The notes beneath the pieces were generated by a model, which worked only from the letters and a program-made list of their open reading frames with translations, did no database searches and was not told the origin of the DNA. This document shows, one piece after another, positions 1 through 64,000 of a stretch of 64,000 nucleotides of DNA. The position numbers were made by a program, and so were the translations under genes. The first letter of the stretch is position 1; each line of letters opens with the position of its first letter. The DNA is from an uncultured Planctomycetaceae bacterium (GTDB lineage Bacteria > Planctomycetota > Planctomycetia > Planctomycetales > Planctomycetaceae). The stretch is from contig CAWFGE010000015.1 of the NCBI GenBank assembly GCA_963815195.1, positions 672,001 through 736,000 of the forward strand. Direction: 5' to 3'.

Positions 1-717
1 GTTGCCGTAGAGATCGTTCAAGCGGTCCGGCGTCAGGTAGTTGCTGTAATCGTCCAACGCATTGCAGCCGCCGAACAGGTATTCCATGACGACGGGGCTG
101 CTGTTTAAGCGGATTTCATTCCACGCCAGGTCGCAGACTTCGTTCACCGTGGTGCGGGCGGCGGCACGGTTGGCGACGGGCTTGTTCCAATACTGGTCCC
201 GCAAAGTCACCCGCAGCCGGCGAACGCGGTCGGGGGCGACGTTCCGCAGATGCCGCTCCACAAACTTCGGGTTGCTGAGTGCGAGATAGAAGCTCTCGGT
301 GCCATGAGCCACGAACGACGTGGAACTCACCGGCTCGACATAGTTAGTTTGGATTTGGGAGAGGATGCGTTCGTAGCGGTCGAGAGCCGCCGAGCTGGGC
401 ATCCGCAGCAGTTGGTTTTCGAAGCTGGCATCGGCGTACCGGCGTTCGATGCCGAAGTGGATTTTCGACCGCCGGAGCCCGTATTGCAGGGATTTGTTGT
501 CGGGCCAGCCTTTGAGCGATTTTTCGTAATGCTCGATGGCGTCGAGCCATTTTTGCGAGCGTTCCAGATCGGCCCCGGTCAAAATCGCCGAGCGGGCCTC
601 TGGAGTCACCTCTTGGGCGACTCCGGCCGATGGACTGAAAACCATCAGCGAACACGCCCAGAAACCGAGCACGATGAGACAACTCATGGCGCGTGTGATC
701 GTCGATGCAAATCTCAT
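1..717 (-). CDS. S41-family carboxy-terminal processing protease, N-terminal part (runs off the window start)
   Basis: Manual translation (absent from the ORF track): MRFASTITRAMSCLIVLGFWACSLMVFSPSAGVAQE, a signal peptide, through ...VMEYLFGGCNALDDYSNYLTPDRLNDLYGN. The LDxYSxYLxP motif precedes the PDZ domain in CtpA/Prc-type proteases. Confidence 0.7.
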   Translation of the reverse strand, partial: MRFASTITRAMSCLIVLGFWACSLMVFSPSAGVAQEVTPEARSAILTGADLERSQKWLDAIEHYEKSLKGWPDNKSLQYGLRRSKIHFGIERRYADASFENQLLRMPSSAALDRYERILSQIQTNYVEPVSSTSFVAHGTESFYLALSNPKFVERHLRNVAPDRVRRLRVTLRDQYWNKPVANRAAARTTVNEVCDLAWNEIRLNSSPVVMEYLFGGCNALDDYSNYLTPDRLNDLYGN

Positions 718-1193
718 TATAGCCCCCTCACGATTCAACAAGGCCGGCCAGAAAATCGGGGAAGTTCATCACAGGAGTCATCTGGGAGGCGAACTGGCAA
801 CGTCTTGTTGAAAAGATGGAAAGTTTCATCGCGAACTGTTGCCCAGATGCAACCGTGCCTCGCGACCTAGTTGACTATAAGCCACGAATTTTCGGTCGTC
901 AAACATTGTCCGGGAGGAGTGCGCGGCAAAATCCGCACAATCCGCCCAGAATGTCCCCGATAGCCGGACTGGGACCGGATTTGGCAGATTGCGGGAATTA
1001 TCCTTCGGCGCAACGACCGGAAAAATCCGCACAATCGAAAGCCGGGCTTCGCGACAACCGCCACAGGCGGCACGAAAGGCGGCCATGGGTTACGATGGAA
1101 AAATTCAGCGCGAATGTAACGGCGGCTTTCCGCGGCGGGAAAGTTTCTTCCCGGTGGACACGTGCCGAGCGACAACTTCAGGACGCCTCACCC

Positions 1194-2489
1194 ATGCCTT
1201 TGCCCGCGTATCGACCGGTTCTTTCCGATGCTCCGCAGCTTTCGCGCGAACTGCGATTGCGGATCGAGTCCGACTATCACCGCTTCGCTCAAAGCGGCCT
1301 GCCCGGGGATCTCGAAGAGTATCTGTTGTCGGAATATCAAGTGGATATGGGGAGCACATACGGTGGACGCGCCATCAAGAATCCCTGGGGCAAAGCGTCC
1401 GGGCAACTCTCGATGACGGCCCGTCAGGTGGCGGACGACGTGGCGGCGGGGCTGGGTTTTGTTGTGCTCAAAACGGTGATCGCCCAGGACGAGACCGGCA
1501 CCCAAACCATGCGGGCCTGGGCCGTGCCGGAAGCCCGCATGCTCGTGGAACGCATCACCGGCAAGACCGGCGAGGAAGGCTGGACGGTCAGCTGGAAAGG
1601 CCGGGGCTGGTGGCAGTCCTTCGCGGATTATCTAGAACTGGTCCGCGAGTCCCAAACGCTCGCCCGAGGCACCGGCACGTTGATTGTCCCCTCGTGCAAG
1701 TTCCATCTCCCCACGCCCGGCGAACCCGCCTGGAAGACCGCGGAATACGATTACACCGTGGCCCAACTCTTCGCGGCGTGGGCCGGTCCCCTGGTCCGGC
1801 CCGAGCCGATGCCTCTGGAAAAAGATTTCAGCCCCACGCTCGCCGGCAGCGACCGGGCCACCGAAGCGGCCCAGATTCTCTCCTGGCTGCGCACCGTGCC
1901 CCGCTTGATTCGCGCCGCCGACGTGCCAACGGACGAACCCCCGAAGCCGCCGGTACTCGTCGGCCTGAAAATCTTCAACGCCCTGTTTGAAGATGAGTTC
2001 CAACTGGAGATGCTCCGCACGATCCATCAACCGGGGCCGGACCGGGCGGACTTTTATATCTATGGAAATCGGTTGTTCGATCCTCTGCGGGAATTTGAGA
2101 GGCACCAGGGCATCGCCTACGGCGGCCCGGATTTGAGCGACCGGAATCTCCGCGTGATGGCGGCGTTTCAAGAAGAGCTAGTGGCTGAAACCGATTCATC
2201 GCCGCTCGAATGGTCCGCGACGGGGAACATCACCACGGGGAAGATGGCGCTCGAGTATGCGCTCTGCGGTGCGAGCAGTTTTCAGCTGCACACGTTCTTC
2301 CAACTTCCGAACGACCAATACATCATGAAGCAAGGCTCCCGCACGGCACGGGCGATCCACGAGTTGTATTTTCACCCAGAGACGGGTTTTCTCGCCGGCC
2401 TCCATAACATCGCCCGGCGACTGGGGCTTTCCGGGACGCCGCTGCGGTTCGCCGACATCATCGGCCGCCGGTTGGAACTGATCGATTGA
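1194..2489 (+). CDS. Divergent dihydroorotate/dihydropyrimidine dehydrogenase-like FMN TIM-barrel protein
   Basis: Motifs IKNPWGKASGQLS, GFVVLKTV and SATGNITTGKMALEYALCGASSFQLHT resemble the DHOD-family FMN-binding segments. ATG at 1194 preferred over the long upstream ORF start. Confidence 0.6.
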   Translation: MPLPAYRPVLSDAPQLSRELRLRIESDYHRFAQSGLPGDLEEYLLSEYQVDMGSTYGGRAIKNPWGKASGQLSMTARQVADDVAAGLGFVVLKTVIAQDETGTQTMRAWAVPEARMLVERITGKTGEEGWTVSWKGRGWWQSFADYLELVRESQTLARGTGTLIVPSCKFHLPTPGEPAWKTAEYDYTVAQLFAAWAGPLVRPEPMPLEKDFSPTLAGSDRATEAAQILSWLRTVPRLIRAADVPTDEPPKPPVLVGLKIFNALFEDEFQLEMLRTIHQPGPDRADFYIYGNRLFDPLREFERHQGIAYGGPDLSDRNLRVMAAFQEELVAETDSSPLEWSATGNITTGKMALEYALCGASSFQLHTFFQLPNDQYIMKQGSRTARAIHELYFHPETGFLAGLHNIARRLGLSGTPLRFADIIGRRLELID

Positions 2490-2602
2490 AAGAACGCTGC
2501 GAACCTTTCGGATCATTCGCCGGTCTGTTGTTTCAATGAACCGGGGCGAGCGCCCGGCGGCTGATCGATCCGACAATTATTCCTCGAACGGAGGACGTTT
2601 CC

Positions 2603-3253
2603 ATAAACACCGAGCGCGGGTTATTTGATTTGATCCGGGAGAATCCCGACGACCTCACGCCGCGGTTGGTTTATGCCGATTGGTGCGACGAGCGGGGCGA
2701 TCCGCGGGGAGAGTTTATTCGCATCCAATGCGAGCTGGCGCTGCTCCGCGGCCATCAGGAGAATCGGCGGTTGCTGGAACTCCGGGAATCATTCTTGTGG
2801 GAGGAACACCGGCGGGAGTGGAACGGCGAGATTCACCGCCGACTCGCGGCGACGCCCTTAAAAAACCAGGTGGGCGCCCGGCGGGGTTTGATCCGCCACT
2901 GGGAATACGCGCGGGGTTTCGCGGAGTTTGCCATCGTCGAGCCGGAAGCTTTTCTCGATTTTCCCGAAGCCCTGTTCCAGATCGGCCCGCTCGGGCGGTT
3001 GAAGATTCTGCATGCGCGGGATCACATCCGGGAGATTTTGCGTTCGCCGTTTCTGCCCCGACTGCACACGCTCGAATTGGATTTGCCGGCGGTCAACCAG
3101 GAAACCGTCGAACGGCGGATTTTCGCGCAGCGGTCGCCCGCGGCGGATCATGTGCTCATCCTGCCGCTGCGATGCAGGCAGACGCCGCCCGATCCGGCGA
3201 CGCGGTTTTTTGATCGCGTGAGCCAGACCTGGCAGGCACTTTTCGGCCGCTGA
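2603..3253 (+). CDS. TIGR02996 domain-containing protein
   Basis: IRENPDDLTPRLVYADWCDERGDPRGEFIRIQCELA is the TIGR02996 signature. The start is probably the ATA at 2603 behind GGAGG (the ORF track uses TTG 2630). Confidence 0.85.
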   Translation: MNTERGLFDLIRENPDDLTPRLVYADWCDERGDPRGEFIRIQCELALLRGHQENRRLLELRESFLWEEHRREWNGEIHRRLAATPLKNQVGARRGLIRHWEYARGFAEFAIVEPEAFLDFPEALFQIGPLGRLKILHARDHIREILRSPFLPRLHTLELDLPAVNQETVERRIFAQRSPAADHVLILPLRCRQTPPDPATRFFDRVSQTWQALFGR

Positions 3254-3285
3254 AGGGCTGAAAGAATGCGGCGGTTCGGGATGTC

Positions 3286-3801
3286 TCAGGTGTCCAATTC
3301 CGCTTCGCGAAACTTCGAGGCGGCGGCGACGGCGAGTTCGTCGCAGCGCTCGTTCTCGGGATGCCCGGCGTGGCCTTTGACGAGCGTAAATCTCACGTCG
3401 TGCGCGGAGAGCAGTTCGTCAAGCTGTTTCCAAAGCTCCACGTTCTTGACGGGCTTCCAGCGAGATTTCTCCCGCCGCCGCCAGCCGTTGGCTTTCCAGT
3501 TGGGCATCCACTCGCGGCAGCCGTGGGCGACGTAGGTGCTGTCTGTGACGATTTCCACCCTCGAACGTTTGGTGAGGGCTTTGAGGCCCTGGATCACGGC
3601 CTGCATTTCCATCTGGTTGTTCGTGGTGTGCGCTTCGCCGCCGGAGGCTTCTTTTTCGGTTCCGGTCGCGGGGTGGCGCAGCATGTATCCCCAGCCGCCC
3701 GGGCCGGGATTTCCCTGGCAGGCACCATCCGTGAACAATTGAACGAACGGCAAAGCGGGCGGGGCACCCGATGCGGGCGCGTCGGCGGGTTCGTCAGGCA
3801 T
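3286..3801 (-). CDS. rnhA: Ribonuclease HI
   Basis: LFTDGACQGNPGPGGWG, TTNNQME, TDSTYV, VKGHAGHPENERCDELA. Confidence 0.97.
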   Translation of the reverse strand: MPDEPADAPASGAPPALPFVQLFTDGACQGNPGPGGWGYMLRHPATGTEKEASGGEAHTTNNQMEMQAVIQGLKALTKRSRVEIVTDSTYVAHGCREWMPNWKANGWRRREKSRWKPVKNVELWKQLDELLSAHDVRFTLVKGHAGHPENERCDELAVAAASKFREAELDT

Positions 3802-3851
3802 GGGGAGACGGACGGGATGACAGGTAGCGGTGAGAAATCCAGCAGCCGCGG

Positions 3852-4070
3852 CTAACGTTCGCGGTAGACGATTCGTCCGCGGTTCAGGTCGTAGGGCGAA
3901 ACTTCCACGATCACTCGATCGCCCGGCACAATCCGAATAAAGTGTTTTCGCATCTTGCCCGCCACGTGCGCGAGCACTTCATGTCCGTTGTCCAGTTCCA
4001 CCCGGAACTGGGTGTTCGCCAGCGCTTCGGTCACATTTCCTTCAACTTGAATGGCCTCTTCTTTGGCCAT
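3852..4070 (-). CDS. infA: Translation initiation factor IF-1
   Basis: [11 protein letters not shown]...[36 protein letters not shown], 72 aa. Confidence 0.99.
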
Positions 4071-4328
4071 ATAAAACCGTCCTTTTCAACGAGAACGCGG
4101 GAAGAATCCCGAAATTTTCCACGGATGGTCCGCCATCCGTCCCTAAAATGAGTATAGCGGGCCGATCTGCCACCGGGAAGGCAGATTTTCCCCGCTGGGG
4201 TTTTGACCCACCTGGGTTTATCATCTATCCTTACTCTATGTGCGGCGTGCCCCCGCCCGTTGGTTATGGTGATCCCTCAATTCTCCTTCCCTATTTACCA
4301 GGCAACAACTGATCGGGAGAGCGAGGTT

Positions 4329-4502
4329 ATGAAAGCAATCCAGGCATTTTTCCGAGATGACGAGGCCGCAACTGCCGTCGAATATGCCGTGATGTTGGCG
4401 ATGATTCTGGTGACAGTGATCGCCGCCATCAGTTCCGTGGGTTCCACCACGGGCGGCATGTGGGGCGACATCAAAAGCGATTTGAACGCTCACGGATTCT
4501 AG
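4329..4502 (+). CDS. flp: Flp/Fap type IVb pilin
   Basis: FFRDDEAATAVEYAVMLAMILVTVIAAI prepilin motif; GAGG RBS upstream. Confidence 0.9.
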   Translation: MKAIQAFFRDDEAATAVEYAVMLAMILVTVIAAISSVGSTTGGMWGDIKSDLNAHGF

Positions 4503-4528
4503 CCGGAGTCCGGGCGGGAGGTCCGCGA

Positions 4529-5252
4529 TTGCAAAGTTTTATCGCGTTGGGCGGCAATCTGGGAAACGTGGAAAACACGTTTCAATCCGCTCTCAATGAT
4601 TTAGCCCTCCATCCTGACATCGCCGTGCGGAAGGTCAGTTCCACTTTTCACACCCCGCCGATGGGAGGCGAGGCCGGAGTTTCCTACTCAAACGCGGCGG
4701 CCGAACTCGATGTGACCTGCCCGCCGCTGGAACTGTTGGACCATCTGCAAACGGCCGAAATCCGCCACGGCCGCGAGCGCGCGAAACATTGGGGGCCGCG
4801 GACGCTCGATCTGGATTTGCTCTTTTACGGGGACGAAGTGCTTTCCCATCCCCGGCTCACGCTGCCGCACCCTGGCTGCTGGTATCGCCGCTTCGTCCTC
4901 GATCCGCTCGCCGAGATCGCTTCCGAGGTTCTCCACCCCGTGAAAAAACTCACCATCGGCGAACTCCGCATGCGCCTGTTGGACCGCCCGTTCAAAGTCG
5001 GCGTCGCCGGCGGCGAACCGGAGGAGAACCATCACCTCGCCGCAGAACTGTCCGCCGACATTTCCCGAGTTGAGATCTCGCACTGGTCGCCCGGCGAACG
5101 ATCCCGCACTTTTATTATGGCTGGGATCGCCGGGCGATCGAAACCCGACCTTCGCCGAATTACCGCTTTTGCCCCGACTCGATTTGACGCAGTTCCCGGA
5201 ACCGATTGCGGCTGCCGCCCGCCATGTGCTGAGCGCGGCATTGGGTTTATAA
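4529..5252 (+). CDS. folK: 2-amino-4-hydroxy-6-hydroxymethyldihydropteridine diphosphokinase with C-terminal extension (frameshift near 5095)
   Basis: FIALGGNLG, YSNAAAEL, WGPRTLDLDLLFYG, LTLPHP, RRFVLDPLAEIA. The tail continues in another frame (...LLLWLG...LSAALGL*, stop at 5252). Confidence 0.9.
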
Positions 5253-5255
5253 GAA

Positions 5256-6266
5256 TCACAGCGGCAGCTTATGCGGTTCGCCGGGGATTTCGCGGACCAG
5301 ACGGGGAACAGCGTAACCGGGGAGCCGGCGGCGAAGTTCCGCAATCAGGGCTCTCGCGGTTTCATCGGCCACCGCGAAATGGGCGGTCCCCGTCACGCGG
5401 TCGGTTTGATGAACGTAATAAGGCATCACGCCCAAGTCGATCAGCCGCTCGCTGAGATCCGCCAAGGCGTCGGCGGAATCGTTGACGTCTCTCAGCAGCA
5501 CCGATTGATTGAGCACGGTCACCCCGGCCCGCACCAAAGTTCTTAAAGCCTCGGCGCAGTCGGCTGCGACTTCGCGGGGATGATTGGCGTGCACGACGAC
5601 GATGGGCGTCAGCCGGGAAGTTCGGAGTTGGTGGAGGAATCTTCCCGTCACGCGGTCGGGCAGCACGATCGGCAACCGGGTATGCAGCCGAATTCGCTTG
5701 AGATGAGGAACCTGTTCCAGTCGGCTCCAGAGCTTCGCCAGCCGGTCGTCGGTGAGCATCAACGGATCGCCGCCGCTTAAGAGGATCTCCCGAAGCGAAG
5801 CATCACCTTCGATTGCCTGAAACGCCGGTTCCCAATCCTCCAGCCGCCGGGGTTCCTCGCCGTAGGGGTAATGCCGGCGGAAGCAGTATCGGCAATGGAC
5901 GGCACACGCTCCCGTGGCGATCAACAGCGCCCGCCCGGCATATTTTTTCAAAAGGCCCGGCGCCAGATGGGCCTGGGCTTCCTCCAGAGCATCCACCCGG
6001 TAGCCCGGCGTCTCTCCGAACTCCGCCCCCAAAGGCAGCACCTGGAGCAAAAGCGGATCTCGCGGATTCCCCGGTTCCATCCGGGCCAAAAAACTGCGGG
6101 GGACCAGCAGAGGAAACAACTCCGCCGCCCGCCGGGCCGGTTCTAAAACCTCCGCCGGCAACCGCAGTTCCGATACCAACATGTCCGCGTCTCGCACCGC
6201 CTCCGCCAACGAGCGATGCCAAGTGTCGGTCGCGGACGATTCGGAAACAGGAAAAGAGAGGGACAT
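5256..6266 (-). CDS. epmB: EF-P beta-lysylation radical SAM protein (KamA/lysine 2,3-aminomutase family)
   Basis: KYAGRALLIATGACAVHCRYCFRRHYPY (CxxxCxxC), LLSGGDPL, HANHPRE, NQSVLLRDVND, LPGYAVPRLVREIPG. Confidence 0.92.
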   Translation of the reverse strand: MSLSFPVSESSATDTWHRSLAEAVRDADMLVSELRLPAEVLEPARRAAELFPLLVPRSFLARMEPGNPRDPLLLQVLPLGAEFGETPGYRVDALEEAQAHLAPGLLKKYAGRALLIATGACAVHCRYCFRRHYPYGEEPRRLEDWEPAFQAIEGDASLREILLSGGDPLMLTDDRLAKLWSRLEQVPHLKRIRLHTRLPIVLPDRVTGRFLHQLRTSRLTPIVVVHANHPREVAADCAEALRTLVRAGVTVLNQSVLLRDVNDSADALADLSERLIDLGVMPYYVHQTDRVTGTAHFAVADETARALIAELRRRLPGYAVPRLVREIPGEPHKLPL

Positions 6267-6447
6267 CGGAGCAATCTGCTGGTGGTTTTACATCGAGGAA
6301 TCGAACGATTCATCGTAGGCGATGCCGAACGGACCTTCAAACCTCGTGTGGAAAGAAAGACGGATATTGAAGCCGATCCGGCCGGGCCGTAAAATTCCCG
6401 ATCTCAGTGTTTCCAAAAAAGCTGAAGAAATTGGTTTTGGCTTTCAA

Positions 6448-6517
6448 GAGCCGCGCACGAAGTAAGCGGTTTTCAGGGATTCAGATAATGCAAAACCGCT
6501 TACTTCGTGCGCGGCTC
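6448..6517. repeat. REP-like perfect inverted repeat (family A)
   Basis: gagccgcgcacgaagtaagcggtttt (6448-6473) and aaaaccgcttacttcgtgcgcggctc (6492-6517). Same family at 63193-63305. Confidence 0.9.
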
Positions 6518-6581
6518 AGGCTTTTTTGGAACGACTGGATCTGGTTTTTTCGATCCATTGGTTCTTTTGGAAAGTGCCCGA

Positions 6582-6926
6582 ATGCGTCCCGTGGCCTCTG
6601 CGATTTTGTTCTTGTGCGCAAGCAATGTGTTCATGACGTTCGCCTGGTATGCCCACCTCAAGGAGCTCAATCACAAGCCCTGGTTTTGGGCGGTGCTGTT
6701 TAGCTGGGGCATCGCGTTTTTCGAGTACATGCTGCAAGTCCCCGGCAACCGCATCGGCCACACCGCGCTCTCGGTCGGCCAGCTCAAAATCCTGCAGGAA
6801 GCGATCACGCTGTCGGTCTTCGTGCCGTTCGCCGTACTCTATATGCGGGAACCACTCAAACTCGACTACCTCTGGGCCGCGCTGTGCGTCGTGGGGGCGG
6901 TGTACTTCATCTTCCGCGCTGCATAA
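6582..6926 (+). CDS. DMT-superfamily small membrane protein
   Basis: SNVFMTFAWYAHLK...SWGIAFFEYMLQVPGNRIG...QLKILQEAITL. Confidence 0.9.
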   Translation: MRPVASAILFLCASNVFMTFAWYAHLKELNHKPWFWAVLFSWGIAFFEYMLQVPGNRIGHTALSVGQLKILQEAITLSVFVPFAVLYMREPLKLDYLWAALCVVGAVYFIFRAA

Positions 6927-7010
6927 AGCTTCAAACAGGGGTGCGTGTTTCGAAAGTCCGTGAATTTTAGGTTGCGGTCCTGCCAATGATCTCAAGACGA
7001 TTTCTGGATT

Positions 7011-7226
7011 TCAGCCGCGAAGCGGCGGCAGCAGATAGCTGCCGGCGTGAGCCGGCAGATCCCGGAATCTCGCAAAATGCCGAGCCGCGAAGCGGCGACA
7101 GCAGTCTTCATTCCTGGGGAGAACGGAGGTTCGCTGTCGCCGCTTCGCGGCTTTCGATTTTTCCTTCCTCGTCTCACGGCACGGGCTTACGCCCGTGGCT
7201 ACATGCTGCCGCCGCTACGCGGCTGA
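7011..7226. repeat. Nested inverted-repeat element (REP/MITE-like)
   Basis: agccgcgaagcggcg(g/a)cagc at 7013 and 7083, inverted copies at 7133 and 7205, and internal hairpins ctgccggc-gtga-gccggcag and cacgggc-ttac-gcccgtg. Lies between convergent genes. Confidence 0.85.
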
Positions 7227-7233
7227 GAACCGA

Positions 7234-8232
7234 TCAGGACTTCTTCGCTTCTTTCGCGGTCAGGCGGCTGAGGCGGAGGTTGCGGTCGTAGTGGGCGGTG
7301 GCGAGGGTGAGGCCGTCGGGGGAGAGGTCCATGCCGCGGAGGGTGTCTTTGAGCTTGAGCTTGTGGTATTCCTTGTCGCTGTCGGGTTTCCAGAAGATCA
7401 GATTCCCGCCGCCCGAACCGCCGGAACCGGCCGCGAGGGAGCCATCGGCAAGATACACCACCCGCCAGGCGACGCCGCGAACACCGGCGGCCACGTGGGA
7501 GCGGGTTTTCTTTTGGGATTCCCAATCGAAGACGACGACCAACGGATCATTCACCGCTCCCAAGGGGTTGCTGGCATTGTGAAGTCCGCAGCAGGCGAGC
7601 GATTTGCCGTCGGGACTGAACGCCAAATCCCGCACGCCGCCGTAGTCCACCTGCTGGCCTTTGTTGTAGCTGTGGAGATCCTTGGCATCGAAGGTGCGGG
7701 CGAGTTTGCCGGTTTTGAGATCCCACTGATGCACCTGCCCGCGCAAATCGCCCGAGAGCAGAAACTCGCCGCTCGGATGAAACCGCGTGCTGTAAACGTG
7801 GCTTTCGTGCCCGGCGAACTCGCGGACCAGGCTGCCGTCGGCGTTCCAGAGCTTGACCAACAAATCGTTGCCTCCGCTCGCCAGATATTTTCCGTCCGGG
7901 CTGACTGAGACCGAGCGAATCCACCCCGCGTGGGCTTTGATGCTTTTGACGGGTTCGGGTTTCTCGGCGGCGGTGGACCAGAAGATGAGCTGGTCGTCGC
8001 TGCCGGCCGAGACGAGCGTTTCGCCTTCGTTCAAAAACGCGAAATCGCGGATCCAACTTTCATGGGCCGGCCAGGTGGTCAGTTTTCCGGATGGCAGTTC
8101 CCAGCGCTGGATCGAATAATCTTCCGCGCTCGAAAATACATATCGGCCCTGCGGATCGAACCGGCAGGTAATCAGCGGGGCCGCGTGCTTCCACTCGGCG
8201 ATGATGTGCGTTTGCTTGGGATCGAGATTCAT
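7234..8232 (-). CDS. WD40-repeat beta-propeller protein
   Basis: Repeated AH/GH...FSPDG..LASGG.D..VKLW units. Confidence 0.92.
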   Translation of the reverse strand: MNLDPKQTHIIAEWKHAAPLITCRFDPQGRYVFSSAEDYSIQRWELPSGKLTTWPAHESWIRDFAFLNEGETLVSAGSDDQLIFWSTAAEKPEPVKSIKAHAGWIRSVSVSPDGKYLASGGNDLLVKLWNADGSLVREFAGHESHVYSTRFHPSGEFLLSGDLRGQVHQWDLKTGKLARTFDAKDLHSYNKGQQVDYGGVRDLAFSPDGKSLACCGLHNASNPLGAVNDPLVVVFDWESQKKTRSHVAAGVRGVAWRVVYLADGSLAAGSGGSGGGNLIFWKPDSDKEYHKLKLKDTLRGMDLSPDGLTLATAHYDRNLRLSRLTAKEAKKS

Positions 8233-8259
8233 GGGAATTCAAGAGTCAAAAAGTAAAAG

Positions 8260-8390
8260 AGGCGAGCGTGGGGCGTTAGGCCCATGATGTCTCGCGATCG
8301 CTTCGATTTGCTGATGTTCTAAGGTCAATTGCGTTCTCGGGCGTTTTTTTGGCTCCGAGAAATCATGGGGCTCACGCCCCACGCTCGCCT
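8260..8390. repeat. REP-like 29-bp inverted repeat pair
   Basis: aggcgagcgtggggcgttaggcccatgat (8260-8288) versus atcatggggctcacgccccacgctcgcct (8362-8390), 2 mismatches. Confidence 0.8.
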
Positions 8391-9668
8391 TTAGCTTAAT
8401 AGTTCCGCAATCGTTTGGCGGGACGGATCCGCGAGGGGGATGGGGCGGCCGCCGACGTCGAAATGGTCGGTGGAATCGAGGCCGATCGCGTCGAGGTAGG
8501 TGTGGAACAGATGCCCGTGGTCCACTTGCCGATCTGCGACGGCGGTGCCGTTTTTGTTCGTCTCGCCGATGACCGCACCGGGCTGCACGCGACCGCCGCC
8601 GAGGCACACCGACCACGCGGTGCCCCAATGATCGCGGCCGTAGCGGGCGTTGATCTTGGGCGTGCGGCCGAACTCGGACATGACCACGACGAGCGTGGAT
8701 TCCAAAAGTCCCCGCTCAAAAAGGTCGCCCACCAGCGCGGAGAACGCCTGGTCGAACTCGCCGAGTTGTTCCAGGTGAAAATTGAAGTTCTCGTTGTGGG
8801 TGTCGTAGTTGGAGTGCGACACCTGCACGAAGGGGATGCCGTTCTCTAGCAGCCGGCGGGCCATCAGGCAGTGCCGGCCGAAGTCGAACTTGCCGTACTT
8901 TTCAAACTCCGCGGCGGGCTCTTTATTGACGTCGAACACGTCCCGCTGCTCCATCAGGTCGAGGGCTTGCTCGTAGTTGGAGGTATAAACGTCGGTCTCG
9001 GCCGTCCGGCGTTTGAGCGAGAAACGATCGTTGGCCTTCCGGCGGAAATCGTGGCGAAGCTGGTCGGCCTGTTCGCTGATCGAACCCGGCCGGGCGGAGT
9101 TGGCGGGCGGGTTTCCGTTCAAGGAAATGCCGTCGTACTTCGGTCCGAGATAGGCCGAGGAGTTGCGGCCGCCGCTGGGAATGTGAATATGCCCCGGCAG
9201 CGGGTTCGCGGGGATCTCCAGGGCCTTCGCGCAGACGGCCCCCAAGTGCGGGAACTGGGATCCCGGCGTTTGGTTGCGGCCGTGGGTCATTTGATACCGG
9301 CCTTTGCCGTGGTCATTGTTCTTGGTGTTGATGCTGCGGATGAGGGCGAGTTTCCCCATGTGCTTGGCCGTCTTCGGCAAGAGTTCGGAAATGTGCACGC
9401 CCGGGACCGCGGTGGGAATCGCCCGGAACGGCCCGCCGGTGTCGGTCTTGGGCTTGGGATCCCAGCTTTCAAGCTGGCTGAGTCCCCCCGACATATACAC
9501 CACCAGCACCCGTTTTTGGTCTTTCATCAATTTCTGCGTGGAAGCGGGAGCGGCCAAGGCCCCCATGCCGCCCGCGAGCAACCCGCCGGTGCCCGCAAGC
9601 ATTCCGCCCAGAAAGTTGCGACGGGCCAGGGTGTGTTCTTCGGACTGGCAAGCGTAGTCACATTTCAT
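8391..9668 (-). CDS. DUF1501 family protein (Tat-like signal)
   Basis: ARRNFL twin-arginine motif; GGLSQLESWDPKP, FGRHCLMARRLLENG, YDTH, SEFGRTPKIN..GRDHW. Confidence 0.92.
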   Translation of the reverse strand: MKCDYACQSEEHTLARRNFLGGMLAGTGGLLAGGMGALAAPASTQKLMKDQKRVLVVYMSGGLSQLESWDPKPKTDTGGPFRAIPTAVPGVHISELLPKTAKHMGKLALIRSINTKNNDHGKGRYQMTHGRNQTPGSQFPHLGAVCAKALEIPANPLPGHIHIPSGGRNSSAYLGPKYDGISLNGNPPANSARPGSISEQADQLRHDFRRKANDRFSLKRRTAETDVYTSNYEQALDLMEQRDVFDVNKEPAAEFEKYGKFDFGRHCLMARRLLENGIPFVQVSHSNYDTHNENFNFHLEQLGEFDQAFSALVGDLFERGLLESTLVVVMSEFGRTPKINARYGRDHWGTAWSVCLGGGRVQPGAVIGETNKNGTAVADRQVDHGHLFHTYLDAIGLDSTDHFDVGGRPIPLADPSRQTIAELLS

Positions 9669-9767
9669 CGTTCCGTCTCCCGTCGAAAGGTGAGTGGATG
9701 GTGTATTGAAAAGTTGTTTCGTGCCTAGGCAAAACGCTACGATCGCGGAGCGATCGGCGACCGACCT

Positions 9768-12633
9768 TTAATGTTGAAACCGAAACTCGGCAGAGGTCAA
9801 TAAGGCCCAGGCCATTTCCTGGATCGCCTGGTCTCGATCCGCCTTGCGCAGATTCAAGTAATTCGTCACATCTTGGATTTCTTCTTTCGTGGGCCGGCGG
9901 GTGAGGAGGCTCAAATACAGCTCATCCGCGAATTGGTTGGAATCGGTCATCTTCCGGAGCCGGTCGGTGAGGTTCCCGCCGCTGGGACGCAGCCAGGACA
10001 GCACATCGTTTCCGTTCGCGAAGAACAACGCTTGATCGACGGTCGCGAAAAACTCGTGCTGCGGCTGGCCGGCACTCGCGGCGAACAACGGCAGGAATCG
10101 CCCCACCAGCCCCTTGAGTTTCGATTGCACCGTTTGCTCGATGAACTCCGCCCGCTCCGCCTGTTGCTCCGGCGCGAGTTCCTTCTTCGCGAGGTCGGCG
10201 TGTTGTTTGTTCCACGCGGCGAGAGCCGCGGCTTGCTGCTGCTCCACCTGGCCCACCGCTTCTAAAACGCTCCAAGCGAGTTGCTCGGGCGAGAGGTGTT
10301 CCAGATTCGCCACGCGAAAATGCTTCGTCCAGGTTTCCGCCAATTGGATATCCGTCTGCTCGAACGCGCCCTCGGCTTTCGCAAGTTGGGCTTGCAAGTT
10401 CCTTCTGCCGAGCTTTTAGAGCCGAGGCATTCGCCTGCGATTGCTTGAGCGCGGCTTCGGTTTCTTTGGCCGCCTTTTCGACGCTCGCCAAGTCGGCCGC
10501 GGTTTCCTTGGCCGACGATTCCAACTTCAAAACCTCATCGCCCAACGAGCTTTGTTCCTGGGTTTGAGACTCCCGCGCCGATTGCAACTCTTCCACCACG
10601 GCGGCGAGTTGTTTGTCTTCGGGAAGTTGTTTTTGGGCGGCTTGGACTTGGGCCAAAGCCTCCGCCACCAACCGAGAGGCTTGCGTGTGATTGTTGAGTG
10701 ATTCTTTCTTCGCTGCCAATGATGCCTGCGTTTCGCTGCGAGCTTTTTGAACCGCGGCCAACTGCATTTTCCGCTTCGCCAGTTCATCCACCTGAGTGGC
10801 GGTGTCCGCTTGAGCCGCCGTGAGTTCCGCTTGCAGCGACTGCACCTTCGAACGCTCGGCTTGCAGGTTTTGCGACGTCTCCGCGTAGTCCAACAGCAAC
10901 TTCAACCGCTCCAATTTCCGCCCCGCCGCCTCGGCGGCGAGGAGTGCGGACTTTTTCTTGTCGCGGGCCGCTTGATAGTCGGCCTCCGACTTCTTGGTGG
11001 CCGCTTCAATCTTCGCCAACTCAGCTTGCGTTTGTTGTGATTGCTGCTTCACCTTAGCGAGTTCGGTTTCCGCCGTCTTCGCGGCCGCGGCTTGTTGATC
11101 GAATTCTTTTTGCACCGCGGCGGCTTGATTGACCCACGCCTGCGATTGGGCGCTGACGGCCAACGCAGACTCCGCTAGCGCTTTATCACCCGGCAGTTTT
11201 TGAGTGGCGAGGTTCGCTTGTTTCGCGGCTTCGGCGAGCAGGTTCGCGATCTCTTTTTTGGCCGTGAGATTAGCTTGCAGGTTCGCGAGCGCAGCTTGCG
11301 CTTCCGTGTGTTTCTTCTCGGCCGCGGCGAGTTGGGTTTGGAAAGTTTTCGATTTCTCGGCGAGCGGTTTCGCGGTTTCGCGATGCCTCTTGAGCGTTTC
11401 GTCGAGTTGCTCGATGGGCTTCGTGAAACTCTCCGCTTGTTGCTGATGGCGGGATTGCTCGGCTTCGATCTTGGGAAGCTCTTCGCGGGCGAGGCGGATG
11501 TTTTCCGCGAGCGACTCGGGCATGCGGAACGAACGCTGATAAGTCTTGGACAGCGCGATTTCCTTCAACATACCTTTGGTGTCGAACTTCATCGCCGCGA
11601 ACCGCTTCGCAAGCAAATCCAAAAGCTCCGGCGACGCGGGCGGGTTTTCCGCGTGGTGCAGATCGACCGGATTGACCAGGCCTTGGCCCATCATCACGGC
11701 CCACAGCCGATTGGCGATATTCTTGTTGAAGTAGTCGTTGGTGCCTGCCGTCGCGAGTTCCGCGAACTTTTCCCGCCGGCTGTACTTGGGCACGGGGCGG
11801 ACGTTTTTGGCGGGCTTGACCTGATACTCTTCGCCCTTTTTGAATGTCGGTTCGGCGATTTCCTTTTCTCCGGGAAGCCGGGGCCGGGTCTCGCCTTCGT
11901 AGCCTGTGAACACGGATTTGAACTTCACCACGCCCTCGGCTTTTTCCGCGATGACGGCGGGCTTTTTCTTGTCAGGCTGGAAGATGGAGCTGCGGTCGAG
12001 AAACGCCAGGAGGCCGTAGTATTCCGACTGCTCGTAATCGGAAATCAGCGGGTGGTCGTGGCATTGGGCGCATTCGATGTCGCGGCCGAAGAATACGCGG
12101 GCCGTGTCGCGGGTGACGAGGTTCACCGCCATCTCGTCCCGGTCCATGTAGAACTTGGCCGCCGGCCGCTGTTTCGGATCGACGCCGTCGGCGGCGAGAA
12201 TTTCGCGGGCCAGGACGTTGTAGGGCTTGTTCTGTTTCATGGAGGCGAGCAGAAACGCGTCCCACTCCGCGCTTTTGATGTATTTGTCGCCCCGGCGTTC
12301 CATGAACATGATGTCGAACACCGTCGCCAATCGCCGATCGCAGGCCGGGCTTTGGAGAAGCTCTTCAATCAACTTTTGGCGTTTGTCGGGCGATGGGTCT
12401 TCCAGGAATTTCCGAGCCGCGTCTGCGGAAGGAATCCGACCGGTCAGGTCCAAATAAATCCGACGCAAAAACTCCGCATCGCTCGATTCCGGCGCGGACG
12501 GTCCGAGTTGGGACTTCGCAAGCACGGCGTCGATCTGTTCGTGCAGCGGCTCTTCCGCCGAGATGTTCCCGGCGAAAAGTCCCAGCAAACAAATCACGGC
12601 AATCCAAAGGCGGGAACGGTATGGACACATCAT
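9768..12633 (-). CDS. DUF1549/DUF1553 planctomycete cytochrome-c-like protein with long coiled-coil insert (frameshift near 10400)
   Basis: SSDAEFLRRIYLDLTGRIP, CAQCHDHP (CxxCH), NIANRLWAVMMGQGLVNPVD. The C-terminal part in ORF 9768..10397 ends LYLSLLTRRPT...MAWALLTSAEFRFQH. Confidence 0.9.
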
Positions 12634-12910
12634 GCAGATACCGGCGGGCTAAGGGAGGCGGGAAGGCGGGCAAATCATCAAAACCAACTGATATGTTAGA
12701 GGCTCCATCCGTTCCCCACAAGAGAAACCACGGAAATCAGCGACGATGAATGGAACATCGGATCACGTTTCTGTCAAATCCTAATGTCCAATAAATGACC
12801 AATGCCAAAGCCAATTGGACGGGGCGGATTCGGTTTGCGTAGAATACCCATAGCAGCGCGGCGTTCGTTTGTTGCGTGTCTCGCCTCTCGTTGAACCCAG
12901 GAGAAGAATC

Positions 12911-14382
12911 ATGTCGAGCGCTCTGGAAACGGTTTCGGCCCCGAAAATCAAGCACACGGAATGTTTCATCGATGGCAAGTGGCAGCCCGCCCAAAGCGGC
13001 AAGACCTTCGAGACGATCAACCCCGCCACGGAGGAAGTCCTCGCCAACGTCGCGGAAGGCGATGCCGCGGACGTGGAACTGGCGGTGAAGGCGGCCCGCA
13101 AAGCCTTCGAGGACAGCCCGTGGAGCCGGATGGACGCCCGCGAGCGCGGCCGATTGATGCATCGTCTGGCCGATTTGCTGGAAGAGGAAATTGACGAACT
13201 GGCCGCCCTCGAAACTTTGGACAACGGCAAGCCCGTTAAAGATGCCAGGGCGCCGACTTGCCGCTGACGATCGATTGCCTCAGGTATTACGCGGGGTTTG
13301 CGGATAAGATTCACGGGCAAACGATTCCGGTTCGCGGGAACTATTTCACCTATACCCGGCGGGAACCGGTGGGCGTCGTGGGGCAGATCATTCCCTGGAA
13401 CTTTCCGATGCTGATGGCCGCCTGGAAATGGGGGCCGGCCCTCGCGGCGGGTTGCACGATCGTGATGAAGCCCGCCGAGCAAACGCCGCTGACGTGCCTG
13501 CGCATGGCGCATCTCGCCCAAGAAGCCGGGATTCCCGACGGGGTGATCAATGTTGTTCCCGGTTATGGCCCCACCGCGGGGGCGGCGATCGTGAAACATC
13601 CCGACGTGGATAAGGTCGCCTTCACCGGCGAATACAAGACGGCCCAGATCATCATGCAGGATGCCGCCCCGACGTTAAAACGCTTGACGTTCGAGTTGGG
13701 CGGGAAAAGTCCGAACGTGATCTTCAGCGATGCCGACCTGGACGCCGCCGCGACCGGTTCGCACTTCGGATTGTATTTCAATCAAGGCCAATGCTGCTGT
13801 GCCGGGAGCCGGGTGTTTGTCGAGGAAAAAATCCACGATGCCTTCGTGGAAAAAGTCGCGGGCATGAACCGCCAATGCAAGATCGGCAATCCGCTGGATC
13901 GGCAAACCACACAGGGCCCGCAGGTCGATCAGGCCCAGTTTGACAAGATTCTGAAATACATCGAACTCGGCAAAAAGGAAGGAGCCGAGTGCGTCACTGG
14001 CGGCCGGCGGAGCGGCGAGCGGGGCTACTTTATCGAGCCCACATTGTTTGACAACGTAAGCGATGAAATGTCGATCGCCACGGATGAGATCTTCGGCCCC
14101 GTCATGTCCGTGCTCAAATTCAAGGACGTGGACGAGATGATCCAGCGGGCCAATAACACCTATTACGGTCTGGCCGCCGCCGTGTGGACCCGCGACATCG
14201 CCAAGGCGCACAACTTCGCCAAGAAGGTCAAGGCCGGCACCATCTGGGTGAATTGCTACGATGTGTTCGACGCCGCCGCCCCCTTTGGCGGCTTCAAGAT
14301 GTCGGGCATGGGCCGGGAACTGGGCGAAGAAGGCCTGCGGGCATATACGGAAACCAAGACCGTTACGATTTCGCTCGATTGA
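12911..14382 (+). CDS. NAD(P)-dependent aldehyde dehydrogenase (frameshift near 13250)
   Basis: [50 protein letters not shown] split over two overlapping ORFs. Confidence 0.95.
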
Positions 14383-14517
14383 AACACAGCCGCGTTAAGC
14401 TGCGGAATACAGCCGCCGGTTCGCGAACGTCGAACAGTCCGTAGTTAGGCAAGAAGTCAAGTTTTAATTCGTAACTTACGGTGAATCCAGGACTTACGAT
14501 TTTAACCCTCAAGGAAG

Positions 14518-14572
14518 GTGCAGCACCGAAACGACCCCCGAACTACCCCGCAAAGGGGTAAAGGTGCTGCAC
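14518..14572. repeat. Small inverted-repeat/hairpin element
   Basis: gtgcagcacc...ggtgctgcac enclosing tacccc-gcaaa-ggggta. Confidence 0.5.
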
Positions 14573-14588
14573 TATGTCCAGGCACGGA

Positions 14589-15105
14589 CTACGGTTTGTT
14601 CCGAGAAACTATTTTCTCTGCTTGGCGGCGAAGGATTTCCGGGATTAACCAATCGTGTCGCACGGACTCGCCGCTCAAGAGCGTGCGGCCGTCGAGAGTT
14701 CCTTCGGCCGTCCATGTCAGGCTGCCACCCTTGGCCATATTTTTCTTGAGGTCGTCCAACAGTTTTCGGGCCTCGGATGAATTGCCTTGTAATGCCTTGA
14801 GGAGCGCCTGCACCGACTGGGTACAAGCTGCAGGCGCCGAGTCCGGCGGGTCGCCAGCCTGCTTGAGCAATTGGAACGACTCGTCGGCAGTGCGGTGCCA
14901 GGTCGAAATCGCCCGATCGGCAGGCCGCCCGGGCCTCTTTCAAGAATCGCTGCCGCCGGTCTGGATCAGCAGCCAGCTCCGCCGGCAGGAACTTGACGGC
15001 CGCCTTGCGTTCCAACCGCGTGTCCTCGGCCAGAAACACTTCCCCCATACCGCCCGCGCCAACCTTGGCGACGATGCGATAATGCCCGACCGACTTTCCG
15101 ATCAT
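14589..15105 (-). pseudogene. Ser/Thr kinase remnant: N-lobe joined to an unrelated-frame C-terminal helical fragment
   Basis: [40 protein letters not shown]...RFLKEARAA breaks off near 14925. The downstream fragment ...[17 protein letters not shown] resembles a kinase-TPR tail. Confidence 0.65.
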
Positions 15106-15160
15106 GTTGCTGATTCCTGGGACTCGTCCGAACGAACCGTCCTGAAATGGACACACTAGG

Positions 15161-16063
15161 CTACCTGCGGACTCGCCGATTTTCCAGTCCCGCGCGATTT
15201 TGAATTTGCGAATGGAGTTGGCTAAAAGCGGTCGATATTGTGCAAGCCGAACTCTTTGTCGTACGAACCCACACGGGTGTGGCTGTCGTCGGACCGCCAC
15301 CACGGGATCGCCAAATCCCGTGCCCGACCTTGCGTGCACAGGACGAACCGCCCTGGTGAATCAGTCCCTGCAGATGGGCGGCGGAAAGACCGGCGGCGAT
15401 TTGATGAGCGATGCGGAGGATTTCTTTCAATTCCAGAGGACCATCACGGTCGATCTTTTCTTGGAGCGACAGGCCATCGACGTACTCCATGACCAGATAA
15501 CGAAGGTTCTTTCCCCCTTGATGGCTGCACTCCTCGACGGCATGGATGGTTACGACATGATCATGGCTCACGGCGGCGGCGGCCTGTGCCTCTTTGGAGA
15601 ATCTCGTACGGGCGGTCGCATTCGAGGCCAATTCCGGTGCCAAAATCTTGACCGCGACAATGCGATTCAGCTTGGTATCATGCCCCTTAAGGACAATCCC
15701 CATCCCACCACGCCCCACAGATTCCAAAATCTCATATTGGCCGAGCCGACGTTGAGAGCCTTCTTTTTCCGACGGGGCAAGTAAATCAAGAGGAATCTCG
15801 GGCTTCTCCAAGAACGTCTTGCAATCCTCGGCATTTGGATCAGTGTTGGTGCCGGCGAAAACCTGCGTTGGTACGTCCCCCAACGCAGGACGTTCCAAAA
15901 AACTGCCCGCCTGGTCGTAAGCAAGCAGGAGACCTTCGACCTCGGTCCTCAAATCCAGATCAGGACCACATTCCGCGTCGAGCAATCGGACCCGCTTTTC
16001 TGGACTTTCTAATTCGATGAGGCGGTCGAAAAAAGCTTTGGCAGAATCTTCGCAAGGATTCAT
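15161..16063 (-). pseudogene. Truncated Ser/Thr protein kinase
   Basis: Planctomycete-style N-terminus, GRGGMGIVLKG, VAVK, HDHVVTIHAV, YLVMEYV. Similarity ends at GLIH (~15355), with no HRDxKP, DFG or APE. Confidence 0.8.
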
Positions 16064-16446
16064 GGTCGCTTCCTTTAGTTCGACACGCTTGGTGTGCACC
16101 GTTGAAACTCGGTTCGCGAACGTCGAACCGGCGGCTGTTTCGCTTCCGCTGCGCCGGACACCAAAGCTTGTGGGTGTTGTGCACATCTTTTGCCTCGACC
16201 GATTCCCCAGGCCTCTCGGGAATTCGCCCCACGTCTTCCCGGCACTTGACGGGAATCAGATCGCGGCCCGACCCTGATTTTTTCGGCCCGTGGAGACTCC
16301 TAAACTGACGATAACACCGCACCGAACTTGGTGAATCGCGAATTGTGATCGTGATCCACATGGAGTGAGCACTCTCGGAAATCCGTGATTTTTCCGGACA
16401 AGCCCGCTCCGCCGAATTTTGTTTTACTCGAAGAGACAGGAGAACA

Positions 16447-17205
16447 ATGATGCAAAAACGGACCAACGGATCTCTGTGGCTTGGACTGGCAATGGGAGCC
16501 ATGCTCTTGACGGCAAGTCAAGCCTTCGCTTGTCAAAACGCCAATGATCAGGCTCAAGTCCAGAGCAAACAGAACCAGAACACACCCCAAAACCAAGCCA
16601 ATCAGGCAACGACCCAAAACCAAAACCAGATCCAGCGGGGGCAGTCTGGTTTTCGGGGAACGAACAACCAGGCGACGCCGTGGTTGGGCGTTTTGCTGCA
16701 GGAAAAACAAACAGGTCAAGCCGGCGAACCCGGTCAAAATGAAAATGAACAAGGCGTGCGTGTGCTCCGCACTTACCCCAGTGGCCCCGCCGCCCGCGCG
16801 GGAGTTTTTTCCGGCGACCAAATCCTCCAAATTGACGGCAAAGAGGTGGACTCGGCCGACGACGTCGCCCAGGTGATTTCCTCGGACAAGCCGAATCAGC
16901 AAATCACCCTGACGGTGCTGCGCAACGGCGAACAGCAACAGCTCAACGCGACCTTGGCCGACCGCGGCGATTTCATTCCCAACCAGCCCACGCAAGGCCA
17001 AGGCAACAACCTTGACGACAACAGCCAGGACCATTTCTCCAATGTTCCCGGGCACGCCATGATGCTCGAACAGCACCGCCACTTCGCAGAGCAGCATCAG
17101 CGGATTGAGCAGAAACTCGACCAACTATTGAAGGAAGTGAATCAACTCCAGAAGCGATTGGACCAGGTCCAAGGCCAAGGCCAAACCGAAGGCGCCGAAA
17201 AATAA
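16447..17205 (+). CDS. Secreted PDZ-domain protein with Q/N-rich linkers and C-terminal coiled coil
   Basis: Signal peptide (..TASQAFA); PWLGVLL...GVRVLRTYPSGPAARAGVFSGDQILQIDG...LTVLRNG. Confidence 0.85.
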   Translation: MMQKRTNGSLWLGLAMGAMLLTASQAFACQNANDQAQVQSKQNQNTPQNQANQATTQNQNQIQRGQSGFRGTNNQATPWLGVLLQEKQTGQAGEPGQNENEQGVRVLRTYPSGPAARAGVFSGDQILQIDGKEVDSADDVAQVISSDKPNQQITLTVLRNGEQQQLNATLADRGDFIPNQPTQGQGNNLDDNSQDHFSNVPGHAMMLEQHRHFAEQHQRIEQKLDQLLKEVNQLQKRLDQVQGQGQTEGAEK

Positions 17206-17410
17206 ATTCACCGATCGCCGTCCGCAAATCGATCCTTTGGATCATTCGCTGACATTTAAGCCAGGGTGTTCGGCCCGGAAGCGTTTTCTTTGCGGAACGC
17301 CCAGGAACGCGTCACTGAGCCGCGGAGGACTTTTTCATCTTCCGCGCGCGGTGCGCCGTGTAATCTCGTTTGTTTCAATGGATTCTTATGACGAAAAGGA
17401 GCAGTCGATT

Positions 17411-17929
17411 ATGACGATGTTTTCAGGATTCCGAAATCTGATGCTGTGTGCGGCCGTGGGGGCTTGTGCTTTGATGCCTTCCTCAAAACCGGCGCAGGCA
17501 CAGACCGCGGGAGCTGGCGGAACCGCCGGCGCTGCCACCGCCGGTAGGGCGGCAGATACCGTTGCCAATGCGGCCGCCAATACCGCCGCGAATGCATTGA
17601 CCGGCAGGACGCGTAATAACGGCTACTGGTCGAATTACTGGAACTGGTATGACGGAAGTTACCGTCCTTACTGGAACCGCTCCAGCAACTATAACCCCGG
17701 TTACAGCCCGAACTATCGATACGGCACGGGCTACAACGGCTATAATGGCTTCAACAATATGGGTGCCAATGGTTATAACGGCTATAACGGCTATAACAAC
17801 ATGGGTACCAACGGCTATAATGGCAATATGGGTTATGGGACTGGCTATGGCACCAATGGCTTTGGTTACTATAACACGCCTTACGGTCATAGCGTGCAAC
17901 TCGGCGGCAGGTCGATCAACTGGCGCTAA
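17411..17929 (+). CDS. Secreted Gly/Tyr/Asn-rich low-complexity protein (paralog 1)
   Basis: Signal peptide ending PAQA; GYWSNYWNWYDGSYRPYWNR; NGY repeats; ends SVQLGGRSINWR. Confidence 0.8.
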   Translation: MTMFSGFRNLMLCAAVGACALMPSSKPAQAQTAGAGGTAGAATAGRAADTVANAAANTAANALTGRTRNNGYWSNYWNWYDGSYRPYWNRSSNYNPGYSPNYRYGTGYNGYNGFNNMGANGYNGYNGYNNMGTNGYNGNMGYGTGYGTNGFGYYNTPYGHSVQLGGRSINWR

Positions 17930-18333
17930 AGACCAAGAAAACCACAGCCGTTCCGCGGCGGGCGAAGCCGGAAGCCGCCGTTGGGGTTATGCCCGCGGAG
18001 ATCTCCGCGGGCATGATTTCCCATGACGGCGGTGAATCTCGGCGACTCCAGCCAAGAGGCCACGGTTGACAACGACAATTCCGTATTGCGTGGTGTGTCA
18101 CAGGTCCTAGGCCCACGGGCACGCCGCACCGTTTGTCGCCGCCTATCAATGGGGAGCCGGTCTTCCGAAGCTGGACCCGGTACCGAAGGAATTGGGAGAA
18201 ATTGCGAAAGGAGCCCGTCCAGACAGGAAGCATGGCACATCGAACATGATGGAGTCTTCCGAGGCACGGACTCGCCCCGGATCTGGCAGCGAATTTCCAT
18301 TTCTCTTTCAATTCACTAACGGAGAACCTGACA

Positions 18334-18724
18334 ATGTTATCCTTATTAAGAAAACTGATGCTGATCGCCGTCGTGGGAGCCGGGGCTTTCGCGCTCGCGC
18401 CTCAACCCGCGCAGGCGCGGCTACTGGTCCAACTATTGGAACTGGTACGACGGCACCTACCGCCCCTATTGGAACCGCGGCTATCGCCAGTACGGGTATA
18501 CCTATAACCCGTATTACGGCTACGGCTATGGGAACAACAGCCTATATGGGCGGAGCGGCTATCCGTATTACAACGGTTACAACGGTTACAACAGCTACTA
18601 CGGCTACGGGTCTCCCTATGGCGGCGCGTATTATCCTTACTCCGGCGGGTATTATGGCGGTCATGCTCTCGGGGGGCCCCACAACAGCTTACAGCTTGGC
18701 GGGCTGCACTTTGACTGGCGTTAA
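18334..18724 (+). CDS. Secreted Gly/Tyr-rich low-complexity protein (paralog 2; frameshift near 18418; not in ORF track)
   Basis: GGAGA RBS; MLSLLRKLMLIAVVGAGAFALAPQPAQA, then in the +1 frame GYWSNYWNWYDGTYRPYWNRGY...SLQLGGLHFDWR*. Confidence 0.8.
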
Positions 18725-18789
18725 GCCAGCCCGGGAAATCGCCCTAGAACGCTCAATAAACGGAGAACTGACGCCCATAAAACAACAGA

Positions 18790-18830
18790 GGCCGGCAAAC
18801 CCGCCATCGTGCTCGGTTCGCCGGCCTTTG
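18790..18830. terminator. Hairpin between convergent genes
   Basis: aggccggcaaacc...ggttcgccggcct followed by ttgatgtttt. Confidence 0.45.
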
Positions 18831-18855
18831 ATGTTTTCGGTCGTCAAAACGGGGT

Positions 18856-21699
18856 TTAGTATTGCAGGATGACTTCGATGAAGTTGGAGTAGAGCTGGCT
18901 GGCTTGGATTTTGTCATTGCCGCCGAACACTTTTTCGGGAATGGCCTTGCCGAACAAGTCGTCGAAGCCTTTGCCCGGAATCAGCATGGCGAGGCCGCCG
19001 ATGATGACGACGTTGTCGTTCAGGAACGGGCGGTATTCCATGCCCATGCTCAAGTCCAGCCCGATTTCGGGATCGATGTTGTCTTGGAAGGTGAAGACTT
19101 CCAAGGACCGCGTGGTGTCGAACCACATATAGTTGGCGTTGGTGAGGATTTTCATCTTGGGGGTGACTTCGAAATCCATCCCGGCGTTGATGAGGTGCAA
19201 ACCGGGGTTGACGAAGTTCGATTGGCCTTGAATTTTGCTCGACCGCAGGTTCGGGATGAAGCTCATGTTCTGGACGAGGTTCACGCCGAACAGCCGCACG
19301 GCCTGGCGTTGCCAGTAGCTAAACTCGCCTCCGGCAAAGTTCGGATTGTCGAGGATGGTATCAAACCCGCGAGCGGTGTTGTCGTTGATGTCATCATCCC
19401 CGGAGGAATACAGGTAGGATGTGCGGAACCTCGCCCATTCCCGGTCGATGGACAACTCCAAGGCGAAGAACTTGGCGTCGATCTGCTGCTGCGAGTTGGC
19501 GAGCGGATTCCGGCTGTCTTTTCCGGTCACCCAGTAGAACGAGTTGGTGACGTTGATGCGGCCGATGTGCCCGTCACCGTTGAAGCCGAAGTAATGGGCC
19601 TGCACGCGGTGCGGTTGAAACACGCCCACCGGATCCGGCCGGACGAGGAAGTTGTTGCGGTCGAATTTAAAGCTCGGACCGTCCGTGTTGTAGTGATAGC
19701 TCAATTGCGCCGTGTACCCTGGAAAGATGAAATCCTGCCGGTAGTAGTTGGCAATAAACACGTTTTGATTGCGGTCTTGGAAGGTGTTGAGCAGGCTGTT
19801 GGTGTTCTTCTCGGTTTCGTCGAAGGCGATCAGGTTGAACTGATCCCGGTTTCCAAACTGCGTCCCGAACAAGCGAATCCCGCGGTTGATGTCGGAAAAT
19901 ACGAATCCGCGGAAGTCCGAGGTAAAGGGCTGCGAGCCGGCCCGAACCGAGGCGAAGTCGTAGTCGGCGCTCAAATCGGCGAGCTTGGCTTCCACGAAGT
20001 ATTGTTCGAGGGCGAAGTCGTACCGCGTCCGCGTGAGGCCTTTGCGAACATCGGGATTGACTTGTGCGAGTTCGTTGAATTGGACGACGTTGCGGTTGAA
20101 GATCGGCTGGAGGCGAACCTGCCAGTCCAACGGCTTAAAGGCCGCGGTCGATCCGTGAAACAAATCGACCTGCATGCTGAGGTAGTTCTGGCTGAGGAAG
20201 TTCCGCGGGCGGCCGAAGAAGTTTTCTTGAAGCGCGCCGCGCGTGCTTTCGAACGGCGTCGTACCGATGGGGTTCTTTTGGAAGTTCTGGAAGAATCGCT
20301 CTTGCACGGTGAGGTTTAAGAAGGTGTGCTGCCCGATGATCGGGTAGTCGCCTTTGAGCACGTTTTGGTTATACGGATCCCACCAGTGGCCTTTAATGAA
20401 GGGATAGTCATCCACCCACGGATGGCCGCGTCCGTAGCGGTCCCATTCGGGATAGCCGATCCGCCAGCGGTCTTCGACGGGAATGAAGTGGCTGCTGGTT
20501 TGGACTTCGCGGGGGATGACGCTCGAGGGTCCCGAAAAGCCGTTGGGCGGCTCGAATCCTGTGACTAAAAACGGCCCGACTTCCTCATAGATCGGGTTGA
20601 GCCCGGCGGAGAATCCTTCCGTGAACGGCTCGCGAAACGGCCGATTCAGCACGTCGGGATTGACGTCCCCAATTGGTCCCAAAGGCGTTTTGATCAAATT
20701 GCCGTCGGGTCCGAGAAAACCGCCGGCGTGTTCGATGTCGGCGTCATCTTGGGGATCGATCGCCCAGAAGCTGCCCACTTCGCCGCCGGCTTCACTCCCG
20801 CCGGCCGTCACGGGGATTTCTTCGAGATTCGCCCCGGGCGTCCAAAATGGCTGCACCGGGTTGAAGCTGCTATTGGACGTCCGCACGGGAAGCGCGGCCG
20901 TCTCGCGGGGCGCTTGGAAGTTCGAAGGTTTCGGCAGTCCCGAAATCGCCGGCATCGGTTGATCGATGGGAGACGGGGACCTTTCGAACGGATTGTTCTT
21001 GGACAAGACATCGCCCGCGTCGCCCGCGGGCCGCTCGATCATCGGAGGCATCGGCAGCCCGGCCGGATTTGCCGGGGCGGTCTTCATTCCGGGAGCCGGG
21101 GACGTGGCGGTGACGCCCGCATTCATTTCCGCGGCCAGCAACCGGGCGTTCCCGCGCACGATGGGATCGCCGTCGGAAGCGGCGATTTGCCGGATCCGCT
21201 CGACGAGTTGCGGTTGCCGGGGCATGGCCCTGACCGCTTCGAGGGCGGCCAAGCGAACCTGCCGATCGGGGTCTTTGGTGAGTTCAAGCACCAGATCGGC
21301 GTGTTGGGGGGAGGCGGCTCGGCCCAATGTCTGGGCGAGTTCGCGGCGAACAGCCGGTTGGGGGTGCTTGAGTTGCCATCCCGTTTGAATGTCTTCGTCG
21401 GCCAATCCCAACTGTTTGAGTTCGGTTCTGGCCTGAGCCGCGGCCTTGGGATCGGGGTCATGCAACTGCGTGAGCAATTGCACGATGCGGGCCTTCATGT
21501 CCTGGGCGCTTTGTTGCCCCCGGGCGACGGCGGGAAACGTCCCGACCGCCACGGCGACAACCAAGGCCCAACCCAGAAGCCAGGCAATCCGCTCTGGCTT
21601 TTTCTTCAAGGATTTCTCGTGTGATGCCCAGCTTGCTCTGCGCACCACCCTCACTTTCCCACGCATGCTTTGAGGCTGCGTCAGATGGTTCTTTTCCAC
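18856..21699 (-). CDS. Large putative outer-membrane beta-barrel protein with N-terminal HEAT repeats and Pro-rich linker
   Basis: Hydrophobic signal-like segment; HEAT-like DPDRQVRLAALEAV and DPIVRGNA; ~550-aa amphipathic beta-strand region; terminal IEVILQY (aromatic C-terminus). Start codon uncertain. Confidence 0.7.
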   Translation of the reverse strand: MEKNHLTQPQSMRGKVRVVRRASWASHEKSLKKKPERIAWLLGWALVVAVAVGTFPAVARGQQSAQDMKARIVQLLTQLHDPDPKAAAQARTELKQLGLADEDIQTGWQLKHPQPAVRRELAQTLGRAASPQHADLVLELTKDPDRQVRLAALEAVRAMPRQPQLVERIRQIAASDGDPIVRGNARLLAAEMNAGVTATSPAPGMKTAPANPAGLPMPPMIERPAGDAGDVLSKNNPFERSPSPIDQPMPAISGLPKPSNFQAPRETAALPVRTSNSSFNPVQPFWTPGANLEEIPVTAGGSEAGGEVGSFWAIDPQDDADIEHAGGFLGPDGNLIKTPLGPIGDVNPDVLNRPFREPFTEGFSAGLNPIYEEVGPFLVTGFEPPNGFSGPSSVIPREVQTSSHFIPVEDRWRIGYPEWDRYGRGHPWVDDYPFIKGHWWDPYNQNVLKGDYPIIGQHTFLNLTVQERFFQNFQKNPIGTTPFESTRGALQENFFGRPRNFLSQNYLSMQVDLFHGSTAAFKPLDWQVRLQPIFNRNVVQFNELAQVNPDVRKGLTRTRYDFALEQYFVEAKLADLSADYDFASVRAGSQPFTSDFRGFVFSDINRGIRLFGTQFGNRDQFNLIAFDETEKNTNSLLNTFQDRNQNVFIANYYRQDFIFPGYTAQLSYHYNTDGPSFKFDRNNFLVRPDPVGVFQPHRVQAHYFGFNGDGHIGRINVTNSFYWVTGKDSRNPLANSQQQIDAKFFALELSIDREWARFRTSYLYSSGDDDINDNTARGFDTILDNPNFAGGEFSYWQRQAVRLFGVNLVQNMSFIPNLRSSKIQGQSNFVNPGLHLINAGMDFEVTPKMKILTNANYMWFDTTRSLEVFTFQDNIDPEIGLDLSMGMEYRPFLNDNVVIIGGLAMLIPGKGFDDLFGKAIPEKVFGGNDKIQASQLYSNFIEVILQY

Positions 21700-22404
21700 G
21701 GCTGGTTCCCGCTTTTGTGCCCGTGTGCGCTGGAACCGGTCCCGCTTCCAGGCGGCAAAACAGCCCGGAAGGTGAAGGGATTCCCTAGCGCGGTGGAACG
21801 GATTGTAGAGATGGAAAATTCAGAGAGAGGTGGAGAGCGGGGGGAGAATTAACGGGAGACGAAAATCCTTGCAAGACCAAAATTACAGTTTTCAGAAAAT
21901 TCCCCACAAAAAGTTGGGAGAATAGAGAGTCTGAGCGGGCGAGCCAAGGGATTTTTGTTCCCCGTCGAGCCGGCCGCCATTTTTTTCGTTCCGATTCCGC
22001 CCATCTTGGCGGACTCGTGTGCGGCCGATTTTGCAAAACCCGTCGCGTCCGCACCCGGCCGGCGGTTTTGCGAAACGGTGGCCGCCTGAAAAAACTCCCC
22101 TCCCAGCAGAGGACAACTTCTGAAGTCCAATTTGAGTTTTTTCTACAAAACCCGCTTTTTCGCGGGATTGGGCTGCACTGAACATTCCGGTTGTTCCGAT
22201 TGGAGAGATTAGATCGAGTTGCGGGCTGGATCCCGAGGGATCGGAACGTCTGCAATTTCTCGAAACGATTTCCTTAAAGAATCCGCCGGCGTTTGGAGAG
22301 CACGTCGGCGGGTCCGGCGGGAAATTCGCGGCGAGGTTCGATCCCGTCAACCGTCCCCCGGTTGCAGACAATTACAATGACCCCATTCCATTGGGAGCAC
22401 GATC

Positions 22405-25400
22405 GTGAGTTGGTTCAAACAAAAATTGGATGGGCTGGGCAAACGGAAGGACGCCGAACGCCGGGTGCCTCGGCAGGTCTCGCTCTCCCAAGTGGAGCAG
22501 TTGGAGTCGCGGTTGTGTCTGGGCAGCTTAAACGCGCCGGATCTGGGAGACTGGAATCCCGACGATCCCAACGACTCCAACTTGGAACCGGCGGCCGTTT
22601 CGACCGATCTCTCGCAGGAGGACACCACGCAGGTGGAACCCGACGGGGGGCAATCGCCCTCGCAAAACAACTCCCAAACGGAAACCGTGCTCGTGCCCGA
22701 TAACACGAATCCGGTGCCGGGGCAGACGACCAGTTTGCTGGGCGTGGGGTTGGAGGACAATCAAACTCAGGTTCAACTTGACAGCGGGAATCCTCAAATC
22801 GCGGAGGATTCCGCAACGCCTTCCGCCGGGACGATCGATTCGGGCGGCGCGGGGCAGAACCAATTCCTCGGTCCCCCGACCCAAATGGGCGCGGTGAATA
22901 ACACCGGGCAAGGCTCCTCGGGGCAAGCCGGTCCCGACGGCGGCCAGCAAGCGGTCAACGGCAGCGTGAGCGACATGACCTGCTGGGACCTCGCGAACTT
23001 CGCGGGGCCTCAGGGCAGCACGGAAAACGTTTACCTGCCGCCGTGGTGGGAAGGCATGACGGAGCCGGTCACGATCAAGTACGACTTCCGCGACATCGGC
23101 GATTACAAGAACTCGATCACGGACGATCAAAAAGCCGCCGCGGTCGCGGCTCTCGATGCCTGGTCGCAGGCGACGGGCGGGATTCTGCAGTTCGTCCAGG
23201 ACACCGAAGCCGCCGACTATCAAATCATGAATATCGGCACGGGGGATTTGTCGGTCTACGGTTATCAAAGTGAAAACGGCGGCAAACTCGGGTTGGGCGG
23301 CGGGGCCGTCTCCCGAGACAGCGACGGAAATGTCGTCGTCGCCGGCGTCGCCTGGATGGATGCGGCTGACACATGGGACACGACCGTCGGCAACGGGGAT
23401 CCCGACGGCACGGTGGACTATTTCACGGTGGCGGGACACGAAATCGGGCACATCCTCGGCTTCAACGACTCGGTGATCTATAACACCGACCAAGACATCA
23501 TGCGGGGCTTTTACGACAGTGAACGCGATCAGTCCTCGTTCGATTACGCCGCCCAGCACGACACGATGTATACCGGCATCGTCAAGCAAAATCCCGAAGA
23601 CGCCCAGTTCGAAGTGCACGCGATGGCGATGGCCCAACTCACCGCGAGCGAGGTGACCACGTTGTTGCAACGCGCCTCGGCGGCGACATCCAGCGAGGAT
23701 GCGGTAATCGCGGTGGTCGATCGCGGCGGCACGATTTTGGGCGTGCAAGTGGAACAAGGCGTGATCAACAACATCGACGATCCCACGAACGCGGCCATCG
23801 CCGCGGAGTTTGGTGCCCCGGGGAACAACAACGGAATCATCGACACCGATTCCGAACGCCGGGCCTTGGCGTTCTTCGCGGAAGGGGCCGTGGCGAAAGC
23901 GCGCACGGCGGCGTTTTTCTCCAACGGCGACCCGACCAACATCGACAGCCACAGCCCGATCGGAACTCGCGCCCCGCTGACATCGCGGCTGGTGCGGTTT
24001 ATCAGCCAGACCACGGTCACGCAGCGAGAAGTGGAAGGCGTCTCGGCTCTCGATGCTCCCGCCGAATTGCGGGGCCCGGGGCTGGTCGCGCCGATCGGTT
24101 TGGGCGGCCACTTCCCGCCGGAAGTCTCGCACACGCCGCCGGTGGACTTGTTCGCCATCGAGCAAACCAACCGCGACCGCGTGCCGGGCGACGTGTCGGC
24201 GACCGTCGCCGATCCAACGCTATTGGCCAATCTGGATTCATCGGTCATCGCGCCGTTTTCGCCGATGGTCAATATCCGCACCGTGGGCGGAAGTGTGGTC
24301 AATCCCAACCAGGATCCCAACAATCCACCCGCGGCCGGACAGACCCTCCGGTTCAACATTGCCTACAACAACATCGATCCGGCGATGGTGGACGCGCTGC
24401 GGGAACCGTTGTCCTTCGGGGAGATTTCGGGATTGGATCCAAATGCCCGCTCGCGCGGCATCGCGACCCTGCCCGGCGGAATTCCCATCTTCCGCGACGC
24501 GAATCCCGGCCCGGGCGGCACCGATGCCGGCGTCGGCGATACACTCATCGGCGGCATCGGCGTGTTCTTTCCCGGACGCGACGGCTTTGCCACGTTCGAG
24601 CAAGGCTATAAGCCCGGTGTCGCGCAAACGGAATACGAACGCACGAATGCCCCGAAAGTTTTGGAAGCGGAATTTATGGCGCTGGCGGCCATCGGCGGCA
24701 GTTTGGGAGCTGCGGTGCAGGGAGTTCCCTTTGCCAATACCGACCCATTTGCGGGAACGGGACTCGCGAAAATTCCCGACATCGATCTGCCCTTCGGCCG
24801 ATTGGACCTCGTGGGAATTACGCTCCAAGTCATCGGGCCGATTGCCGGGCGGGAAGGCGTCGCCGAAGTCCTCAACCGGGGTTTCGCTCTCGGACCGGGG
24901 CAAGTCAGCGGCTCGCAGGTTTATGCTCCGAACATCGGCGGCCGCGACGTGCCTTACGGGATGATCGTGCCGCCTCGCGACGGCGTGGGGATCACGGCGG
25001 CGCAGGTCAATCAGATCATTCAGAACGCGATCGCCGGGGCCCAGCAGGTGCGGGCGGCCGTGCGTTTGCCTTTGAGCAGCCGCACGCGGATGGTGTTTGC
25101 CGTCTCCGATTTGGAAGGCAACATCGTCGGCCTGTACCGCATGCAGGACGCCACGATCTTCTCGATCGACGTGGCCGTGGCCAAAGCTCGGAACACGGCC
25201 TACTACGCGAACCCGGAGGAGTTGAATCCGCTCGATCAAGTGCCCACGGTGCCTGCGGGCACGGCATTGACCAACCGCACGTTCCGCTTCCTCGTGGAAC
25301 CGCGTTTCCCGTCCGGCGTGGACGGCGATCCGGCGGGGCCGTTCTCCGAATTGAACAATCCCTTCATCGATCCCTTTAGCGCCGCGAATCTGGGAACGCC

Positions 25401-25758
25401 GCAAGCCGACACGGCCTACCTCGATACGGTGCTCGGCCGCAACTCGTTCGGCCCGACCGCTCCGACGAACGTCGACGGAGGTCCCGGCGGCATCGAGCGA
25501 AACTTCCTCGATCCCGACAACCTCAACAACCAGAACGGCGTCGTGTTCTTCCCCGGAAGCACGCCCCTTTACAGCAACGGCCAACTCATCGGCGGCTTCG
25601 GGGTTTCCGGGGACGGCGTCGATCAGGACGACGTGGTGACGTTCGTCGGTGCCCAGGGATTCTTGCCGCAACAAAACGACGTGCTGCGGTCCGACGAAAC
25701 CAAGTTCCGCGGCGTGCGGCTGCCCTACCAAAAATTCCTGCGGAATCCCTTCGGATAA
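22405..25758 (+). CDS. Extracellular protein: LEPRxLL-type leader + M10-like metalloprotease + two GlcG/HbpS heme-binding-type domains
   Basis: VEQLESRLCL; HEIGHILGFND with Met-turn DIMRG; IAVVDRGG..AKARTA..PGGIPI..IGGIGV and FAVSDLEG..AKARNT..PGSTPL..IGGFGVSGDGVDQDD. Confidence 0.8.
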   Translation: MSWFKQKLDGLGKRKDAERRVPRQVSLSQVEQLESRLCLGSLNAPDLGDWNPDDPNDSNLEPAAVSTDLSQEDTTQVEPDGGQSPSQNNSQTETVLVPDNTNPVPGQTTSLLGVGLEDNQTQVQLDSGNPQIAEDSATPSAGTIDSGGAGQNQFLGPPTQMGAVNNTGQGSSGQAGPDGGQQAVNGSVSDMTCWDLANFAGPQGSTENVYLPPWWEGMTEPVTIKYDFRDIGDYKNSITDDQKAAAVAALDAWSQATGGILQFVQDTEAADYQIMNIGTGDLSVYGYQSENGGKLGLGGGAVSRDSDGNVVVAGVAWMDAADTWDTTVGNGDPDGTVDYFTVAGHEIGHILGFNDSVIYNTDQDIMRGFYDSERDQSSFDYAAQHDTMYTGIVKQNPEDAQFEVHAMAMAQLTASEVTTLLQRASAATSSEDAVIAVVDRGGTILGVQVEQGVINNIDDPTNAAIAAEFGAPGNNNGIIDTDSERRALAFFAEGAVAKARTAAFFSNGDPTNIDSHSPIGTRAPLTSRLVRFISQTTVTQREVEGVSALDAPAELRGPGLVAPIGLGGHFPPEVSHTPPVDLFAIEQTNRDRVPGDVSATVADPTLLANLDSSVIAPFSPMVNIRTVGGSVVNPNQDPNNPPAAGQTLRFNIAYNNIDPAMVDALREPLSFGEISGLDPNARSRGIATLPGGIPIFRDANPGPGGTDAGVGDTLIGGIGVFFPGRDGFATFEQGYKPGVAQTEYERTNAPKVLEAEFMALAAIGGSLGAAVQGVPFANTDPFAGTGLAKIPDIDLPFGRLDLVGITLQVIGPIAGREGVAEVLNRGFALGPGQVSGSQVYAPNIGGRDVPYGMIVPPRDGVGITAAQVNQIIQNAIAGAQQVRAAVRLPLSSRTRMVFAVSDLEGNIVGLYRMQDATIFSIDVAVAKARNTAYYANPEELNPLDQVPTVPAGTALTNRTFRFLVEPRFPSGVDGDPAGPFSELNNPFIDPFSAANLGTPQADTAYLDTVLGRNSFGPTAPTNVDGGPGGIERNFLDPDNLNNQNGVVFFPGSTPLYSNGQLIGGFGVSGDGVDQDDVVTFVGAQGFLPQQNDVLRSDETKFRGVRLPYQKFLRNPFG

Positions 25759-25785
25759 GCCGCTGCCAATCTCCAGCAACTCGCG

Positions 25786-25824
25786 CCCCGGCGTTCGTGG
25801 TTCCCGCCACCGCCGGGGTTTTTT
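25786..25824 (+). terminator. Intrinsic terminator
   Basis: ccccggcg...cgccgggg followed by tttttt, downstream of the stop at 25758. Confidence 0.6.
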
Positions 25825-26033
25825 GAAAAGAAAAGAAGAAAACCGGGGCGAGCGCCCTGCGGCTCATGGCGGATCCGCGAAAACCAGCGAATTATTACAT
25901 TTTGGGGCAATCCGGATCGGAAAATTCTTCCGTTGCGGAAAATTTCCTCCAGCGTGATTCACCCGAACAGCTTTCGCATCCGATATAAACCATACATTTC
26001 CACTTGTCGCTCAATTTATGCAAGGATGCGGGC

Positions 26034-27065
26034 ATGCGACGACCCATTTTGAGCCTCATGGCGGTTTGCGGGAGCGTTTGGGGCTGGACGGCGGCCGGAT
26101 GGGCGCAGGAATTCAATCCGTTTGGGGACCTGAATTCGTCGCAGCAGAGTATCGCCGCTCCCTTGTCGCCCGACGCGTCCGGAACGATACACGGTGATTC
26201 TCTTTACAATGTCTCCGAGACTCCGCCGCCATCGCCGAATCCCTTGCCCGGAGCGCTTCCCGGACCGGCCGAAGACCTCGAAGCCCAGGAAGGCGGCCTG
26301 CACGCGGAAGACGCCCACGGGCACGCAGCCCACAATCACCACGAACACTGCGAATGGGAAGAGGAGCACGAAGAAGAACCCCTCGGCAACATCCGTGTGA
26401 CGCCTTTGTACCGCACCATCGAGTCGGCCAAGTGGAAAAAACTGTTTCACAACATGTATTCCATCAACGTCGGCACAACGTTTTGGCAACCCGAACATCA
26501 CCACGGCGGTTATAACACCCAGTTCGGCGTGACGGCGGAATTCCAATACTCGCACCTCGATCCCAAGAGCGTGAACATCAACTCGGTGATCTCGATCCCT
26601 TTCAATACCCGGCAGAACCTCCGCATCAACGATGCCAACATGTACGGCGGCAACATCGGCCCTTCGTTCGCCATCAACCGCTACCTCTCCAACTCGACCA
26701 CAAAAGTTGAGTTGGGCTTTACGCCGCTGGTGACCATCGGCAGCTTCAACACGAGGCTCGGCCCCAACAACCCCTCCCCCGGTCAAAGCCAACTGTTTTT
26801 GGATCGAGGGGCTTCGAACGACGCCCCGATCGTCGGCGGGGATTTTCGCTTATGGACGGGCATCAAAACCCAAAGCGGGTTCCGGGCGGGCGTCACCGGG
26901 TTTTATGGAGTCGCCGCCACGAGTGCCGTCTACGACACGAGCCAAACCTTCAAAACCTACGGCGGCGGCGTCTATGTCGAACTGCCCACCCGCTTCGTGC
27001 CCCACGAATTCCCGGCACCGACGGGAACCTTCCAATGGTTTGAGAGGCTCCTCCACCTGGACTAG
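26034..27065 (+). CDS. Secreted/outer-membrane protein with His/Glu-rich segment
   Basis: Signal peptide (..AAGWA-QE); HAEDAHGHAAHNHHEHCEWEEEHEEE; PEHHHGG; beta-strand-rich C-terminal half. Confidence 0.65.
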   Translation: MRRPILSLMAVCGSVWGWTAAGWAQEFNPFGDLNSSQQSIAAPLSPDASGTIHGDSLYNVSETPPPSPNPLPGALPGPAEDLEAQEGGLHAEDAHGHAAHNHHEHCEWEEEHEEEPLGNIRVTPLYRTIESAKWKKLFHNMYSINVGTTFWQPEHHHGGYNTQFGVTAEFQYSHLDPKSVNINSVISIPFNTRQNLRINDANMYGGNIGPSFAINRYLSNSTTKVELGFTPLVTIGSFNTRLGPNNPSPGQSQLFLDRGASNDAPIVGGDFRLWTGIKTQSGFRAGVTGFYGVAATSAVYDTSQTFKTYGGGVYVELPTRFVPHEFPAPTGTFQWFERLLHLD

Positions 27066-27348
27066 CCCCAGGCGTTCCCAACGCACGAACCCAACCCAAA
27101 ACACGGGCTGCTGTTGACTTTCCACAGCAGCCCGTGTTGCGTTGGCGAAACACCCTTTCGTGGCAGGGATTCCCCCCTGGAAATCTCCTGGGGAAAATGG
27201 CTCGCTTTGGTGAAAATTTCTTCGCCTGTCCCGACATCGTGGACTAGGGTTTGTGTTGGAGTCGTCATTCTCCCCATCCCCTCCCAACAACATCACCTTA
27301 CTCGCGGTAACTCAGGGTTTGGCAGTCCGCCAATCTCAGGAGGGTCCC

Positions 27349-29224
27349 ATGAAACTCAAACATTGGCTTTACGCGCTCCACGATCAATTCCGGGCCAAAC
27401 CCCGCAGGCGCTCCCGCCGGCCCCTCCTCATCGATGCGGCGATTGAGCGGCTGGAGGAACGCTGCCTCTTGTCGGCCGCAGGGGGCGGGGCGGTGATGGT
27501 CTTTTCCGTGGGAACGATGAGCGAAGATCTCCCCGACGTCGGGCAAGTCGGCACCGAGGACCTCGTTCAATACGACGGCAACCAGTTTCTGCGCTCTTGT
27601 TTGACGGCTCGGACGTCGGACTCAGCGGAGCGGACATCGATGCCGTCGCCGTGATGAGCGAAAACCAGATCCTGTTGTCCTTTGCGAGCGCGACCAACAT
27701 CGCAGGCTTCGGCACCGTCGGTCCCAGCGATGTGATTCTCTTCCAGGCCGATTCGCTGGGCGATGACACTTCGGGCACGTTTTCCGTGTTCGCCACCGCG
27801 GCGGCTTTGGGATTGGACGGGAAGGGTCCCGCCGGAAGCCTCGATGCCCTCGATGTTTTAGACGACGGCTCGCTCGTGTTCTCGATCGCCGGCGACGTGT
27901 CCCTGTCGTTCGGTGGGACAAACACCTTTATTCGCCGAGCCGACGTGGTGCAATACACGCCCGTGCGCCGGGCGATTACACCTCAGGCAGCCTGCAACTG
28001 TTCTTCCACGGCAGCGATGCGGACCTGACCGTTTTTAACGCGGAAAATATCGACGCCTTCTCCGTCAACGGCATGCAGGTTCAGCTTTCCACATCGGGCG
28101 GTTTTTTCATTAACAGTCAAGGCCTCAGCGGCGACCAGCACGATGTTCTGACGTATCAGGTCGCCTCGTTTGGCGAGAATACGACCGGCAGTTATGTGGG
28201 GATCACTTTCGACGGCAGCGCCGTCTTCGGCCGGACGATCAATTTGAACGCCTTGGATTACTTCGATTTCCCGCAAACGACCAATCATCCGCCCACGGCT
28301 CAAGACCTCACCGCGGAAGCCCCGGAAGACGGCTCTGTGGAAATCCAACTGCTCGGCGATGACGGCGAGCCGGACATTGAGCAACCTTTGACCTATGTGA
28401 TCGTCCGCGGCCCCGCCCACGGCACAATCACTTCGTTCGACTCCAGTACCGGACAACTTACCTACAAGCCCGGCCCCAACTACAACGGTGCGGATCAGAT
28501 CACTTATCTCGTGCAGGAAATCGACGAAAACGGCGTGGCGAGCGTCAGCGAACTGGCGGTCGTGGACATCACGATCACGGCGGTCAACGATCCGCCCATC
28601 GTCCGGTTCCAGTCCTCCAAGTTCACCGGCGATCAAAACGTCCCGCTCCTGATCACGGGGATCACCGTCAGCGACGTGGAAGCCAATGCGGATCAATCGC
28701 CGGTGAGCGTCGTGCTGAGCGTGGATGCGGGGATCTTGACGCTGGCTTCGACGGACTCGCCCGTCAAAATCAGCGGCAACGGAACCGCCCAACTCACGCT
28801 CGTCGGCACGACCTCCGCGATCAATCTGCTGCTCGCGCAAGGCGTCACGTTCCAACCCGACCCGAATTTCTCCGGCCAAACCTCGCTGAGCGTGACGATC
28901 GAAGACAGCCTGGATCCCAGCGTGGCCCTCTCGGCCTCGGGAACCGTACAAATCGACATCCGGTCCTTGAACCAGCAGATCACGGCTTTTCGCACTCAAA
29001 TTGTCAGCCTGATTCGAAATGGTGGACTGAATAAGAAGATCGGCCAAAAACTGCTCGCCTCCTTGAACGGCCATCCCAATTCCCATCACATCCGCCAAAC
29101 GATCCATCAGATTATGAAGCTGGAACACAAAGGCCGGCTCAATCCGGATCTGGCTCAGCAGCTGATCGATGAGCTCACCACGCTCAGCCTAGGCCTGGGG
29201 CCCGCAAAAAGGCGGCCGCATTGA
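27349..29224 (+). CDS. LEPRxLL-leader extracellular protein with Ig/cadherin-like (Big_9-like) repeats (frameshifts near 27592 and 27965)
   Basis: AGGAGG RBS; IERLEERCLLSA; FDGSDVGL..DIDA repeats; GPAHGT..LTYKPGPNYNGADQITY..ITITAVNDPP; three consecutive ORFs join. Confidence 0.8.
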
Positions 29225-29246
29225 ACCAATGCGATGTCGTTTGCGG

Positions 29247-30218
29247 CTATTCTGTTTGTTCGCAAACTTCAAATGGTTTCGTGCAGGTTCCGTCCGGCAA
29301 ATTGACGGGGCCGCGGATGGCGGCGTGCGGGCCGATCTGGCAGTTTTTGCCGATCACGGCGGGGCCTTCGATGGTCGTGAACGGGTGAATGACCGTATCG
29401 GGGCCGATCTCGGCGCGGGGATCGATCGCGGTTTGTTCCGGAGCGACCACGGTTACGCCCGCCAGCATCAGGTCCTCCAGCGTCCGGTCCTGAATCGCCC
29501 GGCGGACGGCCGCCAATTGCACGCGCGTGTTGACGCCCATCGCTTCCAGGATGTCGAACTTGGGGCAGGCGAGCACGGGCCGGGCGTCGGCTTTGAGAAT
29601 CGCCGGGCAGTCGGTGAGGTAGTATTCTTTTTGCGTGTTGTTGGTATCGAGCCGGGTCAGCGCCGATAACAGGGCCTGGCCGTCGAACGCATAACAGCCG
29701 GTGTTGATTTCCTGGATCGCTTGCTGCTCGGGGGTGGCGTCTTTTTGCTCGACGATGCCCACGAACTCGCCCCGGGCATCGCGGACGATCCGGCCCAGGC
29801 CTTGATTGGCTTCGGTGACGGCGGTGCCGATCACGCAGCCCGCCTGGTGCGAAGATTGCTCCTCAATCAGGCCGCGGAGCGATTCCGCTTTGAGCAGCGG
29901 CGTATCTCCGGCCAGGATCAGGACCGCTCCCTCGTGGCCGGCCAACTGGTCGCGGCACATCATCACCGCATGACCGGTGCCGAGCTGTTCGGACTGGAGG
30001 GCAAATTCCACGTCGGAATGCCGGCGGAGCTCGGCTTTCACGCGGTCCGCTTCGTGGCCCACGACGACCACCATCCGCCCCACGCCGGCTTTGCGGGCGG
30101 CATCCAGAACATAATCGATCATTGGCCGGCCGAAGACTTCGTGGATGACCTTCGGCGTGTCCGACTTCATCCGCGTGCTTTTCCCCGCCGCCAAAATCAC
30201 CGCCATCGGCTGATTCAT
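29247..30218 (-). CDS. glmU: GlmU-like uridyltransferase with only a short hexapeptide tail
   Basis: VILAAGKSTRMKS..PKVIHE, QSEQLGTGHAV, EINTGCY, NTQKEYYLTD, MGVNTRVQLA; 323 aa. Confidence 0.75.
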   Translation of the reverse strand: MNQPMAVILAAGKSTRMKSDTPKVIHEVFGRPMIDYVLDAARKAGVGRMVVVVGHEADRVKAELRRHSDVEFALQSEQLGTGHAVMMCRDQLAGHEGAVLILAGDTPLLKAESLRGLIEEQSSHQAGCVIGTAVTEANQGLGRIVRDARGEFVGIVEQKDATPEQQAIQEINTGCYAFDGQALLSALTRLDTNNTQKEYYLTDCPAILKADARPVLACPKFDILEAMGVNTRVQLAAVRRAIQDRTLEDLMLAGVTVVAPEQTAIDPRAEIGPDTVIHPFTTIEGPAVIGKNCQIGPHAAIRGPVNLPDGTCTKPFEVCEQTE

Positions 30219-30528
30219 CCCAGCCTCCTTGAATCAAATCGTTGTTTCGCCGCGCGCCGCTCCCAAAAATGGAGCGCGTGCCGGCATCTTCGTGGGGACC
30301 GGAATGATCGTCAAGTCGAGCGGGAACCCGCACAAGGCCCTTTCTGGGCATGCTGCGCCCAAATCTTTTCCTTGAAACAGGTTCCGGCAAGCGGCCCTTC
30401 ATGTTTCCTCGGAAATTTACAAAACTCATGCGATCTGCCGCGGGCGAATGTGACGACAATGAGAACAGGGCGTCAAAACGCGATCCCGAGACGTTTCGGT
30501 GCGCTTTCAAGGAAGGGGGCAGATCATC

Positions 30529-31530
30529 GTGAATCGCAGGATGGGGAGATGGGCGCTGACGATGCTGCTGCTCGCGGGCGGTTTGGGAAAAGGGCTTCCC
30601 GAAGCAGCCGCCGACGTTTCCTGCGCTGGGGCTCCCGTCGCGCTGACTCCCGAACATTTCACCGAGCCGGTCTGCGTTTTCGTGCGGAGCCGCGGATGCC
30701 CGCAATCGCACGGACTGAACGTGCCGGTCTGCAATTTCGATTACGAATACTACGGTCCCGACAAAGGCTTTCACCCGGTTTCGGGCGAAGCCTTGTTCCA
30801 GGTCTTGCCGCCCGGCATTCCGGTCCTGATTTTGATCCACGGCAGTTTTGTGGATTACGAGGATGAGCCGGAATTGCTGTATTCTTTTGAATGGATTCGC
30901 TCCGGCGTGCCGCACCAGCCGCTGTTGGTGTTGTGCTACCGCTGGCCGAGCGATGTCAGTTGCTGCAAGGCGCTTTTGGGCACGTTCGCGGTCTGCCAGA
31001 TGGCCCAGCGGTCGGAGTTTCACGGGTTCTATCTTGTGCAGCTCATCAATCAAATCCCGGCGGAGAACCCGGTGCGGTTGATCGGACACAGCCACGGCTG
31101 CCGCATGATCTCCTCCGCGCTGCATCTCTTGTCCGGGGGCAAGGTCGACGGGCGACCGCTCCCGCCTTGCTCGCTGTCCAACCGGGCGTTCCGGGTCAGT
31201 TTTTTTTCCGCCGCTCTCGATCACGACTGGTTCAACCCCGGCCAAAAATACGACCAGGCGATCCATCGGATGTGCTGGCTGCAAAACTTCAAACACACGC
31301 TGGATTGGGCCTTGTTGACCTATCCCGGGCGGTATCCGGGCAGCAGCCGGGCGCTCGGGCAAACGGGGTTTACGCGAAAAGACCTGCGGCGTCTCGGTCC
31401 CGAGACTTGCAAAATTCAGGACATCAAAAACGGCCAGGGCATGCTCTTGTGGGGGCATGGCATGAAGTCCCATCTGACGGACGACATCAAGCCCCTCGTC
31501 CTCAGCAACATGCTCAGTCCATGCGACTAA
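30529..31530 (+). CDS. Secreted alpha/beta hydrolase-fold protein
   Basis: VLILIHGSF, YRWPS, LIGHSHGCR (GxSxG), ALGQTG. Confidence 0.7.
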   Translation: MNRRMGRWALTMLLLAGGLGKGLPEAAADVSCAGAPVALTPEHFTEPVCVFVRSRGCPQSHGLNVPVCNFDYEYYGPDKGFHPVSGEALFQVLPPGIPVLILIHGSFVDYEDEPELLYSFEWIRSGVPHQPLLVLCYRWPSDVSCCKALLGTFAVCQMAQRSEFHGFYLVQLINQIPAENPVRLIGHSHGCRMISSALHLLSGGKVDGRPLPPCSLSNRAFRVSFFSAALDHDWFNPGQKYDQAIHRMCWLQNFKHTLDWALLTYPGRYPGSSRALGQTGFTRKDLRRLGPETCKIQDIKNGQGMLLWGHGMKSHLTDDIKPLVLSNMLSPCD

Positions 31531-32342
31531 TCCCCGCAGAGTCGCCCGATGACCTCCAGCAAGACGGTCGCGGGGGTGAGTTTGGAGAGCACGACCGCGC
31601 GCCCCGATTTTCCCAGCCGCTCGTGATCTTCGGGATAAACGATCCCCAAAACGATCACGAACCGGGCTTCGGGATGCCGCTGCCGGAGGGACTCGAACTG
31701 GTGTTCCCGCTCCGGGGTGAAGGGGTCCAAATCCACGATCCCCACGTCGAAGTGTTGGGCCGCGTCCTCCAGGGGAACGTCAAAGTCCATCACCGAAAGC
31801 CCGGCCGATCGGCACAGGCCGGCGAGCCAGGCTTGAAACTCGCGGTCGGGGCTGTTGACGGCGATCAGGCGATTCGCGGAGGCCAATTGCGGAAACGGAG
31901 ACCTGTTCTCGAACTCCACGATCTCATCGCGGGCCGCCGTCAGCGCGAGGGCGGTGGTATCGCCCCGCACGACGTCCGCTTCGAGAATCAGCCGGTTTTC
32001 CCAAGCTGAGATGGGGATCCGAACCGCCGCCGGCCACCGCGAACCGTGCCGGCCTTCGGATTCGCACCACGCTCCACAGACGCAAATCCACCGGGCCAGC
32101 GGCAGAACCTCGAAGGCTGTCTGCACCTCTTCTGCCGCATATTCATCCCGCCAAAGCTGGCCGACAATCACCAGGTCGGGAAAAAAGCTTTCCGCCCGAA
32201 TGCAGGCGATCAGGTCGGATAAGTCGGGAAACGTGCGAATCTCCCAACCGTCCAATTCGCGGGCCACCGCCTCGCGCACCGACCGCATTTCCGCCGCGTG
32301 CATCTCCCCGACCACGGCACCCCGAAAAGACGATTCGTCCAT
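31527..32342 (-). CDS. Hypothetical protein with degenerate receiver-like (CheY-fold) segments
   Basis: PDLVIVG, FDVGIVDLD, VLSKL; downstream of the CBS gene on the same strand. Confidence 0.5.
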   Translation of the reverse strand: MDESSFRGAVVGEMHAAEMRSVREAVARELDGWEIRTFPDLSDLIACIRAESFFPDLVIVGQLWRDEYAAEEVQTAFEVLPLARWICVCGAWCESEGRHGSRWPAAVRIPISAWENRLILEADVVRGDTTALALTAARDEIVEFENRSPFPQLASANRLIAVNSPDREFQAWLAGLCRSAGLSVMDFDVPLEDAAQHFDVGIVDLDPFTPEREHQFESLRQRHPEARFVIVLGIVYPEDHERLGKSGRAVVLSKLTPATVLLEVIGRLCGD

Positions 32343-32394
32343 GCGAACTCTTCAATGGAAGAAAACCATTCAACGAAATCCCGCGACAGAGACA

Positions 32395-32916
32395 TCACGA
32401 CACCCGGGGAGACAACTCCGCGAAGCGGTTGCAGAGATACCCCAAAATGTCCCGAATGGATATGATCCCGTGCGGTTTGCCGTCGCCATGAACGACCGGC
32501 AGATGGCGGTAGCCTCCCAAATCCATCGTGTGCATCGCAAAGGCGATGGAATCCCCCAAGGTCACTGTCATGGGCGATTTGGTCATAAATTCCTGAACGG
32601 GCCGATCCATCACCGCCGGGTTTTCCGAGATGCGGTTGAGCACGTCCCGCTCGGTGAAAATGCCGACGAGTTCCCCGCCATCTTCCACAAGCACACAGCC
32701 GATGCCCCTCGCCACCAGGCCCTGGATGGCATCGCGGACGGTCGTCGCCGGGTTAATCGCGACGGGGACGTGAGGCTTCAGCGATTCAATCGTTTCGCGG
32801 GTAATCGCTTGCTCGAGCTCGCTTTCGGAGTAATCCATGTCCACGAGCGGTTGCCCACAGGCCTCGCAGTGATCCATGCCATCGATATTGTCATGACCGC
32901 AATCGGGACAGTGCAT
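32395..32916 (-). CDS. Zinc-ribbon + CBS-pair protein
   Basis: MHCPDCGHDNIDGMDHCEACGQ; LVGIFTERDVL; YRHLPVV..GIISIRDIL. Confidence 0.88.
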   Translation of the reverse strand: MHCPDCGHDNIDGMDHCEACGQPLVDMDYSESELEQAITRETIESLKPHVPVAINPATTVRDAIQGLVARGIGCVLVEDGGELVGIFTERDVLNRISENPAVMDRPVQEFMTKSPMTVTLGDSIAFAMHTMDLGGYRHLPVVHGDGKPHGIISIRDILGYLCNRFAELSPRVS

Positions 32917-33080
32917 TTCCATCTCCCGGATTAAAACAGGACCGGTTCCCATGTCGAAACCACAAGCATTGTAGTTGATTTTCGCCCCGAAGGGGAGTGC
33001 TACAAAAGCCAACCCTGAACGGCGAGTGTGTCTCACGAAATTCGGTGGAAAATGACTGGACGTATTTTTCAAGTGGTTCT

Positions 33081-33160
33081 GGGTGGCACGCCCTGAGGCA
33101 CGAAGGGCGTGGTCTTTGAAATGGCCACGCCCTTCGCTGAGGCTCAGGGACGTGCCACCC
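33081..33160. repeat. REP-like palindromic element (family B, copy 1)
   Basis: gggtggcacgccctgag..gaagggcgtgg..ccacgcccttcg..ctcagggacgtgccaccc; near-identical copy at 52071-52149. Confidence 0.9.
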
Positions 33161-33174
33161 CGCACGGCCTCCCA

Positions 33175-34086
33175 TCAGGTGACGAAGATCCAGCGGCCCA
33201 AAGTTGTGGCCGGGATCAATAAGGCCGCCACCATCACCGCGGGCGTCACCTGTTCGGTTTTGATGAACACGAGCATGGCGTCGAGCATAATCAGCGAGAG
33301 AAGCATCACCCGAATCGCCCCTTGGACACGTTCCGGGCGGGGATCGCGAAGAGCCAGGACGGGCTGGCGATTGATGGCCAGCAGGATCGCCCCGAACCCC
33401 AGGCAAAGAGCGGTCTGATCGGGCCGGCCCGTCGTAAACTTCACCACCCAGCCCAGGAGCAGAAGCAAACCCGCGTTGGCGACGATCAAAGCGCCGAGCA
33501 GATGCCGGCGGTCGCTTTGGCGGGCTTCCTGCCGGGCAAACCAGGTGACGCCGGCGATGTAAATTCCCAACCCCGCCGCGATCCAGAGCTGCGGGCTTTG
33601 GAGCGGGCTCACACCCCACACCTGAAACGCCCGCTCGAGCGAACTGGCTCCCAAGATGACATTCAAAAATCGGCACCCGCCCATCACCACCGGCCCGAGC
33701 ACCGTCTTCTTCGCCCAGCCGTCGTAAGCCAGAATGAAGGCCGACAACAGCAGCGCGACAAAGAGGCTGTTGACGCCCACGGTGCTTGCCGCTCCGATCC
33801 CGGCGAGCATCAACATCGCCCCCAGTGCCGCCGCGGCTTGGACCGAAATCCGCCCCGAAGGAATCGGCCGCTCCGGCCGTTCCTGGGCATCGATCCCGCG
33901 GTCGAACACATCGTTAAATATCATCCCCGCCAAGTACAGGCAGGACGATGCCAGCACCAACAATCCCAAGTCCCACGGGGCTTCCGCGAAGCTCACACGG
34001 TTCAACGTAAACCCCAGAAACACATCCGCCATCGCGGTAAACACCGCCGGAAACCGCATCAATTGCAAATACGCGCGAACAGACAT
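33175..34086 (-). CDS. UbiA-family prenyltransferase (EboC-like)
   Basis: YLQLMRFPAVFTAMADV, YLAGMIFNDVFDRGIDAQERPERPIPSGRI, MGGCRFLNVILG; multi-TM. Confidence 0.88.
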   Translation of the reverse strand: MSVRAYLQLMRFPAVFTAMADVFLGFTLNRVSFAEAPWDLGLLVLASSCLYLAGMIFNDVFDRGIDAQERPERPIPSGRISVQAAAALGAMLMLAGIGAASTVGVNSLFVALLLSAFILAYDGWAKKTVLGPVVMGGCRFLNVILGASSLERAFQVWGVSPLQSPQLWIAAGLGIYIAGVTWFARQEARQSDRRHLLGALIVANAGLLLLLGWVVKFTTGRPDQTALCLGFGAILLAINRQPVLALRDPRPERVQGAIRVMLLSLIMLDAMLVFIKTEQVTPAVMVAALLIPATTLGRWIFVT

Positions 34087-34089
34087 GAG

Positions 34090-34348
34090 CCACCACGAAA
34101 CACACGAAAAATAGACAAGCGAAGAGGGAGGATCGAAAAAAACCAGCGCTTTTGTTGGGCCACTTTATGATCCGGCGGAGAAAGGCGGGAACCACGAATG
34201 ACACGAATCACACAAATGTGTGGAGGTCGCGAATAAACAGCGTCCCCAGCAACAAGAAGAGGGACCACGAAATACACGAAAAAAAAGATTGAATGACTCC
34301 TTCCGATTGAATCTCCAAACATTCGTGTGATTCGTGTCATTCGTGGTT
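34090..34348. repeat. ACCACGAA-type short tandem/inverted repeats
   Basis: aaccacgaatgacacgaatcacacaaat (34190-34217) inverted with attcgtgtgattcgtgtcattcgtggtt (34321-34348); partial direct copies near 34092 and 34264. Confidence 0.8.
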
Positions 34349-34532
34349 TCCGACGGGGTGGCTGGGCGCAAAGGAATGTTCCAAGGAAAAAGGAGATTTG
34401 AGGCCTGGGGCCGTGTGAGATTTTTCTCGCCGGGCCACAGCCCCAGCTTTCGCAGTTCAAACCTTATTCCAAGGGGGATTTGCGCCCCAGCCACCCAGAC
34501 GCTTACAGTTTGAGAAACATGAAACGTGTAAC

Positions 34533-36356
34533 TCAAAACTGGGCGTCGATCCACGATTGCAGGCCGGCTTTGACGCTCGCCGTCGCCGTGGCGGCTTGCT
34601 GTTTGATCTCGGGGAGTTTTTCCAGCGAGTCCGCGGGCGACTGGGTGAAAAGATAAAACTTGATCTTCGGCTCCGTTCCCGACGGGCGGACGGCGATTTT
34701 GAATCGGCAGCCCGCGGCGGACGCCTCGAAAATCAACAGGTTGCTGACCGGCTCCGGCAGGTCGGCGACCTGTTGATTGGAAGGCAATTCGCGGACTTCG
34801 TTCACGCCCTTTGCATAATCGCGAACCCGCGTGAGCCGGCCTTCGCCCCAGGTCTCCGGCGGCGTCCTGCGGAAGGCGTTCAACAGGGCGAGCATCTGCT
34901 CTTTGCCCGTCGCACCCTTGCAGGCGTGGGAGATCTGCCCTTCCCAATAGTAGGCCCCTTGTTCCACGTAGAGTTCATCGAGCCGATCCAACAGCGTTTT
35001 GCCCTCGGCCTTTAATTCCGCGGCCAACTCGGCGGCATAGAGCGCGGCGACGCCGGCATCTTTGTCCCGGCAATACTCGCCGGCGAGATAGCCCAGCGAC
35101 TCCTCCGCCCCGAACAGAAATCTCTCCGGCCCTTCCCGCTCCATTGTCTGGGCAATGTATTTGAAGCCCACGAGCAAATCGCTGATGACCCGCACGCCGT
35201 GCGACTTCGCGATCGCTTCGATCAACGGCGTGGTCACGAGCGTTTCGACGACATAGCCGCCCGCGGGAATCGTCCCGGCCGCCGATCGCTTGCGGAGCAC
35301 ATAATCCACCAACAGCGCGCCGACCTGGTTGCCTGTCAGCGGGATAAACTCGCCGGCCCCGTTTTTCACAACGACGCCCAAGCGGTCGGCATCGGGGTCC
35401 GAGGCGAGAATGATTTCTTCCCCCGTTTGCTTCGCCTGCTCGATCGCGGGGTTGAAGACCTCCGCGCGTTCGGGGTTGGGCAGATGATCGGGCACGTTGG
35501 GGAAATTGCCGTCGGGCGTTGATTGCGGCTCGAACATGGAAATCCCCGCAAAGCCCGCCCGCCTTAGCACTGGAAACACCGAAGTCCCGCCCACGCCATG
35601 CAGCGGCGTGAACAGGCCTTTGATCTCGCGCTGGCCGGAGAGGCTCTGTGCCAAGATCGCCTCAAAGAAGGGCTCGTCCACGGACGTCCCGACGATCTCG
35701 ATTTGCCCCGCTTGGAGGGCCTCGTCGAGATTCGCGCGGGGGATTTCGCCGGAGTCGTAAACGCATTGGATGATGCCCTCGTCGTGCGGGGGCAGAACCT
35801 GTCCGCCGTGGCTCCAATAGGCTTTGAATCCGTTGTCGGCGGGCGGGTTGTGGGAGGCGGAAACCACCACCCCGATGTCGCAGCCGAGGTGCCGGACGGC
35901 GAACGACAATTCCGGCGTCGAGCGGTGCGCATCGAACAGGTACACCTTGAGGCCCCGCGCGGCGAAAATGCACGCCGCGAGCTCGGCGAACTCGCGGGAG
36001 CGGTTGCGGGTGTCGTGGGCGATGACCGCCGAGCCGCCCCCGCGGCCGCGGGTCTTTTGGAGATAGCGGGCCATGCCGTCGGCGGATTCCGCGATCGTCC
36101 GCTCGTTGATCGTGGCCGACCCGAACTCGGACATCATCCCCCGCCGGCCGCCGGTGCCGAAGGGAATCACCTCCCAAAACAACAGGTCGAGTTCCTCGAA
36201 TGCCCCATCTTTCACCATGTCCGCCAGCCGGCCCTGGTAGGCCTGGTACTGAGGCTCCGTGAGCCAGCGGGTCAGGTTTTCGCCGGCGGATTCGGAAAGC
36301 GTTTTGGCTTGGACGGCGGTTCGGACGAGTTCAACGGCATCGGAGGCGCCGGTCAT
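34533..36356 (-). CDS. Phosphoglucomutase/phosphomannomutase family phospho-sugar mutase
   Basis: FGTGGRRG, SASHNP, DPDADR, GAEESLG, VRPSGTEPKIKFY. Confidence 0.95.
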   Translation of the reverse strand: MTGASDAVELVRTAVQAKTLSESAGENLTRWLTEPQYQAYQGRLADMVKDGAFEELDLLFWEVIPFGTGGRRGMMSEFGSATINERTIAESADGMARYLQKTRGRGGGSAVIAHDTRNRSREFAELAACIFAARGLKVYLFDAHRSTPELSFAVRHLGCDIGVVVSASHNPPADNGFKAYWSHGGQVLPPHDEGIIQCVYDSGEIPRANLDEALQAGQIEIVGTSVDEPFFEAILAQSLSGQREIKGLFTPLHGVGGTSVFPVLRRAGFAGISMFEPQSTPDGNFPNVPDHLPNPERAEVFNPAIEQAKQTGEEIILASDPDADRLGVVVKNGAGEFIPLTGNQVGALLVDYVLRKRSAAGTIPAGGYVVETLVTTPLIEAIAKSHGVRVISDLLVGFKYIAQTMEREGPERFLFGAEESLGYLAGEYCRDKDAGVAALYAAELAAELKAEGKTLLDRLDELYVEQGAYYWEGQISHACKGATGKEQMLALLNAFRRTPPETWGEGRLTRVRDYAKGVNEVRELPSNQQVADLPEPVSNLLIFEASAAGCRFKIAVRPSGTEPKIKFYLFTQSPADSLEKLPEIKQQAATATASVKAGLQSWIDAQF

Positions 36357-36477
36357 CGGAAAAATCCTTGCTGCGTAACGGAGAACTGGGTTTCGATCGA
36401 CTGGGCGCACTATAGCAAATCGAAACGCATTGTTCCCGTCCGGGTTTTCCCCTTCGCGAAGCGGTTGTGATTTTTTC

Positions 36478-36534
36478 CGTCGCGGCGGCTTCCAGCCGCC
36501 GACACGACAACGGCGGCAAGATGCCGCCGTTACG
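36478..36534. repeat. REP doublet
   Basis: gtcgcggcggcttccagccgccg...cggcggcaagatgccgccgttac; overlaps the stop codon of the SGNH gene. Confidence 0.75.
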
Positions 36535-37630
36535 GGTCCTGCCGTCCTTCTTCCTCGAGCAAAAACGGCAAGATGGCCTGGGCGGCGAGTTCGTGGGCGC
36601 GGGCGTTGGGGTGGGCGTCGAAGAGGCTCACCGTGAGGTTTTCGTCCGCGTGCTCGCTCAATATCGAATGCAAATCGAGCACCGGGATGTTCTGCTCTTC
36701 GCAAAATGTCCGCACAACTTTTCGCGCCTGATCGAACGGCGACGCTTGATCCAGGTTTTGCAGGAACGGAAAAATCACGACCTCGAGCTTGATCTTCCGC
36801 GATTTGCAAAACCCGGCGAAGACTTCAAGCTGTGCCCGCATTTTTTGCCAAGGCGCGCCGCGGTAGTAATCCGCCAGAAACCCGTAATAATCCCGCGCCC
36901 CCGGCACACTCGCCAGCCGGATGCGGTAATAAAGCAGATTGAAAAAATACGTATCCCGAAACAGCGGGAACTGCGGTTTCACATCCGCGAGTTCGTGCAT
37001 CAGCTTCATGAAGTCGGGATGATAGACCTCGATGTCGTTCGGGCAAAACACATACACCAGCGTGTCAATGCGGATCTGCTCGTCGGCCATTTTCCGCACG
37101 AGGGCCTCGTCCCAATCCAGATCGGTCCCCGAGTCGGCCAGATTCGTGACGAGATATTCTCCCGGAAAGTCGGTTTCGAGTTTCGCGCGGATGCGGTTGG
37201 TGAAGCGGTCGGAGACATCCGCGACGCCGTGCCCGAAGGTGAAGCTGTCGCCGATAAAGCAAATATGCCGGCGGTCTTGGGGAACGGGCCGCGGGAACAC
37301 CTGGTCGTCGCGGTACTTGATCCCTTCGCTGCCGAGCCTTAGCGCGTGCTGCTCGGGCTCCACATGCCGGCGGAACCAGACCTTGGAGACGTTCGACATG
37401 TTGAACGAATCCGTTCCATCAAAGAACAAGGCGAAGTACAACTCCACCCCGGTGAGCAGCGACAGAAGCAGCCACACGGACAACAGCAGATTGGCGAGCG
37501 CGGGTTTTCGCCCCAATCGGCGAACCCGTCGCCGCCATTTCAACAATCCCCAAAACGCGATGCACCCCGCCAAGAGCCACAGGCTCATGCCGATGAGATA
37601 CGCATCGGAAAGGGCAAACAACCAGGCCAT
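36530..37630 (-). CDS. Membrane-anchored SGNH/GDSL hydrolase
   Basis: N-terminal TM helices; FIGDSFTFGHGV; FCPND; DAHPN. Confidence 0.88.
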   Translation of the reverse strand: MAWLFALSDAYLIGMSLWLLAGCIAFWGLLKWRRRVRRLGRKPALANLLLSVWLLLSLLTGVELYFALFFDGTDSFNMSNVSKVWFRRHVEPEQHALRLGSEGIKYRDDQVFPRPVPQDRRHICFIGDSFTFGHGVADVSDRFTNRIRAKLETDFPGEYLVTNLADSGTDLDWDEALVRKMADEQIRIDTLVYVFCPNDIEVYHPDFMKLMHELADVKPQFPLFRDTYFFNLLYYRIRLASVPGARDYYGFLADYYRGAPWQKMRAQLEVFAGFCKSRKIKLEVVIFPFLQNLDQASPFDQARKVVRTFCEEQNIPVLDLHSILSEHADENLTVSLFDAHPNARAHELAAQAILPFLLEEEGRQDP

Positions 37631-37756
37631 GTTAAAACTTCGACAAACGATCAATCCGCAAAGATCTCCCACCGGATCATAGCAGGTCGATCGCGGCGAA
37701 GGAAAACCGGCACCGGCGGGGGACGTCAAAAAGGGTGCATTCCGACGCGTGGGGTT

Positions 37757-38569
37757 TCAAATGAAGGTTTTTGTTCCGACAAAGATCGCAACCGCCACGA
37801 TGCCGACCGCGAAGACTTTTTGCAATAGGGGGGCCCGTAGCCGTTTGCCGAGCCACGTCCCCAAGAACATGCCGAGCACTCCGCCTGCGACGAACAACCC
37901 GGTGACGACGAGAGGAATCCCCCGGCCCGCCACGAAATGCGAGGAAACGCCGGAGATGCTCACCAGCACAATCACCAACAACGACGTGGCAATGGCCCGG
38001 CGAATCGGCATGCCGCTGAACAGCACCAGCGCGGGCACAATCACAAACCCGCCGCCCACGCCAAACAAGCCCGACAAGACGCCCGTGGCGAGACCCACAA
38101 CGGCTAAAATCGCGGCACAGCGAGAGGTCAAATGCAATTCGCCGGCTTCCGAACGCCGGCAGGCGCGGCCCGGCTCTTCGGTCTCGCAAAGGCCTCCGGG
38201 CAATTCTTGACGGTCCGCTTTCCACCACATTTGCCCCGCCACAACCAGCATCAAGACCGCGAACATCATCAACAACAGGGATTCGGAAATCCAACTCCCC
38301 ATCCAAGTGCCCAACGGAGCGCCGGCCATTCCAGCGACCGCAAACAAGACGCCCGTGCCAAATTCCACTTGCCGCGTTCGCAGTCGCGCGAGAACGCCCG
38401 CCAACGCCATGGCCCCCACCGCCGCCAGCGAAATCCCAAAAGCCTCGCGGGGATCGATCGACAACCCGTAAACCAACAGCGGCACCGCAAGCAGCGACCC
38501 TCCGCCGCCGGTCAGCCCCAGCGCAAATCCGACCGCCGCTCCGAAGAGAATGCTTAAGATGTCCACCAT
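37757..38569 (-). CDS. Sulfite exporter TauE/SafE family protein
   Basis: GLTGGGGSLLAVPLL and GLFGVGGGFVIVPAL repeats; AIATSL. Confidence 0.92.
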   Translation of the reverse strand: MVDILSILFGAAVGFALGLTGGGGSLLAVPLLVYGLSIDPREAFGISLAAVGAMALAGVLARLRTRQVEFGTGVLFAVAGMAGAPLGTWMGSWISESLLLMMFAVLMLVVAGQMWWKADRQELPGGLCETEEPGRACRRSEAGELHLTSRCAAILAVVGLATGVLSGLFGVGGGFVIVPALVLFSGMPIRRAIATSLLVIVLVSISGVSSHFVAGRGIPLVVTGLFVAGGVLGMFLGTWLGKRLRAPLLQKVFAVGIVAVAIFVGTKTFI

Positions 38570-38704
38570 GAGCAGAGCCTTGCGGGTTTTCGTTTTGAAC
38601 GTCGTCGGGTGAGTTCTTTACAACAATATATCGCAACATCACGAAATGTCAATGTAAATTCCGGGAGAAGTGCGGGTGGTAGCGAAAACGCCCGCGGCCG
38701 AGGC

Positions 38705-40833
38705 TCACCGGCCGTTGCGGTTGAGTTTCGCGGCGTCCGGTTCGGCAAGGGCGCGGTCGAAGATCGCCGCTTCGTCAAGCCGGCCTTCCCAGTTGGCGTG
38801 GTTGTCGCTGCGGCCGCCGAGGAAGACGGTCTCAGACCCCGCGGGAAAATCGGCGGGCGTTTGGGCTTCGATCTCCAATCGGCCGTTGAGATACACCCGC
38901 ACGTTTTCGCCGTCGCGGACGAAGACGACGTGCTGCCAATCCCAGCGGGGGACGACGGTTTTGCCCGCAAGGATGGTTTTCGGATCGTCGCCGTGGAAGA
39001 AAATCAATTGCCCGGCGTGGCCGCTTTTGCCGCCAATGCCCAGATGATCGGACCACAGGCCGAGGCCGTTGTTCGTGCCCCGCGAGAAGAACCAGCCGCT
39101 CTCGTCCCGCCCGTCGTTGGGCATGCCGTTCCAGAGCCAGAGCGAAACGGAATACGCATCGCCCAGCTTCGGCACCCGGCCTTCGACGCGTCCGCCCACG
39201 AACATCGCGGCCCGGTTCGTTTCCTTCCCTTTGCAAAACTGATCGGAGCGCGGGCCTTCCAGAGAATAGGTCACATCGGGTTCGTAGATCCCGTCGCAGT
39301 GCCGGCCGCTGGAATCGATCGCGCGGGGCCGGCGAACTCATCCAGCCGCCACCACGCCGCGGGTTTAAGTGATGCGATCGCGTCGGCGGCGGGGCCTTGG
39401 CTCTGGCGGTATTCGCGGCGGGGTTGGCCTGAGATTTTTTCCAAAAGCTCGATGCATGCCTCGGCGATCTTCGGCTCGGCGGTGACTTCCAAACCGGCCG
39501 ACCGCGCCGCCCAGGTATTGTAGCCGCCGAAGCGGTGCTGCTCGGGCGGCGGGATGTAGCCGTCGCCTCCGTTGGCCAACTCGATGACGACATTGTGTTT
39601 GAGCGGACTGGCGGCTTTAATTTTGAGGCCCGTGATCGCATAGGTTTCCGTGGGCGTGGTGGCGATGCCGATGTCGCCGATCCGCAGCCCCTGCACGACG
39701 ATCTCGGTCTCTTGCCGTTCGTCGAGAAACAACTGCTCGCGGGCGTAAACTTCGGTCTGGGACTTGGGCAGGCGGTCGCCCATTGCCTCGACGATTCGCT
39801 TCGCCCATTCGAGCCGCTGTTGGTCGGGCACGCGGTATTTCAGCGTCATCCGTCTTTCCGCCATCGCGAGGTCCGCGTCTTCGCGGTACTCGATGCCTTG
39901 ATAAATCCGCATCGCCACGTCCAACAGGCCTTCGGTGTATTCCTCAATCGTGAGGTTCGGATTCCAGCTTTCGGGCTTCGTATAATCCCTGCGCCAGATG
40001 TCGCCGCTGCAACCGTGCGAGAGGAGGCCGACGAAGTGGCTGTCCGGGGCGATGCGTTGTTTGAGGCCTTCCGAGAAGCGGCCGAAGTAATCCGCGCTGA
40101 TGTCGCGGTCGCTGAAGTAGTGCATCGAAAAATTCCCCAGCACCGCGATCGGCCGGCCGTCCGCAGATTGAATCGAAACCAGCGACAGGTCCGGATCCTC
40201 GGGGCCGGATTCGCCGGTGACATCGTCCCACACGCGGCCGGCGTGCATCGACGCCCGCACCGTGCGGTTGCCGAAGGGATCTTCGGCGATCCGGTCGGGC
40301 CGGCGAATCCAGCGCTCGAGCGCGGTGAACTCCGCCGCGTTCCCTTTGCCGAAACCGACTCTCGCGGGCTCCAATTTGGAAACCGCCGACGCGATCGCAT
40401 CCACGAGCTTCAGCTTGAGCAGCGGGACGTATTCGGGATCGGCATTCGTGCCGAGCGCTCCCATGCAGGACGGCGCGGAGTGGGCATGGGTCGCCGAGAT
40501 CAAAATGCGATCGGCGGGAATCCCCGTGCGTTTGGAGGCGAGGGCCTTGGCTTCATCGAGCAGCGGCCGGGGCATCATGCAGCTATCGACGACGACGATC
40601 GCCAGTTGCGTCTTGCCGTCGGACAGCGCCAAAGCCCGCGCGTGGACCCGCGTATTGATCTTGCCGATGCTCCGGCTGAGCATCCCGCCGTTGACGAGTA
40701 CCGGGAGCTTGGTCGGCGTGACATCCACGACCGCCGCGCCCGCCTGGAACTCCGCCAACACCGGCCGGCTCGACCCTGCAAGCGCCAAGACCACTCCGAA
40801 CAAAAGTCTTCGCGAAAAAAAGCACGATGTCAC
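38705..40833 (-). CDS. Neutral-ceramidase-like secreted hydrolase + C-terminal LamG domain (frameshift near 39290)
   Basis: AGAAVVDVTP, ILISATHAHSAP, NFSMHY, ISADYFG, ELANGGDGYIP; then AWWRLDE and WQHVVFVRDG..WEGRLDEAAIFDRAL. Confidence 0.82.
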
Positions 40834-41002
40834 GGCTTTCCCTCCAGATTCAAAATGCAAACCAGGCAATGCGGAAATCCCTTCGAGTATAATCCCGAAC
40901 CGCCCGCATGACGATGAACCGCGCACGATCCGCTCAGAGCATGCTTGAAAATCTGAGCGGTCGGCGCTAGCCTCACGTTTCGATGGGCTTCGATGAAAGG
41001 AT

Positions 41003-41497
41003 TTATTCGGACCGCGTGTTGTACTCCACATCAATCGCCACCAAGAGCAACACCGCGAAGGCATAGACCAACAGCGCCACCGTCGCTCCACCGACCAGGA
41101 TCCCAAAGCAGTTGTAAACGACGTACCGCCTCAAGGGGCCGGCTTCGGTTTTCATCACGATTTGCCCCATCTCCGCCAGCATCACGAAAGTTATTAAACC
41201 GATCAGCGCGGAGAAGATTTTCAAGATGAGCGAAAGCGTGCGGAGTTCCTCGTGCCGCCGGCGTTTTACGGGACGCGACGGGGCGGCGGAAACGGGAAGT
41301 CCGGGATCCGATGCCATGCGGTAATCCGCGAACTCCATTTCCGGTTCGGGGGCGGCACGCGTCAGCGGCGGCGGAACCCGCGGCCCGGCGGCCGACTTTT
41401 GACACTGGGGACACAACTTCGGGCGGGGTTTGTCGTCCGGCACCGCAAACTTCCGGCGACATCCCGGACACTCCCATTCCACGCGCTCGACGGCCAT
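41003..41497 (-). CDS. Zn-ribbon + two-TM membrane protein
   Basis: WECPGCRRKF..LCPQCQK, Pro-rich linker, two hydrophobic helices, ends IDVEYNTRSE. Confidence 0.65.
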   Translation of the reverse strand: MAVERVEWECPGCRRKFAVPDDKPRPKLCPQCQKSAAGPRVPPPLTRAAPEPEMEFADYRMASDPGLPVSAAPSRPVKRRRHEELRTLSLILKIFSALIGLITFVMLAEMGQIVMKTEAGPLRRYVVYNCFGILVGGATVALLVYAFAVLLLVAIDVEYNTRSE

Positions 41498-41764
41498 AAC
41501 AATTTGCCACTTCCAAAAAGGCGAATAAAAACCGATCACAAACAACTCCCTATTTAACGGAAAGCGATCGCCCATGCCAAGAAAATCGAGCGAATGTTCC
41601 ATCGCCGGCCGCAGCGTTCGCCATGCCGGTGGATTCGCGGCAGCCGGTTTTCTTTGGCTTCCAACATTTGACTGAAAACCTAAGGGACTGAGATAGTATG
41701 GAGTGTACGGTTTCTCTTGTGTTTGCTGCTGTGATCGATGTGCTGACCGAATCCGATCGACTCG

Positions 41765-44700
41765 ATGCCCAACTTTTCTTTTCAGTTCCACACGCTGCTT
41801 AATGAATTGGACGAACAGGACCAACAGGCGATTTTGGCCGGCGTCTTGTTTTACCCGGAAATCTCTGCGATCGGAAAGAACCAGGCGGCGGTGCGGCGTC
41901 AGCTTGTCCGGCAGATCAAACACATCGTCGGGGAAGGCCCGCCCAAGGATCTCTGGCGGCGGCGGGCTTTGGCGGAACCGCCGGTCGTGCGAACGATTTC
42001 GCTGACGCTTGAACCGCCTCGGAAACAAATCGCCTGGCGGTCGCCGGTGGAGTTGACGTTTCAGGTCGTCCCCTGGCGGCATGCGGAATCTTTTTGGCTG
42101 GCTTATGTCCCGGTTCTGGGGATCGAAGTCTTCGCGGACTCGGAAGCGGAACTCTTGGAACTCGTTCCGCGGCACATCGAGTTTGCCCTCAAGCGAAAAG
42201 GCATGACGGAATCGCTGGCTCCCTTGATCGCGCTGGAGCGGGTGGGGGCGCTCAAGTTGCTGACGATTCAAGAACACATCACGCTGCCGACGCCCAAAGA
42301 GATCGAAAAAGCCGAAGGAGAGCAGAAGCCGAAATCCACGCTCAAGGAAGTCGCCACGCGGATGTCTTCTTTGAAGCTTCCGCCGGCTTACGAAATGGAA
42401 TCGACGTTACAGCAGTTGGCGGAGCTTTTGGGCGGATCTCAGCCGCGAAGCATCCTCCTGGTGGGGCCGTCGGGCGTAGGCAAGACCGCGGCGGTTCAGG
42501 AACTCGTGCGCTCCCGGTCCCAGTTCGGATTGGGGGATAAAGAGTTCTGGACCAGCAGCGGAGCCGCGGTTTGTGGGCGGGACCTCGGGGTTCGGCATGT
42601 GGCAGGAGCGCTGCCGATCCCTCTGCGAAGAAACCAAGCGCCGCAAGAACGTGGTGCTGCATCTGGGATCGCTGTTGGAACTGATGGAAGTCGGGCGCGG
42701 CGGGGGGTGCGGGCAAGGCGTCGCGGACTTTCTCCGCATGCCGATGGACCGCGGGGAGATTGTGATCCTCGTCGAATGCACGCCGGAGCAGCGCGTGGTC
42801 GTCGAACGCGAATCGCCGGGCTTGTTGCGTTCGCTCGCCGAGGTCCGCGTGTTGGAGCCGCCCTTGGAAACGGGGCGAAAGATCTTAAAATCGTCCGCCG
42901 ACGCAAGGGCCGCGCGGAAACAAGCCGCGCTCAAGCCCGATGCCTTGGAACGGCTGGATCGGCTGCACCGCCGATATGCCACGTATTCGGTTTATCCGGG
43001 CCGGCCTTTGCGGTTTTTGGGAAACCTGCAAGAAGACACGCCGGCGGACCACACGATCTCGGCTCAAGATGTGATCGCGGCTTTTTCGCGCGAGACGGGT
43101 TTGCCGCGATCGCTGCTCGATGAATCGCAGCCTCTGGATCTGGACGACCTCCGGGCCTGGTTTTCGGGGCGAGTCTTCGGGCAAGGTCACGCGGTGGATT
43201 TGATTGTCGAATTGATCGCGGCCGTCAAAGCGGGGATGACGCAGCCCGACCGCCCGATCGCCTCGCTGCTCTTTATCGGTCCCACGGGCGTGGGCAAGAC
43301 GGAAATGGCCAAGACGATCGCCGAGTTTTTCTTCGGGGACCGAGAGCGATTGATCCGCATCGACATGAGCGAATACGCCGACCCCTTTGCGGTGGATCGA
43401 CTGATCGGCGGGCGGTTTCAGAAAGAAGGCGTGCTCACGTCGCAAGTTCGCGACCAGCCGTTCGGCGTGGTGCTGCTCGATGAATTTGAAAAAGCCGACC
43501 CCAGCCTGTTCGATTTGCTGCTCCAGGTTCTGGGCGAAGGCCGGCTGACGGATGCCTCCGGCCAACTCGCCGACTTTCGCAATTCGGTGGTAATCATGAC
43601 GTCCAACCTGGGCGTCGAGTCCACCGGCAAAGCGGGATTCGGCTTCCGGGACGATTCGGAAAACCCGCTCTTCCTTCGGCAGCATTTCACCGAGGAAGTC
43701 AAAAAGTTTCTCCGCCCGGAGCTTTACAACCGCATCGACCGCATCGTCGATTTCGCCCCGCTCGATCAAAACACGCTCCGCGGCATCACCCGCCGGCAGC
43801 TTGAGCTTCTCCAAGCGCGCGACGGCATCCAATACCGCGGCGTGGCGTTGTGTGTCGAGGACGGCGTGCTCGATGAATTGGCCGCGAAGGGATTTGATCC
43901 GCGCTACGGCGCGCGGCCGCTCAAGCGGGTTATGGAACGCGAACTCTTGAAACCCTTGGCCGTCGGCATCAACCGCTACACGGGGAATCATCCGCTCGCA
44001 GCCCACATCGATTGGGCCGAGGGCGTTCGGGTTCAGGTCAAAGCCGTCCCCGCCGAGCCCGGCACGCGGGTCAATCGGTTGGGCGTGGCCGCGAACGACA
44101 CCGCGGCCCAATTCGCCAAAGACCTGGCCACGCTGCGCCGCAAGGTGCTGCGGTTGGAAGGCTCCGTGACGACGTTGGAGTTCCAGAACGAACTGTTCCG
44201 CCTGGAGCAACAACGCGGCCAGCGCATCAAACGCAGCCTGCGACCCGACGGGGAACTCGAAGCCCGCTGGAAAGAATTGCACGAACACCTCGCCGCGATG
44301 AGCCGGTGCATCCAGGATGTGACGCATCTCGAGGACGATGTGCTGATGGCGATCTATCAAAACCAGGAAGTCGATCTGACGGATTCCCGCGAGATGTTTG
44401 GGGAGTTGGAATCCCTTTGGCAGGAGGTCCTGTGGTCGGCCTATGCCGCGACGCTCGATCGGAAGACGAGAGATCAAATCACGCTCGTGATTTATGCGGA
44501 AGACACCGCCGCGTTGATCGAACTCGCCGCCGCGTATCGCGCCCTGATCGAAAAGCGAGGCGACCTGGTGCGGTGGATGGGGTTAGTTTCGGCCCAAGGC
44601 CATTCCAAGCCGAAACTGGCGGACGGTCAATCCTGGATCGGAAAGATCAAAGTGAGCGAACCCAGCACGCGGTTGATCGGTCAGTCATTCAATCAGGATT

Positions 44701-45071
44701 GGAAGGCGGCTTTCAAAGCGGCTCCGAAGTGCGTGGGTCTCGGCCTGCGAATCACGGGCAAGTTGGCGTTTCCGCTGTATCATCTGGAGCAGGGCGTGCA
44801 TTTGATCTCGGCCGATAGGCACGGGCACCGGTGTTATGTCGATACGGCCCTCGCGGATTACCCCAAGTATCAACCGCCTTACAATGTGGACCGCAAAGGC
44901 TTTGCCGACGATCAAGTCAAACGCCGAACTTACAACAAGAATGCAAACAAAGTGGAAGACCATTGGCTCGACAAGGAACAGTTTTGGGACGGGGTGGTGC
45001 TCGAGGAACCGCTTATCGAACTCGTGGAAGCCCGCCTTCAACTCGACGCCGACGAGCTACTGGCCGAGTGA
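41765..45071 (+). CDS. Divergent ClpA/B-type double AAA+ ATPase 1 with release-factor-like C-terminus (frameshift near 42565)
   Basis: D1 GPSGVGKT; D2 [54 protein letters not shown]. Confidence 0.88.
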
Positions 45072-45098
45072 CGGGCGATAGGATGGGATGATTTGCCA

Positions 45099-48000
45099 AT
45101 GGAAGTTTCGGTTCCGATCTTGGTGCTCTCGACACGAAGGCCCGGGGAGAAAACGCCCACGTACATTTTGCGGCCGGTGTTTTTCCCTGCGCCGGAAACG
45201 CGGGATTACAACCTGGGGCGAGGCACCGCCAAATTGGCCGCCAGCTTGAGGAAGCTGCTCAAGCAGTTGGCGGAGGCCGGCAAGCACGAACGCTTTTCCC
45301 AGTACATCTATGCCCCGCCGTTGGAAGGGCAGCGGCTCAAGCTGACGTTGGAACTGAAGCGCTCGACCGAGAAGCCGGTGTTCTACGCGGTCTCGCTCAG
45401 GGCGCTCGATCGCCAGATTGCGTGTTTCCCGATGCTGCCGGGCGTGTGGTTCGAGATCCCGAAGGACGGGAACGAGAGCCTGCACGACCGGGCGACCGCA
45501 GTGCTCACGGAGTATTTCCGCAAATTGGAGCGGGAAGAAGAGACCGTCGCTCCCATTCTTCGCCGGGCTTCGCTGGACGGCAAAGCCTGGCTGACCACGG
45601 TGGAATTTGACGTGGAAACGGCCCCCGATCTCAAGAAGGCATCGTCGCTGTTGTTCGCCGCGTTGTTCGCGGGCGAGTCGATGGACGGGGCGACCGAATT
45701 GGACAACACCGGCCGCGATTTGGATTTGCTGTATCCGGACGACCTGGCCCGCAGCCTCTGCCGGGAACAAGAAGCCGAGGAGCTCACGCGATTGCTCGCC
45801 GCCCGCGACCGCCGGCCGGTGCTCGTGCTCGGTCCGCGGACGGTGGGCAAGACCGCGCTCGTTCACGAAGCGGTCTATCGAAAAGTCCAGCAGCAAACCT
45901 CCCGGTTTCGGAACCGCCGGCATACGTGGCTGTTGTCGCCGCAGCGTTTGATCTCCGGGATGAGCTACGTCGGCCAATGGGAGAACCGCCTGCTCGCGAT
46001 CCTCAAAGAATGCCGGAAAAAAGACCACATCTTGTACTTCGACGATCTGGTGGGGTTGTTCCGCGCGGGAGTCTCGCGGGATTCGGACCTGGCGGTGGCG
46101 CATGTGCTCAAGCCGATTCTGGAACAGCGGCAGGTGCGGATCGTGGGCGAAGCCACGCCCGCCGGGTTCCGCGTGCTGCGGGAACTCGACCGCGGGTTTG
46201 CGGATTTGTTTCACGTCATCTCGCTCCAGGAGCCCGATCAAGAAACGTCTTTGCGAGTGCTGCTCAGCGTGATTCGCCAGTTGGAACGGCGGTCTCGCTG
46301 CCAATTCGATCTGGAAGTGCTGCCGACGGTGATGGATTTGGCCCGGCGGTTTTCGCGGGAGCGGGCGTTTCCCGGACAGCCGGCGTTGATGCTCACGCGG
46401 CTCGCTTCGAGACATCCCGGCACGACGATTACCCGGCAGATCGTGCTCAAGGACTTCGAATCGCAAAGCGGCTTGAAGATCGCCTTTCTCGATCCCGCCG
46501 AGCGCCTCCGCCGGGAGGACATTCTCGCGGGCATCGAGCAGATGATGGTCGGCCAGAAACCCGCGCTGGAAGCCGCCGCCGATGTGATCTCGATTGCCAA
46601 AGCCCGCATCAACGATCCCGAACGGCCGTGGGGCACATTTTTGTTTCTCGGCCCGACCGGCGTGGGCAAGACGCAGTGCGCGAAGGCCATTGCCAATTAT
46701 CTGCTGGGCAGCCCCGACCGCATGATCCGCTTCGACATGAACGAGTTTCTTTCGCCCGGCGATGTGTCGCGGCTGGTGGGGACGCTCGATCAACCGGAAG
46801 GGCTCTTAACCTCGGCCATTCGCCGGCAGCCGTATTCGGTGGTGCTCTTGGACGAAATCGAGAAAGCCCATCCCGCCGTGTTCGATCTGTTGCTGCAGGT
46901 GCTGGGCGAAGGCCGATTGACCGATGCCCTGGGCCGGACCGCCGACTTCCGCAACGCGGTTTTGATTCTCACCTCCAACCTCGGCAGCCAGCAGGCGGAA
47001 AACTCTGTGGGGTTCCAGCCCAGCGAGATGTCCAAGCATCAAATCTACGTGGCGGCGGCGGAAAGATTTTTCCGCCCGGAGTTTTTGAACCGCTTGGATT
47101 TTCTGATTCCCTTCGATCGGCTGACCAAGCCGGAGATTCGCGAGATTTCCCGCCAGGCGGTGGAAGCACTCGGCGAACGGGAAGGGTTTGTGCGGCGGAA
47201 GTGCATTTTGCATCCGGACGATTCGGTGCTCGATTACGTGATCGCGCGGGGATTCGATCCGCGGTGGGGCGCGCGGGGCGTCCGGCGGATGATCGAGAAG
47301 GATTTGATTCGCCCGGTCGCCGCCGCCCTCGCGAAAACGCCGCCCGCCGGACCGACCGTGGTGAGCCTGTGGGCCTGTGACGATTCCATCCAAGTCGATG
47401 CCAGCACGCTGACGGAAATCGATCCGCTGCCCCGCTGCCGAGGCCAGTTTTCGCCGGACGCCTCCGAGCCGACGTTGGAGCGAATCCGCGCTCTCCTCAA
47501 GCGGCTCTTGGAAACCTGCCAGGCTCATCGGCCTTCCGGTCCCATGACGTCCGGCAACATTCGGCCGGAGCAGTTCCATTACCTCGCGATGGTCGAGGCG
47601 ATCAATCACCTGGAAACCCGCTGCCAGGAACTCAAGGAGCATTTGGGGGCCGGCGCGATCCACAACCGGCTCTCGGCGGACAGGGCGCTGCGCGGGGATT
47701 CAAATCTCCGGCCGGCGGGCGGGGCGGACGCATGTCTGGCGAAGTTGGGACACGCCGAGGCGTCGCATCATGCACGAAATGCTGACCGCCGACGACGTCC
47801 ACGATTATCTCCACGAAGTTTCCAGCGGCTCGGCGACTCCATGATCCCGCCGACGCGTTGGAGCCGCTCATCTCGCAACTGGCATTGCTCGACGTCCTGA
47901 CGCCGGCGGACGAGGGTTGGCGGCACGAGCACGTGCTGGCTGTTGTGCGGGGTTTGCAGTCCTCGCCCGTGGCCAGAAATCGCCTGCTCCGGATGTTGCC

Positions 48001-48538
48001 CGAAGCTTTTCAGTTTTCCCATTTCGGCGAAGACGCCCTCGCGGACTTGGGGTTGGAATCGCACGCCGCGCATTGGGATGTGAAAGATTCTCAAGACGCC
48101 GGCCTCGAGCTCTCGGAAGCGGCCCGGAAGCTTATGGCGGAAGTTCGCTGTGATGTGATCGGCTTCGAAGGACTGAATGCGATGCGATTGTTGTCCGGCG
48201 AAGGGGGCACGCACCTGTGCGTGCTGGCATCGGGGCGGTTGATCCCGTTTCAAGTCGAGCTGCGTATTGTTCCCGAAGACGCGACGGCGGATGATGTGAT
48301 TCGGTCCGTGCTGGCGGAGCATCTGGATTGGCTCAAGTCCCGGCGGTCGCAACCGGCCGCCGACAGCGATCCGCTTTTCTCTTTGAAGCCCGCCGTGCGG
48401 ATTTATGATGAGCGGGGATTGATTCTCGATTTTGCCACCGGACAGGCGTTGGAAGAGGTGAACCTGTCCGCTCCGCGGTTGCTCAAGGATTTGATTCTAG
48501 CCCGCCTGCCTTTGCCCGCGGAACTTGTGACAGGTTGA
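45099..48538 (+). CDS. Divergent ClpA/B-type double AAA+ ATPase 2 with release-factor-like C-terminus (frameshifts near 47722 and 47840)
   Basis: D1 GPRTVGKT; D2 [49 protein letters not shown]. Confidence 0.88.
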
Positions 48539-48544
48539 ACTGCC

Positions 48545-50836
48545 ATGCCGACGCATCGCGTGCCTATTTTGTTGATCCAGGATTCGGAGGGGTTTTGGTC
48601 GGCCCAGCCGGTGGAACCAGACACGGCTTTGGTGGGAACCGGAGCGACCGCCGCCGATGCCCTCGCCCAGATCAAAACGTATCTGGATTGGTCGTACGAT
48701 CGCGATTCATGCAAGGAGATTCCGGACATCCAGGGGCCTACGCTCGCGCGGTTCAAGATTTCTGTGCGGCCGCATTACGTGGAACCGAATCGCGTTTATC
48801 CCTGTGCCGAGTCGATGGAATTGCCCGTGGACTGCGTCCTGGGCAAGCGGTCGGATGGATTGCTCACTTGCGTGGCTCCGATCGTGGGCGTGCGATTCGA
48901 TTACAACGAAAAGGCCGCGTTGGAATCGCTGCTCACGGATGCCGTGCTCTCGCAGCTCGCGGGGAAGACGCCCAGGCAACTCTCGCGGTATCTGCCGCCC
49001 CGGGCGATGGAGATCCGGGAATTGGCGATCCGCGTGAAGCCCCGCATTTGGCGGGACGGGGGCGAAGTTTATCTCCCCACGCTGGAAGAGATCGCCGACC
49101 CCATTGGGGAGAAATCGGTGCGGAAGCGGTTTTCGCGGGCCTGGCTGCGGGACGCGGAACTCGCGGAGCTTCAAAGCCGCTTGACGGAGGAACGCGCGAG
49201 CGTGCTGCTGCTCGGCGTGCGAGGCGTGGGCAAGACGACCTTGCTCGTGGATGCCGTCCGCGACACCGAGCGGTTGCTCTATCGGGCGGCCAAAGCGGAG
49301 GAACACGAGAACGGCCGGCGTTACCGCCATCGGTTCTGGATGACGAGCGCCGCCCGCATCATCGCCGGGATGCGGTACTTGGGCGAATGGGAAGCCCGCT
49401 GTGAGGAGATTCTGTTCGAGCTCTCCGAAATCCAAGGCGTGTTGTGCATCGAGAATCTGCTCGACTTGCTGCGGATCGGCGGCGGCGAAGCGTCGCAAAG
49501 CATCGCGGCGTTTTTGATGCCCTATTTGCAGCAAGGGGAACTCAGGATCGTGGCCGAAGCCACCTTGGACGAGCTGTCCGCGGCGGATCGGTTGTTGCCG
49601 GGCTTTTCGGATCTGTTTCAGAAGCAGCGTGTCGAAGCCCTTTCGCATCGCAGCATGGTCCAAGTGTTGGAGAAGGTGATCGACGCCGCCCAGCAAACAC
49701 ATCGCCGCCCGGCGGAATGCCGGGTCGATGTTCGATTGCCGGAGATCATTTTGCATCTCCACGAACGCTTCTTGCCTTACCAATCCTTTCCCGGCCCGGC
49801 CGTGCAGTTTTTGCGGGATTTGATCAAGGCCGTCTTCAAAGAGGATCGCCCGCGTCTCGAACCGGCCGATGTTTTTCAGGCCTTTGCCCGGCGGACGGGT
49901 GTGCCGGTGCGGTTTTTGCGGGATGATGTTCCCCTCGATTCCGACGAAGTGTTCGCGGAGCTTTCCCGCCAGGTCATCGGCCAGGAGGAAGCGGTGCGGT
50001 CGGTCGTGGAATTGATCGCCACGTTCAAAGCGGGTCTGAACAATCCACGCCGGCCTTTGGGAGTCGAGCTGTTCTGCGGGCCGACGGGGGTGGGAAAAAC
50101 CGAGCTGGCCAAGAAGCTGGCCGAGTTCTGTTTTGGCGAAGGCGAGGATCCCGACCGCTTGTTTCGCTTGGACATGAGCGAATACCAAGGCTACGGCGCG
50201 GGCCAGCGGATTTTGATGCAGCCCGACCGCTCGCCGAGCCGGCTGATTTCGCACATCCGCGAGAAACCGTTCTCCGTGGTGTTGTTGGACGAGATCGAAA
50301 AAGCCGATGCCGAGGTGTTCGACCTGCTGCTGAATCTCTTCGAGGAAGGCCGGCTCACCGATGCCTATGGCCGCACCACGCATTTTCAATCGACGATCGT
50401 GATTATGACGTCGAACCTGGGAGCCGAAAGCGTCTCGGCGTTGGGCTTCAAGCCGGCTTTTGCGCCGGCGTACGAATCGGCCGCGATGCAGTTTTTCCGG
50501 CCGGAGTTTTTCAACCGCATCGACGAGGTGCTCTCGTTCGCGCCGCTTTCGGAAGAATCCGTGCTCGAAATCACCAAAAAAGAACTGGAGGCTCTGAGCC
50601 GGCGCGAGGGGCTCTCTGGCCGGGCGATTCGCTTGGCTTACGATGAGGGATTTTTGAAGGACGTCGCAAAGCGCGGCTACGATGCCCGGTACGGCGCCCG
50701 GCCGCTCAAACGGTTTTTAGAATCCTCCGTGGTCACGCCGATTTCCGAATACCTCGTTTCCCACCCGAATTCGCAGGGAGAGACTCTTCGCTTGCGTTTC
50801 ACCGAGGCCGGTCGCGTCGCCGTGACGCCGACTTAG
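48545..50836 (+). CDS. Divergent ClpA/B-type double AAA+ ATPase 3 (no C-terminal extension)
   Basis: D1 GVRGVGKT; D2 [47 protein letters not shown]. Confidence 0.9.
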
Positions 50837-50861
50837 TTCGGCCGAAATCGCCGTTTCGATT

Positions 50862-51939
50862 TTAAGCCGCCCCCAGCGACTCCACCACCAGCCGGCCCAT
50901 TTCTTTTGTGCCGATGGACTTTCCACCCGCGGCGATGTCGGGGGTGCGGTGGCCGGCTTTGAGGACCGTTCGAGACCGCGGTTTCGATCGCGGCGGCTTC
51001 TTCTTCCAGGTCCAGCGAATGCCTTAAGAGCATCGCAGTGGCCAGGATCGTCGCAAGCGGGTTGGCGATGCCCTTGCCCGCGATGTCCGGGGCGGAGCCG
51101 TGGATCGGTTCGTAAAGGCCGGGGCCGCTTTCGCCCAGCGACGCTGAGGGCAAAAGCCCCAAGGAACCAGGCAGCATCGAGGCCTCATCGGTGAGGATGT
51201 CGCCGAACATGTTCCCGGTGACGACGACATCGAACGACCTCGGCCGGGAGATCAGGTGCATCGCCATCGCATCCACGAGGACGACTTCGTATTCCAGATC
51301 GGGAAACTCGTCTTTCATCACCCGCGAGGCCACGCTCCGCCACAGCCGCGAGACTTCCAAGACGTTCGCCTTATCGACCGAGGTGACTTTCCCCCGCCGT
51401 TTTCGCGCGGCTTCCGCGGCGAGACGGACCACGCGTTCGATCTCCGGCGTGGAATAGATCATCGTGCTGTAGGCCACTTCGCCTTCCGGGATCGGCCGCC
51501 GGCCCGATTCGCCGAAGTAAATCCCGCCGGTCAGCTCGCGGAAAAACAGAATGTCCACGCCCTCGACGATCTCCCGCTTGAGCGGCGACGCGTCCAGAAG
51601 CTCGGGAAACGGGGCGATCGGCCGCAGGTTGGCGAACAGCTTCAATTCCTTGCGGATGCCCAAGAGTCCCGCTTCCGGGCGGGTCTTGGCGTCGGGGTCG
51701 TCCCACTTCGGCCCGCCGACGGCGCCGAGCAGCACGGCCGCTGAGGATTTGCATTCATCGAGCGTGCGATCGGGCAGCGGGGTGCCGAAGTCGTCGATCG
51801 CATTCCCGCCCATCGGACAGGAAACCGTCTCGAACCGGTGTCCGAACCGGCGGGCGATCGTTTCCAACACCTTTTGAGCCTCGGCCACAATCTCCGGCCC
51901 AATCCCGTCCCCCGGCAACAACGTCAACTTGGCATCCAC
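50862..51939 (-). CDS. leuB: 3-isopropylmalate dehydrogenase (frameshift near 50965)
   Basis: [64 protein letters not shown]. The true tail [16 protein letters not shown] is in the adjacent frame. Confidence 0.96.
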
Positions 51940-52070
51940 AACTCGGCCTTTCGCGAAAGAGGAAAAGTAGAACGCGAGTGTAACACAGCCGCCCGGGATT
52001 TTCAGGTCCCGCCTGGGAGCGGCTCGGTGTATCGCCCGCGCGTGTGTTTCACAGAAGTAAGTACGGACTT

Positions 52071-52149
52071 GGGTGGCACGCCCTGAGGAACGACGGGCGT
52101 GGTCTTGCGCTTTGCCACGCCCTTCGCTCCGCTCAGGGACGTGCCGCCC
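52071..52149. repeat. REP-like palindromic element (family B, copy 2)
   Basis: Near-identical to 33081-33160; flanked by imperfect inverted gtgtgtttcaca (~52042) and tatgaaacacatac (~52191). Confidence 0.9.
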
Positions 52150-52325
52150 AATCCCCTGGAAAACAGGGCGAAAGATTATCCACCGATTTTTATGAAACAC
52201 ATACCGCCCGCGCAAAACCTTGGCCCTGTGCTTGCATTGGGGCGGAGAATTCACGATGATACCGGGCTCGGATTTTGAATTAGTCTTGGCACATGCGTTG
52301 ATCACCACACGAAGGAATTTGAGTC

Positions 52326-52586
52326 ATGGCTCATAAGAAGGGGCAAGGGTCCAGCCGGAACGGGCGCGACTCCAATGCGCAGCGGCGGGGCATCAAGAAA
52401 TTCGGCGGCGAACACGTGCTGGCCGGAAACATCCTGGCCCGGCAGTGCGGCACGAAATGGCATCCCGGCCGGAACGTCGGCATGGGCAAAGACTACACGC
52501 TGTTCGCCCTCGTGGAAGGCACGGTGTTCTTCGACCGGAAGGGCCGCCGGGTCAACGTCGTCGCCGCCGAGACGGTGCAAAGCTAA
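52326..52586 (+). CDS. rpmA: 50S ribosomal protein L27
   Basis: [28 protein letters not shown]...[15 protein letters not shown]. Confidence 0.99.
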
Positions 52587-52608
52587 CCGGTTCTCGACCG
52601 TTCGCAGA

Positions 52609-54072
52609 TCATCGCGCGGTCAGCCCCAGGCTGCGCCGATAGCTTTCGACGACCTTCGATCTGTCGAGCTTTTGCTCGATTTTCCGCCATTCGTCCGCCA
52701 CGGATTCCAGAATCTTCGCCTCGTTCCCGTCTTCCGCGATGGCCTGCGTTAGGCCTTTCGTGAGCGCCCCCCGGAAAGCGGATTGCCCGATCACCGGCAA
52801 CTCCATGACGAGTTGTTGGTTTCTCAGGGATTCCGCGACCGTGTCGGCGTATTGCTGGCTTTCGACCGTCGTGAGTTGGGGTCCGGTCCACGCGGACGGT
52901 TGCTGGGCCTGCGACTCCCGGCAGAGGCTGACCACGTCGGCGGGATAGCTCGCCGGCAGTTGATCGACGGCCAGGTAGCGGACGAATTCCCACGCGGCCC
53001 GCTCGGTCGCCGGCTCCAAATGGGCCGCGACGCCGAACGCCCATCCGGTAAATCCGGTGTAGGTCACGCGGTGGATGTTGCTCTCGTTCAATTCCACCCA
53101 GTTGTCGATCGACGTGTTATAGACCCGCGTGCTCCCCGGGAGTGGGCGAATCCCGATTTGCAGATCCTCGCCGCGCGGAATGGCGCTGCCGCGGTCTGTT
53201 TCATAAGCAATCGCGAGCGCGGCCCGGCCCTCCAGAATTTCCCGCCGGCAGTCGGCGGGGGTCATGGTTTTGACGTCCTCCGGCATCTTGGCGAGGGCCG
53301 CCTTGGCGATTTTCAGACTTTCCAAGAAGCCCGGATTGGCAATCAGCGGCTCGCCGGTCGAGAGATTGAAGCAGAACGAAAACTGGTCGGGATGCTTCGC
53401 GACCGAGGCGGCCCGGGCCAAAAACAGGCTCGCCCGGAACGATTCGCCCCACGGTTCCACGGCCGAGAGTCCCGGCGCCCAATCGTCGAGTGTCTCCAAA
53501 AGATTTTGATATTCGCTCCAAGTCCCGGGCGGCTTAAGGCCGGCTTTCTCGAACAGATCCTGCCGAAAATACAAGACCAGCGTCGGGCAGGAAACGGGAA
53601 CGAGCATCGGCTTGCGGGACACCGAAGCCGCCCGCGTCCGCAATCCCTGGAGAATATCCAGCCAATCCAACTGCTCCCGCTGCTCAAGTGCCTCCGGAAT
53701 CCCTTGCAATCGGTCCGACGCCGCCAACTCCGGCACGGCGGACCAGGGGATCAAAAACACCTGCGGCCGGCCGTTGGCTGCGGAGGTCGATTTCTTCAGA
53801 ACACCGGGAAACGCGGTCGAATCGTCCGGGAGGGAGTATTCGTCCAGGCGGACGTCGGCCTGCGTCAGGTCGCTCCACTCGTTCACCGGCAGTTCCCAAG
53901 CGGTCGGCAACCCCAAGCCGCGAGGAACCGCCACGCTCAGCGTCTTTCCGGCGAAGGGGATTCTCGAAGCTTCGCCCTCGGCGTTCTCGGACTCTGTTTT
54001 CCCACACCCGCCGCAGCCCGCGAGGCACGTTAACAGGAAGCACAAAACTCCTGCCCGAAGTTGTCTGATCAT
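52609..54072 (-). CDS. Sugar-type ABC substrate-binding lipoprotein
   Basis: Lipobox LAGC; LYFRQDLFEKAGLKPPGTWSEY; GWAFGV; AAWEFVRYL. Confidence 0.82.
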   Translation of the reverse strand: MIRQLRAGVLCFLLTCLAGCGGCGKTESENAEGEASRIPFAGKTLSVAVPRGLGLPTAWELPVNEWSDLTQADVRLDEYSLPDDSTAFPGVLKKSTSAANGRPQVFLIPWSAVPELAASDRLQGIPEALEQREQLDWLDILQGLRTRAASVSRKPMLVPVSCPTLVLYFRQDLFEKAGLKPPGTWSEYQNLLETLDDWAPGLSAVEPWGESFRASLFLARAASVAKHPDQFSFCFNLSTGEPLIANPGFLESLKIAKAALAKMPEDVKTMTPADCRREILEGRAALAIAYETDRGSAIPRGEDLQIGIRPLPGSTRVYNTSIDNWVELNESNIHRVTYTGFTGWAFGVAAHLEPATERAAWEFVRYLAVDQLPASYPADVVSLCRESQAQQPSAWTGPQLTTVESQQYADTVAESLRNQQLVMELPVIGQSAFRGALTKGLTQAIAEDGNEAKILESVADEWRKIEQKLDRSKVVESYRRSLGLTAR

Positions 54073-54302
54073 GGATACTTTTTCTTTGGAGTGGTGATGA
54101 CATCGAAAGTCGCCCTTCGCGGAACGACCGGCGACTTTCCTTGTTCATGGTGATTCGTCTTTTGCGAATCGGCAAGTGATTTGGAGCGGTTCCTCGGAAT
54201 TTCGTGGGGAAACGAGTCGGGGCGGGGGATTGTTCTTCCGCGGGACGCGCGCGTAAGATCTTAAGGCGATCCGTTTCCCTTAAAAAACCCCCCGAGACAC
54301 CG

Positions 54303-55818
54303 ATGACCGCTTCCGCTCTCAAACTGCCTCTGGAAATCCCCGGACCGCCGGTTTGGGGACCGGTGGGGCGATGGCGGCAGATGCTCTGGTTCGCCCGGGA
54401 TTCCATCGGCCTGGGGATTGAACTCTTTCACAAATACGGCCCGGTGGCGGCGATTGCCCAGGGCGGCGGCACGCGGTTGATGTCGCCTTATCCGAATTGT
54501 CCCGGCAGCGTGCTGGCGTATGGCCCCGACTTGACGCAGGAAGTCGCCACCAACCACGAGGTGTATCACAAATTCCACTTGAGCGGCCGAATGCACCCGC
54601 TAGGCGATGACCGACCCAGCCGAGCGGGGCTCAAGCAGTTCGGGGCCGGGTTGTTCGCCGTCAACGAGGACGAACACCGCCGGCACCGGAAACTCATGGC
54701 CCCCGCGTTCTACAATTCCCGCATCGCCGGCTACCGCGATGTGATGGTCAGTATTACCCGGGAAGCCTTAGAGCATTGGCGGCCCGGCGAGGTGTTGGAC
54801 ATCCAAAAGGAAATGCAAGACATCGCCCAGGGCATCGCCAGCAAAGCTTTGTTCGGCGAAGACCTCGCGGCCCAAGGCGACGAGATGACCAGCACGGTCC
54901 AGGACGCCCTGTTGATGATCGCCGCCCCGCTGGTGCGACTCTTGCCCTATAACGTGCCGGGCCTGCCTTACCGCAGACTGCTCCGGGTCGCGCAGAATGT
55001 CTTACGACCGGACAGAGGGCATCATCGCCCGTCGCCGGGCCATCGGCACCGATGGGAACGATGTGCTTTCCATGCTCATCAAAGCCCGGGACGAAGACGG
55101 CGGACTGACCGAAGACGAACTCATCGGGCACGTCGGCGTGCTGTTCGCCGCGGGGCACGAAACGTCCGCGAACGCGCTGACCTGGACGCTGTTTTTGCTC
55201 TCGCAGCATCCAGAGATTCACGCCGACCTCTGCGATGAAATCGCACTTGACCTAGGCGACAGCCTGCCCACGGTGGAGGTCTTGGAGCAGATGCCGTTGT
55301 TGGAGCGGGTCGTCAAAGAGAGCCTGCGAATCTTGCCACCGGTGCCTTGGAACGGGCGGATTTGCTCGCGGGACACCGAACTCGGGGGCTACCATTTGCC
55401 GGCGGGCTGCGAAGTGCTCGCGAGCATCTACCACACGCACCACATGCCGGAACTCTATCCGCTGCCCGAGCGCTTCGATCCCGCGCGGTGGGAAACGATC
55501 ACGCCGACGGGCTACGAATACCAGCCCTTCAGCGCGGGGCCGCGAATTTGCATTGGGGCCGGGTTTGCGATGCTGGAAATCAAAATCGTGCTCTCGATGC
55601 TGCTCTCGCGGTTCCGCGTGGAATATCTGCCGAATCAAACCATCCAGCGCTGCGGCACGATCGTCTCCGCCCCGCGCTACGGAATGAAAATGAAAATCCA
55701 CCCGCCCGACCGCCAATTCTCCCAAGGCGTCGGCGGCGTGAAAGGCAACGTGCGCGAAATGGTCGATCTTGAGGGAAATCCCAATGACCAAATCCCAATG
55801 ACCAATGGGAAACGGTGA
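54303..55818 (+). CDS. Cytochrome P450 (frameshift near 55000)
   Basis: HRRHRKLMAPAF; AAGHETSA; KESLR (ExxR); PERFDP; FSAGPRICIG heme-thiolate motif. Confidence 0.95.
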
Positions 55819-55911
55819 AACTTGAACCGCGGCGTTGCCGAGAGCTTGGGGGGCGTGGTATTTTGAGCGCCTGGAGTTTGTTTCGCCAATCACTGACTAT
55901 TGATAGTTTTT

Positions 55912-56376
55912 ATGATTTCCCTCAAAAATATCTTGATGCCGACGGATTTCAGCGACACGTCGCTCTTGGCGGCGGAGTATGCCGTGGAGCTCGCAAAGCG
56001 GTTCTCGGCGACGATTCATCTGTTGCATGTCATTGAAGAACCCATCGCCACGATTCCCCTTCTGGAAACTTACGGGGCCCCCTCGAAAGAGGAATACGAA
56101 GCGGCGGCCCAGGCGATGCTCGACAACTGGCCGCTGCCGGACGGGGCGGAGGAATGCACCATCATTCGCCGGTGGCACCACGGCACGCCGTTTTTACAAA
56201 TCCTGCACGATGCCCGCGACCACGACATCGACCTGATCGTGATGGGCTCGCACGGCCGGGGCATGATGGCCCACATTCTTCTGGGGAACGTCGCGGAAAA
56301 AGTTGTCCGCAAAGCGAGTTGCCCGGTGTTCACGGTGCGGCCGGAAGGTCATCAATTCGTCCATCCCGCCGAGTAA
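55912..56376 (+). CDS. Universal stress protein
   Basis: NILMPTDFS..; DLIVMGSHGRG..LLGNVAEKVVRKASCPVFTV. Confidence 0.95.
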   Translation: MISLKNILMPTDFSDTSLLAAEYAVELAKRFSATIHLLHVIEEPIATIPLLETYGAPSKEEYEAAAQAMLDNWPLPDGAEECTIIRRWHHGTPFLQILHDARDHDIDLIVMGSHGRGMMAHILLGNVAEKVVRKASCPVFTVRPEGHQFVHPAE

Positions 56377-56398
56377 CCCCAGACGGAACATCGCCGCC

Positions 56399-58024
<1,626 letters not shown>

Positions 58025-58211
58025 GCATCGACTAAGCGGCCGGGTACCCGCTGGGTGGCGACCCGCCGGTTCTTCGAATTGGAAAACGCCGGCGGCTACG
58101 CCGGACCGCTCAGTGTTTTCTTCGTCCTTGTTGCTGGTTGGTTGATTGGGATTGCCGCTCGGCGATGATACAATCGTCTCGGTTTTCGCTTTGCTTTTCT
58201 GGATGTCTTTT

Positions 58212-60156
58212 ATGAAACGCATCTCTTGCTGGCTGCTGTTCTTGGTCCTTTCCGCGTTCCCGGCGCTGGGCATTGCGAAGGATCGGCCGAATGTTGTTTT
58301 GTTTCTCGTCGATGACATGGGCTGGATGGACAGCACGCCCTACGGCTCGAAGTATTACGAGACGCCGAGCATGCAGCGGCTGGCCAAACAGTCGATGCGG
58401 TTCACCGATGCCTACGCGCTGCCGCTCTGCTCGCCGACGCGGGCGTCGATTTTGAGCGGTCAATATTCCTCCCGCCATCGGGTGACCTCCGCGAGCGGCC
58501 ATCGCCCCGCCGCGCCCGCGAATGCGTCGCCTTATCCCGAAAAGGCCCCGCCCAACAAGCGGTTCCTGTATGCCGAGAGCAAGAACTATCTCGATCCAAG
58601 CCTGACGACTCTCGCCGAGGTCTTGCACGAAGCGGGCTACCGCACCGGGCATTTTGGGAAATGGCATCTGGGGTTGAGCCGCGAGCATTGGCCGGACAAG
58701 CACGGCTTCGACGTCGCCTTTCACGCCCAGCCCAGCCCCGGCCCGCCCAGTTATTTTTCGCCTTATGGGGTCTTCAAAGACGGCAACCCCAGCGGCCGGC
58801 ATCACGTCGGCACGATCACCGACGGACCCGACGGGGAATACATCACCGACCGCCTGACGGACGAGGCGATCCAGTTCGTCGAAGCCAACAAGAACCGGCC
58901 GTTCTTTTTGAACTTCTGGCATTACGGAGTTCACGGCCCCTGGGGTCACAAGGAAGAATACACCGCGGAGTTTGCCAAGAAGACCGACCCGCGCGGCCGG
59001 CAGCGGAATCCGATCATGGCGTCGATGCTCAAAAGCGTGGATGAAAGCCTGGGCCGACTGCTCCGCCGGACTCGACCAACTCGGCCTCGCGGAGAACACC
59101 CTGTTCATCTTCTACTCCGACAACGGCGGAAACGTGCACAGCAACACGCCCGACAGCCGGCAGATGCAGAACATCGGACCGAACCATCCGAAATGGGCCT
59201 TCGTGCAGGATTGGAAGAAATGGGCCGGCCCGGAACCGCCCACGAACAACGCTCCGCTCCGCGAAGGCAAGGGCCGGATTTACGAAGGCGGACAGCGCGT
59301 GCCGCTGATGATTCGCTGGCCCGGCAAAATCGAGCCGGGCTCGATCACCAATGCCGTCGCGGGGCCGATCGATCTTTATCCGACGATCCTGGATGCGTTA
59401 GGCATAGCCAAACCCAAGTCGCAGATCATCGATGGGGAATCGCTGCTCCCGGTGCTCACAAACACCGGCGGCCTCAAACGCAAAGCCTACTTCACCTGGT
59501 TTCCGCATTTGATTCCCGCGGTCTCGGTTCGGTGGGGCGATTGGAAACTCATCCGCCGGTTCGAGCCTCATCCCGACTATCCCGAGGTCCGCGAACTCTA
59601 TGATCTCAAAAACGACATCGGCGAAACCCGCAATCTGGCCAAGGAGATGCCGGACAAGGTGAAAGAACTCGACGTTCTCATCGACCAGTTCGTGAAGGAC
59701 ACGGGGGCGCTTTATCCCAAACCGAACCCCGCCTTCGCGGAAACAGACATCACCGCCGGCCTCGTGCCCCGGAAGTGCAAGCTCGCCAAAGCCCGAGGCG
59801 CGATTCGCGTCGTCGGCGAAGGCCGGCTGCCTTTCCTCGGCACCGCGGGCGGGAAACTCAGCGGCCCCGTCACGCTCAAACTCATCGCCCGCAGCACCGC
59901 CGGCGGCGAAGGCCGGCTCCAATGGAAAACCAAGACCCAGGAAAGTTTCCCGAGCACCGGGCAGACCATGCCTTACAAACTCCCCGCCGGCGACGACTGG
60001 CAAGAGATCGAGGTCACGCTCCCGATCCAAGGGGACGCGGGAGTCATCCGCCTTTACCTTCCCGCCGAGGACACCGCCGTGGAGCTTCGGTCGATTCGCT
60101 ACACGGATAAAACCGGCCGCAGCAAAACCTGGGATTTCTCGGGAATCGCGCCCTGA
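58212..60156 (+). CDS. Formylglycine-dependent sulfatase with C-terminal extra domain (frameshift near 59065)
   Basis: PNVVLFLVDDMG, CSPTRASILSG, GKWHLG, FYSDNGG, GKGRIYEGGQRVP. Confidence 0.93.
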
Positions 60157-60415
60157 GATTCCGAATCCACGCCGTCGCAGCCGTCGCGGAAAGCCAGCCC
60201 TTTCTCGTGCATGCCGCTTTGATACATTGAAGGGCATTGATGCGTTTCCACGGTATGTGACTTGAAGTGCGCGAAAATCTTCTTTTGACCAAAACTGGAC
60301 CTTGACATCTTATTTCCCGCCGGGTTATGCTCGTGGAAATTGGATGCGTTGGTCCTGTTAAGCGGCCGCGCGTGGTCTTGGTTGGGTGTGCCCCTCTCTT
60401 TCGAAAGGATGAGCC

Positions 60416-60965
60416 ATGATGAGAAGTTTTTCGCTGCGCCGGATTGACGGCGGTGGTGTGCTTGACGCTGTTGACGACCGGTTGGATTGTGTCCGCGGAG
60501 CCGGCGAAGAAAAAGGAAAAAACTCAGCCTCCCAAAGCCGCGGTGGAGCGGACCCGCAAGACGGTGAAGATGCTCGACGACGTTTACAAGTCCGCGATCG
60601 TGCTGATCACCGACAAATATGTGAATAGTGAAAAGGACTATCCCGCGGGAAGCGCGGCCATCGATTTGTTCGCCGCGATCCAGAAGAAAGGCTGGCACGA
60701 AGTCCGGCTGCTCGATGTCACGGGCGAGCCTTACGATCCCGAAAACGTCGCCAAGGACACCTTCGAAAAAGCCGGCGTGAAGCAGATGAAAGCCGGCAAG
60801 GATTATTACGAAGAAATCATCCAGAAAGACGGCAAGCCCTACTTGCGGGCGATGACCCCGGTTCCGGTGGTGATGCAGAAGTGCGTCATGTGCCACCCGC
60901 ACTACGCCGATGCCAAAAAAGGCGAAGCCATCGGTGCCGTCAGCTATACGCTGCCGATCGAGTAG
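60416..60965 (+). CDS. DUF3365/Tll0287-like periplasmic c-type heme protein (probable frameshift in the signal peptide near 60430)
   Basis: YLRAMTPVPVVMQKCVMCH (CxxCH)...IGAVSYTLPIE; AAGGA RBS before ATG 60416. Confidence 0.85.
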
Positions 60966-60972
60966 CCGGCGT

Positions 60973-62436
60973 TCAATCCGCTGTTTGCAACCGCCCGGCG
61001 ACGGCGTCCATCGTCGGGCGGTCGGCGGCTTCGCTGGCGAGCATTTCGGCGAGCAGCGGCCGGAACGGGGCGGGCGCTTGGGCGGACAATTCCTCCGCGA
61101 GCGCCTCGCTTTGCAAGTGCACTAAGAGTTGGATGACATTGTTTTCCACAAGCGCCCGCCGCCCGGTGAGCATTTCAAACACAATCAGGCCCAGGGAGAA
61201 CACGTCGCTTTCCGGCGATGCGGCTCCGCCCGTGGCTTGTTCGGGGGACATATAGGCCGGCGTTCCGGTGAGTCCCAAGGCGTTCGGGTCGTTCTCCAAT
61301 AATGTGTCTTCCACATTGAAGGGATATTGATCAATCGTGGTGGTGCGGTTGTCCTCGTACGCGAGTTCGCTTGTTTCAGGCATGGCGGGACCGGTCGCGG
61401 CGCGGTAGGTGCGGGCCAGGCCGAAATCCAGAATCTTGACAAGATCGTTGGGCAGGACGATCACATTGGCCGGCTTCAAATCGCCGTGCACGATATTTTG
61501 CTGATGGGCCGCCGCCATTCCAGAAGCGATCTGGCCCGCGAGCGAACCCACCCGTTTGGCCGGGAGAGGCTGTTTTAGAACTTCGGTCAAATGCTGGCCG
61601 GAGAGCAATTCCATCGCGATGGAGGGCACGCCGTCTTCCTCGTCGACCGAATACACGGTGCAGATGTTGGGATGCGACAGGCGGGCCGCGGACCGGGCTT
61701 CGGCAAGCACGGCTTCGCGGGAGGTGGCGAGTTGGCGTTTGAGGATCTTGATCGCCACGTCGCGTTCGAGCCGCAGGTCCCACGCCGCGAACACGCTCCC
61801 GAACGTGCCGTCGCCGATCCGCCGGCGAATCCGGTAATGCCCCAGCACCTGGCCGGGTTTGAGGACGGCTTCGGGGTCGAGCGTGCCGTCGGCATTGGTC
61901 CACGAAGCCGGGCATAGCCCGCCGGTTTGGAGGGCATCGAGCACGCGGAGCACTTCGGAAGGACTGCGGCCCACGTTCAAGTTGTGGATCACCGCATATT
62001 GCAACACGCCGGCCGGGTCGATCACGAACAGGCCCCGCAGCGCCACCTGTTTGTCGCCGTCCCAAACGCCGAACGCCCGCGCCGCCTGGCCTTTGGGGTC
62101 CGACGCCAACGGGAATTGCAGCGGTCCCAACCCGCCTTCGTCGCGAGGCGTCTCCAGCCATTCCCGGTGCAGGGAAAGCGAATCCACGCTCACGCCCAGA
62201 ATCTGGCAGCCGCGTTTTTGAAAGTCCACGTATTGAGCGCTGAAGGCCACGAGTTCGGTCGGGCACACGAAGGAGAAATCGCGGGGATAAAACAGGAGGA
62301 TCACCCAGTCCCCGGCGAAATCGGACAGCCGGACCGTGCGCGGGCTGGGACTTTTCCAATCGACGCATTCCAGCCCAAAATCCGGTGCCTGATGATTGAC
62401 CACTCCCGCCACCGCCTGTCTCCCCGTGTCCGCCAA
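60973..62436 (-). CDS. 2-Cys peroxiredoxin (AhpC) - Ser/Thr protein kinase fusion
   Basis: FYPRDFSFVCPTE and LCPASW, in frame with GDGTFGSV, VAIK, HGDLKPAN, DFGLA, GTPAYMSPEQ, SDVFSLG. Confidence 0.93.
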   Translation of the reverse strand: MADTGRQAVAGVVNHQAPDFGLECVDWKSPSPRTVRLSDFAGDWVILLFYPRDFSFVCPTELVAFSAQYVDFQKRGCQILGVSVDSLSLHREWLETPRDEGGLGPLQFPLASDPKGQAARAFGVWDGDKQVALRGLFVIDPAGVLQYAVIHNLNVGRSPSEVLRVLDALQTGGLCPASWTNADGTLDPEAVLKPGQVLGHYRIRRRIGDGTFGSVFAAWDLRLERDVAIKILKRQLATSREAVLAEARSAARLSHPNICTVYSVDEEDGVPSIAMELLSGQHLTEVLKQPLPAKRVGSLAGQIASGMAAAHQQNIVHGDLKPANVIVLPNDLVKILDFGLARTYRAATGPAMPETSELAYEDNRTTTIDQYPFNVEDTLLENDPNALGLTGTPAYMSPEQATGGAASPESDVFSLGLIVFEMLTGRRALVENNVIQLLVHLQSEALAEELSAQAPAPFRPLLAEMLASEAADRPTMDAVAGRLQTAD

Positions 62437-62650
62437 ATGTTAAAAAGGTCCGGCTCCCGGATTTTTCCGTCACTCGATTTTAGCGAGTTTCCGGCCGCGG
62501 TACAGATGTTGGGATCGCAGAATCAGGGCAGAATCTTGAAAGCCAGGGTAAACCGTATCATTCCTTCGCCCGAAGCGCAAATTTAGAAGTTGCGACTTTT
62601 AGCTGCGAAGCGGCGGCTGCAGATCGCCTTGGGCAGTAAGCCCAAGGATC

Positions 62651-63089
62651 TCAACCGAAGCGGATCGACCACAGGGTAAGGAGCACCAAAGGCACGTGCA
62701 GCGAGACGATGAGCCAGAACACGATCTGAAATTTGAGCTTTTGCGTCTTGTGCCGAAATGTCCGCTGGCCGATGAGTCCGCCCGGCCACCCGCCGAGAAA
62801 CGCGAGCCATTGCAGCGTGGCTTCGGAAATCCGCCAGCGGTCCAGGGCGGCCCGGCGTTTGTCCAATCCGTACGCCGTAAAACACAGCACGCTTCCCAAT
62901 ACCGTCGCTCCCAAATACAACCCGACCAGCCAAGGGCAACTCAGCGAATCCCAGCCGACGAGCCACACAAAAGAGCAGCGTCGCTACCGTCAGCCAGCCC
63001 GCGCTCCCCCACAAAACCCAGCGGCCGATCTTCCGCCGCCAGGCCTTCGGCAACGCCGCGTCTTTCGAGATCACAATATCCTGCGCCAT
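62651..63089 (-). CDS. DUF1294 family membrane protein (frameshift near 62970)
   Basis: AYGLDKRRA..WRISEATL..LGGWPG..FRHKTQK. Confidence 0.85.
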
Positions 63090-63192
63090 CAGCGGAGCCC
63101 CGTCTCCGAAGCGTAAGTGTCAATTGCTTAAACATCCCATTGTCGGGATTTTTCCCCGAAAGTCGAGTGCGTTTCGGATTCTGAAACGATTT

Positions 63193-63309
63193 AGAGCCGC
63201 GCACGAAGTCAGCGGATTGAATCGTGGATCCCGCTTACTGCGTGCGCGGCTCTTTTCTTCGTTTCGGATCCCGCTTACTGCGTGCGCGGCTCTTTTCTTC
63301 GTTTCGGAT
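63193..63309. repeat. REP-like element (family A) with exact 40-bp tandem duplication
   Basis: agagccgcgcacgaagtcagcgg followed by two copies of ggatcccgcttactgcgtgcgcggctcttttcttcgtttc (63226-63265 and 63266-63305). Confidence 0.88.
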
Positions 63310-63318
63310 TTCGGGTTT

Positions 63319-64000
63319 TCACGACCGGCGGTTGTTCAAGCGTTGGCGGTAATACTTCAGTCCGGGCAGGAAGAAGCACAGCGCGGAGACGATGCCGAAC
63401 AGCGTCAGGCTCAAATTGGGGATGCCGTATTTTCGCGAGAGCATCGGAAACAGCGCCATCGGCAGCGCGGTGAGGAACAACGCAACGGCCTGAAAATAAA
63501 ACATGCCCGAGAGGATGCCCGCTTTCACCAGGAACACCATCCCGGAAATCAACCCCAGGACAGGCGAGAGTTCGAGCACCGGGAGGCCGAGGATCCATTC
63601 CACGAAATAAAGCCCGGTGTCCGCAACCATGCTCGCCGCCCAGACGTGGGCGATTTGGCGTTCGACAAAGGTAATTGGGCCGGACCGCCGGCGGAGGTTC
63701 CAGAAGATCGCCGCCCAAATCCCCAACCCGACGCACCACAGGCCCATGTAAGGCAGCCGCGATTCGATGTCCCGCAGTTCCATCCAATTCGTCACGATGG
63801 AGAGCCCCAACAGCACGAGGGCGTGCCACATCCATAATAGGCCCCAATTTTCGAGGACGCCCGCGTGATGCGTCTCGCGAAAGGCCCGGCTGAGAATTTG
63901 CGAAAACTGCGACGACCGCACCGAAGGCGTTTCGTGATTCTGCACCGCCCGCAGGTCCGCTTCCAAATCCGCCGCCGACGCGTACCGCAAGTCCGCCGGC
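63319..64000 (-). CDS. C-terminal part of a probable Ser/Thr kinase with multi-TM membrane domain (begins beyond window end)
   Basis: PADLRYASAADLEADL resembles kinase subdomain XI; about six hydrophobic helices follow. Confidence 0.65.
   Translation of the reverse strand, partial: PADLRYASAADLEADLRAVQNHETPSVRSSQFSQILSRAFRETHHAGVLENWGLLWMWHALVLLGLSIVTNWMELRDIESRLPYMGLWCVGLGIWAAIFWNLRRRSGPITFVERQIAHVWAASMVADTGLYFVEWILGLPVLELSPVLGLISGMVFLVKAGILSGMFYFQAVALFLTALPMALFPMLSRKYGIPNLSLTLFGIVSALCFFLPGLKYYRQRLNNRRS

Follow-up and report, generated by a model that had tools for sequence, protein, structure and literature searches.

A 64,000-nt stretch of contig C15 from an uncultured Planctomycetaceae bacterium, analysed here as the window, carries at 41765-50836 on the + strand three Clp/Hsp100-like genes in one orientation (ORF calls), designated g1, g2 and g3. 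These are anciently diverged paralogs that make up one distinct Clp/Hsp100 subfamily and are kept as a set, and g1 and g2 end in class-I release-factor (RF) modules that have lost the GGQ motif and the codon-reading tripeptide. We give an even chance to the proposal that the three products form a mixed ring which docks on ClpP and is brought to ribosomes by the dead RF modules. The three are inherited together in several bacterial phyla and, if the proposal is true, would be an undescribed machine acting on ribosomes; no description of the three-gene set was found in the literature.

The g1 gene (41765..45071) encodes a Clp-like ATPase of ~1100 aa on read-through of two ORFs (41765-43123 and 42573-45071), with an N-domain followed by a degenerate D1, an active D2 and an RF-like tail. 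The product of g2 (45093..48538), ~1140 aa on read-through of ORFs 45093-47900 and 47858-48538, is built in the same way; it may start at TTG 45093 or ATG 45099, the latter being likely. The g3 gene (48545..50836) encodes an intact Clp-like ATPase of 763 aa without an RF tail, and its full-length orthologs (745-800 aa) are 42-90% identical. Pfam AAA_2 was matched in g1, g2 and g3 with E values of 1e-42, 5e-45 and 3e-36, respectively, and ClpB_D2-small was also matched in each. The co-orientation and tight spacing reported in the first-pass annotation were confirmed, with gaps of 27 nt between g1 and g2 (from ATG 45099) and 6 nt between g2 and g3, as was the lack of Clp_N and of the ClpB middle coiled coil. 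Clp_N is absent from all 5 ORF pieces in the Pfam scan, and the ClpA model, which itself has no middle domain, aligns through D1-D2 of all three proteins uninterrupted, with no ClpB middle domain in between.

In NCBIfam searches, g1-g3 scored 208-335 bits against cut-offs of 885-1232 for the TIGR models of ClpB, ClpA and TssH (257-317 against 993 bits for ClpA), and none of the three comes near the curated cut-offs for ClpA, ClpB, ClpV, ClpG and ClpK. In the tree, g1, g2 and g3 each form one clade (SH-aLRT 95, 100 and 100), and a branch of 0.85 separates them, together with a single-gene paralog, P4, from ClpB, ClpC and ClpV. P4, found in this genome (G000:C23) and in relatives, combines a Clp-like ATPase with a dead RF2 of full length, which covers positions 3-353 of the 353 in the prfB model. 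It shares with g1-g3 the subfamily clade, a dead D1, a canonical D2 and an LGF-type loop, and with g1 and g2 a GGQ-less RF tail. Unlike g1-g3, it has no HicB-like N-domain, its RF2-like module is full-length, and it occurs alone, even in genomes without the three-gene set. The nearest relative, P4, thus works as a lone gene, and homo-oligomers are feasible for the fold.

The order g1-g2-g3 was found at 22 of the 23 loci of the phylum with full flanks and, across phyla, at 27 of the 52 loci that have 7.3 kb or more upstream. At 17 of the 52 cross-phylum loci g3 stands alone within ~10 kb, and tight linkage is therefore not universal; a g1 ortholog was present elsewhere in all five lone-g3 genomes tested, and in G137 and G230 each of the three is on a contig of its own. 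Among 401 Planctomycetota genomes, with g1 scored by its tail and g2 by its N-domain, g3 is present in 28, the g1 tail in 27 (all within the 28) and the g2 N-domain in 25 (all within the 27), while the remaining 373 have none of the three. The set is also present in Acidobacteriota and Verrucomicrobiota. It was not found in three genomes of the same genus (85-94% complete) or in 20 same-family genomes of the phylum sample, and is therefore dispensable. The gap from g1 to g2 is -4 nt at 23 of 48 loci (median -4 nt) and that from g2 to g3 is -4 nt at 17 of 63, which suggests translational coupling in many loci. The earlier view that specialised paralogs are retained together is thus borne out by the monophyletic clades, the recurrent order across phyla and a near-perfect co-occurrence that holds even for unlinked genes; the homologs neither nest in canonical clades nor occur mostly as single genes.

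The g1, g2 and g3 products would assemble into one mixed ring, plausibly with two copies of each, in which the nucleotide-bound D1 tier would serve for assembly and D2 would be the motor. In Pex1/Pex6 and other hetero-hexameric AAA+ rings, paralogous subunits share one ring that has a hydrolysis-dead, nucleotide-binding D1 and an active D2. The proposed logic of the g1-g3 ring, for which a heteromer is only proposed here, is similar, with an inactive D1 and an active D2; unlike g1-g3, Pex1/Pex6 belong to another AAA+ clade and are eukaryotic. It is also possible, if rather unlikely, that the proteins do not mix and that each forms its own homo-hexamer, giving three rings that act in one pathway, either sequentially or on different substrate classes. 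Three such rings would explain the co-inheritance, and characterised Clp/Hsp100 proteins are homo-hexamers; P4 stands by itself in G001-G003 as well as in this genome, so the fold can function without a partner, and the loci at which g3 is unlinked from g1 and g2 point the same way. However, near-perfect three-way co-occurrence, fixed order and frequent 4-nt overlaps typify subunits of one complex, and the pore-loop and tail features are unequally shared by g1-g3, as in the hetero-hexamer Pex1/Pex6.

A HicB-like N-domain, in place of the Clp_N of ClpC and ClpA, is common to g1 (41765..42409), g2 (45093..45776) and g3 (48545..49159). The g3 domain has a HicB-like/dsRBD-like fold with an inserted beta-rich repeat. 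Its predicted model (pLDDT 87.8) was aligned by VIA-align with HicB 6g1c (Z 9.0, rmsd 2.4, 80 aligned) and with five more HicB-type entries (Z 7.0-8.5), and had no Foldseek match at E<=1e-3. In HHalign comparisons with the g3 profile (A4), the g1 N-domain (profile A5) is homologous (probability 97.7%, E 1.6e-12, 197 columns) and the g2 N-domain (profile A6) is a diverged homolog (85.9%, E 5e-6, 156 columns).

Two AAA+ modules per gene had been described. This holds for D2, which is canonical, while D1 is only weakly matched by Pfam AAA_16 (29-34 bits, cut-off 32.6) and is catalytically degenerate. Based on motif positions, the D1 core of g1 (42464..42683) includes Walker A GPSGVGKT (42464-42487), a pore-loop region with ...FGMWQERC (42591-42614) and, at the Walker B position (42651-42683), VVLHLGSLLEL, which lacks the acidic pair. 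Among 52 g1 orthologs, the DE columns hold G and then N, S, P, Q, G or A in 49, and DE in none. The D1 core of g2 (45831..46058) has Walker A GPRTVGKT, pore loop SGMSYVGQWENR and ILYFDDLVGL at the Walker B position, where DD replaces DE, as it does in 58 of 64 g2 orthologs; that of g3 (49214..49468) has Walker A GVRGVGKT, a pore loop and, at the Walker B position, EN replacing DE. DE was found at this position in 0 of 211 sequences, and no arginine fingers are seen in the D1 consensus. As judged by these motifs, the D1 ring keeps the nucleotide-binding P-loop and lacks the catalytic Walker B glutamate and arginine fingers.

The D2 modules with their D2-small domains were located by Pfam (AAA_2, ClpB_D2-small) and by motif positions at 43251..43967 in g1, 46623..47336 in g2 and 50054..50791 in g3. 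In g1, Walker A is at 43278, Walker B at 43473, sensor-1 TSN at 43599, the Arg-finger motif at 43713 and GAR at 43905. Of the motifs previously listed for D2, GPTGVGKT, LLDE[FI]EKA, TSNLG and GAR were located in each gene, and GRLTD in the translations and the consensus. All D2 motifs are canonical in the consensus and, judged by them, the D2 ring is a fully canonical motor. Its pore loop is shortened, without the GYVGY tyrosines; the loop contains an aromatic residue in 46 of 64 g2 and 23 of 52 g1 sequences, and none is conserved in g3. For a translocase that feeds ClpP processively, the absence of the canonical pore-loop tyrosine from D2 is unexpected. Overall, g1-g3 resemble ClpC and ClpA in their two AAA+ modules, in the AAA_2 and ClpB_D2-small of D2 and in the absence of a long ClpB middle domain, but differ from them in the D1 losses and the D2 pore loop, in the RF-like tail of two members and in being three co-inherited paralogs rather than one gene.

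Between sensor-1 and the Arg-finger motif, where planctomycete ClpC has FGF, g1-g3 have a hydrophobic-Gly-Phe loop: AGFGF in g1 (43632..43646), SVGFQ in g2 (47004-47018) and ALGFK in g3 (50438-50452). The LGF loop docks ClpC on ClpP and is absent from ClpB, according to Jiang & Schmitz 2023 (PMC10149685). The tripeptide pattern [ILVMAF]G[FLMI] was found in 42/52 g1, 54/64 g2, 85/95 g3 and 2/2 P4 sequences, and in the planctomycete controls in 2/2 ClpC, 0/2 ClpB and 0/3 ClpV; 10-20% of the orthologs have no strict hydrophobic-Gly-Phe/Leu match in the loop. By sequence position, a conserved loop of this type occupies the place of the ClpP-docking loop of ClpC, and the ring would dock through it on the cell's ClpP. 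In this genome clpP is on contig C13 and is matched more weakly on C12 and C19, and clpS is on C12 and C8; neither had a match on C15, in agreement with the statement that no clpP or clpS lies nearby. The independence from ClpP that this statement implied is doubtful, since all three proteins have the ClpC-type loop.

The g1 tail (43968..45068, 367 aa) was identified by profile and fold searches. Its profile (A2) matched RF2 2ihr with E 4.6e-9, and RF1/RF2 account for 26 of the 33 PDB matches listed to E 1. Its predicted model (pLDDT 88.3) gave 44 Foldseek matches at E<=1e-3, with RF1, RF2 or mitochondrial RF throughout the matches listed; against RF1/RF2 structures, E was down to 1.7e-8 with probability 1.00 and TM up to 0.47, at a sequence identity to real RFs of only 11-16%. 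The g2 tail (47337..48535) is more diverged and is interrupted by two frame changes; its ortholog profile (A3) had 7 PDB matches, all RF2 with E ~1e-3, and aligned with A2 over 282 columns (HHalign, probability 97.0%, E 1e-10). The modelled g1 tail thus matches RF1/RF2 (PrfA/PrfB) in structure, ortholog profiles match RF2, and the E-x-G-x-H and R-x-Y...D motifs are kept. Unlike RF1/RF2, which are free-standing, the tails are joined to the end of a Clp D2; they have no GGQ, their GGQ domain is largely deleted, and neither SPF nor PxT occurs in the g1 tail of the window. The 3-6 occurrences of GGQ among 52-70 orthologs are due to chance. The dedicated appendages suggested in the first-pass annotation are thus real, namely the HicB-like N-domain and the RF-like tails on g1 and g2.

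As the tails lack every known codon-reading or peptidyl-transferase-centre-contacting element, their binding to ribosomes is an assumption. These losses (GGQ, SPF/PxT and most of the GGQ domain), the low identity to real RFs and the attachment of the tails on the ClpP-facing side of D2 would also fit a general stress unfoldase/protease that reuses them as oligomerisation, regulatory or adaptor-binding domains, the ribosome link having been lost. This is conceivable though not the likely course, as the parts retained with high model confidence, namely the helices of RF domain 1 and the sheet of domain 2/4, are those that contact the ribosome in real factors, and the module is kept in three separate lineages (g1, g2 and P4), in P4 at full length.

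In the proposed ribosome-associated ring, the dead RF modules, perhaps with the dsRBD-like N-domains, would target the machine to ribosomes, where they would occupy or sense the A-site region with no peptide release. The motor would then extract the nascent chain or a stuck factor from a stalled or damaged ribosome and pass it to ClpP. Clp substrates normally enter from the D1 side. The RF modules are on the C-terminal (D2, ClpP-facing) side, which makes the ribosome-motor-ClpP geometry hard to picture.

The reading frame of g1 changes once, near 42567-42577; relative to the intact G024 ortholog (1193-aa frame), frame 1 extends over 41765-42577 and frame 2 over 42567-45038. In g2, two changes lie within 47676-47763 and 47833-47866, the G024 ortholog (1170 aa, 53% identity) being matched in frame 2 over 45099-47675, in frame 3 over 47764-47832 and in frame 1 over 47867-48526. 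These are most likely assembly errors, because the canonical clpB and clpC of this genome are broken likewise. The g1 and g2 genes classified in relatives are single open frames, save for a few split copies (L089, L109 and L125). That g1 and g2 are true pseudogenes of a decaying system, as three frame changes across two of the three genes and the failure to find the set in 3/3 same-genus genomes (and hence ongoing loss in the lineage) might indicate, is improbable: clpB (1 frame change), clpC (2), P4 (1), one clpP and a P450 gene have similar frameshifts even though the pieces of these genes share 70-92% identity with intact orthologs, no in-frame stops occur inside the pieces, and depth is only 3-5 on the public contigs holding the DNA.

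An anti-phage or conflict function, also raised in the first-pass annotation, was not supported. A system in which interference of phages with translation is sensed or decoyed by the dead RF modules, the effector being the motor, alone or with ClpP, would suit the patchy, transfer-like distribution of the set and the matches of the D2 modules to PADLOC models DolB and PDC-M37B (E 1e-15 to 1e-30), but is very doubtful, given that these matches span only the generic ClpB-like D2 module and that 106 flanking ORFs at 14 loci are housekeeping, metabolic or without a Pfam match and include no recurrent partner, integrase, transposase or restriction gene. Genes flanking the set in the window itself are likewise metabolic, housekeeping or without a Pfam match.

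An extra class of double-ring Clp unfoldases, ClpI of Actinomycetota, has been defined bioinformatically, and some members have LGF motifs (Jiang & Schmitz 2023, PMC10149685). In the available part of that paper, release factor has 0 occurrences; ClpI differs from g1-g3 in its ClpC-like M-domain and in keeping the ATPase motifs of both rings intact.

The three co-oriented Clp-like genes all lie on the forward strand. The first, g1, spans positions 41765-45071 of the window as two overlapping frames (41765-43123 and 42573-45071), g2 spans 45093-48538 as frames 45093-47900 and 47858-48538, and g3 is one intact frame of 763 aa at 48545-50836. A spacing of 27 nt separates the g1 stop codon from the g2 ATG at 45099, with a TTG at 45093 as a possible alternative start, and 6 nt separate g2 from g3, bearing out the tight gene arrangement described in the first-pass annotation. 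The motifs that it quoted for the second AAA+ module (D2) were all located in g1, g2 and g3, and the absence of Clp_N repeats that it reported agrees with the lack of a Pfam Clp_N match in any of the five gene pieces. Nor is clpP or clpS nearby, as it had also stated: in the source genome, clpP is on contig C13 (C12 and C19 give weak matches) and clpS is on C12 and C8, and neither is on the contig of the window. On the ORFs, the Pfam and NCBIfam results and the D2 motifs, that observation is confirmed.

The breaks in g1 and g2 were positioned using intact orthologs from G024, a genome of another genus in the same family. The g1 frame switches between 42567 and 42577, and the g2 frame switches twice, within 47676-47763 and within 47833-47866. 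Other broken genes in the source genome are the canonical clpB (one switch), clpC (two), a single-gene paralog on contig C23 designated P4 (one), one of two tandem clpP genes, and a cytochrome P450 gene in the window. Because these are broken likewise although intact orthologs share 70-92% identity with their pieces, the frame changes are most economically read as assembly indels, and it is highly improbable that g1 and g2 are real pseudogenes in the source genome. The P450 gene (54204-55818, forward strand) is split into overlapping frames 54204-55238 and 54997-55818, which match profile positions 50-180 and 234-443 of one Pfam model, and likewise points to assembly indel errors. The tandem clpP genes are at C13:548856-550245 (reverse strand), and the pieces of the second match profile positions 2-105 and 102-181. 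Public contigs with this DNA come from a soil metagenome and are short, with a depth of 3-5 (Logan). That run holds 0.51 of the sampled words, with no useful contig coverage at 42007-42620 (depth 0 and 0.85) or 47533-47839 (depth 0), and no RNA run was listed as a holder of this DNA. A programmed frameshift like that of prfB was considered and rejected, since the g1 shift sits in the first AAA+ module (D1) and not in the C-terminal tail, and the orthologs are unshifted. A single in-frame TAG was seen inside the N-domain match of one g2 ortholog (G401:C2:779345-780001).

Given two AAA+ modules, the second an AAA_2-type D2 followed by a D2-small domain, g1, g2 and g3 are assigned by sequence to the Clp/Hsp100 class I (double AAA+) superfamily. 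Pfam AAA_2 matches have E values of 1e-42, 5e-45 and 3e-36 in g1, g2 and g3, respectively, and ClpB_D2-small matches of 7e-15, 2e-9 and 1.5e-14; D1, in which a P-loop is present, is seen by Pfam as weak AAA_16-type matches only. On the NCBIfam models for ClpB, ClpA, TssH, ClpG and ClpK they score 204-335 bits, against cut-offs of 885-1900. For ClpB (TIGR03346, cut-off 1232) the scores are 291-335 bits and only the D2 part aligns, compared with 1306 for a labelled planctomycete ClpB. For ClpA (TIGR02639, cut-off 993) they are 257-317 bits, and the Clp_N domain was not found in the five pieces. For ClpV/TssH (TIGR03345, cut-off 885) they are 208-262 bits, whereas labelled ClpV proteins score 1148-1285 and form a separate clade, and for ClpG/ClpK they are 204-263 bits against 1900. 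Database names of the g3 orthologs are 'AAA family ATPase' or 'ClpC' only.

The comparison with known Clp classes was extended to a tree of 75 rows covering D1 plus D2 (500 columns; IQ-TREE quick search, LG+G4), with 22 orthologs per group drawn at random from 52 g1, 64 g2 and 95 g3 sequences and with planctomycete ClpB, ClpC-like and ClpV references labelled by NCBIfam scores. Each of g1, g2 and g3 formed one clade (SH-aLRT 95, 100 and 100), and a branch of 0.85 placed them, together with P4, outside all three reference classes. The branching order among g1, g2, g3 and P4 was poorly supported (31-80). These alignments define g1-g3 and P4 as a distinct Clp subfamily.

Motifs were counted in the same 52 g1, 64 g2 and 95 g3 orthologs. 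In D1, all three groups retain Walker A, and the Walker B 'DE' was found in 0 of 211 sequences, its position being occupied by G then N/S/P in g1, by DD in g2 (58/64) and by E/D then N/R/S in g3. The arginine-finger positions of D1 are non-basic in all three consensus sequences. Its pore-loop tyrosine column is Y or F in g2 (58/64) and g3 (95/95); in g1 it is G (49/52), with F or Y one position later (47/52). In D2, by comparison, every group has canonical Walker A, Walker B, sensor-1, Arg-finger and GAR motifs. D1 is thus predicted with confidence to be dead and D2 to be live. The GYVGY pore loop of D2 is replaced by a shorter loop, which includes an aromatic residue in 46 of 64 g2 (GTF.QPEG) and 23 of 52 g1 sequences and has none conserved in g3.

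A tripeptide [ILVMAF]G[FLMI] occurs at a fixed distance after sensor-1 in 42 of 52 g1, 54 of 64 g2, 85 of 95 g3 and both P4 sequences, the loops in the window being AGFGF (g1), SVGF (g2) and ALGF (g3). Among the references, a tripeptide was present at this place in the ClpC-like proteins (2/2) and absent from ClpB (0/2) and ClpV (0/3). According to Jiang & Schmitz (PMC10149685), the LGF loop docks ClpC on ClpP and ClpB is without it, making it a marker. Hence, g1-g3 carry a ClpC-type LGF/VGF loop, and docking on ClpP is predicted. They differ from ClpC in having neither Clp_N nor an active D1, as judged by the missing Walker B DE and the non-basic Arg-finger positions. They also differ from ClpI, which, in that paper (PMC10149685), has intact ATPase motifs in both rings and a ClpC-like M-domain: D1 of g1-g3 is degenerate, and the ClpA model aligns straight through D1-D2 with no inserted middle domain.

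The first ~205 residues of g3 have a predicted fold (pLDDT 87.8) of two beta-beta-beta-alpha units. In VIA-align the HicB structure 6g1c ranked on top (Z 9.0, rmsd 2.4, 80 aligned), followed by five more HicB-type entries (Z 7.0-8.5) and then by dsRBDs (Z 4-5). This HicB likeness is VIA-align's, as Foldseek returned nothing at E<=1e-3 for the g3 N-domain, and Pfam gave no match for this domain. The N-domains of g1 and g2 are homologous to that of g3 (HHalign 97.7% and 85.9%). The N-domain profile matched 412 cluster representatives among 1.84 billion, 317 of them at E<=1e-10. Most of the 150 matches listed have the domain at the very N-terminus, from residue 1 or close to it, and the proteins are ~715-860 aa or shorter, the shorter ones presumably truncated.

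At the other end, g1 and g2 each carry a tail resembling a release factor (RF). A profile of 30 g1 tails matched T. thermophilus RF2 (E 4.6e-9). Its PDB hits listed to E 1 number 33, of which 26 are RF1 or RF2; the remaining seven are coiled-coil proteins and MCM8, all weaker than E 8e-4. The seven hits of a profile of 30 g2 tails were all RF2 (E ~1e-3), and the two tail profiles matched each other at 97.0% (E 1e-10). The predicted structure of the g1 tail in the window (pLDDT 88.3) retrieved 44 structures at E<=1e-3 in Foldseek, with a best E of 1.7e-8 and TM up to 0.47 (multi-domain chain), every listed row being RF1, RF2 or a mitochondrial RF. The model thus points to an RF fold in the g1 tail, and the profile evidence to one in the g2 tail. 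Neither the catalytic GGQ nor the codon-reading PxT/SPF tripeptide characterises the g1 and g2 tails. A GGQ after residue 700 is seen in 6 of 54 g1 and 3 of 70 g2 orthologs, its place varying, and is absent from the g1 tail in the window, where the model has only ~20 residues in place of the GGQ domain. The surviving RF parts are helical domain 1 and the domain 2/4 sheet.

P4 (locus L028, outside the window at C23:473771-476801, reverse strand, frameshifted once) combines a Clp-like ATPase with an RF2-like module. Unlike g1-g3, it has no HicB-like N-domain, and its RF2-like module is full-length and GGQ-less: the ~1015-aa proteins of the same-genus genomes G002 and G003 match positions 3-353 of 353 of the prfB model (E 1e-33 to 1e-40), with neither GGQ nor SPF. 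The intact copies in these two genomes (1015-1019 aa) adjoin a divergently transcribed gene of ~750 aa.

Within Planctomycetota, the g3-type N-domain plus D1 was found in 28 of 401 genomes sampled, and 30 regions around these matches were fetched. The order g1-g2-g3 on one strand was present in 22 of the 23 loci with a full upstream flank, each gene being one open frame of ~1100 aa (g1), ~1100 aa (g2) or ~760 aa (g3). In G024, the g3 ortholog (52% identical) adjoins the g2 ortholog, and the g1 ortholog is near the end of another short contig. The g1-tail profile matched 27 of the 401 genomes, all within the 28 carrying g3, and the g2 N-domain profile matched 25, all within those 27; no g1, g2 or g3 profile match was found in the remaining 373. 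Related genomes are not independent in this count, and the carriers span at least 10 family codes. Of the exceptions to co-occurrence, G371 has a completeness of 67%, G165 is split into 1330 contigs, and the g2 ortholog of G052 is visible by BLAST (L051) below the profile threshold. In G137 and G230 the three genes are on three different contigs. Searches for the set came up empty in three genomes of the same genus (85-94% complete), and likewise in the phylum sample's 20 other genomes from the same family. The system is accessory and patchy in its distribution.

A family-specific pattern, [AS]G[MTA]x[YF]LG[QE]W[EQ], taken from around the D1 pore loop, matched at least 638 stretches in a collection of species-representative genomes, at least 616 of which encode relatives. 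Among the best 80 of these, the phylum labels are Planctomycetota (43), Acidobacteriota (22) and Verrucomicrobiota (5), the rest being a few Bacillota, Pseudomonadota or Actinomycetota MAGs. Among carriers in culture are Gemmata algarum JC673 (L117), which has the full set, and Zavarzinella formosa DSM 19928 (L102). Where at least 7.3 kb of upstream sequence was available (52 loci), the layout is g1-g2-g3 in 27, g3 alone in 17, g2-g3 in five (two with g1 downstream) and g2-g3 with an insert in three. The triplet of the first-pass annotation recurs across phyla as well as within Planctomycetota. Lone-g3 genomes encode a g1 ortholog elsewhere in 5/5 tested (43-48% identity, 1078-1151-aa frames), paired in two of the five with a neighbour of ~1135-1256 aa. 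The gap between genes is -4 nt in 23 of 48 loci for g1 to g2 and in 17 of 63 for g2 to g3. An all-against-all comparison of flanking ORFs from 24 loci revealed no recurrent fourth gene, returning g1-g3, their antisense shadows and small ORFs common to close relatives of one family. That g1, g2 and g3 are functionally interdependent is indicated far more strongly than the composite machine proposed next.

One such machine may be proposed, in which g1, g2 and g3 would make up a single mixed ring; the D1 tier, with nucleotide bound, would serve for assembly, and D2 would be the motor. This ring would dock on ClpP and be recruited to ribosomes by the release-factor modules, with no peptide release, whereby a nascent chain or stuck factor would be extracted and degraded. 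We infer this combination of mixed ring, ClpP docking and ribosome targeting with about even confidence for and against. Its weak points are the missing D2 pore tyrosine, which is unexpected for a translocase, and the position of the tails on the ClpP-facing side of the ring. A narrower version is tentative and on balance doubtful: a hetero-hexameric unfoldase of three paralogs, coupled to ClpP and delivered by a dead RF to the ribosomal A site, would constitute a ribosome-associated quality-control or rescue route not known before, whose functional analogues in eukaryotes would be Dom34-ABCE1 or Vms1-Cdc48.

A further weak point is that a lone P4 implies a viable single-gene form, and to our knowledge the characterised bacterial Clp/Hsp100 machines are homo-hexamers encoded by single genes, which receive substrates via Clp_N domains and adaptors. 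The three proteins might thus form separate homo-hexamers in one pathway, which we consider rather unlikely. A complex prediction for the three N-domains, with g3 as partner, scored 0.83, and 0.79 when an unrelated protein replaced the g2 chain, and so weighs neither for nor against a complex. The tails, which retain an RF-like fold and have lost its catalytic and codon-reading motifs, might also have been reused for a purpose other than ribosomes, a reading of similarly low probability. The anti-phage or conflict function raised in the first-pass annotation fits the patchy distribution but is very unlikely, since the PADLOC matches (DolB of Dodola and PDC-M37B) cover only the generic D2 module (profile ~130-300 of 375-390), with no partner gene recurring in the flanks, and nothing defence-like was found in 14 flanks plus those of the window, Pfam detecting no defence-like or mobile genes among 106 flanking ORFs.

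In the main text of openly available papers, full-text searches uncovered no report of a release factor fused to a Clp or AAA+ protein, nor of the three genes as a set. The main survey of release-factor evolution (PMC6514570) has no mention of 'Clp' and refers to AAA+ in connection with Cdc48 only. The locus is unlike characterised machines in its three-paralog set, present in at least three phyla and at least 616 pattern-matched loci, and in its predicted dead D1 tier, ClpC-type ClpP-docking loop, new N-domain and gutted release factor on two of three subunits. Bacteria respond to stalled or damaged ribosomes by tmRNA, ArfA/ArfB and RqcH. If the tails bind ribosomes, the system would be a fourth such response and a new way of coupling an unfoldase/protease to translation. 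If the three proteins mix, hetero-hexameric AAA+ rings could be studied in a tractable bacterial model, and the Clp/Hsp100 family would have its first natural mixed ring. As cultured carriers exist, the question is directly testable.

Several minor features of the loci were recorded. In L098 and L103 (labelled Blastocatellia and 'Actinomycetota' MAGs), g2 and g3 are adjacent and g1 is ~6 kb downstream on the same strand, and in L064, L072 and L138 a segment of 2.8-6 kb is inserted between g2 and g3. The g1-ortholog frames at L037:3464-7744 and L059:2379-6899 extend ~320 and ~420 codons upstream of where the alignment begins (1427 and 1507 aa), reflecting either an N-terminal extension or a mere lack of stop codons in GC-rich DNA. 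A scan of the window returned two promoter-like sites (1.3 expected, hence no better than chance), one of them upstream of g1 at 41668-41697, and 11 terminator-like sites (14.3 expected). A small ORF divergent from g1 (41003-41560, reverse strand) begins with a zinc-ribbon-like CxxC...CxxC stretch and is hydrophobic in its C-terminal half; it has no Pfam match and is not conserved beside the set in other loci. Convergent on the g3 end is an isopropylmalate/isocitrate dehydrogenase-family gene (50833-52308, reverse strand; Iso_dh, E 3e-128), the open frame of which overlaps the g3 stop by 4 nt and probably has its true start well inside.
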